Source: Candidatus Eiseniibacteriota bacterium
GTDB lineage: Bacteria > Eisenbacteria > RBG-16-71-46 > CAIMUX01 > VGJL01
DNA: 64,000 nucleotides
NCBI GenBank assembly: GCA_963792585.1
Contig: CAWBWI010000001.1
Span: 1,024,001-1,088,000 of the forward strand
Reading direction: 5' to 3'
The position numbers and the translations under genes are program-made. The stretch's first letter is position 1; each line of letters starts with the position of its first letter. Below, piece by piece: positions 1-64,000 of the stretch. The notes under the pieces were generated by a model that ran no database searches, was not told where the DNA came from, and saw only the letters and a program-made list of their open reading frames with translations.

Positions 1-700
1 CTTTCAACACCGCCTCCCGTTTCATGAACGACTCACACAGATCGCCGATCACGCCGGCGACGCCGACCACGACACCCGCTCCGACCAAGACGGCCAGACC
101 CCCGACGGGCGCCCAGCCTCTCAGCGCCACGGCGACGCCCACGCTCGCAAGCAGGCCCGCCACGGCCCCTTCCCAAGACTTCTTGGGGCTGACCCGTGGC
201 ATCAGTCTGCGACGGCCGATCCTGCTGCCCACAAGGTAGGCGGCGGAGTCGCTCGCCCAGATCAGCGCGAGGGCGTAATCGACCGTCCACGGGTCGGCCC
301 GGCCGCTGCCTCCCAGATCGTAGAGCCGGAGGATCTGTGCGGGAAGGACCCCGAGGTAGATGGCGGCGAATACGGCCAGCGGCGTCCCGAAGAGGATCGA
401 GCCACCAGGGCGGAAGAGCTCCACAACGGACGCGAGGGCCAGGATGAGGAGGAGGGCTGTCGTGAGGCTCAGGGGTATGACCTCTGCCTGGACGCCGATG
501 ATCAACGCCACACCGAGCCCGGCCATCCAGGTGGGGCAAGCCCCCCCGCGCGAACGTGCGAGGATCACGAGTTCCCTCGCCCCTAGAATCGCGACGAACG
601 CTACCAGCGCGGCAAGGAATCGGGGGCCGGCATGGACCGCCAGGATCACGATGGGCAGCACAACGCCCGTGGTCAGCAGGCGCTTGCCTAGGATATTCAT
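1..700 (-). CDS. cdsA: phosphatidate cytidylyltransferase (partial, runs off window start)
   Basis: Manual translation from ATG at 700, which overlaps the uppS stop (ATGA). Hydrophobic protein with GRRRLMPRVSPKKSWEGAVAG and GDLCESFMKRE motifs; canonical position after uppS. Confidence 0.93.
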   Translation of the reverse strand, partial: MNILGKRLLTTGVVLPIVILAVHAGPRFLAALVAFVAILGARELVILARSRGGACPTWMAGLGVALIIGVQAEVIPLSLTTALLLILALASVVELFRPGGSILFGTPLAVFAAIYLGVLPAQILRLYDLGGSGRADPWTVDYALALIWASDSAAYLVGSRIGRRRLMPRVSPKKSWEGAVAGLLASVGVAVALRGWAPVGGLAVLVGAGVVVGVAGVIGDLCESFMKREAVLK

Positions 701-1485
701 CCGCTGATGGCGCGGGCCGGATCGACGCGGCCGAACCGGCGGTCGCGCCCCTGATAGGCGATGATCGCCTCCTCCAAATGCTGCCTGCGAAAGTCCGGCC
801 AGAGAACGTCCGTCACGTAGATCTCGGAGTAGGCGAGCTGCCAGAGGAGGAAGTTGGAGAGCCGCATCTCGCCGCTCGTGCGGATCAGGAGATCCGGTGG
901 CGGGGTGCCGGCCGTGTACAGGTAGCGGGCAAAGGTCTCCTCGTCGAGCCCGTCCGCGCTCAAACGGCCTTGTTGCACCTCGCCCACGATCTTGCGGACC
1001 GCATCGACGATCTCCGCACGACCCCCGTAGCTCAGGGCGAGGTTCAGCTGGAGGCCGGTATTGTCGGAGAGCCCGGCGATCGTCCGGTCCAGCTCGGCGC
1101 GGACCGGCTCGGGCAAGTCGTCGAGTCGCCCCCAAGCCTGCATCCTGACGTTGTTCTTCCTGAGGTCCTCGATCTCTTCCTTCAGGACGACCTTGAGGAA
1201 GTTCATGAGGGCCACAACCTCGTGCTTGGGACGATTCCAGTTCTCGATTGAGAATGTGTAGAGGGTTAGATACCCGACGCCCAGGTCCGCGCAACCTTCG
1301 ATCGCTTCGCGGACGGAACGCCGTCCCGCGTGGTGGCCGGCAATTCGGGGCAGCCCCTGGCGGGTAGCCCACCTGCCATTGCCGTCCATGATGATCGCGA
1401 CGTGGCGCGGGAGATTCCCGCGCGCCAGGATCGCTTCTCTGCGCTTGGAGGCCGCATCCGGTTCCATGGGCGTTCTCGCTCGCAC
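697..1485 (-). CDS. uppS: undecaprenyl diphosphate synthase (isoprenyl transferase)
   Basis: HVAIIMDGNGRWA, YTFSIENWNRP and RTSGEMRLSNFLLWQ motifs; start may be 1467. Confidence 0.97.
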   Translation of the reverse strand: MRARTPMEPDAASKRREAILARGNLPRHVAIIMDGNGRWATRQGLPRIAGHHAGRRSVREAIEGCADLGVGYLTLYTFSIENWNRPKHEVVALMNFLKVVLKEEIEDLRKNNVRMQAWGRLDDLPEPVRAELDRTIAGLSDNTGLQLNLALSYGGRAEIVDAVRKIVGEVQQGRLSADGLDEETFARYLYTAGTPPPDLLIRTSGEMRLSNFLLWQLAYSEIYVTDVLWPDFRRQHLEEAIIAYQGRDRRFGRVDPARAISG

Positions 1486-1511
1486 CGCGGGAGGGAGCCC
1501 GCGGAAAGGGG

Positions 1512-2066
1512 TCAGATCTCGAGGATCTCCTTCTCCTTGCGCCGCAGGATCTCGTCAACCAATTCGATGTGGTGATCGGTCATCTTCTGGATGTCCTGGG
1601 ACCCCCGGTGGAGATCGTCCTCGCTGATCTTGCCGTCCTTCTCGAGCTTCTTGACCTCCTCGTTCGCATCGCGGCGAACGTTGCGGATCGCGACCTTGAC
1701 CTCCTCGCCGAGCTTCTTGACCCTCTTGACCAGCTCATTGCGCCGATCCTCGGTCAGGGGCGGGATCGGCACGCGGATCAGGTCTCCGTCGTCGGCGGGA
1801 TTCAACCCCAGATCGGCCTTCTGGATCGCCTTCAGGATCGGCTGCAGCAGCGTCTTGTCCCAAGGTTGCACGACGAGCATGCGAGGTTGGGGTGCGGAAA
1901 CGGAGGCCACCTGTGACAGGGGCATCTGGGAACCCCAGGCCTCGACGCGCACCGTGTCGAGCAGACTCGGACTCGCCTTTCCCGTCCGGATGGAAACCAG
2001 TTCGGCCTTCAGCGCCTCGATCGACTTGACCATCCGCTTCTCTGCGTCTGCGATCCGTTCCTTCAT
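1512..2066 (-). CDS. frr: ribosome recycling factor
   Basis: IRTGKASPSLLD, PPLTEDRR, VAIRNVRRDAN; synteny with pyrH and uppS. Confidence 0.97.
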   Translation of the reverse strand: MKERIADAEKRMVKSIEALKAELVSIRTGKASPSLLDTVRVEAWGSQMPLSQVASVSAPQPRMLVVQPWDKTLLQPILKAIQKADLGLNPADDGDLIRVPIPPLTEDRRNELVKRVKKLGEEVKVAIRNVRRDANEEVKKLEKDGKISEDDLHRGSQDIQKMTDHHIELVDEILRRKEKEILEI

Positions 2067-2078
2067 CGGTCGAGCCTC

Positions 2079-2816
2079 CTACTGAACCAGAGTCCCGAGT
2101 TCTTCGCCGAGCACGACCCGGCGGAGATTCCCGGGGACCTGAACATTGAACACGACGATCGGGAGATGGTTCTCCATGCAGAGGGTGATCGCGGTCAGGT
2201 CCATCACCCTCAAACCCCGGTCGAAGACCTCCTTGTAGGTCAGGCGCGGCAGGTGGTCGGCGTCCGCGTGGTGGACGGGATCGGCGGTGTACATACCGTC
2301 GACCTTCGTCCCCTTCAGAATCACCTCGCAACCGCACTCGATCGCCCGCAAGACGGCGGCGGTGTCGGTCGTGAAGTACGGGTTCCCGCTGCCGGCGGCA
2401 AGGATGACGATGCGGCCCTTCTCGAGGTGCCGGATCGCCCGCCGGCGGATGAACGACTCCGCGACCTGCTCCATCTTGATCGCCGAGAGGACGCGGGTGT
2501 AGTACCCCAGCCTCTCGAGATGTTCCTGCACGGCCAGAGCATTGATAACGGTCGCGAGCATGCCGATGTGGTCGGCACTGGCGCGGTCCATTCCGATCGC
2601 TTCGGCCTCGGCGCCTCGAAAGATGTTCCCGCCGCCGACAACCAGGGCGATCTCGACCCCCTGGTCGTGCACCGCGCCGATCTGCTCAGCGAGCAGTCGA
2701 ATCGTGGGGTGATGGAGGCCGGACCGATCGGGTCCGGCCAGAATCTCGCCACTGAGTTTTAGGAGGATTCGCTTCCAGCGAGGGTGCGGCGAGGTCTCCC
2801 CGTCCGGCACGCTCAT
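2079..2816 (-). CDS. pyrH: UMP kinase
   Basis: [34 protein letters not shown] motifs. Confidence 0.97.
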
Positions 2817-2822
2817 CGGCGT

Positions 2823-3422
2823 CTATGAAGCCCCGCCGAGGCGGAAGTAGCTGAACCGGCGGACCCGGAGGTTCTCGCCCAGCTTCGCCGCGAGCGTGGT
2901 CACCATCTCCGCCATCGTTCGCGACCCGTCCCGGATGTTCGGCTGGCTCAGAAGGACGTTCTCCTCGTAGAAGCGTTCCGTTTCCTTTGCGAGCCGCTTC
3001 TCGAGGTCCTCCCCCTTCAGCCCCTCTCCGGCCAGGATCTGCTGGGTCTTCTTCAGGTGCTCACCCAGGAGCTCGGCAGGCACTTCCTCGGTCGAAACGT
3101 AACGGGGCGACGTGGCCGCGACCTGGAGGGCCAGTTCATGGCACATGTTGATAAAGTCGTCGGTCCGGGCGACGAAGTCCGTCTCGCAGTTGACCTCGAT
3201 CAGCACGCCGATCTGGTTGCCTGCATGGATGTAGGCTTCGATTCGCCCCTGAGCGGTCGCGCGCTCCGCCCGCTTGGCTACCTGGGCCAGACCCATCGTC
3301 CGCAGGGTCTCCAGCGCCTTGTCGACATCGCCGGCCGCATCCGCGAGGGCCTTCTTGCACTGCATCATTCCCGCTCCGGTGCGCTCCCGGAGTTCCTTCA
3401 CCATTCCTGCATTGATGTCCAT
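2823..3422 (-). CDS. tsf: elongation factor Ts (short, 199-aa type)
   Basis: [38 protein letters not shown]. Confidence 0.97.
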
Positions 3423-3457
3423 TGCGTCCTTGTTCTCCTCGCCCTTCCCGCCGCCCC

Positions 3458-4207
3458 TTAGGCCGCGGACCCTGCTCCGGCTTCCGCCTTCTTCGCCGCC
3501 TCGACATCGCGACCGGGCGCTGCGGTTGCCGCGCGGGCCTCGATCAGCGTGTCGCTCACCAAACGGGCGAAGAGACGGATCGAGCGAATCGCGTCATCGT
3601 TGCCCGGAATCGGGAAGTCCACCTCTTCGGGGTCGCAGTTGGTGTCGACCATCCCGATGACCGGGATTCCGAGGCGCTTGGCCTCGAGCACGGCGATGCG
3701 CTCGCGCTTCGTGTCGACGACGAACAGCAGTCCCGGGAGCCGGTTCATTTCCTTGATGCCGGTGAAGTTCTTCTCGAGCTTCGTCCGCTGCTTTTCGAGA
3801 CGGGAGACCTCCTTCTTCGTGATCTTCTCGAAGGTCCCGTCCTCGCGCATCCTCTCGAGGCTGCGGAGGTAGCGGATGCTCATCTTGATCGTCTGGAAGT
3901 TGGTCAGCATCCCGCCAAGCCAGCGCTCATTGACGTAGAAGTTGTGGCAGCGGGCCGCCTCTTCCTGCATCACGTCCCGCGCCTGCTTCTTCGTCCCGAC
4001 GAAGAGAATGGAGTCGTTGTTGCGACCGACCTTCACCACCGCGTCACGGGCCGCCTCGGCGCACTTCACGGTCTTCTGCAGGTCGATGATGTGAATCCCG
4101 TTGCGCTCCATGAAGATGTAACTCTTCATCTTCGGATTCCAACGGCGGGTCTGGTGGCCGAAATGGACCCCGGCCTCCAGAAGCTCCTTCATCTCGAGAA
4201 TCGGCAT
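3458..4207 (-). CDS. rpsB: 30S ribosomal protein S2
   Basis: [42 protein letters not shown] at 4207 preceded by GGAGG. Confidence 0.98.
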
Positions 4208-4290
4208 GGTTCCTCCCGGTGCGTAGTTTGTTCCTCCGCCCCCCAACCCTTCCGAGGAAAGGCAACTACGCGGGGAGCGTGCGTGTTGAT
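4208..4290 (-). promoter_or_regulatory. putative rpsB (S2) leader hairpin
   Basis: Inverted repeat GCGTAGTT (4221-4228) / AACTACGC (4264-4271) enclosing a GGAGG, immediately 5' of rpsB; resembles S2 autoregulatory leaders. Confidence 0.5.
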
Positions 4291-4297
4291 GGTGACT

Positions 4298-4693
4298 CTA
4301 GCGCTTGGAGAACTGGAACCGCTTGCGCGCTCCAGGCTGTCCGTACTTCTTGCGCTCCTTCATTCGGGGATCTCGCGTCAGGTGACCGTCCCGATCGAGG
4401 GCCGGTTTCAGGGCCGGATCGGACGCCTTCAGCGCGCGCGCGATGGCCATCCGGATCGCTCCGGCCTGACCCGTCTCCCCGCCGCCGTCGACGAGCGCCA
4501 CACAATCGAATCGCCCTTCGGTCTCGGTGGAGCGGAACGGCGACATGGCCAATCCTGTGCTGCTCTCGCGCCCGAAGTACTCACGGACCGGCTTGCCGTT
4601 GATCATGACCTTCCCGTTTCCGGGCAGGAGGCGCACCCGCGCCACCGAAGTCTTCCGCCGACCCGTCGCCTGCAATACCTGCTTCTGAACCAT
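4298..4693 (-). CDS. rpsI: 30S ribosomal protein S9
   Basis: TGRRKTSVARV, GGGETGQAGAIR, ERKKYGQPGARKRFQFSKR. Confidence 0.98.
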   Translation of the reverse strand: MVQKQVLQATGRRKTSVARVRLLPGNGKVMINGKPVREYFGRESSTGLAMSPFRSTETEGRFDCVALVDGGGETGQAGAIRMAIARALKASDPALKPALDRDGHLTRDPRMKERKKYGQPGARKRFQFSKR

Positions 4694-4713
4694 GCGTCCT
4701 TCCGTCCCTTCCC

Positions 4714-5175
4714 CTAGGCCTCGGCGGCCCCGGGCATCCTGCGGCTGCTCATCTCGAACGGCTTCGCCAACTGAGCCGTGTGCGGATGCTCAGGTCCGTC
4801 ATAGATCTTCAGCTTCCGGATCATCTGGCGCCCCAGAGGCCCCTTCGGGAGCATCCCCCAGACAGCCTCTCGGATCACCTCGGCCGGGTGCTTCTCCATC
4901 CGCTTGTTCAGCGTGGTCAGCTTCACACCGCCGATGTAGCCCGTGTGCCGGAAGTAAGTCTTCTGCTCTCCCTTACGTCCCGTGAACCTCACCTTCGAGG
5001 CGTTGACCACGATGACGTGATCTCCGACGTCGAGGTACGGCACGTAACTGGGCTTGTGCTTGCCCCGCAGCAAATAGGCCACATCGCTGGCCATTCTGCC
5101 CAGGATCAATCCCTCGGCATCCACGACATACCATTGCCGGGAGATCTCCGAGGCCTTCGTGGCGGTTGTCGCCAT
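4714..5175 (-). CDS. rplM: 50S ribosomal protein L13
   Basis: WYVVDAEG, LRGKHKP, GDHVIVVNA, GMLPKGPLGR. Confidence 0.98.
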   Translation of the reverse strand: MATTATKASEISRQWYVVDAEGLILGRMASDVAYLLRGKHKPSYVPYLDVGDHVIVVNASKVRFTGRKGEQKTYFRHTGYIGGVKLTTLNKRMEKHPAEVIREAVWGMLPKGPLGRQMIRKLKIYDGPEHPHTAQLAKPFEMSSRRMPGAAEA

Positions 5176-5216
5176 TGCTGCACCCTCCGTTTCACTGTAG
5201 TGCGTGCAAAAGTTAG

Positions 5217-5245
5217 AAGATACGCACGACGGCGGGACCTGTCAA
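5217..5245 (-). promoter_or_regulatory. sigma70-type promoter of the rplM operon
   Basis: Minus strand TTGACA-N17-TATCTT, ~40 nt upstream of rplM. Confidence 0.75.
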
Positions 5246-6273
5246 GGCCCCGGAAACGGGGGTTGGAGGACCCCCAACTCGGTGATCCAGGCGGTGATCC
5301 AGGCCGCCGGGGTCACGTCGAATGCCGGATTGAACGCGGCGACCCGATCCCCCTCCACCCAACCCGACGCCCGGAGGATTTCCCCAGCGGCCCGCTCCTC
5401 GATGGCGATCCCCTCGCCATTGGCCAACCCCGGATCGAACGACGAGGTTGGCGCCGCCACGAAGAAGGGGACCCCCATCGCACGGGCAGCCAGGGCCAGA
5501 TTCAGGGTTCCAACCTTGTTGGCCGTGTCCCCGTTCACGGCAACCCGATCGGCGCCGACCACGACGCACCCCACGTCCAGGCGCAGCATGGCCCAGCCGC
5601 TGGCGCCGTCGCAGATGAGACGGGCCGGGATCCCGGCCTTCCGCAGTTCCCAGAGGGTCAGCCGCCCCCCCTGAAGGAGCGGACGGGTTTCATCGACGAG
5701 AACCTCCCGTATCCCCCGCGACGCATGGGCGGCCTGGATCACCGCGAGCGCGGTCCCGAGTCCTCCGGTGGCAAGCCCCCCTGTGTTGCAGTGGGTGATC
5801 ACCGCCTTGTCGGGGGGGACGAGGGGCGCCCCGTGCATGGCGATGCGCCTCGACGCTTCGAGATCCTCCTGGAGCATCTCCTCTCCAACTCGACGGAGGC
5901 GGTCGGCGAGCCCGGCGCCGGCCCGCCCCGGCGCCATGGCATCGAGTTGCGAGAGCGCCCGATCGACCCCCCGAGCGAGGTTCACCGCCGTCGGCCGGCA
6001 AGTGGCAATCCGCCGGGCGGTTCGACGGATCGCGGAGCTTGGATCTCCCGCCCGGGCGGCCTCCCGAGCCGCCGCCAACGCGACCCCGAACGCCCCGGCG
6101 ATGCCGAGCGCCGGGGCGCCACGAACCGCAAGCGTGCGGATCGCGCGGATCAACTCCGCCGGAGTGCGAAGGTCCAGCAGGACCTCTCGGCGGGGCAGGC
6201 GCCGCTGATCGAGGATCCTCACCGACCCCTCGACCCACCGGATCGTCGGAATCGGTTCCATGAGGGGGCTCAT
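5242..6273 (-). CDS. mtnA: S-methyl-5-thioribose-1-phosphate isomerase
   Basis: LDQRRLP, VRGAPALG, RPTAVNL, THCNTGGLAT, ETRPLLQGGRLT, NPAFDVTP; ATG at 6273 overlaps the maf stop. Confidence 0.95.
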   Translation of the reverse strand: MSPLMEPIPTIRWVEGSVRILDQRRLPRREVLLDLRTPAELIRAIRTLAVRGAPALGIAGAFGVALAAAREAARAGDPSSAIRRTARRIATCRPTAVNLARGVDRALSQLDAMAPGRAGAGLADRLRRVGEEMLQEDLEASRRIAMHGAPLVPPDKAVITHCNTGGLATGGLGTALAVIQAAHASRGIREVLVDETRPLLQGGRLTLWELRKAGIPARLICDGASGWAMLRLDVGCVVVGADRVAVNGDTANKVGTLNLALAARAMGVPFFVAAPTSSFDPGLANGEGIAIEERAAGEILRASGWVEGDRVAAFNPAFDVTPAAWITAWITELGVLQPPFPGP

Positions 6274-6929
6274 CGATCCCGCTCGAGTTCGATCGCCAGT
6301 CTGCGCAAACGGGAGAGCGGCAGCCCCATCACGTTGAAGTAGCATCCCTCGATCCGTTCGACGAGGAGGCCGCCGTATCCTTGGATACCGTATCCGCCCG
6401 CCTTGTCGAGGGGTTCCCCGGTCGCAACATAGGATTCGATGTCGGCAGACGAGAGCGGAGCGAACCGCACGCGGGAACGCTCGTGGCCGACGGCCGCACG
6501 ATCGTCGGCAAGCCGACGCAGGCAGACTCCCGTGAGAACCTCGTGCCATCGGCCGCTCAATCGACCGAGCAGCTCGACGGCATGCGCCGCATCGTGCGGC
6601 TTCTCGAGCACCTCACCATCGAGCAAGACGATCGTGTCGGCGCCGAGCACCACATACGCCTCCGAAGACCGCGGAATCCAGGCGGCCTTCTCCCGAGCGA
6701 GGCGTTCCACATAGGCGGAGGGCGATTCCGACTCCGTACGATTGCCCTCGGCCACGTCCGGGGCCTGCGCCGCGTGACGGATTCCCAACATGCGCAGGAG
6801 TTCCCGCCTTCTCGGCGAGGCCGAGGCGAGCAGCAGAGGCTCTCCCCGGATCCCCAGCAGCACGGCGCCCGCGCTCAAGTCGCTCAATCGGATTCCTCCC
6901 CACGCTTCCCCACCCGCCGTGCCTTCCAT
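6270..6929 (-). CDS. maf: Maf family nucleoside triphosphate pyrophosphatase
   Basis: LASASPRRRELL, GADTIV, EPLDKAGGYGIQG, NVMGLP. Confidence 0.95.
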   Translation of the reverse strand: MEGTAGGEAWGGIRLSDLSAGAVLLGIRGEPLLLASASPRRRELLRMLGIRHAAQAPDVAEGNRTESESPSAYVERLAREKAAWIPRSSEAYVVLGADTIVLLDGEVLEKPHDAAHAVELLGRLSGRWHEVLTGVCLRRLADDRAAVGHERSRVRFAPLSSADIESYVATGEPLDKAGGYGIQGYGGLLVERIEGCYFNVMGLPLSRLRRLAIELERDR

Positions 6930-7369
6930 GCGGCGGAGTCCACCAGCAAGGTGACGGGGCCCTCGTTGACCAGTGTGACCTGCATCATCGCGGCGAAGAT
7001 CCCGGTGCGCACCGGAACGCCGCGCCCGCCGAGCTCCTCGACGAACTTGCCATAGAGGCGATCCGCCTCCGACGGCTCGGCGGCGCGCGTGAAGCTCGGA
7101 CGTCGCCCCTTCTCACAATCGCCGAGGAGCGTGAACTGGCTGACGACGAGAGCCTCGCCGCCGACGGCGTCGAGTCCGAGGTTCATCTTGCCGTTCGCAT
7201 CGTTGAAGATCCGCAAGGACGCGCACTTCTCGGCCAACCATCGCGCATCGCCGTCGTCGTCCCCCTGCGCCACCCCCAGGAGGATCAGAACGCCCGTGCC
7301 GATCCGCTCCTCGTACGTCGCGCCGACGCGCACCGATGCGCTCGAGACCCTCTGAACGACCGCGAGCAC
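6884..7369 (-). CDS. dtd: D-aminoacyl-tRNA deacylase
   Basis: AVVQRV, VSQFTL, KGRRPSF, NEGPVT; canonical position downstream of rel. Confidence 0.96.
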   Translation of the reverse strand: MLAVVQRVSSASVRVGATYEERIGTGVLILLGVAQGDDDGDARWLAEKCASLRIFNDANGKMNLGLDAVGGEALVVSQFTLLGDCEKGRRPSFTRAAEPSEADRLYGKFVEELGGRGVPVRTGIFAAMMQVTLVNEGPVTLLVDSAAWKARRVGKRGEESD

Positions 7370-7372
7370 GCG

Positions 7373-7978
7373 CTACTTCAGGAAGAGATTCAACCCGGCG
7401 TAGACCGAGTTGTACCGGACATCCGCGCCGCCCGTGACATTCTGGAAACGGTACTCGCCGTAGATCAGGATCGGCACCGAGGGGAGCTTGATTTGCGCCC
7501 CGGCTACGGCGTGCCATTCCCAGTCGCGATCGATCTCGTTCAGTTGATCGAGATACTCCTGCACCGTCGGGTCATCGCTCTTCACGGAAAGGTCGATTCG
7601 ATGCAGCCCGCCGCCTCCGCCTCCATAGAGGCCGAGGATGCCGCCGATGGGCAGATGGAGCTTCCCCGTGACGAGATAGGCTTGATCCTCGTAGTTTCCG
7701 TCTCCACCGAAGAAGCTGTCCTCGAAAGCCGCTTCCTCGAAGGTGAACTCCTTCCGGTAGCGCTCCCAGGCGACCTCGATGTCGACGGTGGGCATCAAGC
7801 CGACCGACATGACGACGCCATAGAGGCCACTGCCGCCCAGCTGCCCGCTTCCCGGAAAGAGATCCCCGGCCGCGTGCGCATAACCGCCCCGGGCGCCCAG
7901 CTGCACCACTGCTTCCGCGCTTCCGGCGCAGAGGAGGGCCGTGCAGAGGAACCCGAGCATCACCAGCGCTCTCTTCAT
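7373..7978 (-). CDS. outer-membrane beta-barrel protein (small, OmpA/PorT-like barrel)
   Basis: ATG at 7978 overlaps the rel stop. Signal peptide MKRALVMLGFLCTALLCAGSAEA, amphipathic strands (LYGGGGGG, IYGEYRF), C-terminal YAGLNLFLK. Confidence 0.75.
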   Translation of the reverse strand: MKRALVMLGFLCTALLCAGSAEAVVQLGARGGYAHAAGDLFPGSGQLGGSGLYGVVMSVGLMPTVDIEVAWERYRKEFTFEEAAFEDSFFGGDGNYEDQAYLVTGKLHLPIGGILGLYGGGGGGLHRIDLSVKSDDPTVQEYLDQLNEIDRDWEWHAVAGAQIKLPSVPILIYGEYRFQNVTGGADVRYNSVYAGLNLFLK

Positions 7979-10184
7979 GGCTTCCCTTCCCTCCCGGATC
8001 CGGAATCCGGCAACAAATCGCTCCTGCGCTCGACGCGGGTCACTCCCCGGACTCCTTTGATCGCCCGGATGACATCGTTCAGTTGCCTGCGATTGCGTAC
8101 CTCGACGATGAAGTGGCCCCGGGCCTCCGCGTCGACTCCCTGCATCAACCCCTCGCGGATGTTGGTCTTGGTCTTGGAGATCGCGGTCGACACGTCGGCG
8201 AGCATGTTCGGCCGATCCGAACCGTAGATCTCGAGGCTGACCGTGAAGAACGTTTCGCTCTGGACATCCCACTGCAACTCGATCATGCGCTCTCTCTCGA
8301 CCCGTGCGTCGATGATGTTCCGGCAGGTCCGCTGATGGACCGACACCCCGCGCCCCCGGGTGATCAGTCCCACGATCGGATCGCCGGGAACCGGATCGCA
8401 GCAGTGCGCGATCTGGATCATCAGGTTTCCAACCCCCTGGATTCGGATCCCCCGAACGGGAGGATGGGTGAGCTGGCGCAGGCGCTCGTGGACCACGCCC
8501 GACGGGGCGGCGGTTTCCGGATAGAGGCGCGCCGCGACGGAGACGGGCGAGAGGTCGCCCTGCCCGATCAGGACGAGCATCGCGTCGGCGTCGGTGTAGC
8601 CGAGGCTCTGGGCGCAATCGTTCAGAGCCGGCTCGCCCGGCAACTTCTTCCGACGCCGGCGCAGTTCCCTGCCCAGCATTTCCCTGCCCAGCCCGATCGA
8701 ATCCGAGGCCCGCCGTTCCTTCAGCCACTGGCGGATCTTCGAGCGCGCCCTTCCGGTGCGCACCAAACCGAGCCAGTCCTGGTTGGGCATCGCGGACGGA
8801 TTGGTCAAGATCTCCACACGATCGCCGTTCGAGAGCTCGTATCGAAGGGCGACCAGACGGCCGTTGACCCGCGCTCCGACGCAGTGATTACCGATCTGGG
8901 AGTGAACGGCGTAAGCGAAGTCGAGCGGCGTCGCGCCCCGCGGCAACCTCTTCAGTTCCCCCCGGGGTGTGAAGACGAAGACCTCCTCCTGGTAGAGCGA
9001 GACCTTGAGGATGTCCATGAATTCCTTCGGGTCATCCTCGTCCGTGTCCAGTTCTACCGGCCGGCGCACTAGAAGCTCCCCGAGCTTGCGCTCGAGTTCT
9101 TCGTCCTTGCGTCCCCCTCCTTGTAGCGATAGTGGGCTGCGATCCCGATCTCACTGGTCAGGTGCATCTCGCGGGTCCGGATCTGAATTTCGACCATCCG
9201 ATTCGCCGGGGCCATCACCGTCGTGTGGAGCGATTGGTACATGTTCGTCTTCGGCGTCGCGATGTAGTCCTTGAACCGGTCCTGAACCGGTATGAACAGG
9301 TCGTGCGCGATCCCGAGAATCTGGTAGCAGTCCCCCTTCGTCTCCGTGATCACCCGAAGGCCCAGGAGGTCGTAGATCTCGCCGAACGCGGCATTCTGCC
9401 GCTGCATCTTCTCCCAGATCGAGGAGAAGTTCTTCGCCCGGCCGGATATCTCCGCCACGATCGCCTCCTCGCGGAGCCTCTGCGCAAGCGGAACGCGGAC
9501 GGCCTCGATTGCATCCTCCCGCTCCTTGCGCTTGGTGGCGACCATCGAGGCGATCATGCGGTAGGCCTCGGGATTCAGGTACTTGAATGCGACATCCTCG
9601 AGCTCCCAGCGGACTCGCGCGATCCCGAGCCGATGGGCGAGCGGCGCGTAGATCTCCTTCGTCTCCCGGGCGATCCGCGCCCGCCGCTCGGGCTCCGGAA
9701 GGAACTCCAGGGTCCTCATGTTGTGGAGACGATCGCACAGCTTGATGAGGATCACGCGGATGTCCTGAGCCATCGAAAGGAGCATCTTGCGGAAGTTCTC
9801 GGCCTGCTCCGCCTCCGCCGCCATCGACGGCAACCCGCTGATCTTGGTGACTCCGTCCACGAGCCTCGCGACGACGGGGCCGAAGGAAGCCTCGACGTCC
9901 TCGTGCTTCAGGTGCTCGGCATCTTCCAGGACGTCGTGCAGGAGGGAGGCGGCGAGGATCTCGCGATCCGATCGCTTGCGGAGCAGATCGAGCACGATTC
10001 GGGAGACCTGGATCGGGTGTGTGACGTAGGGAGCGCCCGAGGCGCGTGTCTGGCCCTCGTGAGCATCGACCGCATAGTCGAGCGCCCTTTCCACGAAAGC
10101 GCGATCGACCTCGGGGGCGAGCCGTCCGAGGTCGGCGACGAGGGCTGCGCGGAGTTCCTCAACCGATTCGGAAGGGGTCGTCAA
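7975..10184 (-). CDS. rel: bifunctional (p)ppGpp synthetase/hydrolase RelA/SpoT (one frameshift at ~9115)
   Basis: ORF 9069..10184 carries HD and synthetase motifs (LLHDVLED, DRLHNMRTL, YQSLHT, EIQIRT); ORF 7975..9069 carries TGS/ZFD/ACT (TPLDFAYAVHS, CCDPVPGD). Adding one base to the C5 run at 9113-9117 joins them (YKEGGRKDEELERKLGELLVRRP). Confidence 0.93.
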
Positions 10185-11934
10185 TTGCCAGATCCTTCAG
10201 TTGAAGTTGCAGCCGGTTCTCCCCGCGGAAGTAGTTCCAGCCTACCCGGGCCGCGACGTGCACTTCCCCGCGCGCACTCGCCAGGTCGCGCGCTCGGTCC
10301 CCGAGATCGAATCCGATGCACTCGTGCCGCACTCCGGCGTCCGTGAGATCGAAGCGAAGGTGGCGTGCCCGGAGCACGCGGATCCCCCCGGCCACCCGCC
10401 CGCGGAACGCGAGCAGTGGTTCCGGATTGCCCGAGCCGAACGGCTCGAGGCGGTCCATCCACGCCAGGAGGGTCGGCGTGACCTCGTCGAGCGAGCCGCG
10501 CGCGTCGACCTGCAGCGTCCGCTCCGCCCCCGCGATCTCCGCGAGCGCCGGCCGCGCTCGCTCCGCGATCCCTTCTCGGACGGCATCCAGGCGATGCTTC
10601 TCGAGAGAGAGCCCGACCGCCGCCCGGTGTCCGCCGAACGTGCGGAGTTCTCCGGACTGGCTTCGCACCAGATCGAGGAGATCGACATCGCCGTAGGTGC
10701 GGCCCGAGCCGCGCGCGATCCCATCCTCGATCGCGAGGAGGATCGTGGGCAGGGCGAACCGCTCCGCGAGCCGCGACGCGGCGATCCCGAGGACGCCCGG
10801 ATGCCAGTTCGCAGATGCGAGAACGATCGGTTCGCCTTTCTCGACCGCATCTCGCGCGAGCGTGGTCGCTTCGCTGACGACCTGCTCGAGCAATCGTCGC
10901 CTCTCGATGTTGTGGCGATCGAGGACGGAAGCCAGGAAGCGGCACCGCTCCACGTCATCGGAGACCAGCATTTCGAGGGCCGCCGGGGCGTCCCCCATCC
11001 GGCCCGCCGCGTTCAGACGGGGCACGATCTGGAATGCGATGTCCATCGACGAAATCCGTCCGGCATCGAGACCCGCCGAATCGATCAAGGCCCTCAATGC
11101 CGGTCGAGGACGCGTTCGAATGAGTTCCAAACCTGCGCGGACCGCAGCCCGATTCTCATCGTGGAGTGTCATGCCGTCCGCGATCGTGCCGATCGCCGTC
11201 AGATCGAGGAGCGCATACGGATCGTGGCTCGGACGGCCCGCGGCCTCCCGGAGCTTCCAGAGCCCCTCGGCCAGCTTGGTCGTCACGCCGACCGCGGCGA
11301 GGTCCCGGAAAGGATAGGTGGAATCCCCGCGCCACGGATTGATCAGCGCAAAGGCGGGCGGCAACTCCTGCTCGGGCAAATGGTGATCGGCGACGATGAC
11401 GTCGAGCCCGTGCCCGCGCGCATAGGCGATCTCGTCCTTGGCCGTCGTCCCGCAGTCGACCATGACGATCACCTTCGCGTCCCACGCGCGCGCCTCGTCG
11501 ATCATCAGGGTCGACGGGCCGTATCCCTCCGTCAGACGATCGGGGATGCGCACCCTGACCTGTCCGCCGAGCGCGCTCAAGAATCGATAGAGGAGGGCGG
11601 CGCTGGTCATCCCATCGACGTCGTAGTCGCCGAAGATGAGAACCCGCTCTCGGCCTTGCAGGGCATGGTCGAGCCGTTCGGCGGCCTTCGCGAGATCGGG
11701 CAAGCCGAAGGGATCGCGCAAATCGCTCAGCGCCGGATCGAGGAAGCGTCGCAGTTGATCGGGATCCGAGGAGCCGCGCAGCTGCACGAGCCGCCGGATC
11801 AGGCGAGGCATCGCGTCAGGACCCGGGGGGTCCTCGCCGCGCTCCGTATCCTTGAGAATCCACCGCATCTTCGAAGTTCGATCCCCGGCATCTCGGGCTC
11901 GGGGTGGGTGGACACGGCGTTCGACCGGATCCAC
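10159..11934 (-). CDS. recJ: single-stranded-DNA-specific exonuclease RecJ
   Basis: GDYDVDG, DHH, GTIAD, PRLNAAGR, GGHRAAVG, PFGSGNPEP; start may be 11868. Confidence 0.96.
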   Translation of the reverse strand: MDPVERRVHPPRARDAGDRTSKMRWILKDTERGEDPPGPDAMPRLIRRLVQLRGSSDPDQLRRFLDPALSDLRDPFGLPDLAKAAERLDHALQGRERVLIFGDYDVDGMTSAALLYRFLSALGGQVRVRIPDRLTEGYGPSTLMIDEARAWDAKVIVMVDCGTTAKDEIAYARGHGLDVIVADHHLPEQELPPAFALINPWRGDSTYPFRDLAAVGVTTKLAEGLWKLREAAGRPSHDPYALLDLTAIGTIADGMTLHDENRAAVRAGLELIRTRPRPALRALIDSAGLDAGRISSMDIAFQIVPRLNAAGRMGDAPAALEMLVSDDVERCRFLASVLDRHNIERRRLLEQVVSEATTLARDAVEKGEPIVLASANWHPGVLGIAASRLAERFALPTILLAIEDGIARGSGRTYGDVDLLDLVRSQSGELRTFGGHRAAVGLSLEKHRLDAVREGIAERARPALAEIAGAERTLQVDARGSLDEVTPTLLAWMDRLEPFGSGNPEPLLAFRGRVAGGIRVLRARHLRFDLTDAGVRHECIGFDLGDRARDLASARGEVHVAARVGWNYFRGENRLQLQLKDLAIDDPFRIG

Positions 11935-11955
11935 CCCCCCCGCGAGGGCCGGCTC

Positions 11956-12948
11956 TTAGATCTTTCTGGTGATCTTCGCCTTCTGGCGCAGTTGCTCGAC
12001 GAGTTTGTCGACGAATGCCTTCTGCCGCTCCTGCGTCAGCTGCTGCGTCACCATCCCCTCGACGCGCTGGTCCCAGGCAGCTTTCTGCGACGGGAAGCGC
12101 TCGTCGAGCTTGATGATGTGAAAGCCGAATTGCGTCTCGACGACATCGCTGACTTCCCCGATGCCGAGCTTGTAGGCCGCCTCTTCGAAGGCGGGAACCA
12201 TGTCCCCGTGGCCGAACCGACCCAGGTCTCCTCCCCGCGAGGCGGACCCGTCTTCCGAAGAGTCCTTCGCGACCGTCTCGAACGCGGCGCCCCCGCGAAC
12301 CTTCGCCAGCAGGCGCTCCGCCTTCCGACGCGACGCGGCCTTCTGCTCCTCGGTCGCCCCGGGCTGTGTGCGGACGAGGATGTGGTGGGCATGCACCATT
12401 TCACCGCTCTCGAACTTGTCGGGGTTGTCGTCGAAGTACTTCCGCGCCTGCTCCGGCGTAGCCGATAGCGTATCCGGCATCGACTTCTCCATGAAACTCT
12501 GGATCGCCATGTCGATCTTCAGCTCGGACTTCAGCTGATCTTCGGTGAGTCCCTGCTGGGTGAGCTTCGTCTGGAACCCCTCGGCCCCGAAGCTGTTCTT
12601 CAGCATCGCGATGTACTGCGTCACCATCGAGTCGGCGGGCGCAGTCCCGGCCGTCGTCGCGGCTGCATAGAAGAGCTTCCGGTTGATGATATTGTCGAGC
12701 GCTTTGACCTGAAGTTCCCGCTCGGGCATCCCGGGCGCGCCCCCCATGCCGTCCTTCCAGCGCTTTACGAGCTTCTCGACCTCTGCGAAGGTGATGGCTT
12801 GGCCGTCAACCTTCCCTACCACCGCGCTCGGTTCCCCCGTGAAGGGTCCCGCGTTTGCGTCGGGAGCCTTCTCTTTCTGGCACCCGGTAACGAGCCCTCC
12901 GGCCAGGAGGACTCCAACCAGGGCCATACCCATGAGCTTAGCCGCCAT
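11956..12948 (-). CDS. parvulin-type peptidyl-prolyl isomerase lipoprotein (PrsA/SurA-like)
   Basis: Lipobox VTGC, SurA-N-like helical region, HILV...GGDLG...MVPAFEEAA...TQFGFHII. Confidence 0.9.
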   Translation of the reverse strand: MAAKLMGMALVGVLLAGGLVTGCQKEKAPDANAGPFTGEPSAVVGKVDGQAITFAEVEKLVKRWKDGMGGAPGMPERELQVKALDNIINRKLFYAAATTAGTAPADSMVTQYIAMLKNSFGAEGFQTKLTQQGLTEDQLKSELKIDMAIQSFMEKSMPDTLSATPEQARKYFDDNPDKFESGEMVHAHHILVRTQPGATEEQKAASRRKAERLLAKVRGGAAFETVAKDSSEDGSASRGGDLGRFGHGDMVPAFEEAAYKLGIGEVSDVVETQFGFHIIKLDERFPSQKAAWDQRVEGMVTQQLTQERQKAFVDKLVEQLRQKAKITRKI

Positions 12949-13072
12949 TCGCCCTCATCTCCTTCCCAGGGAATCCGAACATTGGTCCCTTTGAAGGCCA
13001 TTATGGGCCAGGGGGCCTGGCCGCGCACAGGCAAAGTTGGCCGAAACCGGTTCCCGGGGTACCATCGCCGGA

Positions 13073-14455
13073 ATGGCCAAGGATCCAACCAGAGACCCGT
13101 TCGAGATCGTCATCGATGACCTTGCATTCGGAGGCGAGGGAGTCGGGCGTCTGGATGGCCAAGTTCAGTTCGTCATCGGGGCATTCCCTGGCGAACGCGT
13201 GCGGGCCGTTGCGATCGGGGGGCGCAAACGGTGGCAGCGCGGGCGGCTCCTCGAGGTGCTCGAACCCTCCCCCGACAGAATTCCTCCCCGGTGCAGCCAC
13301 ACGGCGGTCTGCGGCGGCTGCGTCTATCAGTGCCTCCGCTACTCCGCGCAGGTCGAGGCAAAGGCCCGGCAGGTACGCGAGAATCTCGCCAGGATTGCCG
13401 GCGCGCACCCACCGGAACCGGACCCGCCTTTGCCCGCGCCCGAGACATTCGGGTATCGAAACAAGATGGAGTTCTCCTTCTCTCCGCGCGCATGGGATCC
13501 GGCCGGCGTTCCCGAGCATCCACAACCGAGCCCGTCGCTCGGCCTCCATGTTCGGGGCCGTTTCGACGGAGTCTTCGACGTGCGCGACTGCGCCCTCGTG
13601 GACCCGGAGGTCAATCGTCTCCTCGAACTCGTGCGAGGCTTCGCTCGTGAGCGCTCGATCCCGGCCTACAGAGGACCGGAACCGACCGGCGTGCTGCGTC
13701 ATCTCGTGCTGCGTATGTCACGCCACTCGGGAGAGTGGCTCGTCGCGCTGGTCGCATGCGAGAATCATCCGGACCTGGAGGAGCTCGCGCGCCTCTGCGT
13801 GGAGGCCCACCCCCGCATCGCTGGGTTTCTACTCTGGCTGAATGCGGGTCCCGCGACGATCGCTCGACCTGAAATGGAGATCCTCCTGTCGGGCCGGGAT
13901 CGGATCGTCGAGAAGCTCGGTGATCTCGAGTTCGAGCTCTCGGCGGGGAGCTTCTTTCAAACGAACAGCACGGCGGCCGAGGGCCTGCTCCGGGAGCTGC
14001 GCGCGATCGCTCCGCCGGTGGAGACCCTCTTGGATCTCTACTGCGGGGTGGGGACCTTGGGCCTCGGCCTGGCCGACCGTTGCCGCGCTCTGGTCGGCAT
14101 CGACTCGGTCGAGTCCGCCGTGGCCGATGCGCGTCGCAACTCCGCCCGAAACGGGATCGCCCACGCCCGATTCGAGGTGGCGACTGCGGAAGGGTGGCTC
14201 GCACGCGCCCAGGCGCTTCGCCCCGAGGTCGTCGTGATCGATCCCCCGCGCTCGGGAATGCACCCGAAGGCCCTCGCGGGGCTGATCCGCCTCGCGCCCC
14301 CGACGATTCTCTGCGTCTCCTGCAACCCTGCGACCCTCGCGCGTGACCTGGGCGCGTTGAGCGCGGCGGGTTACTCTGCGACCCGGATGCGGATCCTCGA
14401 CCTCTTCCCGCACACTCCCCACGTCGAGACGATTCTTCGCCTGGAACGCTCCTGA
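13073..14455 (+). CDS. rlmD: 23S rRNA (uracil-5)-methyltransferase RlmD
   Basis: TRAM domain, CGGC Fe-S motif, YRNKMEF, FFQTN, DLYCGVG, DPPRSG, SCNPATLARD, DLFPHTPHVE. Confidence 0.93.
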   Translation: MAKDPTRDPFEIVIDDLAFGGEGVGRLDGQVQFVIGAFPGERVRAVAIGGRKRWQRGRLLEVLEPSPDRIPPRCSHTAVCGGCVYQCLRYSAQVEAKARQVRENLARIAGAHPPEPDPPLPAPETFGYRNKMEFSFSPRAWDPAGVPEHPQPSPSLGLHVRGRFDGVFDVRDCALVDPEVNRLLELVRGFARERSIPAYRGPEPTGVLRHLVLRMSRHSGEWLVALVACENHPDLEELARLCVEAHPRIAGFLLWLNAGPATIARPEMEILLSGRDRIVEKLGDLEFELSAGSFFQTNSTAAEGLLRELRAIAPPVETLLDLYCGVGTLGLGLADRCRALVGIDSVESAVADARRNSARNGIAHARFEVATAEGWLARAQALRPEVVVIDPPRSGMHPKALAGLIRLAPPTILCVSCNPATLARDLGALSAAGYSATRMRILDLFPHTPHVETILRLERS

Positions 14456-14460
14456 GGATG

Positions 14461-14496
14461 CGAGACGGCCGGCGGAGAGTTCCGCCGGCCGTCTCG
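14461..14496. terminator. hairpin between convergent genes (probable terminator)
   Basis: CGAGACGGCCGGCGGA-gagt-TCCGCCGGCCGTCTCG, perfect 16-bp stem. Confidence 0.7.
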
Positions 14497-14535
14497 TTCG
14501 CGCCACGCAGTCCGCGGCGCGTCTCCTGGATGCTC

Positions 14536-17511
14536 CTACTTCAGGAGCATCATCTTGTGGCTGGCCCTCTCGTCGCCGGCGCGCACCGTGTAATAGTAAA
14601 CGCCGGAGCCCAGCTCGTGATCCGCGTCATCCCGCCCGTCCCAGGAAATCGCCTGGTAACCCGCGGGACGCAACCCATCGACCAGCGTGCGCACCCTGCG
14701 GCCGCCCGCATCGTAGACTGCGACCTCGACCTTCCCGGCCGTCGGCAGGGCGAATCGGATCGAAGTCTTCGGGTTGAAGGGGTTCGGTTGGTTCTGCTCG
14801 ACCTGGAAGCGGACCGGAAGACCCGTCGGGTCCTCCGCAGCGCCGGCGCAGGCGTTGACATCCGCGATCCGGATCTGGATGTCGTCGATCGCCGCCTCGG
14901 CACACGTGGTGTTGTTGTAATCCTCCATGCTGAACCGGAACCTCATCTGGCTCGTGAACGGCTCCTGAGGATCATAGTTGACGTAGACCTTGTGGAAGGC
15001 CCAAGCGTTCAAGTCCATTCCCGTCTGCTTCCAGATTTCCCGCCAGGTCGCGCCGTTGTCATAGCTGACCGCGACGCGGAGGTAATCGTCCGTAGGCGTG
15101 TAGTCGAAGAGGAACGACCACCAGCGGACTTCCGCGGCGCCCGTGCGCGTTGCCCAGTCGTATGTCGGGGAGTCGATCCACGTCTGACCGCCGTCGACAT
15201 CGTATCCGGACCAGATCCCCCCACGACCGTCGGTGACCCAGCAGAGCGTGCCCGGTGCTCCGGTGTGGTCGTCTTCGGGCTGCGTGACACCGTAGGTCCC
15301 GCTGACCTTGCCGATCGGATCGACGCGCTCGAACTGGCCGGCTCCGCCGGCGTCGATACCGCTCGTCCAGCCGCGATCGACTTCGCAATCGTCGTCGAGT
15401 GCCGTGGTGTAAGGACCCGTCATGAACTCGTAGGTCCCGCGGTAGGGAGCGAGATGCGGCGCCGTCTCGAACTCGCCGGTCAGCTTCGCCGCCCGCACGT
15501 AATAGCGGATGTGCTTACCGCAACCGAGGTCGGGGATCGCGCCCCCGAACTCGTTCGGGTTGCCCGTGGCCGTCATGCCGACCGATTGCCACGTTTCCAG
15601 CAGCGCCCCGGCAGGATCGGTCGTGTAGTAGATCTTGATGTTGTTCGGATCCAGCGCTCCGGGCCCCTGGGAGACGGCGATGCAGGTGATCGGATACGGT
15701 CCGGTCTGCGCCGTCTGGTCGTCCAGCGGGGTGGATGTGACCGTCACGTAGTTCGTCAGAGGCGGACACGGAAGGTTGTGAATGGCGAAGGCGTCGCAGA
15801 TCTCGTACCAGTCCGGTGTGCCGTTGGCGAGGTTGCCGTCGACGTCGTTCGACATGAGCAAGCGGGTGAGGAAGTTCGGCATATTGGTCTGCTTCGTCTT
15901 GACCGCCTCGATGACCAGCGGATCGTAGATCGCTTGCGCGCCCGCGCCGTACTTGATGTACATGCTCTTCTGCGTCTTCCACATCGCGCCCATCAGGATC
16001 TCGCCGAGGCAGTGGACCTCGCCGCCGCACTCGCTGCCGGGGTACTGGCGCAGGTTCTCCCCATTGCGCACGGGGTTGGAGCCCTGGAAGTTCTCCCCCA
16101 TGATGGGGTCGTTCGCCATGGCCATCGAGTAGGTGTCGGAGAACGCCTCTCCCATTCCGGAAGAGGTCGGGGCGCCCTGAGGATAGTAGAGCTCCTGCGT
16201 GATTCCGTGGCCGTACTCGTGGTGGATGACGTCGGCGATCCGGCCGGAGTTGTTGCAGCCGCCGCCTTCCTTGTAGAAGTTGACCGAGGAACCGTTCCAG
16301 TAGGCGTTGCAGGTGCCGTTGATGTTGACGTTGGCCGACATGACATAGTCGAGATCGGTGAAGCCGGGGTCGATCCCCTTGATCCAGTCATGCACGCCGT
16401 TCACGTGGTAGTACGTGTCCCGCTCGGCCGGATGTGAGTTGGAATCGTCGAACATGAAATTGACCGGGGAATTCGGATCGCCGGGTCCCGTGATGTTGGC
16501 ATCAGCGCCGTCCTGACGGTTGACGTTGCACCAACGTCCATAAAGGCCGACGTCCATGGTGTACGTCGTGTTGTTCGGAACCTCGATGACATAGTTCCCG
16601 GCCTCGTCGGTGTAGCCGACGTATGAGGTGCTCGCCCGGACGCGTTCGTCCTCGAGACCGCTGGGGACGTAGACGTCGCCGACCGATGTGGGCTCGATCT
16701 GCCCCTGGCTCAGGCCGGTGATCTGGAAGTACTGGTTGCCGCTCTCGCGCCAGAGGATCTTGGCGTCGTGCGCGTCGACATAGGTACGCCATACGTTCGC
16801 GGGTTCGGCCGTCTTGAGGAACACCTCCCAGGCCAGGTGGTATTCCGTGGTCCCGTCGGACGTGAGGGGCAGGATCACGAGGCGCGCCGGCTGGGTCGCC
16901 CCGTCTCCGGCGGTCATCGGGATTCCCTCGTGCGCTGTCTGGACCGCATCTCCCTCCACGACGGACGGAAATGCGTTTACCGTGACATTGCGAAATGCAT
17001 CGGAGCCCAGCAGGACGATCTGGCCGCGCCAGATGCCGAAGTCGACGCGGCCGTTGATGACTTCGAGCCCGTCCACGTACTGGGTCATGATCACGTACTT
17101 GCGCTCCTGCCCGAGGTCGATGATGTCGCGAACGCGCATGTCCCGGGGCTGGACCCGCAGGAGCTCCGCGTTGCGCGCCACGAAGGCCTCGACACCGGCC
17201 CGGATGACTTCATCCGAGGCGTCGACGCCGACCATCGGGATCGGAGGTCCGCCGAGCGTCGATGGGACGCCCAGGATCGGATTCCACTGGAGGATCTTCC
17301 AGCCGGCGCCTTCACGCGCCTGGAACCCCGCCAGTCCTGGGAGCAAGGCGCTTGCTTGCGCCTCGTCGGGGTGCTCATATGTCGGGGCGATCTGCGCCTG
17401 GGGCAGGCGCACCTCGTAGTCCAAAACGCCCGTTGGGGCGAATGCCAAGACGGGTCCCGTGAGGACCAGCCCGAGGAAAAGTACGGCCACGACCTTTCTC
17501 AAGAACATCAA
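14536..17511 (-). CDS. secreted M4/M36-type zinc metalloprotease with C-terminal FlgD Ig-like domain
   Basis: Signal peptide, FTP/PepSY-like propeptide, NAYWNG, HHEYGHG (HExxH), GEAFSD, C-terminal QNQPNPFNP...WDGRDD...SGVYYY. Confidence 0.85.
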   Translation of the reverse strand: MMFLRKVVAVLFLGLVLTGPVLAFAPTGVLDYEVRLPQAQIAPTYEHPDEAQASALLPGLAGFQAREGAGWKILQWNPILGVPSTLGGPPIPMVGVDASDEVIRAGVEAFVARNAELLRVQPRDMRVRDIIDLGQERKYVIMTQYVDGLEVINGRVDFGIWRGQIVLLGSDAFRNVTVNAFPSVVEGDAVQTAHEGIPMTAGDGATQPARLVILPLTSDGTTEYHLAWEVFLKTAEPANVWRTYVDAHDAKILWRESGNQYFQITGLSQGQIEPTSVGDVYVPSGLEDERVRASTSYVGYTDEAGNYVIEVPNNTTYTMDVGLYGRWCNVNRQDGADANITGPGDPNSPVNFMFDDSNSHPAERDTYYHVNGVHDWIKGIDPGFTDLDYVMSANVNINGTCNAYWNGSSVNFYKEGGGCNNSGRIADVIHHEYGHGITQELYYPQGAPTSSGMGEAFSDTYSMAMANDPIMGENFQGSNPVRNGENLRQYPGSECGGEVHCLGEILMGAMWKTQKSMYIKYGAGAQAIYDPLVIEAVKTKQTNMPNFLTRLLMSNDVDGNLANGTPDWYEICDAFAIHNLPCPPLTNYVTVTSTPLDDQTAQTGPYPITCIAVSQGPGALDPNNIKIYYTTDPAGALLETWQSVGMTATGNPNEFGGAIPDLGCGKHIRYYVRAAKLTGEFETAPHLAPYRGTYEFMTGPYTTALDDDCEVDRGWTSGIDAGGAGQFERVDPIGKVSGTYGVTQPEDDHTGAPGTLCWVTDGRGGIWSGYDVDGGQTWIDSPTYDWATRTGAAEVRWWSFLFDYTPTDDYLRVAVSYDNGATWREIWKQTGMDLNAWAFHKVYVNYDPQEPFTSQMRFRFSMEDYNNTTCAEAAIDDIQIRIADVNACAGAAEDPTGLPVRFQVEQNQPNPFNPKTSIRFALPTAGKVEVAVYDAGGRRVRTLVDGLRPAGYQAISWDGRDDADHELGSGVYYYTVRAGDERASHKMMLLK

Positions 17512-17620
17512 CCTATCCCCCTTGCAATGGCAGCCTCGTCGCCGAGTCCATTCGTCGTCAAATGCCGGACTCCCCCGGGGAGTCCGGGAGATCCCGTACG
17601 AGCGATCATCCGCTGGATCA

Positions 17621-17650
17621 AGTATACTGGATACTCTGGTACCATGTCAA
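17621..17650 (-). promoter_or_regulatory. sigma70-type promoter of the metalloprotease gene
   Basis: Minus strand TTGACA-N18-TATACT. Confidence 0.65.
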
Positions 17651-17735
17651 TCCAGCCCCATGGCACGAAAGCTGTTAACTGCTGATGTTTGATCCCACTA
17701 CCAGCGTGAGAGTAACCTGGGGTCCAAAGTAGTGA

Positions 17736-19623
17736 ATGAGGGAGGCTAATCTGGAAAGTGAGTTTCTAACCCGCCTACGGGAATCGGTCCTCGTCTGCGA
17801 CGGCGCGATGGGAACGATGCTGTACGCCAAAGGCATCTACATCAATCGCTGTTTCGACGAATTCGAATCTCTCCCAGGCCCCTCTCGTCGGGGAGGTCCA
17901 CCGATCCTATCTCGCTGCCGGGGCTCAGATCATCGAGACGAATACGTTCGGAGCCAACCGTTCGAAGCTCCTCCCCCACGGTCTCGAGACGAAGATCACC
18001 GAGATCAACGCCGCCGGCGCCTGGATCGCCCGGAAGGCCGTCGCGGATTCCGGCAAGGAGGCGTTCGTCGCCGGAGCCGTCGGACCGGTCGGGGGTCTGC
18101 TCCACCTCACAGGATCTCTCACGCCCGACGAGATGTTCGATCTATTCCGCGAGCAGATGGTGGGCCTCCTCGAGGGCGGCGTCGATTGCATCCTCATCGA
18201 GACCATCTCGCACATCGAGGAGATGCGCCAGGCCATCCGGGCCGCCCGGTCTCTTTGCGATCTACCGATCATTGGACAGATGACGTTCACGGAAGACGGG
18301 ACGACGTTGTTCGGCGACCGACCGGAAGAGGTCGCGCGAGCATTGCTCGCCGAAGGCGCCGACATCGTAGGCGCGAACTGCAGCATCGGCCCCAAGCCCA
18401 TGCTCGAAGTCTTGGAGCGCCTGGCAACCGCGGGGGAATTCCCCATCTCCGCCCAGCCGAACGCCGGCAGCCCCCAGCGAGTCGACGGGCGCTACATCTA
18501 CTTCTGCTCGCCGGAATACATGGCATCCTACGCGCGACGCTTCATCCTGGGAGCCGGTGTGCGGCTCGTCGGGGGCTGCTGCGGCACGACTCCGGAACAC
18601 ATCCGCGCCCTCGCCTCGGCCGTCCGCAGCCTTCAGCCGCAGCGGGCGGGGATTGGGAGCTTCACCACAGTGGAACCCCCGATGGAGGTCGCCCGAGTCC
18701 CGATCCTGGAGAAGTCGAGGTTCGCCGCGCGCCTCACCACCCGCCGCTTCGTGGCCAGCGTCGAGCTGGACCCGCCCCGTGGCACGGACGTTCGAAAGGT
18801 CGTGGCCGGGGCCCAGATCCTCCGCGATGCGGGGGTCGATGCGGTCAACATCCCGGACGGCCCACGGGCCAGCGCGCGGATGAGTTCCTTGAGCCTCGGC
18901 GTCCTGCTGGCTCGGGAAGTGGGCATCGAGATTCTCCTCCACTACTGCTGCCGTGATCGAAACCTGCTTGGAATGCAGTCGGACCTTCTCGGCGCGCACG
19001 CCCTCGGCCTGCGGAATCTGATACTCATCACCGGCGATCCCCCAAAGCTGGGCGATTACCCCAACGCGACCGCGGTCTTCGACGTCGACGCGATCGGTTT
19101 GACCGAGATCGTCGATCGCCTGAACCGCGGCCGTGACATGGCCGGAAATCCAATCGGCGATCCTACGTCGTTCTTGATCGGTGTGGGGGTCAATCCCGCA
19201 GCCGTGAGCCTCGTCGAAGAGGTTCGCCGACTGCGCCGGAAGATCGCCGCGGGGGCGGAATACGTGCTCACCCAGCCGGTGTTCGATGCGAGCCGGCTCA
19301 ACGACCTCCTCGACCAAACCGAAGACGTCTCCGTCCCGATCCTCGTCGGGATCCTACCGCTGACGAGTCACCGAAACGCGGAGTTCTATCACAACGAAGT
19401 CCCCGGAATGAGTATTCCCGACAAGGTCCGCGAACGGATGCGGTTGGCGGGAACGGGCGAGGTCGCGCGTAGGGAAGGGGTCCGGATCGCCCGCGAAGCG
19501 CTGGAGTCTGCGCTCCAATCCCCTCGCGTGCGCGGCACCTACGTCATGCCCCCCTTCGGCCGCTACGAGATGGCCCTCGAGGTGCTCGACGGTTTCATGG
19601 GGCTGGAGACCGAGGAAACTTAG
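17736..19623 (+). CDS. yitJ: bifunctional homocysteine S-methyltransferase / methylenetetrahydrofolate reductase (frameshift at ~17864)
   Basis: DGAMGTML; after removing one base at 17864 the frame reads CFDELNLSQ...IIETNTFGAN, then GANCS, GGCCGTTPEHI and an MTHFR half (ITGDPP, TQPVFD, HNEVPG). Confidence 0.9.
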
Positions 19624-19630
19624 TCGGGTC

Positions 19631-20677
19631 CTATCGCCTCGACTTGCGCGTTGAGAGCGATTCGAGGATCTCTTGCGCCTCCGCCGCGGCGAGAGAATCG
19701 GGGGCCGCGGAAGCCCGGTAGAGTTGGAGCACCCTCCGAGCGTCCTCGATCTGTTCCCGCTGGATGTAGACGATGGCCAGGTCGAAGTATGCCTGTTCAA
19801 GGTCCGGCTTGGCTGTGATAGCGCGTTCGAGCAATCGGCATGCCTCGAGCGTATCCGTCGCCGCGAGCATGAGAAGCGCCAGATTGTAGTTCGCTTGCGG
19901 GTGGGAGGGGTTGCGTGACAGCAGATCGGAGTACGCGCCCGCGGCAGCCGTGCGACTGCCGAGGCGCTGCGCCAGGTAGCCGGTCTGGAAAAGGTCCTCC
20001 TCCGTGCCGGCGCCCCGACCGACCAGTTCGACCCAGAGATGGAGCGCGAGGTCGGGTCTCCCGACCTCTTTCCAGTGCTCGGCCAGCCAGCGCCACTTCC
20101 GGTCGTCCGCCGGGTCGCGCCCCGCGGCGGCCATGCCCAGGGCGAGCGCTTCGTCGCGGAAGTGCTCGTCCCAACGAAGCTGGGCCAGAATCGCCATCGC
20201 ATCGGGAGACGCTCGCTTGCCGGCAACGAGGCCCGAGAGCCGGCGGCGCGCGTCGTTCGTCCGCCCTTGCTTGAACGCGATTTCGGCCAGCAGAAAGGCG
20301 GCGCGGGTCGAGTCGTCGCCCGCCAACCCGTACCGTAGCGCCTCCTCCGCCGAGGCGCGGGCGGAAACGAGATTCCCGCGCAGTTGATAGGCCCCGGCAA
20401 TCTCGAAATGGGGACGCGGATCCCTGGGCGAGCGGCGGATCTGCGACAGCAACTCGCCGATTCGGAGCGATAGGCTGTCCGGCGGGATGACCTGAGCGGC
20501 GGGGACTCCGGCGCCGGCGGCCAGAAGCAGGATCAGGGCCCATGACCGATGCGAGAAGGAACCCCGCCAGCCGGGAAGGGGTTTTCCTCTTCCAGCAAGG
20601 AGGGCCCGAATCATGGACCTGATCATCCCCCGTCCTTCCCCCCGCCGACTGCCATCGACGCGGTCGTCGTCTCGCAT
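19631..20677 (-). CDS. secreted tetratricopeptide repeat protein
   Basis: Hydrophobic signal-like segment followed by TPR-like repeats (ANYNLALL, AYFDLAIVY); start uncertain. Confidence 0.7.
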   Translation of the reverse strand: MRDDDRVDGSRRGEGRGMIRSMIRALLAGRGKPLPGWRGSFSHRSWALILLLAAGAGVPAAQVIPPDSLSLRIGELLSQIRRSPRDPRPHFEIAGAYQLRGNLVSARASAEEALRYGLAGDDSTRAAFLLAEIAFKQGRTNDARRRLSGLVAGKRASPDAMAILAQLRWDEHFRDEALALGMAAAGRDPADDRKWRWLAEHWKEVGRPDLALHLWVELVGRGAGTEEDLFQTGYLAQRLGSRTAAAGAYSDLLSRNPSHPQANYNLALLMLAATDTLEACRLLERAITAKPDLEQAYFDLAIVYIQREQIEDARRVLQLYRASAAPDSLAAAEAQEILESLSTRKSRR

Positions 20678-21560
20678 CGCAGGAATCGCCTTCCTGCTGG
20701 CTCTTTATGCCGTCCCCGCGGCCGCAGCTTGGCTCGGTGTGTCCGTGCAGGACCTCTCCCCCGCGCTCGCGGAGGCGATGGAACTGCGCGAAGCTTCCGG
20801 CGTCCTGGTCACCGATGTCATCTCCGGCGGACCGGCCGATCGTTGCGGCCTCCGCGCACGGGACGTGATCGTAGAGGTTGACAGTACGCCCGTCGAGCAT
20901 TCGAACGATCTCGTGGACTTGCTTGCCAAGAGATCCGTGGGCGATAGGGTCGCGATCCGGCTCCGGCGAGGGGCCCATTCGGTCGATTTGACGGCCGTGC
21001 TGGGCCCTTCTCCATCCCCGGAGCGCGGCCGTCCCAATGCCTCCGATCGAGATCCAAGGGGCGAAGGCGACCGTTTCGAGCCGCTCGAGCGCACGGCGTT
21101 CGGCCCCCAGATCGGAGTGGATGTCTTTCCGTTGAACGATGACCTGGCCCGCGCAGTCGGCGCGGCCGAGGCCGAGGGATTGCTGGTACTCCGCGTGCGG
21201 GAGAAAGGCCCGGCAGCCGCGGCGGGACTGCGCGCCGGCGATGTGATCGTCCGGATGAACGATCGCAAGGTCCGGGAGAGCTCGGACATCCGCGAGGCAC
21301 TGCGCTCCCGTACCCCCGAGGAAAAGTGGAAGGCCGAGGTGATTCGGGACCGAAGGACGATCGTCATCGAAGGAGGGATCGATCCGGCTTGGCGGCTGCC
21401 GAGGCCCGGGGAGCCCTCGCGGGCGCCCCGGCTCCGGGACCGGGGAGACATGTCCGTTTGGGCAATTCGGCAGTGGAGGCGCCTGGATCGGGAGATGAAG
21501 GATCTCCGGACCCGCTTGGAGGATCTCGAGCGTCGTGCCCGGGACCGGGACGATCGGTAG
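20613..21560 (+). CDS. periplasmic tandem-PDZ domain protein
   Basis: Signal peptide, then WLGVSVQDL...GGPADRCGLRARDVIV and GPAAAAGLRAGDVIV; C-terminal coiled coil. Confidence 0.8.
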   Translation: MDLIIPRPSPRRLPSTRSSSRIAGIAFLLALYAVPAAAAWLGVSVQDLSPALAEAMELREASGVLVTDVISGGPADRCGLRARDVIVEVDSTPVEHSNDLVDLLAKRSVGDRVAIRLRRGAHSVDLTAVLGPSPSPERGRPNASDRDPRGEGDRFEPLERTAFGPQIGVDVFPLNDDLARAVGAAEAEGLLVLRVREKGPAAAAGLRAGDVIVRMNDRKVRESSDIREALRSRTPEEKWKAEVIRDRRTIVIEGGIDPAWRLPRPGEPSRAPRLRDRGDMSVWAIRQWRRLDREMKDLRTRLEDLERRARDRDDR

Positions 21561-21821
21561 CAATTCCATCACCCGCGGCCATTAACCTGGATCGGCGGCT
21601 TCGCGCTTGCGCGAAGCCGCCGTCTGTCGGTCTATCCCCGCATCCCCGGGGGGCCTCCCACCGCAATCAAGGCGTCGGATGTTGTCCCGGGGAGGTTCGA
21701 CCCCCGAGGCGCAGGGAACCACCTACGGGATCTTCGGCACGGCGCCGGACGAACTTGAACTCCCGGCATTGACAGTTCCTCCCGCCGCCGGTACCAATAT
21801 CGGCCGCAGCCGGGAGGTTCC

Positions 21822-22190
21822 ATGCCCCACGTTCGCATATACGGATCGTGCTCCGTCCGAGCCCATTGGGAGCAATTCACGCAGGGTCGTTGGCGCGACG
21901 AAGCAAAGATCATCAAGTGCATGTCGGCGCTCATTTCGCGGGATGGCTCCAGTGAATTGATCGAGTGCCTGGCGATCGAGGGGTTCCTGCGCCAGAATTT
22001 CTTGGCGCAGTTGCTTCAAAAAGATGACGGAGTCCTCGTCCGCCTTTATCCCGCGTCGATGCCGGAAAAAACCGAAGGGGTCCGGTTCTGTCTGGGTTGG
22101 ATCGCCTCCGGTTTTCGCGCCCAGGATCCGGCGTGTCGGCTGGATGCTACGAACCTGGGAGTCCCCCTTCCGGGCCCAGAGCCACTTTGA
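21822..22190 (+). CDS. hypothetical protein (122 aa)
   Basis: GGGAGG RBS, globular composition, fills the intergenic gap. Confidence 0.6.
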   Translation: MPHVRIYGSCSVRAHWEQFTQGRWRDEAKIIKCMSALISRDGSSELIECLAIEGFLRQNFLAQLLQKDDGVLVRLYPASMPEKTEGVRFCLGWIASGFRAQDPACRLDATNLGVPLPGPEPL

Positions 22191-22269
22191 GCGCCCGATC
22201 ACTTGCCGATCTGCTATCCTTGTTCCATCGCTGAGTCGATCCGGCCGCGGTCGATCAAGGAGGGAATTC

Positions 22270-23373
22270 ATGCGTCGGATCGGGAGCATCTTGCTTCTCG
22301 CCGCCTGCATCGGCGGCCTCGGACACGGTGTCGCGGGCGCGGCGCCCTACTTCCAGATCAAGGCGGTCGATGTCCCCTATCGCAACGTGGGGACCGAAGC
22401 GTTCTACGAGCAATTCAACCTCGACATCGACACCCCTGTCTCCGGTGACGAGCTGTTCGTCGAGATGACCCCGCACCTTCCCGATGGCTGGCTCTCGCAA
22501 TTCTGCGTCACCTCGAATGGAAGCTGCTTCCTCTACAGCCACGCGATCACCATTCCTCCGAGTGGTCACGAGCGGATCCAGATCGACTTCATCCTCCCGT
22601 TGTCCCACGAGTCGGGCATGGGATGGATCGACGTTCGGATCTACCGGGTGAACGATCCCACGACCTGGCAGGAGATCAGCTACGCTCTCGGGTACGGAGT
22701 GGAGTTGCCGGTATCCCGATTCACGTTTACATCCGGCAACGTGTTCCAGCAAGCCGATCCCAATACCACCGTGCAGCTGACCAGCACCATTCGCTCCATG
22801 AACCCGTTCGACGACCACTTGGTCGTGACCGTGAACAGCGACATGCCGGAAGGCTGGTTCGCGCAGTTCTGCCAGGTCTCGACCGGCGTCTGTTATTTCG
22901 GCAACGCCGTGATTCCATTCCCGGCATATGCGACCGACGAACTCCAGGTCGACTTCTTCTGCTTCGATCCGGACCCATCCATCGGCAACCTGCGCCTGAA
23001 AGCGCAGAGTGAGGCGAACCCAGCGATGTGGACCGCCCTGGCGTTCCGGGTCCGAACTGGGGACATCCCCGCGGACGTCGAGAGCGCGGGTTTGTCCGAG
23101 CGCTTCTCTGCGTCGGTGACGCCGAACCCCGTGCGGGAGGACGCCGGCATTCGTCTCGAGCTCACGCGGCCGACGCCCGTACAGGTCCGCATCGTCGATA
23201 TTGCGGGACGGACCGTCCTGGAACGCAACCTCCCGGGCCTCGGTGCCGGCACCCATCGTATCGGATGGGATACCAGGGACCCGCTCGGCCGAGAGCTCCC
23301 GAGTGGGACCTACTTCTACCGTGTGACAGGAGCGGATCGGCAGGCGAGCGGCAAACTCACCATCGACCGTTAA
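22270..23373 (+). CDS. secreted protein with two Cys-motif repeats and C-terminal FlgD Ig-like domain (paralog 1)
   Basis: Signal peptide, two PxGWxxQFC..GxC repeats, VTPNP...WDTRD...LPSGTYFYR. Confidence 0.8.
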   Translation: MRRIGSILLLAACIGGLGHGVAGAAPYFQIKAVDVPYRNVGTEAFYEQFNLDIDTPVSGDELFVEMTPHLPDGWLSQFCVTSNGSCFLYSHAITIPPSGHERIQIDFILPLSHESGMGWIDVRIYRVNDPTTWQEISYALGYGVELPVSRFTFTSGNVFQQADPNTTVQLTSTIRSMNPFDDHLVVTVNSDMPEGWFAQFCQVSTGVCYFGNAVIPFPAYATDELQVDFFCFDPDPSIGNLRLKAQSEANPAMWTALAFRVRTGDIPADVESAGLSERFSASVTPNPVREDAGIRLELTRPTPVQVRIVDIAGRTVLERNLPGLGAGTHRIGWDTRDPLGRELPSGTYFYRVTGADRQASGKLTIDR

Positions 23374-23477
23374 CCGCGATACTCCCCTGAGTTCCCAAGC
23401 CCGCCGGCCCGACATCCCGGCGGGCTCATCAATTGGCCCTTTGCCGCACGCATTCGGCACCGCGGCAGGGAGGTCGG

Positions 23478-23506
23478 TTGACCGCGTCCGTGATTCTCGA
23501 TATACT
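23478..23506 (+). promoter_or_regulatory. sigma70-type promoter of FlgD paralog 2
   Basis: TTGACC-N17-TATACT, ~50 nt upstream of AGGAGG and ATG 23559. Confidence 0.7.
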
Positions 23507-23558
23507 ATATATTGCAGTGTCTTGGATCGTCAGACCTGGTCCGCCAAGGAGGACTCTC

Positions 23559-24659
23559 ATGCAGCGTCTCGGGGGTATCTTGTCCCTAGCCGTCGCCCTT
23601 GCCGCCATCATCACGTGCGTTGCGGGCGCGGCGCCATGGTTCCAGATCAAGCCCGTCGAGTTGCCCTATCGAAACGTGGGCGTCGAGGTTTTCAGCGAGC
23701 AATTCAACCTCGACATCGACTCACCGATCGCCGGCGACGAGCTCTTCATCGAGTTCACCCCCCACGTGCCTGATGGATGGTTCTCCCAGTTCTGCCAGGT
23801 CTCGACGGGAGTCTGCTACTTCGGCAGCCACGCCATCACGCTGCCGTCGAGCGGGGACGAGCGAATCCAAGTCGACTTCTTCACCAACCAGGGATTCGAG
23901 GAAATGGGCTGGGTCGACCTTCGCATCTATCGCGTCTCCGACCCCGGCACTTTCCAGGAGATCACCTATGCTCTCGGACATGGAGTGATCCTGCCGACAT
24001 CCCGTTTCGCCTTCACGTCGAACAACGTCTTTGCGCAGGCCAACCCAAATGACACCGTCGAACTGCGGGGCCTGATCCGCTCGTTCGACAACTTCGATGA
24101 CCAGCTACTGGTGACGGTGACGAGCAGCATGCCACCGACTTGGTTCGCGCAATTCTGCCAGACGTCGACCGGCATCTGCTACTTCGGGAACGCAACGATC
24201 GACTTCCCTGCGCTCGCCATCGACACGCTCCGGGTCGACTTCTTCTGCTTCGATCCGAACCCGGCGATCGGGAATTTCCGTCTGCGGGTCCAGAGCGCAG
24301 CGAATCCGGCGATGTGGACAGCGATCCCCTTCCGCGTCCGGACCGGTGACATCCCGGCCGACGCCGAGGACGGAGCGGCGAGCATTCGGTTCGATGCGGC
24401 GGTCGCGCCCAATCCGGTCCGCGATGCGGCGGAGTTCCGGGTCCACCTGACCCATCCTTCCCCAATCCGCCTGAGCATTCTCGACATTACGGGGCGGACT
24501 CTCCTGAACCGTGTGTCCCCGACCATGCAGGCGGGTCTCCAGCGGATCGCCTGGGACGGTAAGGACGGTCTCGGACGAACCCTGCCCGGTGGCACGTATT
24601 TCTATCGGGTCACGGGGGCCGGCGAAGGAACCAGCGGAAAGCTGACGATCGACCGCTAG
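23559..24659 (+). CDS. secreted protein with two Cys-motif repeats and C-terminal FlgD Ig-like domain (paralog 2)
   Basis: Full-length colinear paralog of 22270..23373; both end in GKLTIDR. Confidence 0.8.
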   Translation: MQRLGGILSLAVALAAIITCVAGAAPWFQIKPVELPYRNVGVEVFSEQFNLDIDSPIAGDELFIEFTPHVPDGWFSQFCQVSTGVCYFGSHAITLPSSGDERIQVDFFTNQGFEEMGWVDLRIYRVSDPGTFQEITYALGHGVILPTSRFAFTSNNVFAQANPNDTVELRGLIRSFDNFDDQLLVTVTSSMPPTWFAQFCQTSTGICYFGNATIDFPALAIDTLRVDFFCFDPNPAIGNFRLRVQSAANPAMWTAIPFRVRTGDIPADAEDGAASIRFDAAVAPNPVRDAAEFRVHLTHPSPIRLSILDITGRTLLNRVSPTMQAGLQRIAWDGKDGLGRTLPGGTYFYRVTGAGEGTSGKLTIDR

Positions 24660-24680
24660 CCGATTTCACGCTCGAGAGTC

Positions 24681-24714
24681 AGGGCCCGCCGGGTTTGACG
24701 ACCCGGCGGGCCCT
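24681..24714. terminator. hairpin between convergent genes
   Basis: AGGGCCCGCCGGGT-ttgacg-ACCCGGCGGGCCCT. Confidence 0.7.
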
Positions 24715-24718
24715 TCTG

Positions 24719-25513
24719 TCACGGCTTGGGGGCCGCGGGAGGCTCGACGACTACGTTGCCGCGTTCCGCCATCTGGAGAAACGGCCGCACGAGGTCGATT
24801 GGGATCGGGAAGAGCGTGGTGGAGTTGTTCTCGGTCGCGATCTCCGCCAGCGTCTGCAGGTATCGCAGCTGAAGGGCCGCAGGCTGCGTCTGGATGATCC
24901 GGGCGGCTTCGGTCAGCTTCTGCGCCGCTTGGAATTCCCCTTCCGCGTTGATGACCTTTGCGCGTCTCTCGCGCTCCGCCTCGGCCTGACGCGCCATCGC
25001 CCGCTTCATCTCGACCGGCAGGTCGACGTCCTTGACCTCGACGCTGGATACCTTGATCCCCCACGGCTCCGTGTGCGTGTCGATGATCTCCTGCAACCGC
25101 AGGTTGATCTTGTCGCGCTCGGCAAGCAGTTCGTCGAGCTCGGCCTGACCCAGCACGCTTCGAAGCGTGGTCTGCGCGAGCTGGAGGGTTGCGAACAGGT
25201 AATTCTCGACCTCCAGAATGGCGCGGTCCGGATCGACCACGCGGAAGTAGAGGACGGCGTTGACCTTCATCGACACGTTGTCTCGCGTGATCACATCCTG
25301 CGGCGGGATGTCCATCACGACGACCCGCAGAGAGACCTTGACCATCTTGTCGATGAACGGGATCAGCAGGATGAGGCCCGGCCCCTTCCCGTGGATCGCC
25401 CGGCCCAACCGGAAGACGACTGCACGTTCATACTCGCGGAGCACGCGGATTGCGCTCGCGAGGATGAAGATGCCCACCAGGACCAGGAGCGTCGTGGATC
25501 CGAGAAACGGCAT
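24719..25513 (-). CDS. slipin / SPFH (stomatin-like) protein
   Basis: [49 protein letters not shown]. Confidence 0.95.
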
Positions 25514-25516
25514 GAT

Positions 25517-26827
25517 CTACTCCTCTCTCTCGGGCCCGCGCCCCTCGATCGGGGTGACGTGGAGACGGAGCCCCATTACGGAGACGATGCGGACCGAATC
25601 CCCGGCCGGGACCGGACGATCCGACGAGGCGCTCCAGATCTCGCCCCGCACGAGAACTTTCCCTTCCGGGGACAGATTCGCGACCACCCGCGCGATCTCC
25701 CCGACCATTCCCTCCCGGCCCGTGACCGTGCGTCGCTTCTGCGCCCGCAGCGCCATCGCCACCGCGAAGATGAAGAATGCAGCGGTGACGAGAATGGCGG
25801 GAACGATGACGATCAGGGAGACGCCGCCCGCCGGCCCGCCACGAATCAACATGAGGGAACCCAAGAGCAAGCTGATCACCCCCCCGATCGATAGAGCCCC
25901 GTGGCTCGGAACCTTGATCTCGGCCAGGAACATCACGACGGCGAGCAGGACCAGAAGAACGCCGGCGTAGTTCACGGGCAGACTTTGAAACGCGAAGAGT
26001 GCGAGGATCAGCGAGATTCCCCCGATCACCCCGGGCAGGATCGCGCCGGGGCTCGAGAGCTCGAAGAAGATCCCCAGGATCCCCGCGAGGAAGAGCAGGT
26101 AGGCGATGTTCGGGTTCGTGATGATGGAGAGGACCCGCTCCCGCAGGCTCATCCGACGTTCCCGAACAGCCGATTCCTGGGTCCGGAGCGTCTCCGGGCC
26201 GGCCGGCAACAGGACGATGCGACCGTCGACTGCCTTCAAGAGGGAGGGGATGTCATCCGCGATCAGGTCGCAGATCCCTTCGCGCACGGCCCCCTCCGCA
26301 TCGATCGAAACACTCTCGCGGACCGCCCGCTCGAACCAATCGGCATTCCGCCCTCGCGTCTGGGCGATCGCACGGGCATACGCGACGGCGTCGTTGACGA
26401 CCTTCGCCGCCATCGTGGTATCGGCCGTCGCCGGCCCTCCGATCGAGACCGGGTGCGCGGCGCCGATGTTCGTGCCCCTGGCCATGGCGGCGACATGCGC
26501 GGCCATCGTGATGAAGACTCCGGCGGAGGCCGCGCGCGCGCCCGAAGGTCCCACCCAGACGATCACCGGCACGCGCGCGCCCAGGATCGCCTTGGCCGCC
26601 TCGCGCATCGAGGTGTCGAGTCCCCCCGGGGTGTCGAGCTGGATGACCAGCGCCGCGGAACGTTCCCGTTCGGCGGCATGGATCGCATCGACCATGTAAC
26701 GCGAGGTGACGGGGGAAATCGCGTCTTCGACCTGAATTGTGATCACATCGCGCGCGCGCGCCCCACCGCCGAGTGCCATCACGGCGAGCATGGCCCCCAT
26801 CAGGATCGACGCGCGCCGGCGCCTCAT
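25517..26827 (-). CDS. nfeD: NfeD family membrane-bound serine protease (long form)
   Basis: LDTPGG, AASAG, NIGAAHPV, transmembrane region, C-terminal OB domain (GEIWSA); paired with SPFH gene. Confidence 0.93.
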   Translation of the reverse strand: MRRRRASILMGAMLAVMALGGGARARDVITIQVEDAISPVTSRYMVDAIHAAERERSAALVIQLDTPGGLDTSMREAAKAILGARVPVIVWVGPSGARAASAGVFITMAAHVAAMARGTNIGAAHPVSIGGPATADTTMAAKVVNDAVAYARAIAQTRGRNADWFERAVRESVSIDAEGAVREGICDLIADDIPSLLKAVDGRIVLLPAGPETLRTQESAVRERRMSLRERVLSIITNPNIAYLLFLAGILGIFFELSSPGAILPGVIGGISLILALFAFQSLPVNYAGVLLVLLAVVMFLAEIKVPSHGALSIGGVISLLLGSLMLIRGGPAGGVSLIVIVPAILVTAAFFIFAVAMALRAQKRRTVTGREGMVGEIARVVANLSPEGKVLVRGEIWSASSDRPVPAGDSVRIVSVMGLRLHVTPIEGRGPEREE

Positions 26828-27456
26828 GATCGTTCTCTCCAAAGAGCGACCTCCCGCTCAGGGTCAGGACGGTCCAAGTCGAAGGTGTCCCGGGTCCGGC
26901 AGTAACCGCGGCCGCCCAGGCGACCGATGGCGTGGAGGCGATCCGCACGGATCCTACCGCCATCGAGGAGGTCGTCCCGAACGTGGAAGAGCACGATCCT
27001 GGCGAGTACGAAGCCGTCCGGATCGTCGCCGACCTCCAGTATCCGATCGACCTTGAACTCCATGGCGACCGGCGCATCGAGGATCCTCTCGGGCCGGACG
27101 AGAATCGAAGGAGCGGTCCGCAGCCCGGTGAGATCGAACTCATCGATCTCCTCCGGAAAATCACCGGAGGAGAGAACCATTGCCTCCGCGAGTTCCTCGG
27201 TCGCGACGTGGATGACGCCCTCGCCGAGAACCTCGAGGTTTGCCAGCGTGTCCTTCTTCGTCCCCTTGCGGCGTCCGATGGCGATCCCGACCAGGGGTGG
27301 ATTCGACGAGATACCGCCGAAGAAACTGAAGGGTGCGAGGTTTCGGCGCCCTGCGGGACTCAGGGTCGAAACCCAGGCGATGGGTCGGGGCACGAGCGCG
27401 CTGATCAGCAGGCCGTAGCGGTTCCTTCGGTCGAGATCCTCGGGGCGGACTTGCAT
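26824..27456 (-). CDS. flavin reductase family protein
   Basis: VPRPIAWVST, NLAPFSFF, KDTLANL, GRLGG. Confidence 0.92.
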   Translation of the reverse strand: MQVRPEDLDRRNRYGLLISALVPRPIAWVSTLSPAGRRNLAPFSFFGGISSNPPLVGIAIGRRKGTKKDTLANLEVLGEGVIHVATEELAEAMVLSSGDFPEEIDEFDLTGLRTAPSILVRPERILDAPVAMEFKVDRILEVGDDPDGFVLARIVLFHVRDDLLDGGRIRADRLHAIGRLGGRGYCRTRDTFDLDRPDPEREVALWRERS

Positions 27457-27633
27457 CGGTTCCTCCCGGGCGATGAGGCTCGCGCCAAGAATGCACCCGC
27501 CGCGTCCTCGGAGCCAGACGATTATCGTGCCGTCCGCTCCTGGCCCACGGGACGTCTTGATCCCCGCGCGCCGGGCCCCTAGGATCCGTCGCAAGCCGCA
27601 TATGGGCCGATTCGCCCGAATCAGGAGGGACCG

Positions 27634-28392
27634 ATGGAGTTCAATCTCAAAGGCCGCTGCGTCCTCGTCACGGGGGGGTCCCGGGGAATCGGCCGCGCGA
27701 TCGCGGTTCGGCTCGCGGAGGCCGGGGCCGACATCGCCGTCAACTACCTGCGGCAGGGCGGCCGCGCCTCCGAGACCGCCGAACTGGTCCGCGCCCAGGG
27801 GGCGCGGTGTCTGACGATCCGGGCGAATGTGGCGGACATCGACGACATGGAACGCATGTTCCAGCAGATCCGCGAGGAGTTCGGCCGGCTCGACATCCTG
27901 GTCAGCAATGCCGCATCCGGGGTCCTACGTCCCGCGATGGAGCTGACTCCCCGGCACTGGCAATGGACGATGGATATCAACGCGGGCACCCTGCTGCCCC
28001 TCGTTCAGCGCGCCGTCCCGATGATGCCCAAAGGAGACGGGAAGATCATCGCGGTCTCGAGCCTGGGCGCGATCCGCGCAATCCCGAACTACACGGCGGT
28101 CGGGGCATCCAAGGCCGCCCTCGAATCACTCGTCCGCCATCTCGCGCTCGAGTTGGCGCCCCGGGGAATCAACGTAAACGCGGTCTCCGCAGGGATCGTC
28201 GACACCGAAGCGCTGAAGCACTTCCCCAACCGCAGCGACCTGATCGACGCGACCTCCGCGCGCACTCCCGCCGGCCGTCTGACGGAGCCGGATGACGTGG
28301 CCGACGTGGTCCTCTTCCTGACGAGCCCGCTGGCCAGGATGATCCACGGCCAGACCCTGGTCGTCGACGGCGGCTACTCGATTCTCGCCTGA
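27634..28392 (+). CDS. fabL: enoyl-ACP reductase FabL-like SDR
   Basis: TGGSRGIG, SNAASGVLRP, SSLG, YTAVGASKAALE (YX6K spacing of the FabL type). Confidence 0.85.
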   Translation: MEFNLKGRCVLVTGGSRGIGRAIAVRLAEAGADIAVNYLRQGGRASETAELVRAQGARCLTIRANVADIDDMERMFQQIREEFGRLDILVSNAASGVLRPAMELTPRHWQWTMDINAGTLLPLVQRAVPMMPKGDGKIIAVSSLGAIRAIPNYTAVGASKAALESLVRHLALELAPRGINVNAVSAGIVDTEALKHFPNRSDLIDATSARTPAGRLTEPDDVADVVLFLTSPLARMIHGQTLVVDGGYSILA

Positions 28393-28402
28393 ACCGGGAC
28401 GG

Positions 28403-29305
28403 CTACCTGAGACCGAGGACGGACTTGGCGATCGTGCCGGCCATGTGAGGGTTTTCCTTCAATCTTCGTACGGAGTAGGCGTACCACTTCTCGCCGAATG
28501 GGACGTAGACGCGCAGGCGATGGCCGCCGCCGATCAGGATCCGGCGCAGGTTCTCGTCGACGCCGAGGAGCATCTGGAATTCGTACTGCTCGCGCGTGAG
28601 GCCGTATCGCTGCACCAGCCGCAACCCCTCGAAGATGAGGTGCTCGTCGTGAGTCGCGATGCCGACGTAGCAGCCCGCGCTCAGAAGGATGTCGAGCGAG
28701 GCGACGAAGCTTCGCCGGATGATCTCCCGTTCCTGATAGGCCATTTCGCGCGGCTCGACGTAGATTCCTTTGCAGAGACGGATGTTGGCCTTCATCGCGG
28801 CGAGCCGTTCGACATCGGCGAGCGTTCGCCGGAGCATCGCCTGGATCACGACCCCGACGTTCGTGTGCTCCGCGCGCAGCTTCCGGTAGATTCCGAGCGT
28901 CTCGTCGGTGCAGGAAGAATCCTCCATGTCGAGGCGCACGAAGATCCCCTTCTCGTGCGCGCGGGAGACGAGTCGGTCGATCCGCTTTTCGCATTCGTCG
29001 AGATCGATCTTCATTCCGAGCATCGTGAGCTTGACGGAGACGTTGCCGCCGAGATCCTCCGCCTCGATGGTGTCGAGCAGCGAGAGGTAGCCGGCAAGCG
29101 CCGCGTCCGCCTCCGCGGAGCTCGTGATGTGCTCTCCGAGGATGTCGAGGGTGGCCATCGCGCCGCCCGCGCGCAGTTCGCGAATAACGCGAATCGCGTC
29201 CTCGACCCTCGGTCCGGCGATGTAGGGGCGGCTGAAGTATCCGACGATCGGCTTCGGCACCGCCGGCAGGAGTCCCACGACCAAACGGTCAAACAAGGTT
29301 GCCAT
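28403..29305 (-). CDS. monofunctional proline dehydrogenase
   Basis: VRLDMEDS, IRLCKGIY, IATHD, EFQMLLG, RVYVPFG, RRLKENP. Confidence 0.93.
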   Translation of the reverse strand: MATLFDRLVVGLLPAVPKPIVGYFSRPYIAGPRVEDAIRVIRELRAGGAMATLDILGEHITSSAEADAALAGYLSLLDTIEAEDLGGNVSVKLTMLGMKIDLDECEKRIDRLVSRAHEKGIFVRLDMEDSSCTDETLGIYRKLRAEHTNVGVVIQAMLRRTLADVERLAAMKANIRLCKGIYVEPREMAYQEREIIRRSFVASLDILLSAGCYVGIATHDEHLIFEGLRLVQRYGLTREQYEFQMLLGVDENLRRILIGGGHRLRVYVPFGEKWYAYSVRRLKENPHMAGTIAKSVLGLR

Positions 29306-29349
29306 CGACCCACCTCCCATCCCAGTCCCGCAACCGGAGTTCCCGAGGA

Positions 29350-29378
29350 ATCGTAGGCCCCGGGCGCCGGGCTGTCAA
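29350..29378 (-). promoter_or_regulatory. sigma70-type promoter of proline dehydrogenase
   Basis: Minus strand TTGACA-N17-TACGAT. Confidence 0.7.
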
Positions 29379-29552
29379 AGCCCCGCCGGGTGTGTGCCCG
29401 CCGCCTGTGCGCCGCTCGCCGCAGGCGTGGCGAGGCCGGCCTCGTCGCGTCGGCTGCGCTTGCTGTCTGGCCGCATGCTTCGTAGGATCTGAGTTCCAAC
29501 GCGGTCGGGAGCGATCCCGGCCCCCGCCTGCAACGACCCGACGGGAGGAACC

Positions 29553-30887
29553 ATGGCCCAGATCCACGAGAGTCGCCGGAGCCGCTTCATGGAGGCGATG
29601 GAGGAAGGTGCGGCCGCACTCATCGTCTCCCAGCCGGAACTGATCCGGAACAACGACACGATGTACGAATACCGTCAGAACTCGGACCTCTTCTACCTGT
29701 CGGGATTCGAGGAGCCGGAGGCGGCCCTCCTCTTCCTGCCGAAGCACCCCGAGCATCGCTTCGTCATGTTCCTGCGCCCGCGCGACCCCGAGAAGGAGGT
29801 CTGGACGGGCCGGCGGGCAGGGGTCGACGGCGCCCGGTCGAATTTCGGAGCGGATGTTTCCCACACGATCGCAGAACTGGGCGAACTCCTGCCGAAGTAC
29901 CTCGAGGGAATCGACCGTCTCTACGTGAACCTGGGTCAGGATCACGAGAAGGATCTCCTGGCCCTCGAGATGGTCAACCGCACGCGGCGCGGTTCCCGGG
30001 TGGGGCTCCCCGGACCCACCCACCTGATCGACGCGGCAACGATCCTGCATGAGATGCGGCTCTTCAAAGACCCGGCCGATTTGCAGGCGATGGAGAAGGC
30101 GACCCGCATTTCGGCCGAAGGGCACTGCGAGGCGATGCGGGCAGTGCGTCCCGGAATGTACGAATACGAGCTCCAGGCCGTGATCGAGTACCACTTCCGC
30201 AAGGGCGGATGCCATCGCTGGGCCTACCCGAGCATCGTCGCCTCGGGGCCGAACGCCACGATCCTTCACTACGACTCCAACTCCCGACAGCTCCAGGACG
30301 GCGAACTGGTGCTGATCGACGCCGGCGGTGAATGGGGCTTCGTTGCGGCGGACATCACCCGGACGTTCCCCGTCTCGGGCCGGTTCAGCCCGGCGCAACG
30401 GAAGCTCTATGAGATCGTCCTCGATGCTGAGAAGAAGGCGATCGAGGCGGCGACTCCGGGCGCGAAGTTCACGGATCCCCACCAGGCGGCCCTCCGGGCC
30501 CTCGTGGAGGGGATGGTCGGCGTCGGTCTCCTGAACGGCGAGCCGGACGCGATCATCCAGGCGGAGACCCAGTACAAGCGATATTTCATGCACAAGACGA
30601 GTCATTGGCTGGGAATGGATGTGCACGACGTCGGCCGATACATGATCCGAGGGGAAGCCAGGCCGCTGGCGCCGGGGATGGTGCTGACGATCGAGCCCGG
30701 GATTTACGTCCCCGAGGACGACACCCAGGCCCCTCCCGAGTTCCGGGGGATCGGGATTCGCATCGAGGACGACGTCCTGATCACGGAAAGTGGGAATCGA
30801 ATCCTCACCTCAGGGGTACCTAAGGAAGTCGACGAGATCGAGAGGCTCTGCGGCAGCGGGTCGGTCCAAGGAGCGAACCGGCCCTGA
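29553..30887 (+). CDS. pepP: Xaa-Pro aminopeptidase
   Basis: YRQNSDLFYLSG, LIDAG, ADITRT, HWLGMDVHDVG, TIEPGIY, GIRIEDD. Confidence 0.95.
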   Translation: MAQIHESRRSRFMEAMEEGAAALIVSQPELIRNNDTMYEYRQNSDLFYLSGFEEPEAALLFLPKHPEHRFVMFLRPRDPEKEVWTGRRAGVDGARSNFGADVSHTIAELGELLPKYLEGIDRLYVNLGQDHEKDLLALEMVNRTRRGSRVGLPGPTHLIDAATILHEMRLFKDPADLQAMEKATRISAEGHCEAMRAVRPGMYEYELQAVIEYHFRKGGCHRWAYPSIVASGPNATILHYDSNSRQLQDGELVLIDAGGEWGFVAADITRTFPVSGRFSPAQRKLYEIVLDAEKKAIEAATPGAKFTDPHQAALRALVEGMVGVGLLNGEPDAIIQAETQYKRYFMHKTSHWLGMDVHDVGRYMIRGEARPLAPGMVLTIEPGIYVPEDDTQAPPEFRGIGIRIEDDVLITESGNRILTSGVPKEVDEIERLCGSGSVQGANRP

Positions 30888-31297
30888 TGGAGGTGGACAT
30901 GAGGTCATCGATGCGCGGTCCCGCGGTTGTGGCGGTCGTGGCGGTCCTGCTCATCGCGATTGCCTGGCTGACCCTCCAAGAGGGGAACATGGCGATCGCC
31001 AAACCGTCCGGGCCCGCGTCCGGGCAGATCCAACTGGTCTACGGGATCGGCGGCGTCCTGACCAAGGACGGCATGCTCTGGACCTACCGGCCGGACACCG
31101 GAAAGTGGTTGACCGTCGACGAGGCCTTCCTGGCGCAGGAGAAGACGACCCACGTTCTCCCGCTGCCGGTGCCCGCATCGTCGATTGCGCAGATGGAGAG
31201 CTTCGGCTTCCTGGTGACCGATGCGGGGAGTTGCTGGCTCTATGATTTGGAGAAGGACAAGTGGCTGGAAATCGGCGGGCCGCCCGCGCGGCATTGA
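30887..31297 (+). CDS. small membrane-anchored or secreted hypothetical protein
   Basis: N-terminal hydrophobic helix; two LWxYxxxxxKWL-like repeats. Confidence 0.6.
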   Translation: MEVDMRSSMRGPAVVAVVAVLLIAIAWLTLQEGNMAIAKPSGPASGQIQLVYGIGGVLTKDGMLWTYRPDTGKWLTVDEAFLAQEKTTHVLPLPVPASSIAQMESFGFLVTDAGSCWLYDLEKDKWLEIGGPPARH

Positions 31298-31358
31298 AGG
31301 CTCTTCCCGAGAAGCCTATCCTTGTGAGGCGTAGGGGCGATCCGAAGGAGGTGTTCCC

Positions 31359-32276
31359 ATGGTCCGTGTCCTGACTGCAGCCGTCTTGTTTGGCTTGCTC
31401 TTCGCGGGGCCGGCGCATGCGACCACGATTGGACTCGATGATGTGATCCGCATGCTGGAGGCCGGTGTCAGCGAGGATGTGATCCTCAAGGCGATCGATG
31501 CCGACGAGGCTCGGTTCGTCGTGACAACCGAGGACCTGATCGATCTGACCCAAGCGGGCGCGAGTGACGAATTCATCGAGGAGTTGCTGGATCGGAGCGC
31601 CGACTCGCAGGACGACGCCACGGATCTCGAGAGCACCTATCGCGTCCTCGAGCGACCCTACTCCACGTACGTCTCGATCGGCTGGGTCTACGATCCGTTC
31701 GACTACTACTTCGTCTCCTGGCCGTACTACTACGCCTGGGTGAACCCTTGGCATTTCGGCCACGCCTGGTGGTATTACGGCGGCCCCTACCACCACGACT
31801 GGTGCGGCTCCGGCGGCTACCGAGCCGACTACTACAACCGACACTGGGGCTCGCACACGGTCTGGGACCGCGGATACCGCGATGGCAGGTATCACGTCCC
31901 CACCTACCGGCCCAGCAAGGAGATTCGGACCGCCGGCCTGTACGATCGCAACGTTCGCGGACGATCCACGCGGGTTGACGGCAAGCCCAACCACACTTGG
32001 GGCCGTCCGTCGACGGAGCGTCGGGGGCGCGTATCCGAAGCGCCGCAGCGCCCGGGCGACCGGTCGACCTGGACGCGCCCGGCGCGTCCAAGCCGAGAGA
32101 CCCCGTCGACCAGGCCGTCCAGGGCCCCCGATGCTCGCTCCTCTCGCGGTAACGCATCGCCGTCGCGCAGTTCCGCCCCCGCCCGCGTGAGCGCCCCGCC
32201 GCGAGCGAGTTCCTCTCCATCGCGGCCCTCCGCGCCCTCGCGGCCGAGCCCCGCTCCGGCGAGGCCCAGCAGGTAG
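31359..32276 (+). CDS. secreted hypothetical protein with Tyr/Trp-rich core and Pro/Ser/Arg-rich tail
   Basis: AGGAGG RBS, signal peptide, acidic domain (DDVIRMLEAGVSEDVIL), aromatic-rich segment, low-complexity tail. Confidence 0.75.
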   Translation: MVRVLTAAVLFGLLFAGPAHATTIGLDDVIRMLEAGVSEDVILKAIDADEARFVVTTEDLIDLTQAGASDEFIEELLDRSADSQDDATDLESTYRVLERPYSTYVSIGWVYDPFDYYFVSWPYYYAWVNPWHFGHAWWYYGGPYHHDWCGSGGYRADYYNRHWGSHTVWDRGYRDGRYHVPTYRPSKEIRTAGLYDRNVRGRSTRVDGKPNHTWGRPSTERRGRVSEAPQRPGDRSTWTRPARPSRETPSTRPSRAPDARSSRGNASPSRSSAPARVSAPPRASSSPSRPSAPSRPSPAPARPSR

Positions 32277-32308
32277 AGAGGTCGAAGCGCCGACTGGCGG
32301 ATCGACTA

Positions 32309-32341
32309 AAGCCCCCGTCCCTGTTCAAGGGACGGGGGCTT
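32309..32341. terminator. intrinsic terminator (probably bidirectional)
   Basis: AAGCCCCCGTCCCT-gttca-AGGGACGGGGGCTT followed by CTTC, between convergent genes. Confidence 0.75.
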
Positions 32342-32383
32342 CTTCATCGAGTCGGTGTCGGGCGGCGCCGGGCCCTGCGGACT

Positions 32384-33103
32384 CTACCTGAAGAGTGTCC
32401 TGAGGCTCCCCCAACTCACCGGCAGGATCGGATCGGCCAGCTCACACTCGAATTCCTGGCTGGCGTCGTAGGGCACACCAAAGACCGTCTCCGCGGCTAC
32501 CCAGTTCGGATACCCGTAGTAGGCGCTCCGAAAGGCCGTATCGCACCCCGTCACGGCGGCCGCCGCCAGTCGCCCCATGAATGGCTCGATGGTCCCATGA
32601 TCCCCTGCCTGGGCCCCGAACCAGAGCTGCACGCTTGCGGTCACGGGTACGGAAACCGAAGCCTCGTAGACGAAGATCGGGTAGAACCCATTCTGGCAGT
32701 AGATGAAGGTCTCCCCCGCGAAATCGCCGACCACGTACTCGGCCAGCAGCGCGCCGGGCAAACATCCCGAGTCGTCATAGAATCGGAGATTCCAGGTGCT
32801 CGACAGATGGTGATCGCCGCATCCGTTCCCACCCCAGGAGCCTCCCCACCAGCGCGCCAGCGTGATGAGCCCTGAGTCGACCGGCAAGAAGTCGTTTGCG
32901 AGTTCCGTCTCCACACCGAGCTGCCCGGCGATCTCCGAAGACCCGAGCAGCCCCTCGAGATTCGGCGCTTCGCTCCAGCAAACATCCCGCCCACCGGCGA
33001 GTACATTCGAGCCGCCACCGCCGGCGGAGGGCGGAGACTGTCCGGCCGCAGCCGAACCCAACACTCCGAGACACAGAATCACATAGAGTGTGCGATTCTT
33101 CAT
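32384..33103 (-). CDS. secreted beta-rich protein, tandem paralog 1 (divergent), C-terminal SWGSLRTLFR
   Basis: Signal peptide; shares ETELANDF, LARWWGG, WNLRFYDD, YCQxGFYPIF, DASQEF with the three neighbours. Confidence 0.85.
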   Translation of the reverse strand: MKNRTLYVILCLGVLGSAAAGQSPPSAGGGGSNVLAGGRDVCWSEAPNLEGLLGSSEIAGQLGVETELANDFLPVDSGLITLARWWGGSWGGNGCGDHHLSSTWNLRFYDDSGCLPGALLAEYVVGDFAGETFIYCQNGFYPIFVYEASVSVPVTASVQLWFGAQAGDHGTIEPFMGRLAAAAVTGCDTAFRSAYYGYPNWVAAETVFGVPYDASQEFECELADPILPVSWGSLRTLFR

Positions 33104-33276
33104 GAAGCCACCCCCTCGCTGGGAACCACGGCAACGAGTCTACTCCGGTTTCGCGGATCGCGCCACCGGGACAAGAGGGGCGGCGACCCAGCTCGTTCCG
33201 TCACGGGAGACGCGACGTCACCGACGCAACGCGCCCAGCGCCGCCGGGCGATCCGCGCAGCGCGCGGCCCAATGCG

Positions 33277-33306
33277 GAAGCCCCCACCCTTTCGGGCGGG
33301 GGCTTC
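33277..33306 (-). terminator. terminator-like hairpin after paralog 2
   Basis: GC-rich stem with GAAA loop on the minus strand, 30 nt after the stop. Confidence 0.65.
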
Positions 33307-33336
33307 ATTGCCTACGTCAGACGTAGACGAAACGGA

Positions 33337-34050
33337 CTACCGGTAGAGCCCCTTGACGGCGCCCCACGTGGTGTCGTGCGTCGGAACCTCGCCGGCTCCG
33401 AATTCCTGGCTGGCGTCGAACGCGACACCGAACACATCGATGCCGGGCGTCCAGTCGGGATACGAGAAGTACACGCTCTTGAACACCGAGTCGCAGCCGG
33501 TGACGAAGCCAGCGGCAACGCGACCGCACTGCGGCGGGAACACATGGTCGGCAGCCTGCGCGCCGAACCAGTACAGGGTGTTTCCGGTGACCGGGAAGCT
33601 GACGGCAACTTCGTACTTGAAGATCGGGTAGAAGCCGCCCTGGCAGTAGACGTTCGTCTCGTTCGCGAAGGCGCCGAGATACTCGGCGAGCACCGTCAGA
33701 GGAACGCAGCCGCCGTCATCGTAGAACCGGAGGTTCCAGTTCGTCGCGTAGCCGATATCGCCACAGCCGTTGTTGTTCCAGTAACCACCCCACCAGCGCG
33801 CGAGGTCGATCACGTTGTCAGCTGTGAGGAAGAAATCGTTGGCGAGTTCCGTCTCGAGGCCCACGGAACCGATGACTTCCGACGACGCGATGAGACCCTC
33901 GAGGTCCACCGGCTCACTCCAGACGATGTCACGGCCCGAGTTGACGACGTTCTGCGTGCCACCGCCGCCAGCCATGAGGCTGGGGTTGATGGCGAGCGCG
34001 CTGCCAGCGACGACGAAGCTCAACGCCACGACAAAAGCAATCTTCTTCAT
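33337..34050 (-). CDS. secreted beta-rich protein, tandem paralog 2, C-terminal TTWGAVKGLYR
   Basis: GGAGG then MKKIAFVVALSFVVAGSALA signal peptide; near-identical to paralogs 3 and 4. Confidence 0.88.
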   Translation of the reverse strand: MKKIAFVVALSFVVAGSALAINPSLMAGGGGTQNVVNSGRDIVWSEPVDLEGLIASSEVIGSVGLETELANDFFLTADNVIDLARWWGGYWNNNGCGDIGYATNWNLRFYDDGGCVPLTVLAEYLGAFANETNVYCQGGFYPIFKYEVAVSFPVTGNTLYWFGAQAADHVFPPQCGRVAAGFVTGCDSVFKSVYFSYPDWTPGIDVFGVAFDASQEFGAGEVPTHDTTWGAVKGLYR

Positions 34051-34229
34051 GATGAGGGATTCCTCCATTGTCAGGACACGTTTGCACCAAGGTTCGTTAC
34101 CTACAGACGGTTCCAGGTACGCCAAGCCCTGTAACACAGAGCCATCGTCCCCGGTGCACCCCGCATTCGCGGGGTTCGTTCCGTTGGACGGACCCCCTAC
34201 CCCGTCGCCGGATCGGTCTAGGAGATCGC
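34051..34229 (-). promoter_or_regulatory. conserved structured 5' leader, copy A
   Basis: Highly similar to 35095-35276; hairpin ACCCCGC-GAAU-GCGGGGU (34158-34175) inside a larger stem. Confidence 0.65.
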
Positions 34230-34235
34230 GGGATC

Positions 34236-34264
34236 AGTATGGGCCCCGGCGGGGCATTGATCAA
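34236..34264 (-). promoter_or_regulatory. sigma70-type promoter of paralog 2
   Basis: TTGATC-N17-CATACT with an upstream A-tract. Confidence 0.7.
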
Positions 34265-34319
34265 CATATTTTTTCGTTGATATCAGGCAATGAGGGGTGG
34301 TGGGGGCGGATGGGCAAAG

Positions 34320-34347
34320 GGGTCCCTTGCCCGAAGGCAAGGGACCC
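34320..34347 (-). terminator. terminator hairpin after paralog 3
   Basis: GGGTCCCTTGCC-TTCG-GGCAAGGGACCC (cUUCGg loop) followed by CTTT on the minus strand. Confidence 0.75.
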
Positions 34348-34377
34348 GATTGGTACAGCAGCACTTAGACTATCAGA

Positions 34378-35094
34378 CTACCGGTAGAGCCCCTTGATGG
34401 CGCCCCACGTGGTGCTGTTCGTCGGGGTATCACAGTTCGCCTCGAACTCCTGGCTGGCGTCGAACGCAACACCGAACACGTCGATGCCGGGCGTCCAGTC
34501 GGGGTACGAGAAGTAGGCACTCTTGAACACCGAGTCGCAGCCGACGACGCCGCCGGAGGCAACGCGACCGACCTGCGGCGGGAACGCGTGGTCCGCACAC
34601 TGCGCGCCGAACCAGTAGAGGGTGTTCGCGGTCACCGGGACGCTGACTCCAACCTGGTACACGAAGATCGGGTAGAAGCCGCCCTGGCAGTAGACGTTCG
34701 TCTCATTCGCGAAGGCGCCGAGGTACTCGGCAACCGTGCTCAGAGGAACGCAGCCGCCGTCATCGTAGAACCGAAGGTTCCAGTTCGTCCCGTAGCCGAC
34801 ATCGCCGCAGCCGTTGTTGTTGTAGTAACCACCCCACCAGCGGGCGAGGCAGAGGGTGGCATCAGAGGTGAGGTAGAAATCGTTGGCGATTTCCGTCTCG
34901 AGGCCCACGGAACCGATGACTTCCGACGACGCGATGAGGCCCTCGAGGTCGACCGGCTCGCTCCAGACCACGTTACGGCCGGAGTTGACGATGTTCTGCG
35001 TGCCACCGCCGCCCGCCATGAGGCTGGGGTTGATGGCGAGCGCGCTGCCAGCGACGACGAAGCTCAGAGCGAGCACAAAAGCAATCTTCTTCAT
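34378..35094 (-). CDS. secreted beta-rich protein, tandem paralog 3, C-terminal TTWGAIKGLYR
   Basis: Same architecture as paralog 2; ATG at 35094 after GGAGG. Confidence 0.88.
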   Translation of the reverse strand: MKKIAFVLALSFVVAGSALAINPSLMAGGGGTQNIVNSGRNVVWSEPVDLEGLIASSEVIGSVGLETEIANDFYLTSDATLCLARWWGGYYNNNGCGDVGYGTNWNLRFYDDGGCVPLSTVAEYLGAFANETNVYCQGGFYPIFVYQVGVSVPVTANTLYWFGAQCADHAFPPQVGRVASGGVVGCDSVFKSAYFSYPDWTPGIDVFGVAFDASQEFEANCDTPTNSTTWGAIKGLYR

Positions 35095-35276
35095 GATGAG
35101 GAATTCCTCCATTGTCAGCTAATACGTTTCCACCAAGTTTTGTTGCCTTCAGACCGTTCCCAGGCACGCTCAGCCCCGTAACACAGAGCTACCGTCCCCG
35201 GTACACCCCGCGTTCGCGGGGCTCGTTCCGTTGGACTGACCCCCCATCCCGTCGCCGGATCGGTCCAGGAGGTCGC
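35095..35276 (-). promoter_or_regulatory. conserved structured 5' leader, copy B
   Basis: Direct repeat of 34051-34229 with scattered substitutions; hairpin at 35205-35222. Confidence 0.65.
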
Positions 35277-35282
35277 GATATC

Positions 35283-35311
35283 AGTATGCAATCGTCTAAG
35301 GCTGTGGTCAA
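35283..35311 (-). promoter_or_regulatory. sigma70-type promoter of paralog 3
   Basis: TTGACC-N17-CATACT with an A7 tract upstream. Confidence 0.75.
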
Positions 35312-35365
35312 GTTTTTTTATCGTGCAAATCGGGGAATGGCCGCTCTCGGGGTCTGTTTAACAGA

Positions 35366-35395
35366 CGGATCCCCCGCCCGAAGGCAGGGGATCCG
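35366..35395 (-). terminator. terminator hairpin after paralog 4
   Basis: CGGATCCCCTGCC-TTCG-GGCGGGGGATCCG on the minus strand; homologous to the 34320-34347 hairpin with compensatory changes. Confidence 0.75.
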
Positions 35396-35424
35396 CTTGG
35401 TACAAACTAACTTAGAGGATCAGA

Positions 35425-36138
35425 CTACCGGTAGAGCCCCTTGATGGCGCCCCAGGTGGTGCTGTTCGTCGGGACCGGGCCGGCCTCGAACTCCTGGCTG
35501 GCGTCGAACGCGACACCGAACACGTCGATGCCGGGCGTCCAGTCGGGATACGCGAAGTAGACACTCTTGAACACCGAGTCGCAACCGACGACGCCGCCGG
35601 AAGCAACGCGACCGCACTGCGGCGGGAACGCATGGTCGGCAACCTGCGCACCGAACCAGTACAGGGTGTTGCCGGTGATCGGCATGCTGACGGCAGCTTG
35701 ATACGAGAAGATCGGGTAGAAGCCACCCTGGCAATAAACGTTGGTCTCGTTCGCGAAGGCGCCGAGGTACTCGGCAAGCACCGTCAGCGGAACGCAGCCA
35801 CCGTCATCGTAGAACCGAAGGTTCCAGGTCGTCGCGTAGCCGACATCGCCGCAACCGTTGTTGTTCCAGTAACCACCCCACCAGCGGGCGAGGGTGATCG
35901 TGTTATCAGCGCCGAGGAAGAAATCGTTGGCGAGTTCCGTCTCGAGGCCCACGGAACCGATGACTTCCGACGACGCGATGAGACCCTCGAGGTCCACCGG
36001 CTCGCTCCAGACCACGTCACGGCCGGAGTTGACGACGTTCTGCGTGCCGCCGCCGCCAGCCATGAGGCTGGGGTTGATGGCGAGCGCGCTACCAGCGACG
36101 ACGAAGCTCAACGCCACGACAAAAGCAAACTTCTTCAT
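35425..36138 (-). CDS. secreted beta-rich protein, tandem paralog 4, C-terminal TTWGAIKGLYR
   Basis: MKKFAFVVALSFVVAGSALA signal peptide after GGAGG. Confidence 0.88.
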   Translation of the reverse strand: MKKFAFVVALSFVVAGSALAINPSLMAGGGGTQNVVNSGRDVVWSEPVDLEGLIASSEVIGSVGLETELANDFFLGADNTITLARWWGGYWNNNGCGDVGYATTWNLRFYDDGGCVPLTVLAEYLGAFANETNVYCQGGFYPIFSYQAAVSMPITGNTLYWFGAQVADHAFPPQCGRVASGGVVGCDSVFKSVYFAYPDWTPGIDVFGVAFDASQEFEAGPVPTNSTTWGAIKGLYR

Positions 36139-36325
36139 GAGTGGGATTCCTCCAAGCTTTGATGAAAAACCAGGTGATGAGCACCTTTTCACATGTCATG
36201 GACACGGGCGACGATGGGATTCCGTAATAGGGAAACCTCGCCTTGGATCCCTCGCCGAAGCGAGGCCCGCTCTTGTCGATCCAGGGCCCTCCACGCCGCT
36301 CGCCGGAGACGGTATGTTTGGCCCT
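36139..36325 (-). promoter_or_regulatory. structured 5' leader, copy C (diverged)
   Basis: Similar length, TCCGGCGA at the same offset from the -10 box, nested hairpin CCUCGC-UUCG-GCGAGG (36250-36265). Confidence 0.5.
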
Positions 36326-36331
36326 GTACCG

Positions 36332-36360
36332 ATTATGGGACATCGCGCTTCGATAAGCAA
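36332..36360 (-). promoter_or_regulatory. sigma70-type promoter of paralog 4
   Basis: TTGCTT-N17-CATAAT with an AT-rich upstream region. Confidence 0.65.
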
Positions 36361-36477
36361 CGAAATTTCACATATTGTCGTGTCATATCAGGCCATACTC
36401 GGAATTCAACAGTAGTGGCACGGGGAATAGTCGTGGATCTTGCTTGCTTGCAATAGGATATCGATTCGCACGAGGGT

Positions 36478-37521
36478 CTACTCAGCACTCTCCCGGTACC
36501 CAATCTCGGGGCAATCCAGCCCGGGCGGGTGCCCGCCGCGTCGGCATGGAGAGCTCGCGGAAGGGGTGAAGTCACCGGCGGCCGGGTCGGTGAATTGTGG
36601 GTCTGCATTGAAGTTACCGTTGCCGGCGGTCAGGCACCCGGCCAGGTCGTCCCCCCCCGCATTCCCGAATATATCGCAGCAGCGCATGAATACCTTTGCG
36701 GGCGAGCTGCAGGAGAGCGCCTCTCCGGACCGACAAGACGCGATGATAGTATTCCGTATCGTCATCTCTCCCTGGCTCGACCAGATCCCCCCGCTGGATT
36801 CGAGGCCGGCGTTTTCGAAGAACGTCCCCTGGTCCAGCGTGAGGGACGAGTTCAGGCACCAGAGCCCCCCGCCCCGCTTGGCAGTGTTCCGGACGAAGAG
36901 CACATTCGACACCTCGGCAGAGCAGAACGACTTCACGCCGAGCCCGCCGCCGTTGTTGACGGCGGCGTTGTCGATGAATCGCATGTTGATCAGTTTCGGT
37001 GAGGATCTCAGATAGCAGACCATGCCTCCGCCGAAGTGGTCCGAGCGATTGTTGACGAGCCAGCAATCCGCGATCGTCGGGGAGGCGCCCAGGCAGAGGA
37101 TCCCACCACCGTAGTTCGCGGGGAGCCGACCCTCCACGTAACCCCCGGTGATGGTGAATCCCTGAATGCGTGTCTCTCGGCCCTCGCCTTCGTGGATGAA
37201 CAGACCGCGGTGCGGTTCCCCCGGACGGCCCTGACAATCGAGGATCGTCATCCCGGGGCCGCCGCCCCCGAGGAGCACGATGGACTTCCCGCGGAGCTCG
37301 ATGTCACGGTTCCCCGGTCCCACATACGTTCCCGGTCCGACGAGCACGGTGTCGCCGTCGCCGGCCGCGTTGATCGCCTCCTGGATCGTCTGCCGATCGT
37401 CATCGCCCTCGGCATGGACCTTCAACGTCGCTGCCTCGGCCGCGGCGGGAGCAAGAGCCAGCGCTGCGAAGATCAGGGGCGGAATACACTTCCACGGCAT
37501 TCGCAACGCAGGGATCATCAT
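36478..37521 (-). CDS. secreted right-handed parallel beta-helix (pectin-lyase-like / Pmp-repeat) protein
   Basis: TIQEAINAAGDGDTVLVGPGTY, repeated N.A..GGG..C motifs, ADPQF...DF.....SPC; start uncertain (37500-37620). Confidence 0.82.
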   Translation of the reverse strand: MMIPALRMPWKCIPPLIFAALALAPAAAEAATLKVHAEGDDDRQTIQEAINAAGDGDTVLVGPGTYVGPGNRDIELRGKSIVLLGGGGPGMTILDCQGRPGEPHRGLFIHEGEGRETRIQGFTITGGYVEGRLPANYGGGILCLGASPTIADCWLVNNRSDHFGGGMVCYLRSSPKLINMRFIDNAAVNNGGGLGVKSFCSAEVSNVLFVRNTAKRGGGLWCLNSSLTLDQGTFFENAGLESSGGIWSSQGEMTIRNTIIASCRSGEALSCSSPAKVFMRCCDIFGNAGGDDLAGCLTAGNGNFNADPQFTDPAAGDFTPSASSPCRRGGHPPGLDCPEIGYRESAE

Positions 37522-37534
37522 GCTTGTTCCGATC

Positions 37535-38905
37535 TCAGCGCCAGATACGACGACTGGCGAACCCGAAGTTCGTACCCTCGATCCGCCGGAGAGGAATCGC
37601 CTCTTCGCGGACCCTGCCACTTTCGCCCCATCCTACGCGGATTGTGTCGGTAGCCGCAGGCAGATCGATCACGGCCATCGAGATCTCCCGGGGCAGCGTC
37701 AACCAGGTGCGTGTCTCGGCGCGCTCGGTCGCGGCCCCGAGCAGGTTCGCCAGCATGCCGCCGACATCCCCGCCCGCCTGCTGGGCCTGACGCTTGGCCC
37801 CGAACTTCAACAACGCTCGAATCGCCGTTCGCGCCATGATCGATGGCATGTCCCGGTTGAGTTGCCCTCGGGCCAGCAATGCCACATCCGCGGCCGGGAA
37901 CGCGTCGACCTCGACTTCCTTCCAGCCTCCGCACGCGGCCAGCGGCCGGAGATGGTCCGGACCGTATGTTGGAACGGCAAGCGACAACCAGTAGTCGATC
38001 TCGACCGGTTCGTATCGGCAGCGGCCATCCCGCAGGCATCCTACCCGATCTCCCACGATTGGCCCGAGGGATGCGGCGTCCTTCCCCGACTCGACCTTCA
38101 AGATCGGGACGTCGAGACGGACCTCCTCCCTGGGAGGCACGAAACCCTGTTCGAAGTAGACGATCGCAGTGAATGGGGCCGCGCCACCGATGGCCTGATC
38201 CTCCCCGGCCGGACCGAGGAGGTCATCGAGGTCGACACCGCTTCCGCGAGCCAGCCGCCGCATCCTGCGAGGCAGCCAGGAGGAGAAGGCCACCGTATCC
38301 CCACCCGCATGCGCGGCATCCACGTAGAGCCGGCGGAAGATACGGAGCGCATCATCCCGATTGCCCGCCACCTCCTGTAGGAGCCCGGCGGTGAGATAGG
38401 TCACCGGAATCCAATCGCGGATCTCCCCACCGGAGGCATCTTGGAGTTCGTCGAGCAACCGCTCGATTCTCCTCGCCTCGACCACCGCACCCTCGAGGTC
38501 TCCGCTCTCGGCGTAGTTCCGCGCTAGGAACGTGCGCGCGAGCAGGCGCTCATACGGAGCGGGCCGGTAGGGGCGAATTCGATCGCTCGTCAGGAGGGAG
38601 GCCGCCTCGTTGCTGACGCTGCGCGTGTAGAGGTCCTCCGCGATTCGGTCGGCATCGTCGAACGCGCGGGTGCTTTCATCGAACCGTCCCTCCACCCGGA
38701 GCAACAGGGCTCGTTCGAGCTGATAGAGCGCATCATCCTCTCGTGGAGAACGATCGAGCTGCGCGAGCGCGGCGGCGGCGTCGCCCCGGGAGAGCTGGTC
38801 CAGGACGGGCTGCATCCCGCTGCGGTAGGGGGCGCAGCCGGAGAGGATCGCCGCGATCGGCAGGAGCACACCGAACGCGACGGCGGAGCGGCGAAGACGA
38901 GACAA
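37535..38905 (-). CDS. COG3014-like lipoprotein
   Basis: TTG start after GGGGAG, lipobox LSGC, YRPAPYE, AVVEARR, TERAETRTWLTLP; follows lpoB. Confidence 0.75.
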   Translation of the reverse strand: MSRLRRSAVAFGVLLPIAAILSGCAPYRSGMQPVLDQLSRGDAAAALAQLDRSPREDDALYQLERALLLRVEGRFDESTRAFDDADRIAEDLYTRSVSNEAASLLTSDRIRPYRPAPYERLLARTFLARNYAESGDLEGAVVEARRIERLLDELQDASGGEIRDWIPVTYLTAGLLQEVAGNRDDALRIFRRLYVDAAHAGGDTVAFSSWLPRRMRRLARGSGVDLDDLLGPAGEDQAIGGAAPFTAIVYFEQGFVPPREEVRLDVPILKVESGKDAASLGPIVGDRVGCLRDGRCRYEPVEIDYWLSLAVPTYGPDHLRPLAACGGWKEVEVDAFPAADVALLARGQLNRDMPSIMARTAIRALLKFGAKRQAQQAGGDVGGMLANLLGAATERAETRTWLTLPREISMAVIDLPAATDTIRVGWGESGRVREEAIPLRRIEGTNFGFASRRIWR

Positions 38906-38922
38906 AGGAACGTGTCTCCCCG

Positions 38923-39552
38923 CTACTTCCCGTAGCGGCTCGTCTTGATCTCCTTCTTGATCTTCTTCTGGCCGATCCAGACCTTCTGGTTCGATTCGAT
39001 GTCGAGCAACGTCAGATCGGTCTGGTAGAAGACGACCTTCGTGCCGCCCTCCTTGTCCTCGATCGACTGGACGGTGCCCGAGAGCATGTAGTCCGCGCCG
39101 CGTTCCCGTCCCAGCTTCTTCACGGTCTCCTCCGAGGCATTCTCCCACTGGTCGGCCTTCTCGGCACGCAGGTCGAGGCGCTCCGTGGCGGTCGCCACGA
39201 CCTCGACCTTGCCCGAGTTGACGAGAGCTCGCTCGATGTCGGCAACGAACGTTCCCGCGGGGATGTGCTCGAGGCTCTGGTTGCGCACGCTCCCGACGAT
39301 GACGATGGGTTTCTTGCCCTCATGGGTCGCGTGTTCCGTGATCCAGGGTGCGTTCAGGCAATCCGTGATCATCGCCTCGGAGACCTCGCGGGAGTCGGTG
39401 TCGTTCCAGCGCCCCGAAAGGTCGGTCGTGGTGTCGGTAGCGACCCGTGTGACCTGTTTGCTCGAACCGCAACCAAAGGTCGCCGTGAGAATTAGGGCAA
39501 GCGACCCGGCTACGAGGAAGCCGTGTAGGCGGGTGCGGCAGATCTCCATCAT
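38923..39552 (-). CDS. lpoB: penicillin-binding protein activator LpoB-like lipoprotein
   Basis: Lipobox TFGC, DLSGRWNDTDS, GADYMLSG, VFYQTDL, KVWIGQKKIKK. Confidence 0.8.
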   Translation of the reverse strand: MMEICRTRLHGFLVAGSLALILTATFGCGSSKQVTRVATDTTTDLSGRWNDTDSREVSEAMITDCLNAPWITEHATHEGKKPIVIVGSVRNQSLEHIPAGTFVADIERALVNSGKVEVVATATERLDLRAEKADQWENASEETVKKLGRERGADYMLSGTVQSIEDKEGGTKVVFYQTDLTLLDIESNQKVWIGQKKIKKEIKTSRYGK

Positions 39553-39851
39553 CGGTCTCCTTTCAAAGCCCCCAGGCCGGTGGGGCGATCGTCCGGTGTC
39601 TAGGGTTGCCGGCTGACGGCAAAATCCCTGCTGCTAGGGCCTAGACCCCAATTAGATAAGGAGTTGACTCTCTGGGTGCAACACAATAGACTGCCAACGG
39701 CTCGGGGAGGCGGCCGCTGTTGCGGCCGAACGATAGGGATTATCACAACCAAGGGCATTCCTTCCCGGGTGAATCATAGGTCGACCCGTGCGGGTATTTC
39801 GTACCATGCCCGGCGACGGTCGTCCAGGTGGACTCAGGGAGGGAGACATCC

Positions 39852-40859
39852 ATGACCCAGGTCTCTGTGATCATCCCCACGTTCAACCGAAGGGAATGTC
39901 TCGTCGACACTGTTCGCTCTGCCCTGAACCAGACCTTCTCCGAGTTCGACGTCGTCATCGTGGACGACGGTAGCACGGACGAAAGCGCGGTCGCGATTCT
40001 GCGCGAATTCGGACCCGATCCGGAGAGGGCGGAGGTACTCTGGAGGCAACACTCCTCCACAACGGCCGGAACCTGTGGCTTCAACTTCTGGACCTCGGAT
40101 ATCGCCCTTCAGTACATCTACCAGGCCAATCGCGGCATGGGCGCAGCCCGCAATCGCGGTCTGCAGGCGTCCCACGGGGAGAACGTCGCCTTCCTCGAGC
40201 CGGAATACCTCTGGGAGACGGATCACCTGCAGCGGCACATGGAGTTCTTCGAGAAGAGCCCCGAATCGTGGATCGCTCACGGACGCTTGGTTGTCGGCAA
40301 ATCGCACTCCCGCAGCGCCAAGAAGCGGGCGCGCTCGGTGGGAGCGATGGGTTTCGAGGAAGTCGTCGCCGGGAACGATCTGGCCGCTTCGGCGATCGTC
40401 TGCCGGCGCCGGTGTCTCGAGCTGCATGGCGGCTTCGATGAAAACCTGCCGTCGTGCGAGGATTACGACCTGTGGATCCGCATCGCCGCGCACGTGCCGA
40501 TCTGTCTGGTCTCCGACTCCATCGTGCACGTCAAGAAGACGAGCCCGCCGCCCTCGTGGAGCCTCGATCGGTACCGCGTGTATGCACTCGAAAAGGCATT
40601 CCAGAGTGGGCACTTGACCTCGGATCAGAGACATCGGGTGGCGGAAGAGATGGTCCGGAGGTGCGATAGCCTGGTCGAAGGCTACCGCCAGCGAAACAAC
40701 ACCGAACGGGCCAACTTTTACGATCGCAAGAAGAAGAAGTTCGAGATGGAAGTTGCCAAACTCGACCGCAGCACCACCGCAGCCCAGAGTCGCGGTGGAC
40801 GCGTTCCCTCGGGCATGCGCGCGGACGAGGAGTTCCTTTCGCCGACCTTGGAGATGTAG
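39852..40859 (+). CDS. glycosyltransferase family 2-like protein
   Basis: VSVIIPTFNR, IVDDGSTD, ARNRGL, GGFDE, EDYDLW; the DxD position reads EPE. Confidence 0.85.
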   Translation: MTQVSVIIPTFNRRECLVDTVRSALNQTFSEFDVVIVDDGSTDESAVAILREFGPDPERAEVLWRQHSSTTAGTCGFNFWTSDIALQYIYQANRGMGAARNRGLQASHGENVAFLEPEYLWETDHLQRHMEFFEKSPESWIAHGRLVVGKSHSRSAKKRARSVGAMGFEEVVAGNDLAASAIVCRRRCLELHGGFDENLPSCEDYDLWIRIAAHVPICLVSDSIVHVKKTSPPPSWSLDRYRVYALEKAFQSGHLTSDQRHRVAEEMVRRCDSLVEGYRQRNNTERANFYDRKKKKFEMEVAKLDRSTTAAQSRGGRVPSGMRADEEFLSPTLEM

Positions 40860-40912
40860 GGGGGGTCCGCCCTCCGCGGCCTCAGGTCGCCGGGGCGGAA
40901 CGAGCGAGAAGG

Positions 40913-41567
40913 ATGGAGTCGAAGCCCCCGAACAGAGATAGGCTCGCGCAACAGATCGACGGACTCGCGGCGCGTTTCGGCGCACCGGTCCGAGAGTTGA
41001 TCCATATCCCCCAAGTCAACCGAAGCGTTGGTCCGGCAGGCTTCCCGCTCTCGAGCCGCCGAACCGCAGAGGTGGTGCTCATCATCCCCCGGCCCGATCG
41101 GAAGGTCCTCGTCCACACCAAGAGCTTCTACCCCTCCGGGGTCTGGCGACTTCCTACAGGTGGCCTTCATCGGGGGGAACGCATCGACGACGCCATCCGA
41201 CGGGAGGCCAGGGAAGAGACCGGGAATGAGCTTCTCCCCTTTCGCTTCCTCTTCCACTTGCGATTCCGGTGGGAGGGGGCTGCGAAGCAATTCGACAGCT
41301 ACGGATTCCTGACGACGGAGGCATCGGAACGGATCGAGAGCCGAGATCCGCGCGAGCAGATCACCGCATTCCACGACGCAGGCCGGGAGGAATTCGACCT
41401 CGATCACGCGTACCCTGGAAGGGATGATGGGGTCATGGTTTTCGTGGGGGCGCTTTCGAGCCGCCCCCCACCGATTGCTTCTCCAACTCTGGTCCAGGAC
41501 GGGCGGGCCGGGAGATCTCGCCCTCGACAGCGGCGAGACCCCGGATTCCCCTATGCCTTCCCCATGA
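40913..41567 (+). CDS. NUDIX hydrolase (probable frameshift near 41400)
   Basis: Nudix box [22 protein letters not shown]. An alternative frame after ~41402 reads [23 protein letters not shown] and stops at 41567. Confidence 0.8.
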
Positions 41568-42696
41568 CGGCATTCGAGACGATGTAGCGCTGGATCTGGC
41601 TCGTTCCCTCGTAGATCTGGAAGACCTTCGCGTCCCGCATCAGCTTCTCGACCGGGTATTCCCGGTTGTAGCCGTATCCACCGAAGATCTGGACGGCGTC
41701 CGTCGTCACCCGCATCGCCGTGTCGGCCGCCATCATCTTCGCGGTCGCGGCCTCCAAGGTGTTTCGCTCGCCGCGATCGATCTTCCATGCCGCCTTCCAG
41801 ACGAGCATGCGCGCCGCCTCGATGTCCCTGACCATCTCGGCGATCATGAACCCGATCGACTGGTGGCGGGCGATCGGAACGCCGAACGCATGGCGCTCCT
41901 TCGCATAGCGGATCGCGTGCTCCATCGCGCAACGCGCCACGCCGACGGCGGCGGCGGCCACCGGAGGGCGTGTATGGTCGAATGCGCTCATCGCGAGGAA
42001 GAAACCGCGTCCTTCACCGCCGATTCGGTTGGACTCGGGCACGACGACGTCGTGGAAGGTGATCCCGCGCGTGTCGCTCGCACGCTGGCCGAGGTTCTGC
42101 TCCTTCTTCCCGACCTCGATCCCAGGCGTGTCCCGCGGCACGACGAACGCGCTCATCCCGCGCGCTCCCCTCTTGGGATCGGTGAGGACGAGAACGAAGT
42201 ACCAATCGGCCACCCCGCCGTTGGTGATCCACATCTTGCTCCCGTTGATCACGTACTCGTTGCCCACCTTGCGCGCCGTGGTCTTGATCCCGGCCACATC
42301 GGAGCCGGCGTCCGGCTCGGTGACGCAGTAGGCGGCGAGCTTGAATTCGTTGACCATCATGCCGAGCCACTTCTTCTTCTGGTCGTCGGTTCCCCCGACG
42401 ATGACGGGCGCCTCGGCGAGGGTGTTCGCCTCGAGCGCCGTCCCGATTCCGGAGCAGGCCGCGGCCATTTCCTCCGCGATCAGGCAACCGTCGACGACGG
42501 ACAGCCCGAGCCCGCCGTATTCGGCTGGGATGTGGGTGTTCATCAACCCGGTCTCCCAAGCCTTCTTGCAGATCTCCCACGGGAACTCCCCCGTCTCGTC
42601 GTGGTGGGCCGCCTTGGGCGCGATCTCGCGGGTGGCGAATTCCCGGGCGAGCTTTTGAAACGCGAGCTGGTCTTCCGACAGTTCGAAGTCGATCAT
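41551..42696 (-). CDS. acyl-CoA dehydrogenase
   Basis: [44 protein letters not shown]. Confidence 0.96.
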
Positions 42697-42803
42697 CCCT
42701 TCCTCCCCGCGGCGACGCCGCACCGCTGCAGTCTATGAAGCCGGTCGGGCCGCAGCAAGCCGTCGCCTGCGCCATGCTAGACTGACCGGCAGGGAAAGAC
42801 CTC

Positions 42804-43535
42804 ATGAAACAGTCGGGAAAGACGGCCCTGATCACCGGCGCGGCGCGACGGGTCGGACGGACGATCGCCCTTCGCCTTGCCGCAGAGGGGATGGTCGTGG
42901 CCGTGCATGCGAACAGCTCGTCCCGGGCTGCGGAGATGCTGGTTGCGGAGATCCGCTCCGCCGGCGGAGCCGCGCGCGCGTACGACTTCGATCTCGCAGG
43001 GTCCGAGCAGGCGGAGGCGCTCGCACGCGCGGTGCTGGCGGACTATCCCCAGGTCGATCTGCTCGTCAACAACGCCTCCACATGGCCAAGAACACCGATT
43101 GCATCCCTGACCCCCGAGGAGTTCGACCGCACTCTCGCCGTGAACCTCCGGTCCCCCTTTCTGCTCGCGCTCGCCCTCGGACGGGAAATGAAACGGAGCG
43201 GATCGGGGCTGATCGTCAACATGCTCGATTGGTCGATCGATCGGCCCTACCCTGACTACGTCCCGTATGGAATCGCGAAGGCCGGCTTGTGGGCCGCGAC
43301 CCGGGGCCTCGCGCGCGCGCTCGCTCCCGAGGTGCGCGTCAACGGCGTAGCGCCGGGGACGGTCCTCCTGCCTCAAGGGATCGACGAAGGTCGCGCCGAG
43401 GCGATTCGACGGGCGATCCCGATGGGGCGGGTAGGAGACCCCGATGACATCGCCGATGCGATCGTCTATCTGCTCGGTGCGGAATACGCGACGGGAACGA
43501 TCCTCACGGTCGACGGAGGTCGATCGCTTCGCTAG
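42804..43535 (+). CDS. SDR oxidoreductase, pteridine reductase / FolM-like
   Basis: TGAARRVG, NNAS, YGIAK, VNGVAPG, VDGG. Confidence 0.88.
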   Translation: MKQSGKTALITGAARRVGRTIALRLAAEGMVVAVHANSSSRAAEMLVAEIRSAGGAARAYDFDLAGSEQAEALARAVLADYPQVDLLVNNASTWPRTPIASLTPEEFDRTLAVNLRSPFLLALALGREMKRSGSGLIVNMLDWSIDRPYPDYVPYGIAKAGLWAATRGLARALAPEVRVNGVAPGTVLLPQGIDEGRAEAIRRAIPMGRVGDPDDIADAIVYLLGAEYATGTILTVDGGRSLR

Positions 43536-45342
43536 CGGGAGCCCAGCGGGGACGCGCCGCGCTCATCCGGGAAAGCCACGCCCGCCGCGTGGTCGCATCG
43601 AGTGGTAGGAGGGTCGGCCTGGACGGATCGCCCGCGATTCCGAGGTCGAGACTTCCCTTACCGCCGATCAGTCTCAGGAGGCGCCCAACCTGACCATCCC
43701 CTCGGGCCACGACGCGAAAGAGCCCCAAGATGGAGTCTTCCGAAGCGTAACCCAGGCTTCCCGCGATCGTGAGTTCCTTGGCGTCGATCGTGAGCGAATC
43801 GGCCCAGATCTTCCCGGAGTCCCAGAGCCAGCGTGCGCGTGCGTGGTCGATTCGCAGGGAGCTGCGGGAACGGCTTCCGACAAGACTCGAGACATCTTCC
43901 AGCAAGGGCAGATCCGCAACCCGGCCTCCGGAGAGGACCGAGCCTCCGGTCGCACGCCACCCATACGGGGATTTCCAGACCAAGGCTTCGGTCGCCATGG
44001 GACCCGCCCAGGTGCCCGGGAGGGAGACGCGGAAGAGCGGCAGGATTCGCTCGATCGACACCTTGGCGAGTCGAATCCGAAACGGGGACTCGACCCTGCC
44101 CGTTCCTCCCAGCAGGGAAAGGGCGCCCTCGTCGATCAGCAGTTCCCCGCGGAAGCGACCCTCGGTTTTCGGGGCGGCGAGATTGGCGGTGAACTCCAGC
44201 GGACCGACATCCTCATCACCGAATCGAACCGAGGGCGCGAAGATCGTCCACCGATCCGCAGCGCGCCTCAACGCCCCGCGGACTCGAAACGGCCGACCGT
44301 CTACAGATCCCGCGAGGGCGCACCAACCCGTCCCCTCGGTCCGGGTGATCGGCATGGCCAGGCTACCGGTGATCCGGGTGGAGTCCCGCTCCAGACTGAA
44401 GTCCTCGAAGCTCAGAGTGTCCCCGCCCACGCAGACCGTGCCGTCCACGGTCCAGGCCGGACCGACACCGATCGAGAGGCGTCCGTCGCGCACATGGGCC
44501 TCGCCGTCGAGACCCGCCCGTTCGCCGCGCTCCACCCAGACGTCGACCTCTCCCTCGAACGCGAGCGAGGACCGATACGGATCCAGCGGAGGGAGCGCGA
44601 GAAGGAGGCGTCCATCGTCTCGGGCCGATGCCCTCCACGTCCATGGACCTCCCACGGGACGGCGTGCTGCAAGGTCGAGTCGGTGCCGGGAATCGGAGGA
44701 GAAGTCCGCCTGGACTTCTGCGGCGCCCACGCGTCCGGTTCCTCGGGCGCCGAAATCCACCCCTCGACCATCGGTCAACACGATCCGCGCCTCGCACTCC
44801 CATGCCGCGCGGCGCGGCGCCCAAGCCCGGCCGACGATTCGATCGACGCGGTAGTTCCCTCTCCGGAACCCCACATCCAGCAACTTGAACCGCATCGAAT
44901 TGCGATCCGCGGGCAGAGGCTTCGCGGGTTCGAGGGTATCCGCCAGCCCCTCGAGGATGGCGCGGCACCACGGCTCGGTCACGGGATCGGCCTCGATGCG
45001 CAGCCCCTCCGCGGAGATTGCCGTGATCTGCACCCCCCCGCGCACGAGGCGCAAAGGTCGCACCGCGATGTCGAGCTTGCGGCACTCGACCGACAGGGAA
45101 TCCGAGGCCATCCACTGGACATCCGACCAGGAGAGGGTCGGAGGCACTCCGAGGTGAAAGGTCGGTCCGGATCCCCGCGGGGCGCGCCCGGGCAGACCCG
45201 CTTCCTGCCAATGGGAAAGCCAGCGCGCCCCCGCGCGCGGCAGCGCCCACTGCGAGAGCAGGAGTCCTCCCGCGGCGAGCACAATCGCGGCGATCCCGAG
45301 GACCGTGAGCCATCGCGCGACCCGTGGCGAGGGCGCGGACAC
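43504..45342 (-). CDS. AsmA-like membrane-anchored periplasmic protein
   Basis: N-terminal TM helix, long beta-rich body, C-terminal IAGDPSRP resembling AsmA C-termini. Confidence 0.55.
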   Translation of the reverse strand: MSAPSPRVARWLTVLGIAAIVLAAGGLLLSQWALPRAGARWLSHWQEAGLPGRAPRGSGPTFHLGVPPTLSWSDVQWMASDSLSVECRKLDIAVRPLRLVRGGVQITAISAEGLRIEADPVTEPWCRAILEGLADTLEPAKPLPADRNSMRFKLLDVGFRRGNYRVDRIVGRAWAPRRAAWECEARIVLTDGRGVDFGARGTGRVGAAEVQADFSSDSRHRLDLAARRPVGGPWTWRASARDDGRLLLALPPLDPYRSSLAFEGEVDVWVERGERAGLDGEAHVRDGRLSIGVGPAWTVDGTVCVGGDTLSFEDFSLERDSTRITGSLAMPITRTEGTGWCALAGSVDGRPFRVRGALRRAADRWTIFAPSVRFGDEDVGPLEFTANLAAPKTEGRFRGELLIDEGALSLLGGTGRVESPFRIRLAKVSIERILPLFRVSLPGTWAGPMATEALVWKSPYGWRATGGSVLSGGRVADLPLLEDVSSLVGSRSRSSLRIDHARARWLWDSGKIWADSLTIDAKELTIAGSLGYASEDSILGLFRVVARGDGQVGRLLRLIGGKGSLDLGIAGDPSRPTLLPLDATTRRAWLSRMSAARPRWAPASEAIDLRRP

Positions 45343-45696
45343 TTAGCCTCCGACCACTGGGGGTGGTTTGGTGCCTTGCGGCTCGACGGGATCCGCCCTG
45401 CGGGCGAGGAGCCAATAGACGTTCCCATCCCCGACCGTCTGGAAGGAATAGGGAACGCCGGAGGGCACGTGCAGGCGGGCGCCTGCGCCCAGTTCGACGA
45501 GAGTCTCGTTGCTTCGCACCTCAACGACTCCATGAATGACGAGGATCAGGACTTCCGCGTCGAAAGCCTGATCCGAGAGGCGCGCACCCGGGGGCGTCAC
45601 ACAGCGATCGACCGTGTACCCTTGTTCCCGAAGGTCCGCTTCCGCGCGCTCGAGGTGTCGTCGCAAGGACGAAAGCGCGTCGGAATCGCCAATCAC
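45343..45696 (-). CDS. cupin domain protein
   Basis: GTG overlaps the upstream stop (GTGA); LVIHGVVEV...LGAGARLHVPSGVPY cupin motifs. Confidence 0.7.
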   Translation of the reverse strand: MIGDSDALSSLRRHLERAEADLREQGYTVDRCVTPPGARLSDQAFDAEVLILVIHGVVEVRSNETLVELGAGARLHVPSGVPYSFQTVGDGNVYWLLARRADPVEPQGTKPPPVVGG

Positions 45697-46832
45697 CGGC
45701 TCGCCGTTTGGAGGGTCCGCGTCAGCCAAGTGGGCTCGGTCCAGAGGCCGACGATCGTCACGGGGGTCCCTACGTTCAGCTTCGAGAAGATCCGATCGAG
45801 GTGGTCGTTCCGGAGGCTGATGCATCCGAACGTCCAGTCCTGCCCCTTGCCCCCCTCGCCGTGGATTTCGATCAGCCCGCCGATGCGCGCGCTGCGCGAC
45901 ATCATTCCACTCGAGGTGAGGCGGTTGAAACGCCGGCGGTCCTCGTCGTTCGGATAGTTGATGAGGCAGGCCTTGTGGTACCGCGATTGGCCGTTCCCCA
46001 TCTTGCGGACGATGCGGTAGCGTCCTTCGGGCGTCGCGGAGTCGCCGGAACGAATCTTCTGGTCGAGCCACCCGGGACCGAATTCCGCCGGATAGTTCTC
46101 CACACTCTCACCGCCGCGGACGATGTGCACGCGGTGGTTGAGCTTGTCGACGACCACGGCCACGTCTCCCGTGCGCCGGGACCACTCGAGCGTCTCCCGG
46201 AGATCCACGTTCCATTCAGGACGACGCTCGAGGAATCGCTGCAGCAGATCGCGCACGTTCTGCAAAGCCAGGTTCATCTCCCCGCGCGCGATCCCCATCG
46301 CCTCGAGGGCTTCGGCGCTCTCTCTGCCGTTCAACTTGGCTTCCGCGGCGCGCACACGCGCTTCCGCGGTGAAGACATGACGGAGCGCGACGTGGTAGCG
46401 ACCCGGTAGGCGCAGAAGGAGGTCCCGAATTTCCGCGGCCTCCGCCCGAATCTGAAGGATCGAATCGTCGATCTTCGCTTGGCGGTCCGCCGCTTCCTTG
46501 CGCGCCTCCTCCATTGTCTTCGCAGTGAGATTCTGAGCATCGACGATCAGACGACGCGTCTTGCCGTAGTCCCGCAAGAATGCCGGACGACCGAACTGGA
46601 CCATCATCGCGGACCGCGCTTCGCGAAGTTTGTCCTTCGCGGCCTGATATGTCCTTGGGGCGTCGTAGTCGGCCTTCGCCTCCCGGGCAAGATTCAAATA
46701 CCGCTCCCCGGCCAGGAGATTGGCGGTGGGTGCCTCCTCTCGCTGGACGGCAAAGAGAACGACGAGGCAGACCGCCACTAGGGCGATCGCCCCCCCGATC
46801 CAGCCACCACGATTTCGCTTCGGTCGACGCAT
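45693..46832 (-). CDS. L,D-transpeptidase (YkuD) family protein with helical/coiled-coil stalk
   Basis: TM anchor, helical repeats, GDSATPEGRY, INYPN, IEIHGEGG...WTFGCISL. Confidence 0.9.
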   Translation of the reverse strand: MRRPKRNRGGWIGGAIALVAVCLVVLFAVQREEAPTANLLAGERYLNLAREAKADYDAPRTYQAAKDKLREARSAMMVQFGRPAFLRDYGKTRRLIVDAQNLTAKTMEEARKEAADRQAKIDDSILQIRAEAAEIRDLLLRLPGRYHVALRHVFTAEARVRAAEAKLNGRESAEALEAMGIARGEMNLALQNVRDLLQRFLERRPEWNVDLRETLEWSRRTGDVAVVVDKLNHRVHIVRGGESVENYPAEFGPGWLDQKIRSGDSATPEGRYRIVRKMGNGQSRYHKACLINYPNDEDRRRFNRLTSSGMMSRSARIGGLIEIHGEGGKGQDWTFGCISLRNDHLDRIFSKLNVGTPVTIVGLWTEPTWLTRTLQTASR

Positions 46833-46883
46833 CTAAAAACGAACCCCCGTTCTCTGGATCCCTCTTGCCGCTTACAGGAGCGG

Positions 46884-46912
46884 AACATACGGCCCTGATC
46901 CAGGCCCGTCAA
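46884..46912 (-). promoter_or_regulatory. sigma70-type promoter of the L,D-transpeptidase operon
   Basis: Minus strand TTGACG-N17-TATGTT. Confidence 0.6.
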
Positions 46913-47321
46913 GTGTACCAAGGTCCCAGGGCCGATTCAGGTTCCCTTAGAATTCTCGACCATTGGGTCGCTCAAGAAAAGGACTTCTCTCCTCCGCGGT
47001 CCGAGGGGCGCTCTCGAGACACGAAATCGCGCCGACCGCCTCATATTGCGGGTGGCCCTCTCCGGTCGATCTTCCCGGGCAATCTGCCGGAGCGCCCGGC
47101 ATCCGATACCGACAGGAGGCTGGATTTGGCTCCCGATCCGCATCCCGTTTGCCGAAAGAAGCGTTGGGATCATCGGTGTCAGCAGTCCCGACGAGAGAAC
47201 CGCGCGACCGCACGTCGGGGCTTGTCCTCGTTCGTCGAAGCGGTTCGGGACGGCGAGACACCGACCAAGTGCCGGCTTGCGATTGCAGCGCTCCCACGTT
47301 CATAAGGAGGAAATCGGCGCG

Positions 47322-47762
47322 ATGATGTCGAATGCGGACTATCGGATCCTTGTCGCGGAAGACGACCCGACCAACCAGTATGTGTTTCGGGCGATCCTCA
47401 GGAGCGCCGGGTACGAGCCCGTTATCGTGGAGAACGGTCTGCAGGCGCTCGAACGGGCGCGCATCGAGACTCCTCACTTGTTCCTCCTCGATATGATGAT
47501 GCCCGTGATGGACGGCTATGAAACCGCCTGGCGCATCGTTCAGGATCCGATCTTCGACGGAGTGCCGATCGTCGCCCTGACGGCCCGCGCAATGCAGGGG
47601 GACGCCGACCGGACCCTCCAGGCGGGATGCGACGACTACCTTGCGAAGCCGATCCGAAGGCAAGAGTTCCTCGACAAGGTCGCCGCCTGGCTGACCAAGT
47701 CCCAGGAGAGTTGGATGCCGCGCCGCCTGGCGATGCGCGTCCCCAACGAGAGAATCGCGTAG
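47322..47762 (+). CDS. single-domain response regulator (CheY/DivK-like)
   Basis: AAGGAGG RBS; ILVAEDD, LLDMMMPVMDG, ALTA, YLAKP. Confidence 0.92.
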   Translation: MMSNADYRILVAEDDPTNQYVFRAILRSAGYEPVIVENGLQALERARIETPHLFLLDMMMPVMDGYETAWRIVQDPIFDGVPIVALTARAMQGDADRTLQAGCDDYLAKPIRRQEFLDKVAAWLTKSQESWMPRRLAMRVPNERIA

Positions 47763-47941
47763 TCTGTCTCAGGCGATTTCCGGCGCAATGCGGGGGTGGG
47801 GCGTTTCTCCCCACCCTCTCTCGGCACTCTTCCCCCTTTTGCAGCTTGCCATGGAACCTCGAAGCGCGACAGAATCACGGGCGTTGGCATTGGGACCCGG
47901 TCCCCAGACCGGGAGGGGTGTGTTTTTCATAGGAGGGGAAA

Positions 47942-49286
47942 GTGCCGAACTCGGTTTCGTCCTTCATGGAGTACGTCAAATCCAAGAACCCCGGAGAAAA
48001 AGAGTTCCACCAGGCAGTCCACGAGGTCGTCGAGTCGATCTGGCCGTTCCTCGAGCAGCACCCGCACTATCTCGAGGCCAAGATCATGGAGCGGATCGTC
48101 GAGCCCGAGCGGATCATCATGTTCCGCGTCCCGTGGCTGGATGACAAGGGCGCCGTCCAGGTCAACAAGGGCTATCGCGTCGAGTTCAACAGCGCCATCG
48201 GTCCCTACAAGGGCGGCCTTCGCTTCCACCCGACCGTCAACCTCGGCATCCTGAAGTTCCTGGGCTTCGAGCAGGTCTTCAAGAACAGCCTCACCACGCT
48301 GCCCGATGGGCGGCGGCAAGGGTGGATCCGACTTCGATCCGAAGGGAAAGTCGGACAACGAGGTCATGCGTTTCTGCCAGAGCTTCATGACCGAGCTGCA
48401 GCGCCACATCGGCGCCAACACCGACGTCCCCGCCGGCGACATCGGCGTCGGCGGCCGTGAGATCGGCTTCATGTTCGGGCAGTACAAGCGGCTCCGCAAC
48501 GAGTTCACCGGCGTGCTCACCGGCAAGGGGCTCAACTGGGGCGGCAGCCTCATTCGTCCCGAAGCCACCGGCTACGGCACGGTCTACTTCGCCCAGGAGC
48601 AGCTGGCGAACGCGCGGCGAATCGTTCAAGGGCAAGATCGTCGCGGTCTCCGGCTCGGGCAACGTGGCGCAGTACGCGGTCGAGAAGGTCAACGAGCTCG
48701 GCGGCAAGTGCGTCACGCTCTCCGACTCCAACGGCACGATCCACGACCCGAAGCGGGATCGACGCCGAGAAGCTCGCGTACGTCATGCGAGCTGAAGAAC
48801 GTCAAGCGCGGCCGGATCCAGGAGTACGCGACGAAGTACAAGTGCGAGTACCTCGAAGGCAAGCGTCCGTGGGGCGTCAAGTGCGACGTCGCCCTGCCCT
48901 GCGCGACCCAGAACGAGGTCAGCGGCGACGACGCCGCGACGCTCGTGAAGAACGGCTGCATCTGCGTCGCCGAGGGCGCGAACATGCCGACCGAGCCGGC
49001 CGGCATCGAGGTCTTCCTCAAGGCCAAGATCCTCTACGGCCCGGGCAAGGCCGCCAACGCCGGCGGCGTCGCCACCTCCGGCCTCGAGATGTCGCAGAAC
49101 TCCCTGCGCCTCTCCTGGACGCGCGAGGAGGTCGACCAGCGCCTGCACGGGATCATGAAGAGCATCCACGCGACCTGCGTGAAGTACGGCAAGCAGCCGG
49201 ACGGCTACATCAACTACGTCACCGGCGCGAACATCGGCGGCTTCATCAAGGTGGCCGACTCGATGCTCGACCAGGGCGTCGTCTAG
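47942..49286 (+). CDS. gdhA: NADP-specific glutamate dehydrogenase (several frameshifts)
   Basis: [68 protein letters not shown] spread over three frames; shifts near 48303, 48610, 48750 and 48788. Confidence 0.95.
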
Positions 49287-49317
49287 TCAAGATTCCGACC
49301 GATCGGAGTGCGCAAGA

Positions 49318-49345
49318 GCCCGGAACGCCTAACGGCGTTCCGGGC
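49318..49345. terminator. intrinsic terminator after gdhA
   Basis: GCCCGGAACGCC-taac-GGCGTTCCGGGC followed by CTCTTCTCT. Confidence 0.75.
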
Positions 49346-49376
49346 CTCTTCTCTGGCGGCATTCCTCGAGGTCGTG

Positions 49377-52372
49377 CTAGACCCCGGTCTTCAGCACGAG
49401 ACCGCGCCGGGAGCGGCCGTCGACCCGGACGTCGAGAGGACGATCGAGCCGGACGTGCCGGAGGAAGACCGTCTCCTTGAAGACCGGCTGCGCGGCGAGC
49501 CACTCGTAGTCGACGAAGCTCTCTTCCGTCACCCCGGTGGATGTTGAAGTAGCCGATCCCGAACGCGGTCAGGTTCTGAAAGAAGTGCGTCCCCTCCGAC
49601 GGCGTGACCGGACGTTTCGCCGAGGTCGGTTTCGATGATCGCGCCCGTCGCCAGCGATCTGATGCCACTCGACAGGGATTCCAAGCCACGGGTCCGAGGT
49701 GCCCCAACGGCCGGGACCGATCAGGAGATACGGCCGCCCTTCGCGGATCAAGTCGGCGTTCAGGATTCCGACCTCCTGCGCCACGGCGTGGGTGCGGCTG
49801 CGCTCGAACGCTTCCGGGCGGCACGTACAGGATGTCGACGATATCGCGGATCCGTCCCTGTCCGAGGGCATGACTGCTTGCCACCAGAACATCCTCGCGG
49901 GGAACACTCCCGGCCAGTTCATCCATGTTCGCGGCCGCGACTTCGATCGCCATCGGACGAATCTGGAGGAAGGCGAATTCCGGCAGCCCCGCCCGTGGTC
50001 CGGAGCGAGGTTCGCAGCGAACTCGATCTCGACGGGGCAACTGACCAGCTCGGCTTCCAAGCGCCAGCAGGTGCGCCAGGATCCGGGGCAACGGGAACGC
50101 TTCGGTCTTCAGGATTGGCGCGAAGCGTGACGAGGCGGATCCCCTGCCGGGAGATTCCGTCGTAGACCGCGTCGTTGTCCGCCGAGTAGGTCGAGGCCAC
50201 GGCGCCCAAGGTTCCATGCGCCTCCGCGGTTTCGAGATCGAGGTGGACGATCGCCTCGTCCGCGTCCGCGTGGATGTGCCCGATCCTCCGGCCGAGGTCG
50301 AGGGCGTAGAAGTCCCGCTGGGCGTTCTCGAGATAGTCCGCCGTGCTCGAGAACTGCGGCATCGATCGAGGGCGGCCGGGTGAGAAGCGGACAGCGCGCT
50401 CCCCATCGACGACGGTCTTCCCCAAACCGAGCGCCACGAGGGCCACTCCGTCCTCGGGGCTCGTCCCCAGCACCGGGTAGTAGTTGTAGCAGCACGCCAC
50501 GCCCGCGAGATCGGGGTAGAAGTACGACTCGTGGCGCCTCCCGACGAGCTTCTGCAGCACGACCGCCATCTTCTCCTCTTCCATCCGGTGCTGGCGTGTT
50601 CTGGAGATAGGCCTTCGCATTGCGAAAGAAGATCGAGGCGTAGACGAGGCTGATCGCGTCGCAGAGGTGCTCGAACCGCACATCTTCGTCCGGATCGTTG
50701 TTCGCGAGCATGTAGGTCCGATAGATCCCGGCGAATGGCTGGTCGTGGGAGTCCTCGAGCATGCTCGAGGAGCGCACGGCGAGCGGTTAACGCATCCGCC
50801 GGATGTAGACACGCAGGTCTTCCAGAACCGCGTTCGAGAATAGTCCCGCGGAGAAACCCAGGGCGATCTCCTCGTCGGGGGCATCGGAGAGCGCGAGCTC
50901 GGCGAGATCGTTCCGTCTCAAGAATTCATCGAAGACATCCGTCCCGATCACGACCGACGGCGGGACGTAGATTCTGAACTCCGCGCAGATCTTCCGGCAT
51001 CTCGTGCTGGGAGAGAAGCGCGTTGATGAAGCCCAGACCACGCCCCTTTCCCCCCATCGATCCGGAGCCGATCCGGCCGAAGACGGTCGTCGGGTCGAAC
51101 TCGCGCAGCGAGAACTCGGCCACCACGCCGCGCCGCGCATCCGCTACGCAACCGACTGAAGACGTCGATCAGGTATCCCCGGAGCATTTCGATGCTCTCG
51201 AACTCGGAGACGCGGACGGGCCGGATCTTCGCGGCGAGTGCGAACTCCGTCCGGGCCATGCACCAGTTCGAGAAGTGGTTGCGGGTCGCGTGGTAGCGAA
51301 GAGAGTCGTCGGGGACCGAGGCCAGCGCTGCCGGCCATCGCGGCCAGGTCGCGGACACGCGCGCACCTCCCTGCCGTCGGGCAGGACGAAGACGAAATCG
51401 CCGAAACCGAGGCTCACCTGGATGAACCGGCGCAACTCCTCCAGCAGATGGGGAGAGCGCTTGTTCAGGAAGGCGGCCCCGAGGCGCCCGCCCTTCTCCG
51501 CGATCGTCTCGTCGGAGGACTGGATCAGGGCCGGCATGTCGGGATCGATCGTCTTCATGCGACGGACGAACTCGAGACCCGCCTCCGGGTCGGCGCGTCC
51601 CTTCACGAGGGAAGCGGGCGTCGGTGATGATCCCGAGCACGTGATCCCGGTAGCGCTCGAACAGCTCCCATCCCTCTTCGAAGCTCTCCGCGAGGAGGAT
51701 CTTCGGACGGGCCCTCATCCGTCGGAGCCGCTGCTTCGCGTTGACCCCGTCGACCATGAGCGATTGGTTCTGCCGCATCAACTCCATGTAGAGCAGCGGA
51801 AGATAGGACGAGTAGAAGCGCACGGAGTTCTCGATGAGGAGGATGATCCTCACGCCCGCCAGTTCGATGTCGCGCTCCAGCGTTGCTGCGGTCCTCGACG
51901 TACTTGATGATCGCCAGAAATATCCGAACATCGCCCCGCCAGACGAAGACCTGGTCGATCGCCGCGCGCCATTCCGACTCCTTCAGGCGAGCCGCCTCGA
52001 TCGAGTTGTAGGCGAGCAGGACGATCGGGCAGATCGGGGATAGCCTTCCTTCACCACGCGTCCGAACTTGCGGACGTCCATCTCGCCGAGTCGGGTCATC
52101 GTGATCACCAGGTCGAAGTGGCGCGCCTCCAAGAGCGCGAGGGCTTCCTCCCCCGTCGCGACCCGGGTGATCCGTGGCGCGGCGCTCAGGTTCAGCTGCA
52201 GATACTCGACGTCGAGACTCTCTCCGAGGAGCCCGTCCTCTTCCAGGATGTAGGAATCATAGGCGCTCGAGACCATCAGAATGTCGCGCACCCTGAAGGC
52301 CATGAGATCGGCGAAGACATCGTCTCGGTTCTGGTAGATCTCGATCGGCGTTCCGTGATTCGCTTCGTTCAC
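49377..52372 (-). CDS. receiver-domain + PEP/pyruvate-binding-domain protein (PpsA N-terminal-like; many frameshifts)
   Basis: Fragments give DILMVSSAYDSYILEEDG, ENSVRFYSSYLP, NHFSNW, GSMGGKGRGL, VRSSSMLEDS.DQPFAGIY, EEEKMAVVLQ, VEIEFA, GPGRWG, SEGTHFFQNLT; stop TAG at 49377. Confidence 0.85.
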
Positions 52373-52653
52373 GCCAGCCCCCCCGGATGCAGAGATCCCA
52401 TCTGTCGTTCTTCCGCGCTCAGGATAGAGGGCCGGTGATCCTCCTGTCGACCCGCGGGGCGCTGTTCTCGAGGGCCTCCCGGCGACGAAGCTCCCTGTGC
52501 AGTTCGACGATCAGCGGATGGCTCACGGGCGCCCTCCCCGGAGGGATCGTATCGCATGAGGGTTGGCCTTGATGAACATCCGTCGGGGGCTTACCCTTTG
52601 CTGCGGCTGCGCGTCCTCCGACGTCATCGGCGACGGCGGGGCGCCGAGGAGGC

Positions 52654-54225
52654 TTGATGAACCACTGGCCGTGGGTTCTCATCACGATCTGTATCCCCCT
52701 TTCCCTGATCCTCCCTCCTTCGACGGTCTCCGCCCCTGCGCCCGAGTTCGTCTCGGCCTCCGCGCGGGAGCTCTCGGGAGACCATCTTGGAGCTGTCCAC
52801 GATTACGAGTCGTTCATCGCGCGCGCGCCGGCCGACCGTCTTGCGCCGGTCGCCGCGCTGGCGATCGCCGCGATCCAGATCTCCGGGGCAGCCGACTCGA
52901 CGGCCGGGCTCACTTGGCTCGACCGCGTATTGGCCGACTATCGGTCGAGCCCCGAGGCGCCGCGCGCCGCGCGGCAGAAGGGCGAGATCGCTGAAGCGCG
53001 CAGGAAGTGGGCGGACGCTGCGGAGGCCTATGCCGAGGCCCTCGAGCTTGGAGGAGGCGCCGGAGGAGCCGCATGGGTCAACGAGGTGGCCGGCGCGGGC
53101 GCCCGGTGCCACGAGCGCGCGGGACAGCCAATGAAGGCGCTCGAGACCTACCGCAAGCTTCTCGACGGAGATCCGCCGCCCGAGGTTGCGGCCAATGCCC
53201 ACTATCGAATCGGCGTGGTCGAGGAAGCGGCAGGAGATTCAACGGCGGCCGCCGAGAGTTACGCAAAGGTCCTCGCGGACTTCCCCTGCACCCCCTCGGC
53301 GGATCCGGTGTTCGCCAAGCGGGCGATGATCGACCGGCACGTCTCGATCGACTGGAAACCTCTCGACACCTATGCCGCCGGGACACGGATGGTCGGACAG
53401 CGGGACTGGGACGGCGCCCTGAGATCGTGCGAGGAGATTCTCGCCGGTCCCGAGGACTCCCCTCTTCATGAATGCGCCGAGTACCGCAAGATCACGATCC
53501 AGACCCTGCTTTCCGGCGACTATACGGAAGGATCCCGGCGGATGCGGGCTTTCCTGTCCGATCACGCGGGTGGGCAACGGACGGACATGGCGGAGACGAC
53601 GATCGCGCAAAGGTGGGCTCCGGCCGTGGCGTTGGAAGCGCGCGTGCGCGAGCATCCGGACGATCCGGTGGCGTTGCGGGCGCTCGGATTCTACATGCTG
53701 CAGATTCGTTCGGGCGTCAAGGCTCTCGAGATGATGGAGAAAGCCCGCGCGATCGATCCCGACAATCCCGAAACGCAGCTCGGGCTCGGCTATGCGTACT
53801 CCATGCACGGACGCTCCGAGGAGGCGGCGCGCGCATTCGACGCCTACCTGAAGGCGAACCCGGACGACATCGATTCCCTGAACATGATCGGATACAGCTA
53901 CCTTGCGATGGGCCAGGCGGAGCGGGCGATTCCCTACTTCGAACGCTATGCCTCCGTCGCCATGGACGATGCGAACGCGCACGACAGCCTGGGCGAGGGG
54001 TATTTCCGCGTGGGACGGCTCGCGGACGCCGCGCGCGAATACGAGAGGGCGGTCGCCTTGAATCCGGCGTTCTCGAACTCATTCTTCATGCTCGGTCAGG
54101 TCTACCAGCAGCTCGGCGAGGGGGCGAAGGCCGCCGCGGCCTACCGGCGCTTCCTCGACCTGAGCCCCGACGGCCCGCAGGCGGACGAGGCGCGCGCGGC
54201 GCTTCCCGCCCTGACGGCCGAGTGA
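52654..54225 (+). CDS. secreted tetratricopeptide repeat protein
   Basis: Signal-like N-terminus, multiple TPRs (AHDSLGEGYF, SFFMLGQVY). Confidence 0.85.
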   Translation: MMNHWPWVLITICIPLSLILPPSTVSAPAPEFVSASARELSGDHLGAVHDYESFIARAPADRLAPVAALAIAAIQISGAADSTAGLTWLDRVLADYRSSPEAPRAARQKGEIAEARRKWADAAEAYAEALELGGGAGGAAWVNEVAGAGARCHERAGQPMKALETYRKLLDGDPPPEVAANAHYRIGVVEEAAGDSTAAAESYAKVLADFPCTPSADPVFAKRAMIDRHVSIDWKPLDTYAAGTRMVGQRDWDGALRSCEEILAGPEDSPLHECAEYRKITIQTLLSGDYTEGSRRMRAFLSDHAGGQRTDMAETTIAQRWAPAVALEARVREHPDDPVALRALGFYMLQIRSGVKALEMMEKARAIDPDNPETQLGLGYAYSMHGRSEEAARAFDAYLKANPDDIDSLNMIGYSYLAMGQAERAIPYFERYASVAMDDANAHDSLGEGYFRVGRLADAAREYERAVALNPAFSNSFFMLGQVYQQLGEGAKAAAAYRRFLDLSPDGPQADEARAALPALTAE

Positions 54226-54250
54226 GCAACCCCGCCAGGAGGAAATCGGA

Positions 54251-55164
54251 ATGGAGATCGATGTCACACGACGCAGATTCTTGCGACACTCGGCCCTCTT
54301 CGGGGCGACCCTCGCGTCCGCGAGTCTGGCAGGCTCGCTCTTCCGGAGCGCCCGCGCGGACGAGGGGACGGCCGGCGTCGACTTGGCCGTGGCCAAGGGA
54401 GACTCGCCCGCGAAGAACGCGCTGGCCGCGGTTGCGGCGATCGGAGGATTCGCCAGGTTCGTCCACCCGGGTGACAAGGTCGTCATCAAGCCAAACCCGA
54501 TTGGAACCAGTCCCCCGGACCGTGCGCTGAACACGCATCCCGAGATGATCGAGGCGGTGATCCGCGAGTGCTTCCGCGCCGGGGCGCGGGAAGTCGTGGC
54601 GATCAGCCATGACGAACCCCGATCGATGGAGACCAACGGAACCAGCGGCGCCGTAGAGAGGGCGGCGGGGTGCTGCGGGCGCTGGGCACGATGGACCAAT
54701 TCCGAGAGGTCTTGGTGCCGCGCGGTCGCCTCCTCCGGCAAGTCCACATCGCCGCCGATATCATCGATGCCGACGTCTTCATCAACATGCCGATCGCCAA
54801 GCACCACGCCGGATCGCAGGTCACCGGCGCGATGAAGAATCTCATGGGGGTCAACTGGGATCGGAACTACTTCCATGCAACCGACCTCCAAAGGTGCATC
54901 GGGGAGCTCGCGACCGCGATCCCCCACTCGCTCGTCATCATGGATGCGAACCACGTGCTGCTCACGAACGGACCTTCGGGTCCGGGTGAGGTCCTGCGCG
55001 CGCGGCAGGTCATCGCCTCGGTCGATCCGGTCGCCGTCGACGCGTACGCGACGCGCTTCTTCGGCTTGGAGGCCGGGGAGGTCGGCCACATCCAGACCGC
55101 GTACGATCTCGGCGTCGGGGAGATCGACCTCGCGAAGCTGCGCGTTCAGGAAGTGGAGGTCTAG
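54251..55164 (+). CDS. Tat-exported DUF362 domain protein (frameshift at ~54668)
   Basis: TRRRFLR twin-arginine signal, VVIKPN, NTHPE, INMPIAKHH, MKNLMG, DPVAVDAY. Confidence 0.85.
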
Positions 55165-55235
55165 AGGAGGGCGTTCGAACTCCGGGACGTCGGGTCTGGT
55201 AGCATGTGTAGGGGCCGCAGGGTGGAGGGGAAGCC

Positions 55236-58014
55236 GTGGACGTCCACAAGCTCGATTCGATCTTCAAGCCGCAGCGCATCGTCCTCTTCGGGGCAAGCGA
55301 GAATCCGAAGAGCGTCGGCTGCACGGTTCTTCGCAATCTCGTGGGCGCCGGTTTCCGGGGCGTCGTCTATCCGGTCCACCCGACGATCGAGGCGGTCCTC
55401 GGGATCCAGACCTACCCCGACGTCGCCGGACTCCCCCGCCGCCCCGACCTGGCCGTGATTTGCACCGCCGCCGGGCAGGTCCCCGGCATCGTCCGCGCGT
55501 GCGGCGAGGCGGGAATCCTCGGAATCGTGATCATCTCGGCCGGCTTCCGCGAGGTGGGTGAAGGGGGTCGGGCCCTCGAGGAAGCGGTCCGGACCGAGCA
55601 GCGGCGATTCGACGGCATGCGCATCATCGGCCCCAACTGCCTCGGAATCATCGTACCAGGGCTCATGCTGAACGCGAGCTTCGCCATCGGAACTCCCAAA
55701 GCCAGGCCATGTCGCGTTCATCTCGCAGTCGGGCGCGCTGTGCACCTCGGTGCTCGACTGGGCCATCGAGGAGAACATCGGCTTCTCCTACTTCGTGTCG
55801 ATCGGCAACATGCTCGACGTGGATTTCGGGGACCTGATCGACTACTTCGGCGAGGACGAACGGACCCGGTCGATCATCCTCTACATCGAGTCGCTCAACG
55901 ACGCGCGCAACTTCATGACCGCGACCCGCGCCTTCGCCCGGCACCAAGCCGATCGTCGCCTACAAGGCGGGACGCTTCGCCGAGTCGGCCCAGGCGGCCG
56001 CCTCGCACACCGGCGCGATGGCCGGCGAGGACGCCGTCTACGAGGCGGCTTTCGAGCGCGCGGGCATCGCCCGGGTCTTCGAGATCGGCGACATCTTCGA
56101 CTGCGCCGAGCTGGTCGCCCGCCACCAGCCGCCGCGCGGGGCGCGCCTGGCCATCGTCACCAACGCCGGCGGCCCGGGCGTGATGGCGACCGACGCGCTG
56201 ATCGCCCGCAAGGGGCGACTCGCGACCCTATCGCCGGCGACGATCGAGCAACTGAACGAGGCGCTGCCGCCCTCCTGGTCGCACGGCAATCCGGTCGACG
56301 TGCTCGGCGACGCGCGACCCGAAGCGCTTCGCGAAGGCGATCGAGATCGTGCTCGCCGACCCCGGCGTCGACGCGGTGCTCGTGATCCTCACGCCGCAGG
56401 CGATGACCAATCCGACCGTCGACGGCGAAGGCCGTGGGCGAGCTCGCGGCGGGCGCGTCCAAGCCGATCCTCGCCGCCTGGCTCGGGCGGCAAGAGCATG
56501 CGCGAGGGGATCGCCCTGCTGAACCAGGCCGGCATCGCGACCTACTCGACGCCGGAGCAGGCGGTGCGCGCCTTCATGACACTGGTGGCCTACGCGCGCA
56601 ACCTCGAGATGCTCTACGAGACGCCGCGCGACATCCCGGTCGCTCTTCACCCTCGACCGGCAGGAGATCCGGCGCGTCTTCGCTCGAGTTGCTCCCCAAG
56701 GAAGGCGACATCCTTCCGCGAATCCGTCTCCAAGGCGCTGCTCGACGCCTACGGCATCCCGGTCACCACGCCCGCGGGGCGCGCGATCCGCCGACGAGGC
56801 CGTCGACGCTCGCCGCCGAGAGTCGGCTATCCGGTCGTGCTGAAGATCCTCTCGCCCGACATCACCCACAAGACCGACGTCGGCGGGCGTCGCGCTCGAA
56901 CCTCGAGCGACGAGGCGGCGGTGCGGGACGCGTTCGAGCGAATCGTCACGACAGGCGCGCCGCGCAGCGACCCGACGCGCGCATCGACGGCGTCACCGTG
57001 CAGCGGATGGTCCGACGCGCGAGACGGCTTCGAGCTGATCCTCGGCGCGAAGAAGGACCCGATCTTCGGCACGGTGATCATGGTCGGCATGGGCGGCGTC
57101 GCGGCCGAGGTGTTCGGCGACCGGGCCCTCGGCTTGCCGCCGCTCAACGAGCGGCTGGCGCGCCGCATGCTCGAGTCGCTCGCAGTCGTGGCCGCTGCTG
57201 CAGGGTTACCGCGGCCGCCCGGGGTCAACATCGACCGGCTGATCGAGATCCTGATGCGCTTCTCGCTACCTCGTGGCCGACTACCCCGAGATCCGGGAGC
57301 TCGACGTCAATCCGCTGCTCGTCACGCCGGAGGACGTGAGTCGCCCTCGACGCCCGGGTCGTCGTCGACCGCGAGATCCTCGCGCGCGGTGCGCGGCCCT
57401 ACGCGCACCTGGCGCTCCGCCCGTATCCCGAGGAATACGTGACCGAGCTCGCGTTGAAGGACGGGACGGCGGTCGGACTGCGTCCGATCAAGCCCGAGGA
57501 CGAGCCGACTGTGGACGGAGCATGCTCTCCCGCTGCTCCCCGGAGACGATCTACGCCCGCTTCCGCTCCCTCTTCCAGTGGAGCACGCACGAGATCGCCA
57601 CCCGCTACTGCTTCATCGACTACGATCGCGAGATCGCGATCGTGGCCGAGGTGGAGGAGGGCGGCGTGCGCAAGCTCGCTCGGCGTCGGGCGGCTGGTCG
57701 CCGATCCGGACCACGAGACGGTCGAGTACGCGGTGCTCGTCGCCGATGCCTGGCAGAATCGCGGGCTCGGCGGGCTCCTCACCGACTACTGCTGCGAGAT
57801 CGCGAAGCACTGGGGCCTGAAGCGGATCGTGGCCGAGACCGCGCCGGACAACGCGCGGATGCTGGCCCTCTTCCGCAATCGCGGCTTCGAGATGAAGCAT
57901 GACGCCGAGGGGGACGTCGTCGAGGTCGAGAAGGAGCTGCCCGAGGCGGAAGCCTCGTCGGGCAGCCGATCGTTGAACGTCGGCCGGGACGGTGGTATTC
58001 TTGGCCCGGGTTGA
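55236..58014 (+). CDS. bifunctional acetate--CoA ligase family / GNAT acetyltransferase (Pat/PatZ-type; many frameshifts)
   Basis: CoA-binding N-terminus (IIGPNCLG), SQSGA, ASHTGA, NAGGPG, ATP-grasp (HKTDVGG, KDPIFG, ELDVNPL), C-terminal GNAT ([15 protein letters not shown]). Confidence 0.9.
57973..58001 (+). promoter_or_regulatory. sigma70-type promoter for the downstream DUF6599-DUF362-SprA-like operon
   Basis: TTGAAC-N17-TATTCT with extended -10 TG, inside the last codons of the Pat gene. Confidence 0.55.
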
Positions 58015-58032
58015 TTCCACGATGCGCTTGGG

Positions 58033-58618
58033 TTGGGGGCAGAGGGAGGGAATGTGAGCTACGCATCGATCGGCCGCCTGCGCGGCCAGGCGGTATTCTT
58101 CTTGTTGGCCGCATGGCTCGGCGCCGGCTGTGGTGGGGACTCAGGCCCCGACAGCCCTTCCGTCGTCCGCCATCCTCAGGACTTCCTCCCCCAGCAAGTC
58201 GGAAACATGATCCCGGCGGGGACCGCGCGAACCGCGACGACCGCGACCGAGCTGCAGGAGATCATCGACGGGGGCTACTCGACCTATACGAAACACGCCT
58301 TTCGCGAATTCGTGCAGCAAACCTATCAGGGCACGGTCGGGGGCACGGAGGCGGTCGTGGTCGTGTGGATCTTCGAGGTCGCGACTTCGGACGACGCCCA
58401 CGCCCTGCATTTGGATGAGGACGTTCGAGACCGGCAATTGCCAGGACCTGACGGGAATCGGCCAGGAAGAACGCCTGTGCCTCGGGCTCGGAAACAAAAC
58501 CCTGCAGATCCGCCGGGAGCAGTACTGGACCAGGATCACGATCGATGAAAGTTCCGCGGATGCCGAGGAGCTCCTGAAGCTCTTCGCCGCCCACGTCGAC
58601 CAGAAGATCACCGAGTAG
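58033..58618 (+). CDS. DUF6599-like lipoprotein (frameshift at ~58423)
   Basis: Lipobox GAGC; ELQEIIDGGYSTYTKHAF and WIFEVATSDDA resemble DUF6599; C-terminal part continues in ORF 58415..58618. Start may be GTG 58054. Confidence 0.65.
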
Positions 58619-58626
58619 GCCGATCA

Positions 58627-59556
58627 ATGGACCGGCGCCGGTTCCTGTGGTCGAGCCTTGGCCTTGTCGGGGCGAGAATCATCTATCCACGCACCGCACG
58701 CGCCGCCGACGAGATCGGGGCCGGCTCGTCGGACGACGGTTTTCCGGACATCGTGCGGGTCAAGGGGGAGGCGCGCGCGGCCACCCGCCGGGCGATCGAT
58801 GCCATCGGGGGCATGGAGCGCTTCGTGAAGCCCGGCCAGGTCGTCCTCGTCAAGCCCAACGCGGGATTCGACAGTCCGCCCGAGTGGGGCGCCAGCACGC
58901 ATCCAGAGGTGCTCGCCGGCGTGCTCGACGCGTGCATCGCCGCGCAGGCGCGCCGGATTCTCGTGGTCGACCACACGTTGGCCCCGTCTCAACGCTGCTT
59001 CCAGCGCACGGGACTGAATCGAGCGGTCGCCGACTATCCGACGGTTAAACTGGTCGCATTGGACGATCCGAAAACGTATGTCGAAACGCCGATCCCCCTC
59101 GGTCAGGCCCTGAAGACCACACAGGTCGCCGCCGTGGTCGGCAAGGTGGACGTCTTCATCAACGTCCCGACGGCGAAGGCCCACTCCGCGACCGAGGTGA
59201 GCCTCGGGCTCAAGAACCTGATGGGCCTGGTGTGGGATCGACATGTCTTCCATCAGGGGATGGATCTTCACGTCGGGATTGCCGATCTCGCGACGGTTCT
59301 GCGCCCCCACCTCACGATCCTGGATGCGATCCACATCCTGAAGACGGGAGGCCCTACCGGCCCCGGCGAAGTGGAGGAAGCGAACGTCGTCATTGCGGGC
59401 GTCGATCCCGTGGCCGTCGATGCGGTCGGCGTCGGTCTTTCGACCTGGAATCGAGAGACGCTCACGCCCGATGCAGTTGGATACATCCGGCATGCGGCCG
59501 CCCGCGGCCTGGGATCGATGCGCTTGGATACACTGCGGATCGTGGACCTCACCTAG
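58627..59556 (+). CDS. Tat-exported DUF362 domain protein
   Basis: DRRRFL signal, VLVKPN, STHPE, INVPTAKAH, LKNLMG, DPVAVDA. Confidence 0.88.
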   Translation: MDRRRFLWSSLGLVGARIIYPRTARAADEIGAGSSDDGFPDIVRVKGEARAATRRAIDAIGGMERFVKPGQVVLVKPNAGFDSPPEWGASTHPEVLAGVLDACIAAQARRILVVDHTLAPSQRCFQRTGLNRAVADYPTVKLVALDDPKTYVETPIPLGQALKTTQVAAVVGKVDVFINVPTAKAHSATEVSLGLKNLMGLVWDRHVFHQGMDLHVGIADLATVLRPHLTILDAIHILKTGGPTGPGEVEEANVVIAGVDPVAVDAVGVGLSTWNRETLTPDAVGYIRHAAARGLGSMRLDTLRIVDLT

Positions 59557-59563
59557 GATCGCA

Positions 59564-62500
59564 ATGGGTCGCCTGATCGAGGCCGCCCTTCATCTCCTGC
59601 TCCTGACTGCGGGCGGCGTGGGTGAAGCGGCCCATGCCGCTGCGGCCCCTGAGCCCTTCGCCGCGACCCGCGCCGAGGATCTTCGTCCCCGGATCGCCCT
59701 GTCCGATGGTCGGCTTTTGTTGCTCACCCCGGAGGCCCTCTACCGATTCCAGCCGGAATCCGAGGCTTGGACGGTGACGACGTCAGCGGATCATCTGCCC
59801 GAACCTCCCCTGGTCAACCTCTCGGCAACGTCCAAGAGCATCTGGATCGCGGGGACGGGCGCCGCCTTCTCGGATCCCCGGTACGACGACTGGCAGGGGT
59901 ACTCGACTGCCGACGGCCTCCCCGGCCGGGAGGTCTTGAGCGTCGAAACCGACGATGATTACGCATACGCCGCTACGGATGCGGGCGCCGGACGATTCGA
60001 CATGTACACGCTCGAGTGGGAGGCGCTGACCACCGCCTCCGGCGAGCGCCTCGGGGCGATCTCCGACGTTGCGCTGGGTGAGGACCGCGTCTGGTTCGCG
60101 CTCGCCTTCGGGGTCGCCGAGTACCAGAAGGACACCGAGACGTGGCGGGTCGACCGCCAGCTCGGCCAGATCACGGCACCTCGCGTCCTGGCGCTTCGTC
60201 AAACCACCCGATTCCTCTGGGCCCTCACGGAGACGGGACTCGCCCGCTACGAAAAGTCGCTCCGGACTTGGACGAGCTACCCGGTCGGCACCGATCTACC
60301 GGATGCCCGCGTGCGCCAGTTCACGCTGCAGGGTGACGATGTCTGGTTGGGCACAGACGCGGGCCTCTGGCGCTACGGCACGGAGACGGGGATGTGGCGC
60401 CGCGACGAGTCGTCGACCACGATGCCCGGCTCTTCCGTCCTCGCATTCGCTCTCGAAACCGGCCGCATCTGGGTTGCGACCGAATCTGCATTTGCTCAGT
60501 ACGACCTGGAAGCCTCCCGCTGGACCGAGTTCACGGCCGGCGTGTCCGTGCCCCCCTCGGAGGCCGTCGCGATCACCCGGGCCGGCGACATCCTGATGAT
60601 CCTCGGATCGAACGGGATTGCCTACGGCCTGGCGCAGGGGCACACGAATCCGAATCTCTTCACCTGGAGGAGCCGCCCCGTGCTCCGCGCGCGGACGGCC
60701 CGAGCGGAGACGCGTGGGTGGCACACGGTCCTCGATGAGAGTGGACTGGGTCTCGCCTCCGATTCCGGAGAGGCCGTAACGGTCAAGGGTGGCGCGACCG
60801 TCTACATCGACAACGGCGCCGGACACATCGGCAGCGGAATCGGCGCGCTTCACAGCGACACCCGCTACGATCTCACGCTCAACGGTCGTCTCGACAAGGA
60901 GCGCACGTTGAGCGGGTTCTACAACTCGACGGACCCGGAAAACTCCGCCTACCAGTTGACGTTCCGCGGCGCCAGGTCGGATGCCCTGAGATCCCTCAGC
61001 CTCGGAGAGATCGAGGTCCAACCTTACAACGCCAGGCTCACACCCGGAACGGGGCTCAAGGGCGGGCAGATCCGCCTGGAGAAGGGGGAGCGCTCCGAGG
61101 AAACGCATCGGCGCCTCGTCACCGTCGATGGTTGGGTGGGGCGACGCCGCACCCTCCCGGGTCGGGACACCTTCGTCGGGGGCAGTTCCCAGGTGGAGGG
61201 CGAGGTTCGGGACGTCGACTACGTGAAGGGTCAGGTCTTCCCCATTCCGGACGGATGGTCAGCGACCGACCTCGCGAGCGCCCTCCTGTACGTCGACGAC
61301 GGAGACCCAGCCACGGACGATGCGAACACGCGCCATGGTGAGATCGCCGGTCGCCCAGGCGATTGGGATCTGCTGAAACGGAATCGAGACTACGTTCTCG
61401 GACCGAGCGGACGGTCATTGATCCTGAACGAGCCGCTTCACGCGGGACAGGCGCTTGCCGTCGCCGGCAGGGACCTACCGGAGTTGCAGGCGGACCTGAC
61501 CCATCTGCCCCTGCGAAATCACTACGCAATCGGGGGCGAGCCCGTGGCAGGTTCGATGCGCCTGGCAATCATCGACCGAGAGGGATCCGATCGGGACGAG
61601 ACCGGGGACACCTACCTGCACCGCTTCGGCCTGGATCCCGCAGGGAACGGTCAGATCGCGCCGGAGCGTATCAGCGCGATTACCGGCCTGTTGAGCTTCC
61701 CCGACACCCTCCCCTTTCCGTCCGAGGTCTATGGAACTGACCCCGTTCACCTCTACACGATCCAGTTCGCCTATCGCGCGTCGGTCCACACGTTTCGCCT
61801 GAGCCACGCGAACGTCGTCCCCGGCTCGGAGCGGATCACGGTGGACCGGGAACCGCTCCGGCCGGATATCGACTACTCGATCATTCCGTCCTCGGGGCTG
61901 TTCATCTTCTTCGAGACCGTCCTGCTCGACGAAGACAGCGCCATCGAGATCCGCTACGAGTACGAGACCGAGGGCGGGCCAGACGAGCCGATCGTCTCCG
62001 CCGGCCAGGTCGGCCTCGCGCCGACGGACCACCTCTTCGTCGGGGCCAACGTCATACGATCCGGAAGCGGGAGCGAAGGGACGACGACCGCCGACGTGAG
62101 CAGCCGTCTGGAGTGGAAGAACGAGAGTCACTTCCTCCGGCTCGTGCCGGAACTCGCCTGGAGCCGTGAGGATCGCGAGTCCGTGTCGGGGTCGGCGAGC
62201 GGGATCGCGATGCAGGGGCGCTTCCGCAAGCTCGAAGTCGCCGCCTCCCAGCGATCTCTCGGAAAGACGTTTACCTCGTTCGAGGACCGAAGCACGATTG
62301 CCGGCCGTTTGCGCGAGGAGGCGAACGGATGGGGTCGTGTCGACCTCGGACATGATCTTCAGGCGGAGGTGGATTGGCGGCGGGCGCTCTCCGATTCCCC
62401 TGGAGGAGCGGGGGTTCGAGCCCTGGGAGAGGAGTCCTCCCTCTCCGGAAAGGTCCGGCTCCTCCGGGGAGGATTGCCGAATCTGGAAGTCCGTCGTGGG

Positions 62501-63742
62501 CGCGTCCTCCTGGACGCGGAGGATGCGCGAAGCGAGAAGTGGATCACACGCGCCGACCTCGAGATCAGCCCCGATCAGGCCGGGTTTGCGCCCCTGGGCA
62601 TCCGGCGGCTCTGGCTGAGAACCTTCTTTCAGCGCAGCGATCGTCGCTACGACGCCACAGGCGGCGTCCCGACCGACTCCACCCGGGACAGGGTCACGGA
62701 TCATGCATTCGCGCGGCTCAACGGATCGGTGGGCTCTCCCCTGTCCTGGAACATCGCCTTCGAGGATCGATCGACGAAGCAGTCCAGAGACCAGGGGAAC
62801 GCCCGGCTCCGGCGATTCCAGAAGCTGGACGCCAGCCTTCAGTCGCAACCACATCCAAGTGTGGACACGTTCCTGCGATGGGAGGCGGATCGAGATCTCG
62901 CTTGGATCCCCTCCGGGGGAAACGGAGGCTTCCGCACGCGGCGCCTCTTCCAGTCGACCTCCTACCTCTACCCGGGTCGGATCACCACGCGTCTCGCCCC
63001 TCTCTCCTTTCGGCTCGATCTGAGCCGGGATGGTTCGGCGGACGGCGAGCCGGGAATCCGAATGCCGGGAGCGAGCAGCCTCTGGAGCGAACCCGCGCGG
63101 AACTCGCGCCGGCAGAATCTCCACAATCGGATCGTCGAAGGTCGGCTCCAGATCACGCCGGCCCTGCGCATCGTCGAGAGGTGGGAAGACGAGGCATCGC
63201 GATTCGACCGCGAGGGGCTTGCCAACGACTCCGACGGCCGTCGGCTGGAGCACCGCTTCGAGCTTCGCATTTCCGGCGGCTGGATCAACCTGAGGGCGAT
63301 CACGGGTCGATCCAGCGGAGATGATCTGCCCACCACGAGGCAGGAGCGGCTCTTCGGCGAGTGGGAGCAGACGTGGCGCGGCGGATGGCTCACCTATCTC
63401 GCTCTCGACGGCGAACGATCTTGGGATCGCGATCGGGCGGTGGAGGCGCGCAGCCAGGCTTTCGGCCCGCAGGCCCGCCTGACCTGGCGCCAAGCGCGGT
63501 GGCAAACGGATGCGGGCTTGGGCGCCTCGCTCGACTGGACCCGCACGTGGGATGCGTCCGTCGGCGCCACCAGTCCGTGGTCGGAAAGCCGAAGACAAAC
63601 GTTGACCACAACGCTTAGCCTGCAACCCTTCAAGCTCTTCTCGATCAAGGCCCTCTACGAACTGAACCGCTCCCGGAGCCCCTCCGGGGCGAACTGGCGC
63701 GCGGGACAGAACCTGCGCATCCGGCTCCTCGTCCGGACGTGA
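59564..63742 (+). CDS. large outer-membrane protein: N-terminal beta-propeller, SprA/Sov-like region, beta-barrel
   Basis: Signal peptide from ATG 59564; propeller repeats (GLP...V......VWLGTDAGL); ordered SprA-like motifs; amphipathic strands to the C-terminus. Confidence 0.7.
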   Translation: MGRLIEAALHLLLLTAGGVGEAAHAAAAPEPFAATRAEDLRPRIALSDGRLLLLTPEALYRFQPESEAWTVTTSADHLPEPPLVNLSATSKSIWIAGTGAAFSDPRYDDWQGYSTADGLPGREVLSVETDDDYAYAATDAGAGRFDMYTLEWEALTTASGERLGAISDVALGEDRVWFALAFGVAEYQKDTETWRVDRQLGQITAPRVLALRQTTRFLWALTETGLARYEKSLRTWTSYPVGTDLPDARVRQFTLQGDDVWLGTDAGLWRYGTETGMWRRDESSTTMPGSSVLAFALETGRIWVATESAFAQYDLEASRWTEFTAGVSVPPSEAVAITRAGDILMILGSNGIAYGLAQGHTNPNLFTWRSRPVLRARTARAETRGWHTVLDESGLGLASDSGEAVTVKGGATVYIDNGAGHIGSGIGALHSDTRYDLTLNGRLDKERTLSGFYNSTDPENSAYQLTFRGARSDALRSLSLGEIEVQPYNARLTPGTGLKGGQIRLEKGERSEETHRRLVTVDGWVGRRRTLPGRDTFVGGSSQVEGEVRDVDYVKGQVFPIPDGWSATDLASALLYVDDGDPATDDANTRHGEIAGRPGDWDLLKRNRDYVLGPSGRSLILNEPLHAGQALAVAGRDLPELQADLTHLPLRNHYAIGGEPVAGSMRLAIIDREGSDRDETGDTYLHRFGLDPAGNGQIAPERISAITGLLSFPDTLPFPSEVYGTDPVHLYTIQFAYRASVHTFRLSHANVVPGSERITVDREPLRPDIDYSIIPSSGLFIFFETVLLDEDSAIEIRYEYETEGGPDEPIVSAGQVGLAPTDHLFVGANVIRSGSGSEGTTTADVSSRLEWKNESHFLRLVPELAWSREDRESVSGSASGIAMQGRFRKLEVAASQRSLGKTFTSFEDRSTIAGRLREEANGWGRVDLGHDLQAEVDWRRALSDSPGGAGVRALGEESSLSGKVRLLRGGLPNLEVRRGRVLLDAEDARSEKWITRADLEISPDQAGFAPLGIRRLWLRTFFQRSDRRYDATGGVPTDSTRDRVTDHAFARLNGSVGSPLSWNIAFEDRSTKQSRDQGNARLRRFQKLDASLQSQPHPSVDTFLRWEADRDLAWIPSGGNGGFRTRRLFQSTSYLYPGRITTRLAPLSFRLDLSRDGSADGEPGIRMPGASSLWSEPARNSRRQNLHNRIVEGRLQITPALRIVERWEDEASRFDREGLANDSDGRRLEHRFELRISGGWINLRAITGRSSGDDLPTTRQERLFGEWEQTWRGGWLTYLALDGERSWDRDRAVEARSQAFGPQARLTWRQARWQTDAGLGASLDWTRTWDASVGATSPWSESRRQTLTTTLSLQPFKLFSIKALYELNRSRSPSGANWRAGQNLRIRLLVRT

Positions 63743-63840
63743 CCATCGGGTCATCATCGTGGGTGCGCGCCCTTGTGAAATCAGGTACAATTGTCCCACG
63801 TGTGTTGTCGATCCGTGATCCTTCACATCGGGAGGGCTGT

Positions 63841-64000
63841 ATGAGCCGCACCGCCGGACGTTGGGCCGTTCCGGCACTGTTCGCTTTCGCGCTTCTCACG
63901 TTGATCATCGCCACTCCTGCGGCGGCAACCTGTGAGACCGTCGATCCCCTCTTCATGCTCCCCTCAGACGCCGACTGCGCAGGCTGGGCGCGCGACGGCG
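63841..64000 (+). CDS. secreted protein (partial; possibly a second DUF6599-like protein)
   Basis: GGAGG then MSRTAGRWAVPALFAFALLTLIIATPAAA signal, followed by LPSDADCAGWARDG; truncated by window end. Confidence 0.55.
   Translation, partial: MSRTAGRWAVPALFAFALLTLIIATPAAATCETVDPLFMLPSDADCAGWARDG

Follow-up and report, generated by a model that had tools for sequence, protein, structure and literature searches.

A structured 5′ leader of ~180 nt precedes each of three neighboring genes for secreted, lectin-like proteins in a Candidatus Eiseniibacteriota bacterium, and our analysis supports its conservation among homologous genes and its position outside Rfam. We conclude that this leader RNA is real, uncatalogued, and narrowly distributed, and that it most likely is of the stabilizing-leader kind. 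With slightly more belief than doubt, we propose that the leader begins with a hairpin that shields the mRNA from decay initiated at the 5′ end, and that the CCGGCGA sequence at the hairpin tip contacts a protein or an RNA segment. The genes lie in the 64,000-nt stretch of DNA that was analyzed, hereafter the window (GCA_963792585.1 CAWBWI010000001.1:1024001-1088000), and all of its features described below are on the minus strand.

Four paralogs (genes 1–4) occur here, each with a signal-peptide-like start and a C-terminal tail of the [ST]WGxxKxLY type. Gene 1 (32384–33103) is a divergent paralog (52–54% at the amino acid level) without the leader of genes 2–4. Genes 2 (33337–34050) and 3 (34378–35094) encode secreted paralogs of 237 and 238 amino acids, and gene 4 (35425–36138) encodes a secreted 237-amino-acid protein with a lectin/CBM-like β-sandwich that ends in TTWGAIKGLYR. 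Promoters were predicted ahead of gene 2 (34236–34264, TTGATC-17-CATACT), gene 3 (35283–35311, TTGACC-17-CATACT, A-rich upstream), and gene 4 (36332–36360, a −35 box TTGCTT, 17 nt, and a −10 box CATAAT, in a geometry shared by all nine homologous leaders). All three fit TTG-17-CATAMT, which is sigma-70-like, and the gene 3 promoter was the only one of them called by a consensus promoter scan. Terminator-like hairpins with weak U tails can be read from the sequence 3′ of gene 4 (35366–35395) and gene 3 (34320–34347), where the scan made no call. Genes 2–4 are likely each transcribed from their own sigma-70-type promoter. The predicted leaders span 34051–34229 (leader 2, 179 nt), 35095–35276 (leader 3, 182 nt), and 36139–36325 (leader 4, 187 nt).

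The encoded family is much expanded, with 39 matches in the genome itself and matches in all five of the other genomes of the same taxonomic family. AlphaFold, run on the mature protein with a 99-sequence alignment, predicted a β-sandwich (pLDDT 93), for which the best fold match was the lectin-like domain of Cwp84 (PDB 4ci7; Z 12.7, rmsd 3.2, 166 aligned residues), followed by CBM-like sandwiches; with Foldseek, even the best match was weak (TM 0.43). The identity to Cwp84 is 5%, and unlike in Cwp84 the encoded protein is a stand-alone domain. The modeled fold suggests that the protein may bind sugar. No Pfam model exceeded the cut-off (there was a sub-threshold hit to DUF7901 only), nor did any relevant NCBIfam family, and no relative of the protein was found on viral contigs.

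From the −10 box to the start codon, 34051–34241 and 35095–35288 share 85.6% identity over 194 columns, in agreement with the original prediction that the noncoding segments at 34051–34235 and 35095–35282 are highly similar over ~180 nt; the leaders alone match at 156 of 182 positions. The similarity had also been said to stop after the −10 box, with unrelated spacers. The 17-nt spacers indeed match at only 5 of 17 positions (the stretch from the −10 box to +1 at 10 of 12), but the likeness resumes upstream, at 49 of 63 positions from the stop codon to the terminator and 15 of 22 from the A-rich segment to the −35 box. Genes 2 and 3 themselves have 88% DNA identity and differ at 14 of 108 four-fold codon sites (87% identical). 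Because the leaders are no more alike than the four-fold sites, their likeness is by itself no evidence of selection on the RNA and does not mark a conserved UTR, as had been argued; judged from these sequences, it is accounted for by recent duplication or gene conversion. Taken further, the same argument would leave no selected RNA element at all, only a remnant of recent duplication. This holds for leader 2 versus leader 3 (the leaders are 85% identical and the four-fold sites 87%), but as an account of the whole element it seems very improbable, given that the invariant apex and the hairpin are kept across genera, between genes whose proteins are 39–60% identical, and that strain variants preserve the pairs. 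Genes 2 and 4 have 90% protein identity, yet their leaders cannot be aligned beyond the 5′ hairpin and the Shine–Dalgarno (SD) sequence (z 1.0). We infer that recent duplication or conversion homogenized the coding regions but left in place two older leader types, that of gene 4 and that of genes 2 and 3.

The evidence for selection on the leader RNA comes from homologs, not from the likeness of leaders 2 and 3. The comparison covered nine leaders, drawn from four genomes or contigs: L2, L3, and L4 of the window; L5 from the same genome outside the window (G000:C3, gene at 1062691–1063422); G4a/G4b and G1a/G1b from two further genera within the taxonomic family; and M31 from metagenome locus L031, where the upstream neighbor gene is similar. 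These are all the loci found with a CCGGCGA leader, and the other homologous loci that were read or scanned lacked it. Relatives, including those at loci L041–L044, are labeled Candidatus Eisenbacteria. All nine leaders follow a promoter-like site of the form TTG-17/18-ANNNT, with predicted lengths of 142–187 nt (148–193 nt from the −10 box to ATG), and in all nine a hairpin is predicted at the 5′ end, its first base at about positions 1–3 if transcription is assumed to start ~7 nt after the −10 box.

CCGGCGA lies 22–25 nt downstream of the −10 box in every leader and is the sole 7-mer common to the nine; in a shuffle control with six lineages, a shared 6- or 7-mer of any kind arose in 0 of 500 trials. 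In leader 4 it stands 25 nt after the −10 box, against 24 nt in leaders 2 and 3, which bears out the prediction that leader 4 keeps its length and the offset of the motif (given as 23–24 nt). The weight that had been assigned to CCGGCGA was too low for an apex invariant in nine of nine leaders. Between genomes, 36–75% of four-fold sites differ, and the identity of the anchored hairpin arms drops to 0.23–0.67 between leaders. Between G4a and G4b, 67% of the body but only 30% of the arms is shared, yet both the pairing and the apex are retained. Leaders 2 and 3, in which the tetraloop and UGUUA hairpins are kept, are weakly similar to G4a and G4b (z 3.2–4.8), and in G1a, G1b, and M31 it is mainly the 5′ hairpin that is kept, not the body.

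The fixed distance from the −10 box would also suit a transcription-factor site in the DNA, at about +18 to +25, with the hairpin secondary; an intergenic copy in another genome (G030), which lies in reverse orientation at the −35 region of a gene for a peptidase-like protein, fits such a site as well. We consider this improbable. The flanks of the apex change as RNA pairs do (CCG/CGG, CUG/CAG, CAC/GUG), and the sense strand has G-U wobbles there. The G030 case can be chance, given that the same promoter geometry occurred at 1 of 120 viral control loci and that scores of 25–31 bits arose among 80 of these loci. Alternatively, the apex might pair with the sequence that codes for the signal peptide, at about +41, and so tune translation or decay: a 7-nt complement lies at +41 in four of the nine leaders and a 6-nt complement at +38 to +77 in three more. 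Val-Ala-Gly codons alone produce this complement, however, the genome is 65% GC, and only 5 nt can be matched in G4b and G1b, which makes such pairing very unlikely.

The hairpin at the 5′ end (P1) occupies 34191–34227 in leader 2 (apex 34205–34211), 35238–35274 in leader 3 (apex 35252–35258), and 36283–36325 in leader 4 (apex 36300–36306). The first ~40 nt fold locally, with 11–14 expected pairs against 0–0.8 distal pairs. When the nine hairpins were aligned by sequence only, 73% of cells were paired and 7 of 14 pairs showed two-sided change. Their covariation of 0.325 was reached by 7 of 500 shuffles, and slid controls were 44–58% paired; this control ignores relatedness, and related sequences may beat it without structure, which makes the value support rather than proof. 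RNAalifold, applied to the sequence-only alignment of the nine hairpins, returned no consensus structure. L2, L3, and L5 pair at 14 of 14 positions in one register, with compensations, and homologs preserve the pairing with altered sequence, contrary to the absence of covariation that had been named as the outcome against a selected structure. The C-G pair that closes CGGC has a predicted probability of 0.78–0.97 in six leaders and 0.08–0.25 in the other three, for which a larger open loop is predicted; a GNRA apex (CCG-GCGA-CGG) fails in G4a, M31, G4b, G1a, and G1b, which retain the outer register. For each of the nine leaders, the predicted fold is better on the sense strand than on the reverse complement, 56–68% of the leader is predicted to be paired, and the folding z-scores are modest (−1.9, −2.1, and −0.9 for the whole leaders; −0.6 to −2.4 for the first 45 nt).

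Leaders 2 and 3 contain two further hairpins, P3 (34159–34174 and 35205–35222; CCCCGC-GAAC-GCGGGG in leader 3) and P5 (34126–34142 and 35173–35189), the latter with a UGUUA loop that recurs as U(G/A)UUAC at leader positions 91–97 in five of the nine leaders. Among the rows listed, which exclude those from leader-2-type contigs aligned to leader 3, 13 strain variants fall at paired positions of P1, P3, and P5, of which 12 preserve the pair; for transitions, 57% would be expected to do so. Among the same rows, 12 of 12 transitions are pair-preserving, with a chance of ~0.001 calculated by hand, a statistic that is overstated in that helix ends were set after the tables had been seen and some variants equal the paralog's letter. 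Two of the strain variants keep pairs of the leader 3 P1, and one changes U-G to U-A in the leader 4 P1. The CCCCGC-GAAN-GCGGGG hairpin and the inner stem (GUCC/GGAC with CGG/CCG) that had been drawn by eye are able to pair in both leaders 2 and 3, as predicted, and no strain variant falls within the inner stem among the rows listed. The basal stem proposed for the same leaders was rejected: enforcing it costs 10.1 kcal/mol in L2 and 5.4 kcal/mol in L3, its 5′ arm is predicted to form ~13 local pairs, compared with 0.8 and 0.1 distal ones, and one strain variant breaks it. The 5′-terminal hairpin takes its place. Two other candidates in leader 3 were also discarded, the hairpin P6 and the long helix Pa, which are broken by two of two and two of four strain variants, respectively, among the rows listed.

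Leader 4 contains, in addition, a core (36204–36282) that the original prediction had overlooked. The body of leader 4 is homologous to those of two leaders from another genus, G4a and G4b (z 9.0 and 7.7), and the three have the same elements in the same order with near-identical spacing: GGAUC, a joint of 6–7 nt, RCGGG, a tetraloop hairpin (UUCG in leader 4), GAUCC, 2 nt, GGCG, exactly 25 nt that hold a hairpin with a U(G/A)UUAC loop (UAUUAC in leader 4), CGUC, 1 nt, and CCCGU. GGCG and CGUC are predicted to pair as a stem. The GGAUC/GAUCC and RCGGG/CCCGU helices cross, so the core would form either a pseudoknot or two folds that alternate. Of the nested stem that had been proposed for leader 4, the GGAUC/GAUCC helix is kept in the other genus; the outer GCC/GGC pairing is not, and its bases belong to the 5′ hairpin.

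This core suggests a sensing switch, in which the crossing helices would form a pseudoknot or alternate with each other and so gate the ribosome-binding site in response to a small molecule, an ion, temperature, or a protein. The invariant helices keep their order and spacing in L4, G4a, and G4b while 39–45% of four-fold sites differ between L4 and G4, an RNAalifold alternative pairs the CUCCCGU strand with the SD region, the SD is predicted to be mostly paired (unpaired 0.04–0.51), and the UGUUA loop is shared with leaders 2 and 3. Conversely, only three of the nine leaders have the core, G1a, G1b, and M31 having the hairpin without the body, and no covariation is seen in the invariant helices. 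In L4 the anti-SD pairing contains a mismatch, there is no conserved terminator (a U4 run in two of nine leaders), and 140 pattern-matched loci yielded no convincing new instance of the core. We regard a sensing switch as the main rival to mRNA protection, possible but distinctly the less likely of the two; the DNA site, the loop–coding pairing, neutral duplication, and a ribozyme all rank below protection.

The ribozyme reading concerns the same core. HDV-like ribozymes are built on a P1-P2-P3-P1′-P4-P2′ scaffold, with a P1 of ~7 bp and a P1.1 pairing, and the helix order of the core fits this scaffold in the three leaders that have it. In one published account of these ribozymes, the catalytic C is the first position of J4/2 (PMC10879173, in part). 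The J4/2 equivalent in the core is a single G or U rather than a strand beginning with a catalytic C, the first helix is 5–6 bp (a 5-bp helix with an extension of 0–1), no P1.1-type loop is present, a stable tetraloop stands in place of L3, and there is no match to an Rfam HDV family. Self-cleavage of this type is, on these grounds, extremely improbable.

Public assemblies bear on whether the leader is transcribed. Eighteen of the 21 runs listed as holding part of the stretch are RNA runs. Among the matches listed, contigs from five studies end in leader 3, at 35241, 35244, 35245, 35256, and 35263, which is inside the predicted hairpin, 13–35 nt short of the predicted start, and cover 147–169 nt upstream of the gene 3 start codon; they show neither transcript starts nor strand. 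RNA-library contigs thus reach far upstream of this start codon rather than stopping near it, and their ends within the leader 3 hairpin hint weakly at a long UTR. An RNA contig of 871 nt, with one end at 35245, would span just gene 3 and its leader if colinear, whereas one contig of run X20, whose library type is not on record, passes through (35037–35430), and low-depth RNA-library contigs cross the promoters of gene 2 (33872–34407) and gene 4 (to 36381). Leader 3 was not covered in run X2. For 120 homologous proteins, the longest contig exceeds the gene by only 150–249 nt in 23 cases, by 0–149 nt in 5, and by 250–449 nt in 6; contigs longer by 150–249 nt would fit single-gene, transcript-sized assemblies.

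The leader has no counterpart among catalogued RNA families. A search of the window with Rfam 15 gave no match at gathering score, in keeping with the earlier view that no known riboswitch consensus is present. By E-value, 34000–36500 gave one match (E 5), which lay on a terminator and was not relevant, and four homologous loci gave no relevant match. A covariance model of the leader (R1) found four significant matches in the genome itself, all training copies, and all matches below E 0.001 in 35 genomes of the order were likewise training copies. Eight weak matches (E 0.013–0.082) fell in other genomes, and only that in G030, an intergenic copy, had the promoter geometry; it has no gene behind it and may have arisen by chance. 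A loose pattern of promoter plus CCGGCGA was uninformative (102 of 131 genomes matched), a strict one matched 3 of 206 genomes, and the 15-mer by itself occurs often in coding sequence. Twelve sister paralogs in the same genome have a different leader of ~140 nt, and 11 of them combine a promoter-like site with a 5′ hairpin whose loop differs and lacks the apex; in the tree, the CCGGCGA type lies on deeper branches, with weak support. Searches of the main texts of open-licence papers gave nothing relevant on the apex hairpin, on an RNA motif in Eisenbacteria, or on the protein family or its secretion.

Protection of the message accounts best for a hairpin placed at the very 5′ end. The hairpin would fold during synthesis and leave 0–2 free 5′ nucleotides, too few for easy 5′ processing and for the entry of RNase E/G or RNase Y; the further leader hairpins would hide internal cut sites. 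The resulting mRNA would be long-lived and would encode an abundant, secreted protein of the lectin-like type, and the invariant CCGGCGA tip is the putative contact for a protein or another RNA segment. The genome has matches to RNase E/G and RNase Y, split over frames, and RNase J was not found in this 84%-complete genome. Protection alone does not explain the invariant apex or the conserved core, because the loop sequence of plain stabilizing hairpins need not be fixed; a binding partner would most simply be the further cause of the invariant apex. No conserved intrinsic terminator was found in the leaders, the one weak 5-bp candidate being in leader 4, and there was no conserved upstream ORF (upstream AUGs stand at unrelated positions and are absent from three of nine leaders). 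Leaders targeted by CsrA are described as having GGA in hairpin loops (PMC13443453, in part); csrA is present in the genome, and such a GGA was found in one of the nine leaders, at the SD of L4.

Among known systems, the stabilizers of E. coli ompA and papA and B. subtilis aprE, which act through structure, share with these leaders the hairpin predicted at the extreme 5′ end, the long leader, and the mRNA for an exported protein. They have no sequence relation to the present leaders, in which the apex is invariant across genera and stabilization is predicted. The likening to S-layer and ompA leaders as an mRNA-stabilizing or protein-binding element is therefore retained as the best current explanation, although the argument from the likeness of leaders 2 and 3 on which it had been built fails. 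In E. coli and B. subtilis, 5′ hairpins are described as hindering RppH and 5′-end-dependent decay, and the E. coli rne 5′ UTR has a hairpin that binds RNase E (PMC3997798, in part). In Lactobacillus, slpA has a structured 5′ UTR, described as protecting its mRNA, a strong promoter, and paralogous genes and encodes a surface protein (PMC10221546, in part). The loci resemble slpA in that the leader is structured and the surface protein gene behind it has paralogs; here, by contrast, each paralog has its own promoter-like site and the protein is a single lectin-like β-sandwich with a TWGxIKxLY tail, for which S-layer status is not claimed. The apex of the MS2 operator consists of a bulge, 2 bp, and a tetraloop, a shape that the predicted apex of L2, L3, L5, G4a, and M31 resembles. 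The rne hairpin and this phage operator are protein-recognized hairpins, which the present hairpin is only as a candidate, and its loop sequence is another one.

A more ambitious reading, which we consider doubtful, is that of an uncatalogued regulatory RNA class, in which the CCGGCGA hairpin recruits a dedicated factor, the pseudoknot core acts as a sensor, and the choice of leader selects the lectin variant post-transcriptionally. If so, nearly identical paralogs with different leaders would let the cell choose its surface lectin variant. The reach of the leader is narrow, with nine copies that all stand ahead of one gene subfamily. At the same time, the leader is an RNA motif that Rfam does not cover, from an uncultured lineage that has received little study, and the secreted lectin-like proteins encoded behind it form a much-expanded family. 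If the leader only stabilizes the mRNA, it would be a modest new example of its kind that might serve as a tool part. Should either the invariant loop or the pseudoknot core have a binding partner, the leader would point to a new RNA-binding factor or ligand and would also explain why near-identical genes have kept different leaders.

The sister paralogues, members of the lectin-like family in the same genome (G000), carry a second leader type of about 140 nt, which lies ahead of seven genes at C3:409310-416176, four genes at C6:729080-733368 and one at C3:658802-659512 (C numbers denote contigs). Its promoter resembles T(G/T)GAC-17-GATACT, its 5' hairpin lacks CCGGCGA, the invariant apex of the hairpin predicted in leaders of the gene 2–4 type, and a small hairpin covers the Shine-Dalgarno (SD) region. 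The c-di-GMP-II-GAG match in this leader type (E 3.2, with half of the gathering score) is probably due to chance. A third upstream segment of about 190 nt, preceded by a TATACT/TATAAT-like box, is common to G000 paralogues with MKxxGSLR-like beginnings (C1:216554, C1:220250, C3:822775, C3:829193, C4:273534 and C4:283529).

In another genome, G030, a promoter-like site and a hairpin, CUG-A-UCCGGCGA-CAG, occupy an intergenic gap (C201:4725-4786; positions 1468-1540 of look-up locus L238). They lie antisense to the promoter region of a gene for a papain-like peptidase and are followed by further hairpins. The site may represent a stand-alone small RNA or a DNA site, or may have arisen by chance.

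At 34051-34070 and 35095-35115 of the window, an AUG or GUG overlapping the SD region is often taken as the start by gene callers, yielding proteins that begin MEESLIM and VEEISLM and are 6–9 residues longer. Matches to RNase E/G and RNase Y were split between reading frames (C1:437644-438454 and 527434-528967), suggesting that the G000 assembly contains indel errors.

Immediately 3' of the stop codon, TCCGGCGA occurs in six of the seven array genes at C3:410027-416190, possibly by chance, because these genes share a single origin by duplication. Directly 3' of 14 G000 genes encoding the C-terminal TWG tail lies an element of about 100 nt (C3:413096-413225 and 13 further copies) comprising three GTGGCR repeats and two hairpins, without a U run. 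Two of the 14 genes do not belong to the 39 family matches. The element had no Rfam match and is possibly a second new element, of either RNA or DNA. Across the whole G000 genome, [ST]WGx[IVL][KR]xx[YF] forms the C-terminus of 102 open frames and is likely a short sorting signal; those TWG-tail proteins that were tested matched no model in either Pfam or NCBIfam.

What the first reader, a model, noticed from the sequence alone, without database searches (positions are those of the whole stretch)
59564..63742. Compact SprA/Sov-like translocon homolog fused to a beta-propeller
Seen: a ~1390-aa secreted protein with three parts. First, about 7-8 propeller blades (~59700-60620). Second, at ~60850-61970, an ordered run of motifs: YQLTFRG..SDALRSLSLGEI; GLKGGQIRLEKG; VRDVDYVKGQVF; LLKRNRDYVL...SLILNEPL..GQALAVA; LRNHYAIG; YLHRFGLD..GNG.....GLLSFPDTLPF; NVVPGSERITVD...L..DIDYSI....G.....AIEIRYE. 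Third, ~590 aa of amphipathic beta-strands. Knowledge (recalled, not searched): Bacteroidota SprA, the ~2400-aa, 36-stranded T9SS translocon, has similar motifs in this order (KLEY..EDDII.KIEVGNV, EY......GYISL..RL...EVLAVA, MKNIYSLG, LD......GRIIFP..EPF, NVP.GSV.VTAGG..L.EG.DY.V.Y..G). Inference: a reduced SprA-family barrel with a fused sensing or binding propeller (Reg_prop/PorZ-like), outside any gld/por gene context. It could be a divergent secretion channel or a SprA scaffold repurposed as a receptor or importer.
Basis: partly seen in the sequence, partly recalled or inferred. Interest (0 to 1): 0.85.

Follow-up and report, generated by a model that had tools for sequence, protein, structure and literature searches.

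The report
Second SprA pore tied to DUF362
Several uncultured bacterial lineages carry a second, trimmed copy of the giant type IX secretion pore, with a built-in propeller domain; among the genomes compared it occurs only together with one family of exported enzyme-like proteins, which suggests it either exports them privately or links them to the cell interior.

Summary
Observation confirmed. The intact 1392-aa gene encodes a signal peptide, an 8-repeat Reg_prop-type propeller and a true SprA homologue (profile-profile probability 100%). It is collinear with SprA from first to last strand. It lacks SprA's N-terminus and one ~600-aa internal segment. A manual strand count gives 36, so the barrel is probably full-size; no structural model was obtained. 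It is accessory: this genome also has full-length SprA, PorV and PorU. Full SprA is in 192 of 201 phylum genomes, the compact form in 14. Its gene sits in an operon conserved across phyla with a DUF6599 lipoprotein, a periplasmic Tat-DUF362, often a NapH/NapG-like protein, and Tat-DUF362 proteins bearing a T9SS sorting domain. That last subfamily occurs in exactly the same 14 genomes, often on other contigs. A control Tat+CTD family does not track the barrel, so it is not a general Tat exporter. Best reading: a private export/maturation pore for these proteins (0.45); rival: a surface dock or conduit (0.35). The scan noted this family and operon earlier on other DNA. I found no description in print.

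The parts
59564..63742 (+). Compact SprA paralogue, 1392 aa (P0001), intact
   Evidence: 22 close relatives, 208 proteins at E<=0.001
59564..59641 (+). Predicted Sec signal peptide (aa 1 to about 26)
   Evidence: read from the sequence; no predictor run
59666..60685 (+). 8-repeat Reg_prop-type beta-propeller (aa 35-374); periplasmic by inference, as it precedes strand 1 where SprA has its periplasmic SkpA-binding N-terminus
   Evidence: SprA N-terminus from PMC10994853 passages
60761..61171 (+). Predicted barrel strands 1-7 (aa 400-536), homologous to F. johnsoniae SprA about 145-265
61172..61969 (+). Retained insert (aa 537-802), homologous to SprA about 270-745; with strands 1-7 the most conserved part; aa ~545-740 are missing in a short subfamily
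61970..62167 (+). Predicted strands 8-11 (aa 803-868)
62165..62188 (+). Short loop where full SprA carries about 600 further residues (L083 about 764-1366, the PF14349 region); extracellular by strand parity (inferred)
62186..63739 (+). Predicted strands 12-36 (aa 875-1392), aligning end to end with the C-terminal barrel of SprA
   Evidence: prob 75%, E 2.5e-5 vs full SprA; prob 97.6%, E 4.8e-12 vs the 1700-aa group
58627..59556 (+). Tat-signal DUF362 protein without sorting domain (periplasmic by inference)
   Evidence: PF04015 E 3.9e-46; directly upstream in 13 of 14 genome loci with upstream DNA
58033..58627 (+). DUF6599-like lipoprotein; frame break near 58425, probably an assembly error
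63844..64000 (+). Start of a secreted DUF6599-like protein ending in a short TWG tail (continues to G000:C1:1088458). Directly after it, beyond the window end, lie two Tat-DUF362 genes with a T9SS type A-like sorting domain ('DUFc'; G000:C1:1088455-1089879 and 1089919-1091295)
   Evidence: DUFc: (TIGR04183 22.1 and 27.1 bits, cut-off 23)

Best explanation
A second, dedicated SprA-type outer-membrane translocon for one cargo family. SHOWN: the protein descends from SprA, keeps a collinear barrel and the first insert, has lost the N-terminus and a ~600-aa segment, and has gained an N-terminal propeller; it coexists with a normal SprA; it shares an operon and a genome-level distribution with Tat-DUF362-CTD proteins (DUFc). 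INFERRED: DUFc is folded and loaded with a metal cofactor in the cytoplasm and crosses the inner membrane by Tat. In the periplasm it is matured or escorted by the DUF6599 lipoprotein and the periplasmic DUF362, with reducing power from the NapH/NapG-like protein. It then passes through the compact barrel to the cell surface. The fused propeller would take over the jobs of Plug and the SkpA/SprE dish, sealing the periplasmic mouth and selecting cargo.
For: Homology and collinearity. DUFc at E<=2.1e-87 in 14 of 14 barrel carriers and in 0 of 187 others, whose best hit is 1.9e-60; 1-4 such copies per genome, many on other contigs, so not linkage alone. Patchy inside genera (g14 1 of 4, g20 1 of 2). 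Operon shared by clades about 27% identical: 23 of 52 metagenome loci show DUFc > lipoprotein > DUF362 > NapGH-like > barrel. Tat motif in 37 of 37 DUFc and 44 of 45 periplasmic DUF362, background 0.7% per 80 aa. DUFc ends in a sorting-type tail where complete: 36 CTD-length, 2 TWG, 2 cut, of 40. The retained insert and first strands are the best-conserved part (0.46-0.54 against 0.34-0.38). SprA passes folded proteins through a ~7-nm pore (PMC7463736 passages).
Against: DUFc carries an ordinary type A CTD (PF18962 34.2 bits, cut-off 27, in L050), which the main SprA/PorV should also accept. A control Tat+CTD family (DUF1501) is in 18 of 201 genomes and only 4 of them carry the compact barrel, so Tat cargo as such does not need it. 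No PorV-like gene was recognised among the recurring neighbours (part of the output cut). The SkpA-binding N-terminus, whose removal impairs export in F. johnsoniae, is absent. A short subfamily lacks a further ~195 aa of the insert (16 of 16 rows with the same bounds) yet its genomes keep DUFc. GldL/M/N were not found in G000, but the controls were silent too. No structural model exists.
Confidence: 0.45

Rival explanations
1. Surface dock and conduit. DUFc leaves by the housekeeping SprA and then sits on the uncapped compact barrel like a lid. The barrel and its propeller gate link an outer module (DUFc plus TWG-tailed DUF6599) to a homologous inner module (DUF362 plus DUF6599 lipoprotein, fed by NapH/NapG), passing a small molecule, a cofactor or, less likely, electrons across the outer membrane.
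For: Paired paralogues on both sides of the membrane: the lipoprotein/DUF362 pair at the barrel and a second DUF6599 beside a DUFc gene in most carriers. A NapH+NapG-like protein lies directly before the barrel in 38 of 52 metagenome loci. The ordinary CTD suits the main pathway. The deleted ~600 aa would leave the barrel more open to the outside (inferred). The propeller's closest solved relatives are sensor domains. The 14/14 versus 0/187 co-occurrence fits this equally.
Against: No precedent seen for an importing SprA. The barrel shows no heme or Fe-S motif. DUF362 with a NapGH-like protein also occurs without a barrel (G000:C3:862-864 kb), and the NapGH-like gene is absent from all 16 Eisenbacteria-type loci. 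DUFc has few conserved Cys (C72 in 27 of 37), too few centres to carry electrons over a membrane.
Confidence: 0.35
2. General back-up translocon for a broader set of CTD proteins under some condition (for example anoxia); DUF362 genes travel with it because they share regulation or a mobile block.
For: Other CTD proteins often flank the gene, for example an Omp28-like CTD protein directly downstream in 6 of 16 genome loci. One carrier (G130, 92% complete) had no full SprA match.
Against: 13 of 14 carriers have full SprA. DUFc copies on unlinked contigs still track the barrel. Non-carrier genomes have CTD proteins and manage without the barrel.
Confidence: 0.12
3. A much smaller barrel or another fold that only borrowed SprA's insert domain.
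For: Direct profile hits cover only about 70 aa; the C-terminal match to full SprA is modest (prob 75%) and amphipathic strands can align by composition; automated strand picking found only 24; no model was made.
Against: Collinear alignment of strands 1-11 plus insert at prob 100% and of the C-terminal half at 97.6% to the 1700-aa SprA group, resuming at the matching motif.
Confidence: 0.08

Closest known systems
SprA/Sov, T9SS outer-membrane translocon (F. johnsoniae, PDB 6H3I/6H3J/8GL6/8GL8; TIGR04189; PF14349)
   Same: Homologous, collinear strands 1-11, first insert and C-terminal barrel; probably 36 strands; neighbours carry type A CTDs.
   Different: 1392 against about 2000-2400 aa; ~600-aa PF14349 segment and SkpA-binding N-terminus absent; fused propeller; far below the TIGR04189 cut-off; own branch (support 100, quick tree); accessory and patchy; operon with Tat-DUF362 proteins, whereas T9SS cargo is described as Sec-dependent (PMC12618676 passages).
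Reg_prop propellers of Bacteroides hybrid two-component sensors (4A2L, 3OTT) and PorZ
   Same: Same repeat type (profile E 7.5e-41; weak PorZ hits in relatives).
   Different: One 8-repeat propeller fused to an outer-membrane barrel; no kinase, no CTD.
Plug and SkpA/SprE periplasmic parts of the SprA translocon
   Same: Possible functional analogue: a periplasmic domain at the barrel mouth (PMC10994853, PMC7463736 passages).
   Different: No sequence relation tested; analogy only.
Porin-cytochrome conduits (MtrAB/MtrC) and SusCD pore-plus-lid pairs (recalled, not searched)
   Same: Large barrel with a surface partner and a periplasmic partner linked to a quinol dehydrogenase-like protein, if the rival reading holds.
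   Different: No hemes, no TonB plug; SprA ancestry.

Membership tests
SprA/Sov superfamily (homology) | Collinear sequence homology to SprA across barrel and insert | tested here: met
SprA/Sov equivalog TIGR04189 | Score above 200 bits | tested here: not met
   17.8 bits; best compact relative 40.4
SprA/Sov | PF14349 SprA_N region (large insert) | tested here: not met
   no hit; segment deleted; present in the genome's own SprA
SprA/Sov | 36-stranded barrel | tested here: inconclusive
   manual count 36, automated lower bound 24; no model available
SprA/Sov | Extended N-terminus binding SkpA/SprE | tested here: not met
   replaced by a propeller; alignment to SprA begins at strand 1
SprA/Sov | Lateral opening bound by PorV; capped extracellular end | not testable with these tools
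   needs a structure; PorV exists elsewhere in G000 (PF19572 E 1.4e-19)
T9SS | GldKLMN motor and hub in the genome | tested here: inconclusive
   GldM, GldL, GldN not found, controls silent, genome 84% complete; GldK not searched; PorU above cut-off
T9SS | Cargo with type A CTD | tested here: met
   DUFc: TIGR04183 27.1 and 32 bits, cut-off 23; second G000 copy 22.1
TonB-dependent receptor | Plug domain and 22-strand barrel profile | tested here: not met
   no Pfam, NCBIfam or PDB hit

The most novel reading that the evidence does not exclude
A type IX secretion pore has been rebuilt into an uncapped, propeller-gated trans-envelope conduit that couples a surface DUF362 metalloenzyme to a periplasmic DUF362 and a NapH/NapG-like quinol dehydrogenase: a heme-free way of running redox chemistry or cofactor uptake at the cell surface.
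Probability: 0.25. Interest if true: 0.92.

Novelty: new variant of a known kind. Interest (0 to 1): 0.7.

Why it matters
SprA is described as the single translocon of the T9SS, working with PorV, Plug, SkpA and SprE on Sec-exported cargo. A second paralogue that lacks a large part of the protein, has a fused gate and is tied to one Tat-exported family would show which SprA parts are dispensable and whether the scaffold can be made cargo-specific or turned into a conduit. It also gives a concrete handle on DUF362 and DUF6599, two families without a known function, and a smaller natural SprA for structural work.

Tried and rejected
A binding prediction for propeller with DUFc was not run; binding is untested. 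Direct PDB sequence searches with the protein or its family profile did not find SprA; the link is transitive. Family profile against the single C-terminal fragment of the genome's own SprA: probability 1%, too weak alone. 'General Tat exporter' rejected by the DUF1501-CTD control. 'Replaces SprA in streamlined genomes' rejected. RNA runs X1 and X2: contigs of a mostly 90-95% alike relative cover the region flatly at low depth, which shows neither transcription nor co-transcription. Promoter/terminator scan: chance level. ESM Atlas: nearest clusters unnamed; SprA at 0.88, a lead only; DUFc returns DUF362 only. DUF362 and DUFc have no credible solved relative by sequence. All 16 short-form rows fell out of the tree (55 of 71 rows kept), so the number of short-form origins is untested. 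Fisher tests overstate because kin are not independent. Literature search was swamped by unrelated words and shows nothing.
Full report
Observation. The ORF at 59564-63742 (+) is intact and gives 1392 aa. The genome G000 has 5.4 Mb in 7 contigs, is 84% complete and shows many frame breaks elsewhere. Named close relatives are Candidatus Eisenbacteria and Krumholzibacteriota. Residues 35-374 hold eight Trp-marked repeats, and the family profile matches Reg_prop sensor propellers at E 7.5e-41.

Relation to SprA. TIGR04189 hits only aa 731-801 (E 3.5e-4). It hits 18 of 23 compact relatives in the same model region, all far below the cut-off. The search of 1.84 billion representatives returned 208 proteins (150 listed), including propeller-less relatives of 1500-2080 aa; 4 of 10 of those scanned pass the SprA cut-off. 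Their profile matches PDB SprA at E 6e-69 and matches the compact family at probability 100%, E 9.5e-49 over 467 columns. Against 12 full-length SprAs from the same phylum, aa 392-836 align with L083 151-708 (probability 100%) and aa 874-1392 align end to end with 1367-2030 (probability 75%, E 2.5e-5; 97.6% against the 1700-aa group). A global alignment ends the first half at L083 763. So about 600 residues are cut out at one point, in the region that Pfam calls SprA_N, and the N-terminus is replaced by the propeller. Reading the hydrophobic alternation of 74 aligned rows by eye gives 7 strands before the insert, 4 after it and 25 more, 36 in all; an automatic threshold found 24 outside the insert. 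SprA has 36 (PMC10994853 and PMC7463736, passages). The barrel is therefore probably full-size with short loops; this rests on sequence alone. That the deleted segment is extracellular cap and the propeller periplasmic is inferred from strand parity and from the position of SprA's N-terminus.

Variants. 29 long forms make one branch apart from SprA (support 100, quick tree, 55 of 71 rows). A short form lacks aa ~545-740 with the same bounds in 16 of 16 rows examined. Named distant members come from WOR-3, Latescibacter, Coatesbacteria, Bacteroidota and Fibrobacterota.

Accessory, not a replacement. G000 also holds a full-length, frame-broken SprA on C4, PorV, PorU above cut-off and about 259 CTD-ending ORFs by my own profile. 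GldL, GldM and GldN were not found, but no control genome rang. In 201 genomes of the phylum, full SprA matched in 192 (180 above cut-off) and the compact form in 14; 13 of the 14 also have full SprA.

Operon. In 16 genome loci, a DUF6599-like lipoprotein and a Tat-DUF362 precede the barrel in 13 of the 14 with upstream DNA, and a Tat-DUF362 of a second subfamily (DUFc) lies within 8 kb in 7 of 16. In the window's genome two DUFc genes follow just beyond the window end. In 53 unnamed metagenome loci found with an alignment that includes a WOR-3 protein (about 27% identity; barrel detected in 52), a ~500-aa NapH+NapG-like 4Fe-4S membrane protein directly precedes the barrel in 38, and 23 show DUFc > lipoprotein > DUF362 > NapGH-like > barrel; five have under 300 bases upstream; three short-form loci have DUFc directly downstream instead. 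These loci are not independent and some are near-copies. Tat motifs: 37 of 37 DUFc, 44 of 45 periplasmic DUF362. Of 40 DUFc, 36 end in a CTD-length tail, 2 in a short TWG tail, 2 are cut. DUF362 shares Pfam clan CL0471 with lactate racemase (PMC11770544, passages); its chemistry is unknown, and a metal cofactor is inferred from the Tat signal and invariant K, N, H residues.

Co-occurrence. DUFc scores E<=2.1e-87 in exactly the 14 barrel carriers; the best of the other 187 genomes is 1.9e-60. The threshold between the two groups was read off the gap in the scores. Many copies lie on other contigs than the barrel. Carriers are spread over five families and are patchy within genera, though kin are not independent. 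The lipoprotein is in the 14 carriers and weakly in one more genome. As a control, a Tat+CTD DUF1501 family is in 18 of 201 genomes, only 4 of them carriers. The tie is to DUFc, not to Tat cargo in general.

Mechanism. Two readings fit. In the first (0.45) the barrel is a private translocon that exports matured DUFc, with the propeller as built-in plug and selector. Against it stand the ordinary CTD, the control family, the missing SkpA-binding N-terminus and the short forms. In F. johnsoniae the CTD buries about 1000 square angstroms on SprA (PMC10994853, section 7 read whole), aided by the cap (passage); which residues do this I could not see, so whether they survive here is open. In the second (0.35) DUFc leaves by the main SprA and docks on the opened barrel, linking an outer DUFc/DUF6599 pair to an inner DUF362/DUF6599 pair fed by NapGH. 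Against it, the NapGH-like gene is absent from all 16 Eisenbacteria-type loci and DUF362-NapGH pairs exist without a barrel.

What is known. Ten searches gave no paper on a second SprA, on T9SS in Eisenbacteria (0 papers) or on DUF6599; I saw listings and abstract starts for these, and one search was uninformative. Passages were read of PMC10994853, PMC12398890, PMC9251779, PMC12618676, PMC7463736 and PMC11770544; no supplements were read. The 2018 SprA structure paper was not held under the id I tried, and its topology figures or supplements could settle the strand mapping. MtrAB and SusCD comparisons are recalled. The scan's own notes had this family (e1-902519) and the operon (e1-5103870) on other DNA. 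I had found the operon before seeing the second note. Beyond what those short notes show, this report adds the collinear, single-deletion anatomy, the accessory status, the 14/14 versus 0/187 co-occurrence and the control against a general Tat role.

Verdict. Real; a new variant of the SprA family, not a member of the SprA equivalog; interest 0.7.

Noticed in passing
G000 genome-wide; window 63844 onward; L061:9247-10302; L067:9482-10549: A short C-terminal tail, roughly T-W-G-x-I/V-K-x-x-Y/F-R, ends about 110 ORFs (121 regex hits of 21661, some spurious). It stands in place of the CTD on two DUFc orthologues, and one DUF6599 protein (L072) carries a CTD instead, so the two tails look interchangeable. 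The scan has noted this tail several times.
   Followed up: partly
G000:C1:about 608000-611900 (L011:9375-13922): A third large barrel-like gene with faint SprA motifs (TIGR04189 E 0.05) lies between a PorV gene, a CTD-bearing protease-like gene and a BamA-like gene; the neighbour names other than PorV are read from the sequence.
   Followed up: no
G000:C4:15480-21646 (L012): The full-length SprA gene is broken by several frame shifts, probably long-read assembly errors.
   Followed up: partly
window 54251-55164: A second Tat-DUF362 gene, split by a frame break, 4.4 kb upstream, next to a TPR protein (52654-54225).
   Followed up: no
window 49919-52372 and 55236-58014: Long genes broken by multiple frame shifts (a response-regulator/PEP-utilising-like gene read from sequence, and a CoA-binding acyl-CoA ligase/acetyltransferase-like gene); a relative's contigs differ by single-base indels in the latter.
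   Followed up: partly
L017, L019, L020, L024, L025, L028, directly downstream of the barrel: An Omp28-like protein with a CxxC motif and a CTD replaces DUFc as the next gene in 6 of 16 genome loci.
   Followed up: partly
G000:C3:976436, C3:1301872, C3:530124: Other proteins combining a Tat motif with a T9SS-type CTD: an aminotransferase, an intradiol dioxygenase and DUF1501. T9SS cargo is usually described as Sec-dependent.
   Followed up: partly
P0093, P0104, P0108, P0114, P0117 and others: A separate group of propeller-less SprA homologues of 1550-2080 aa, mostly unannotated by Pfam, forming its own branch.
   Followed up: partly
P0110: A 385-aa record joining a DUF362 C-terminal half to pieces of the barrel; probably an assembly artefact.
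   Followed up: no
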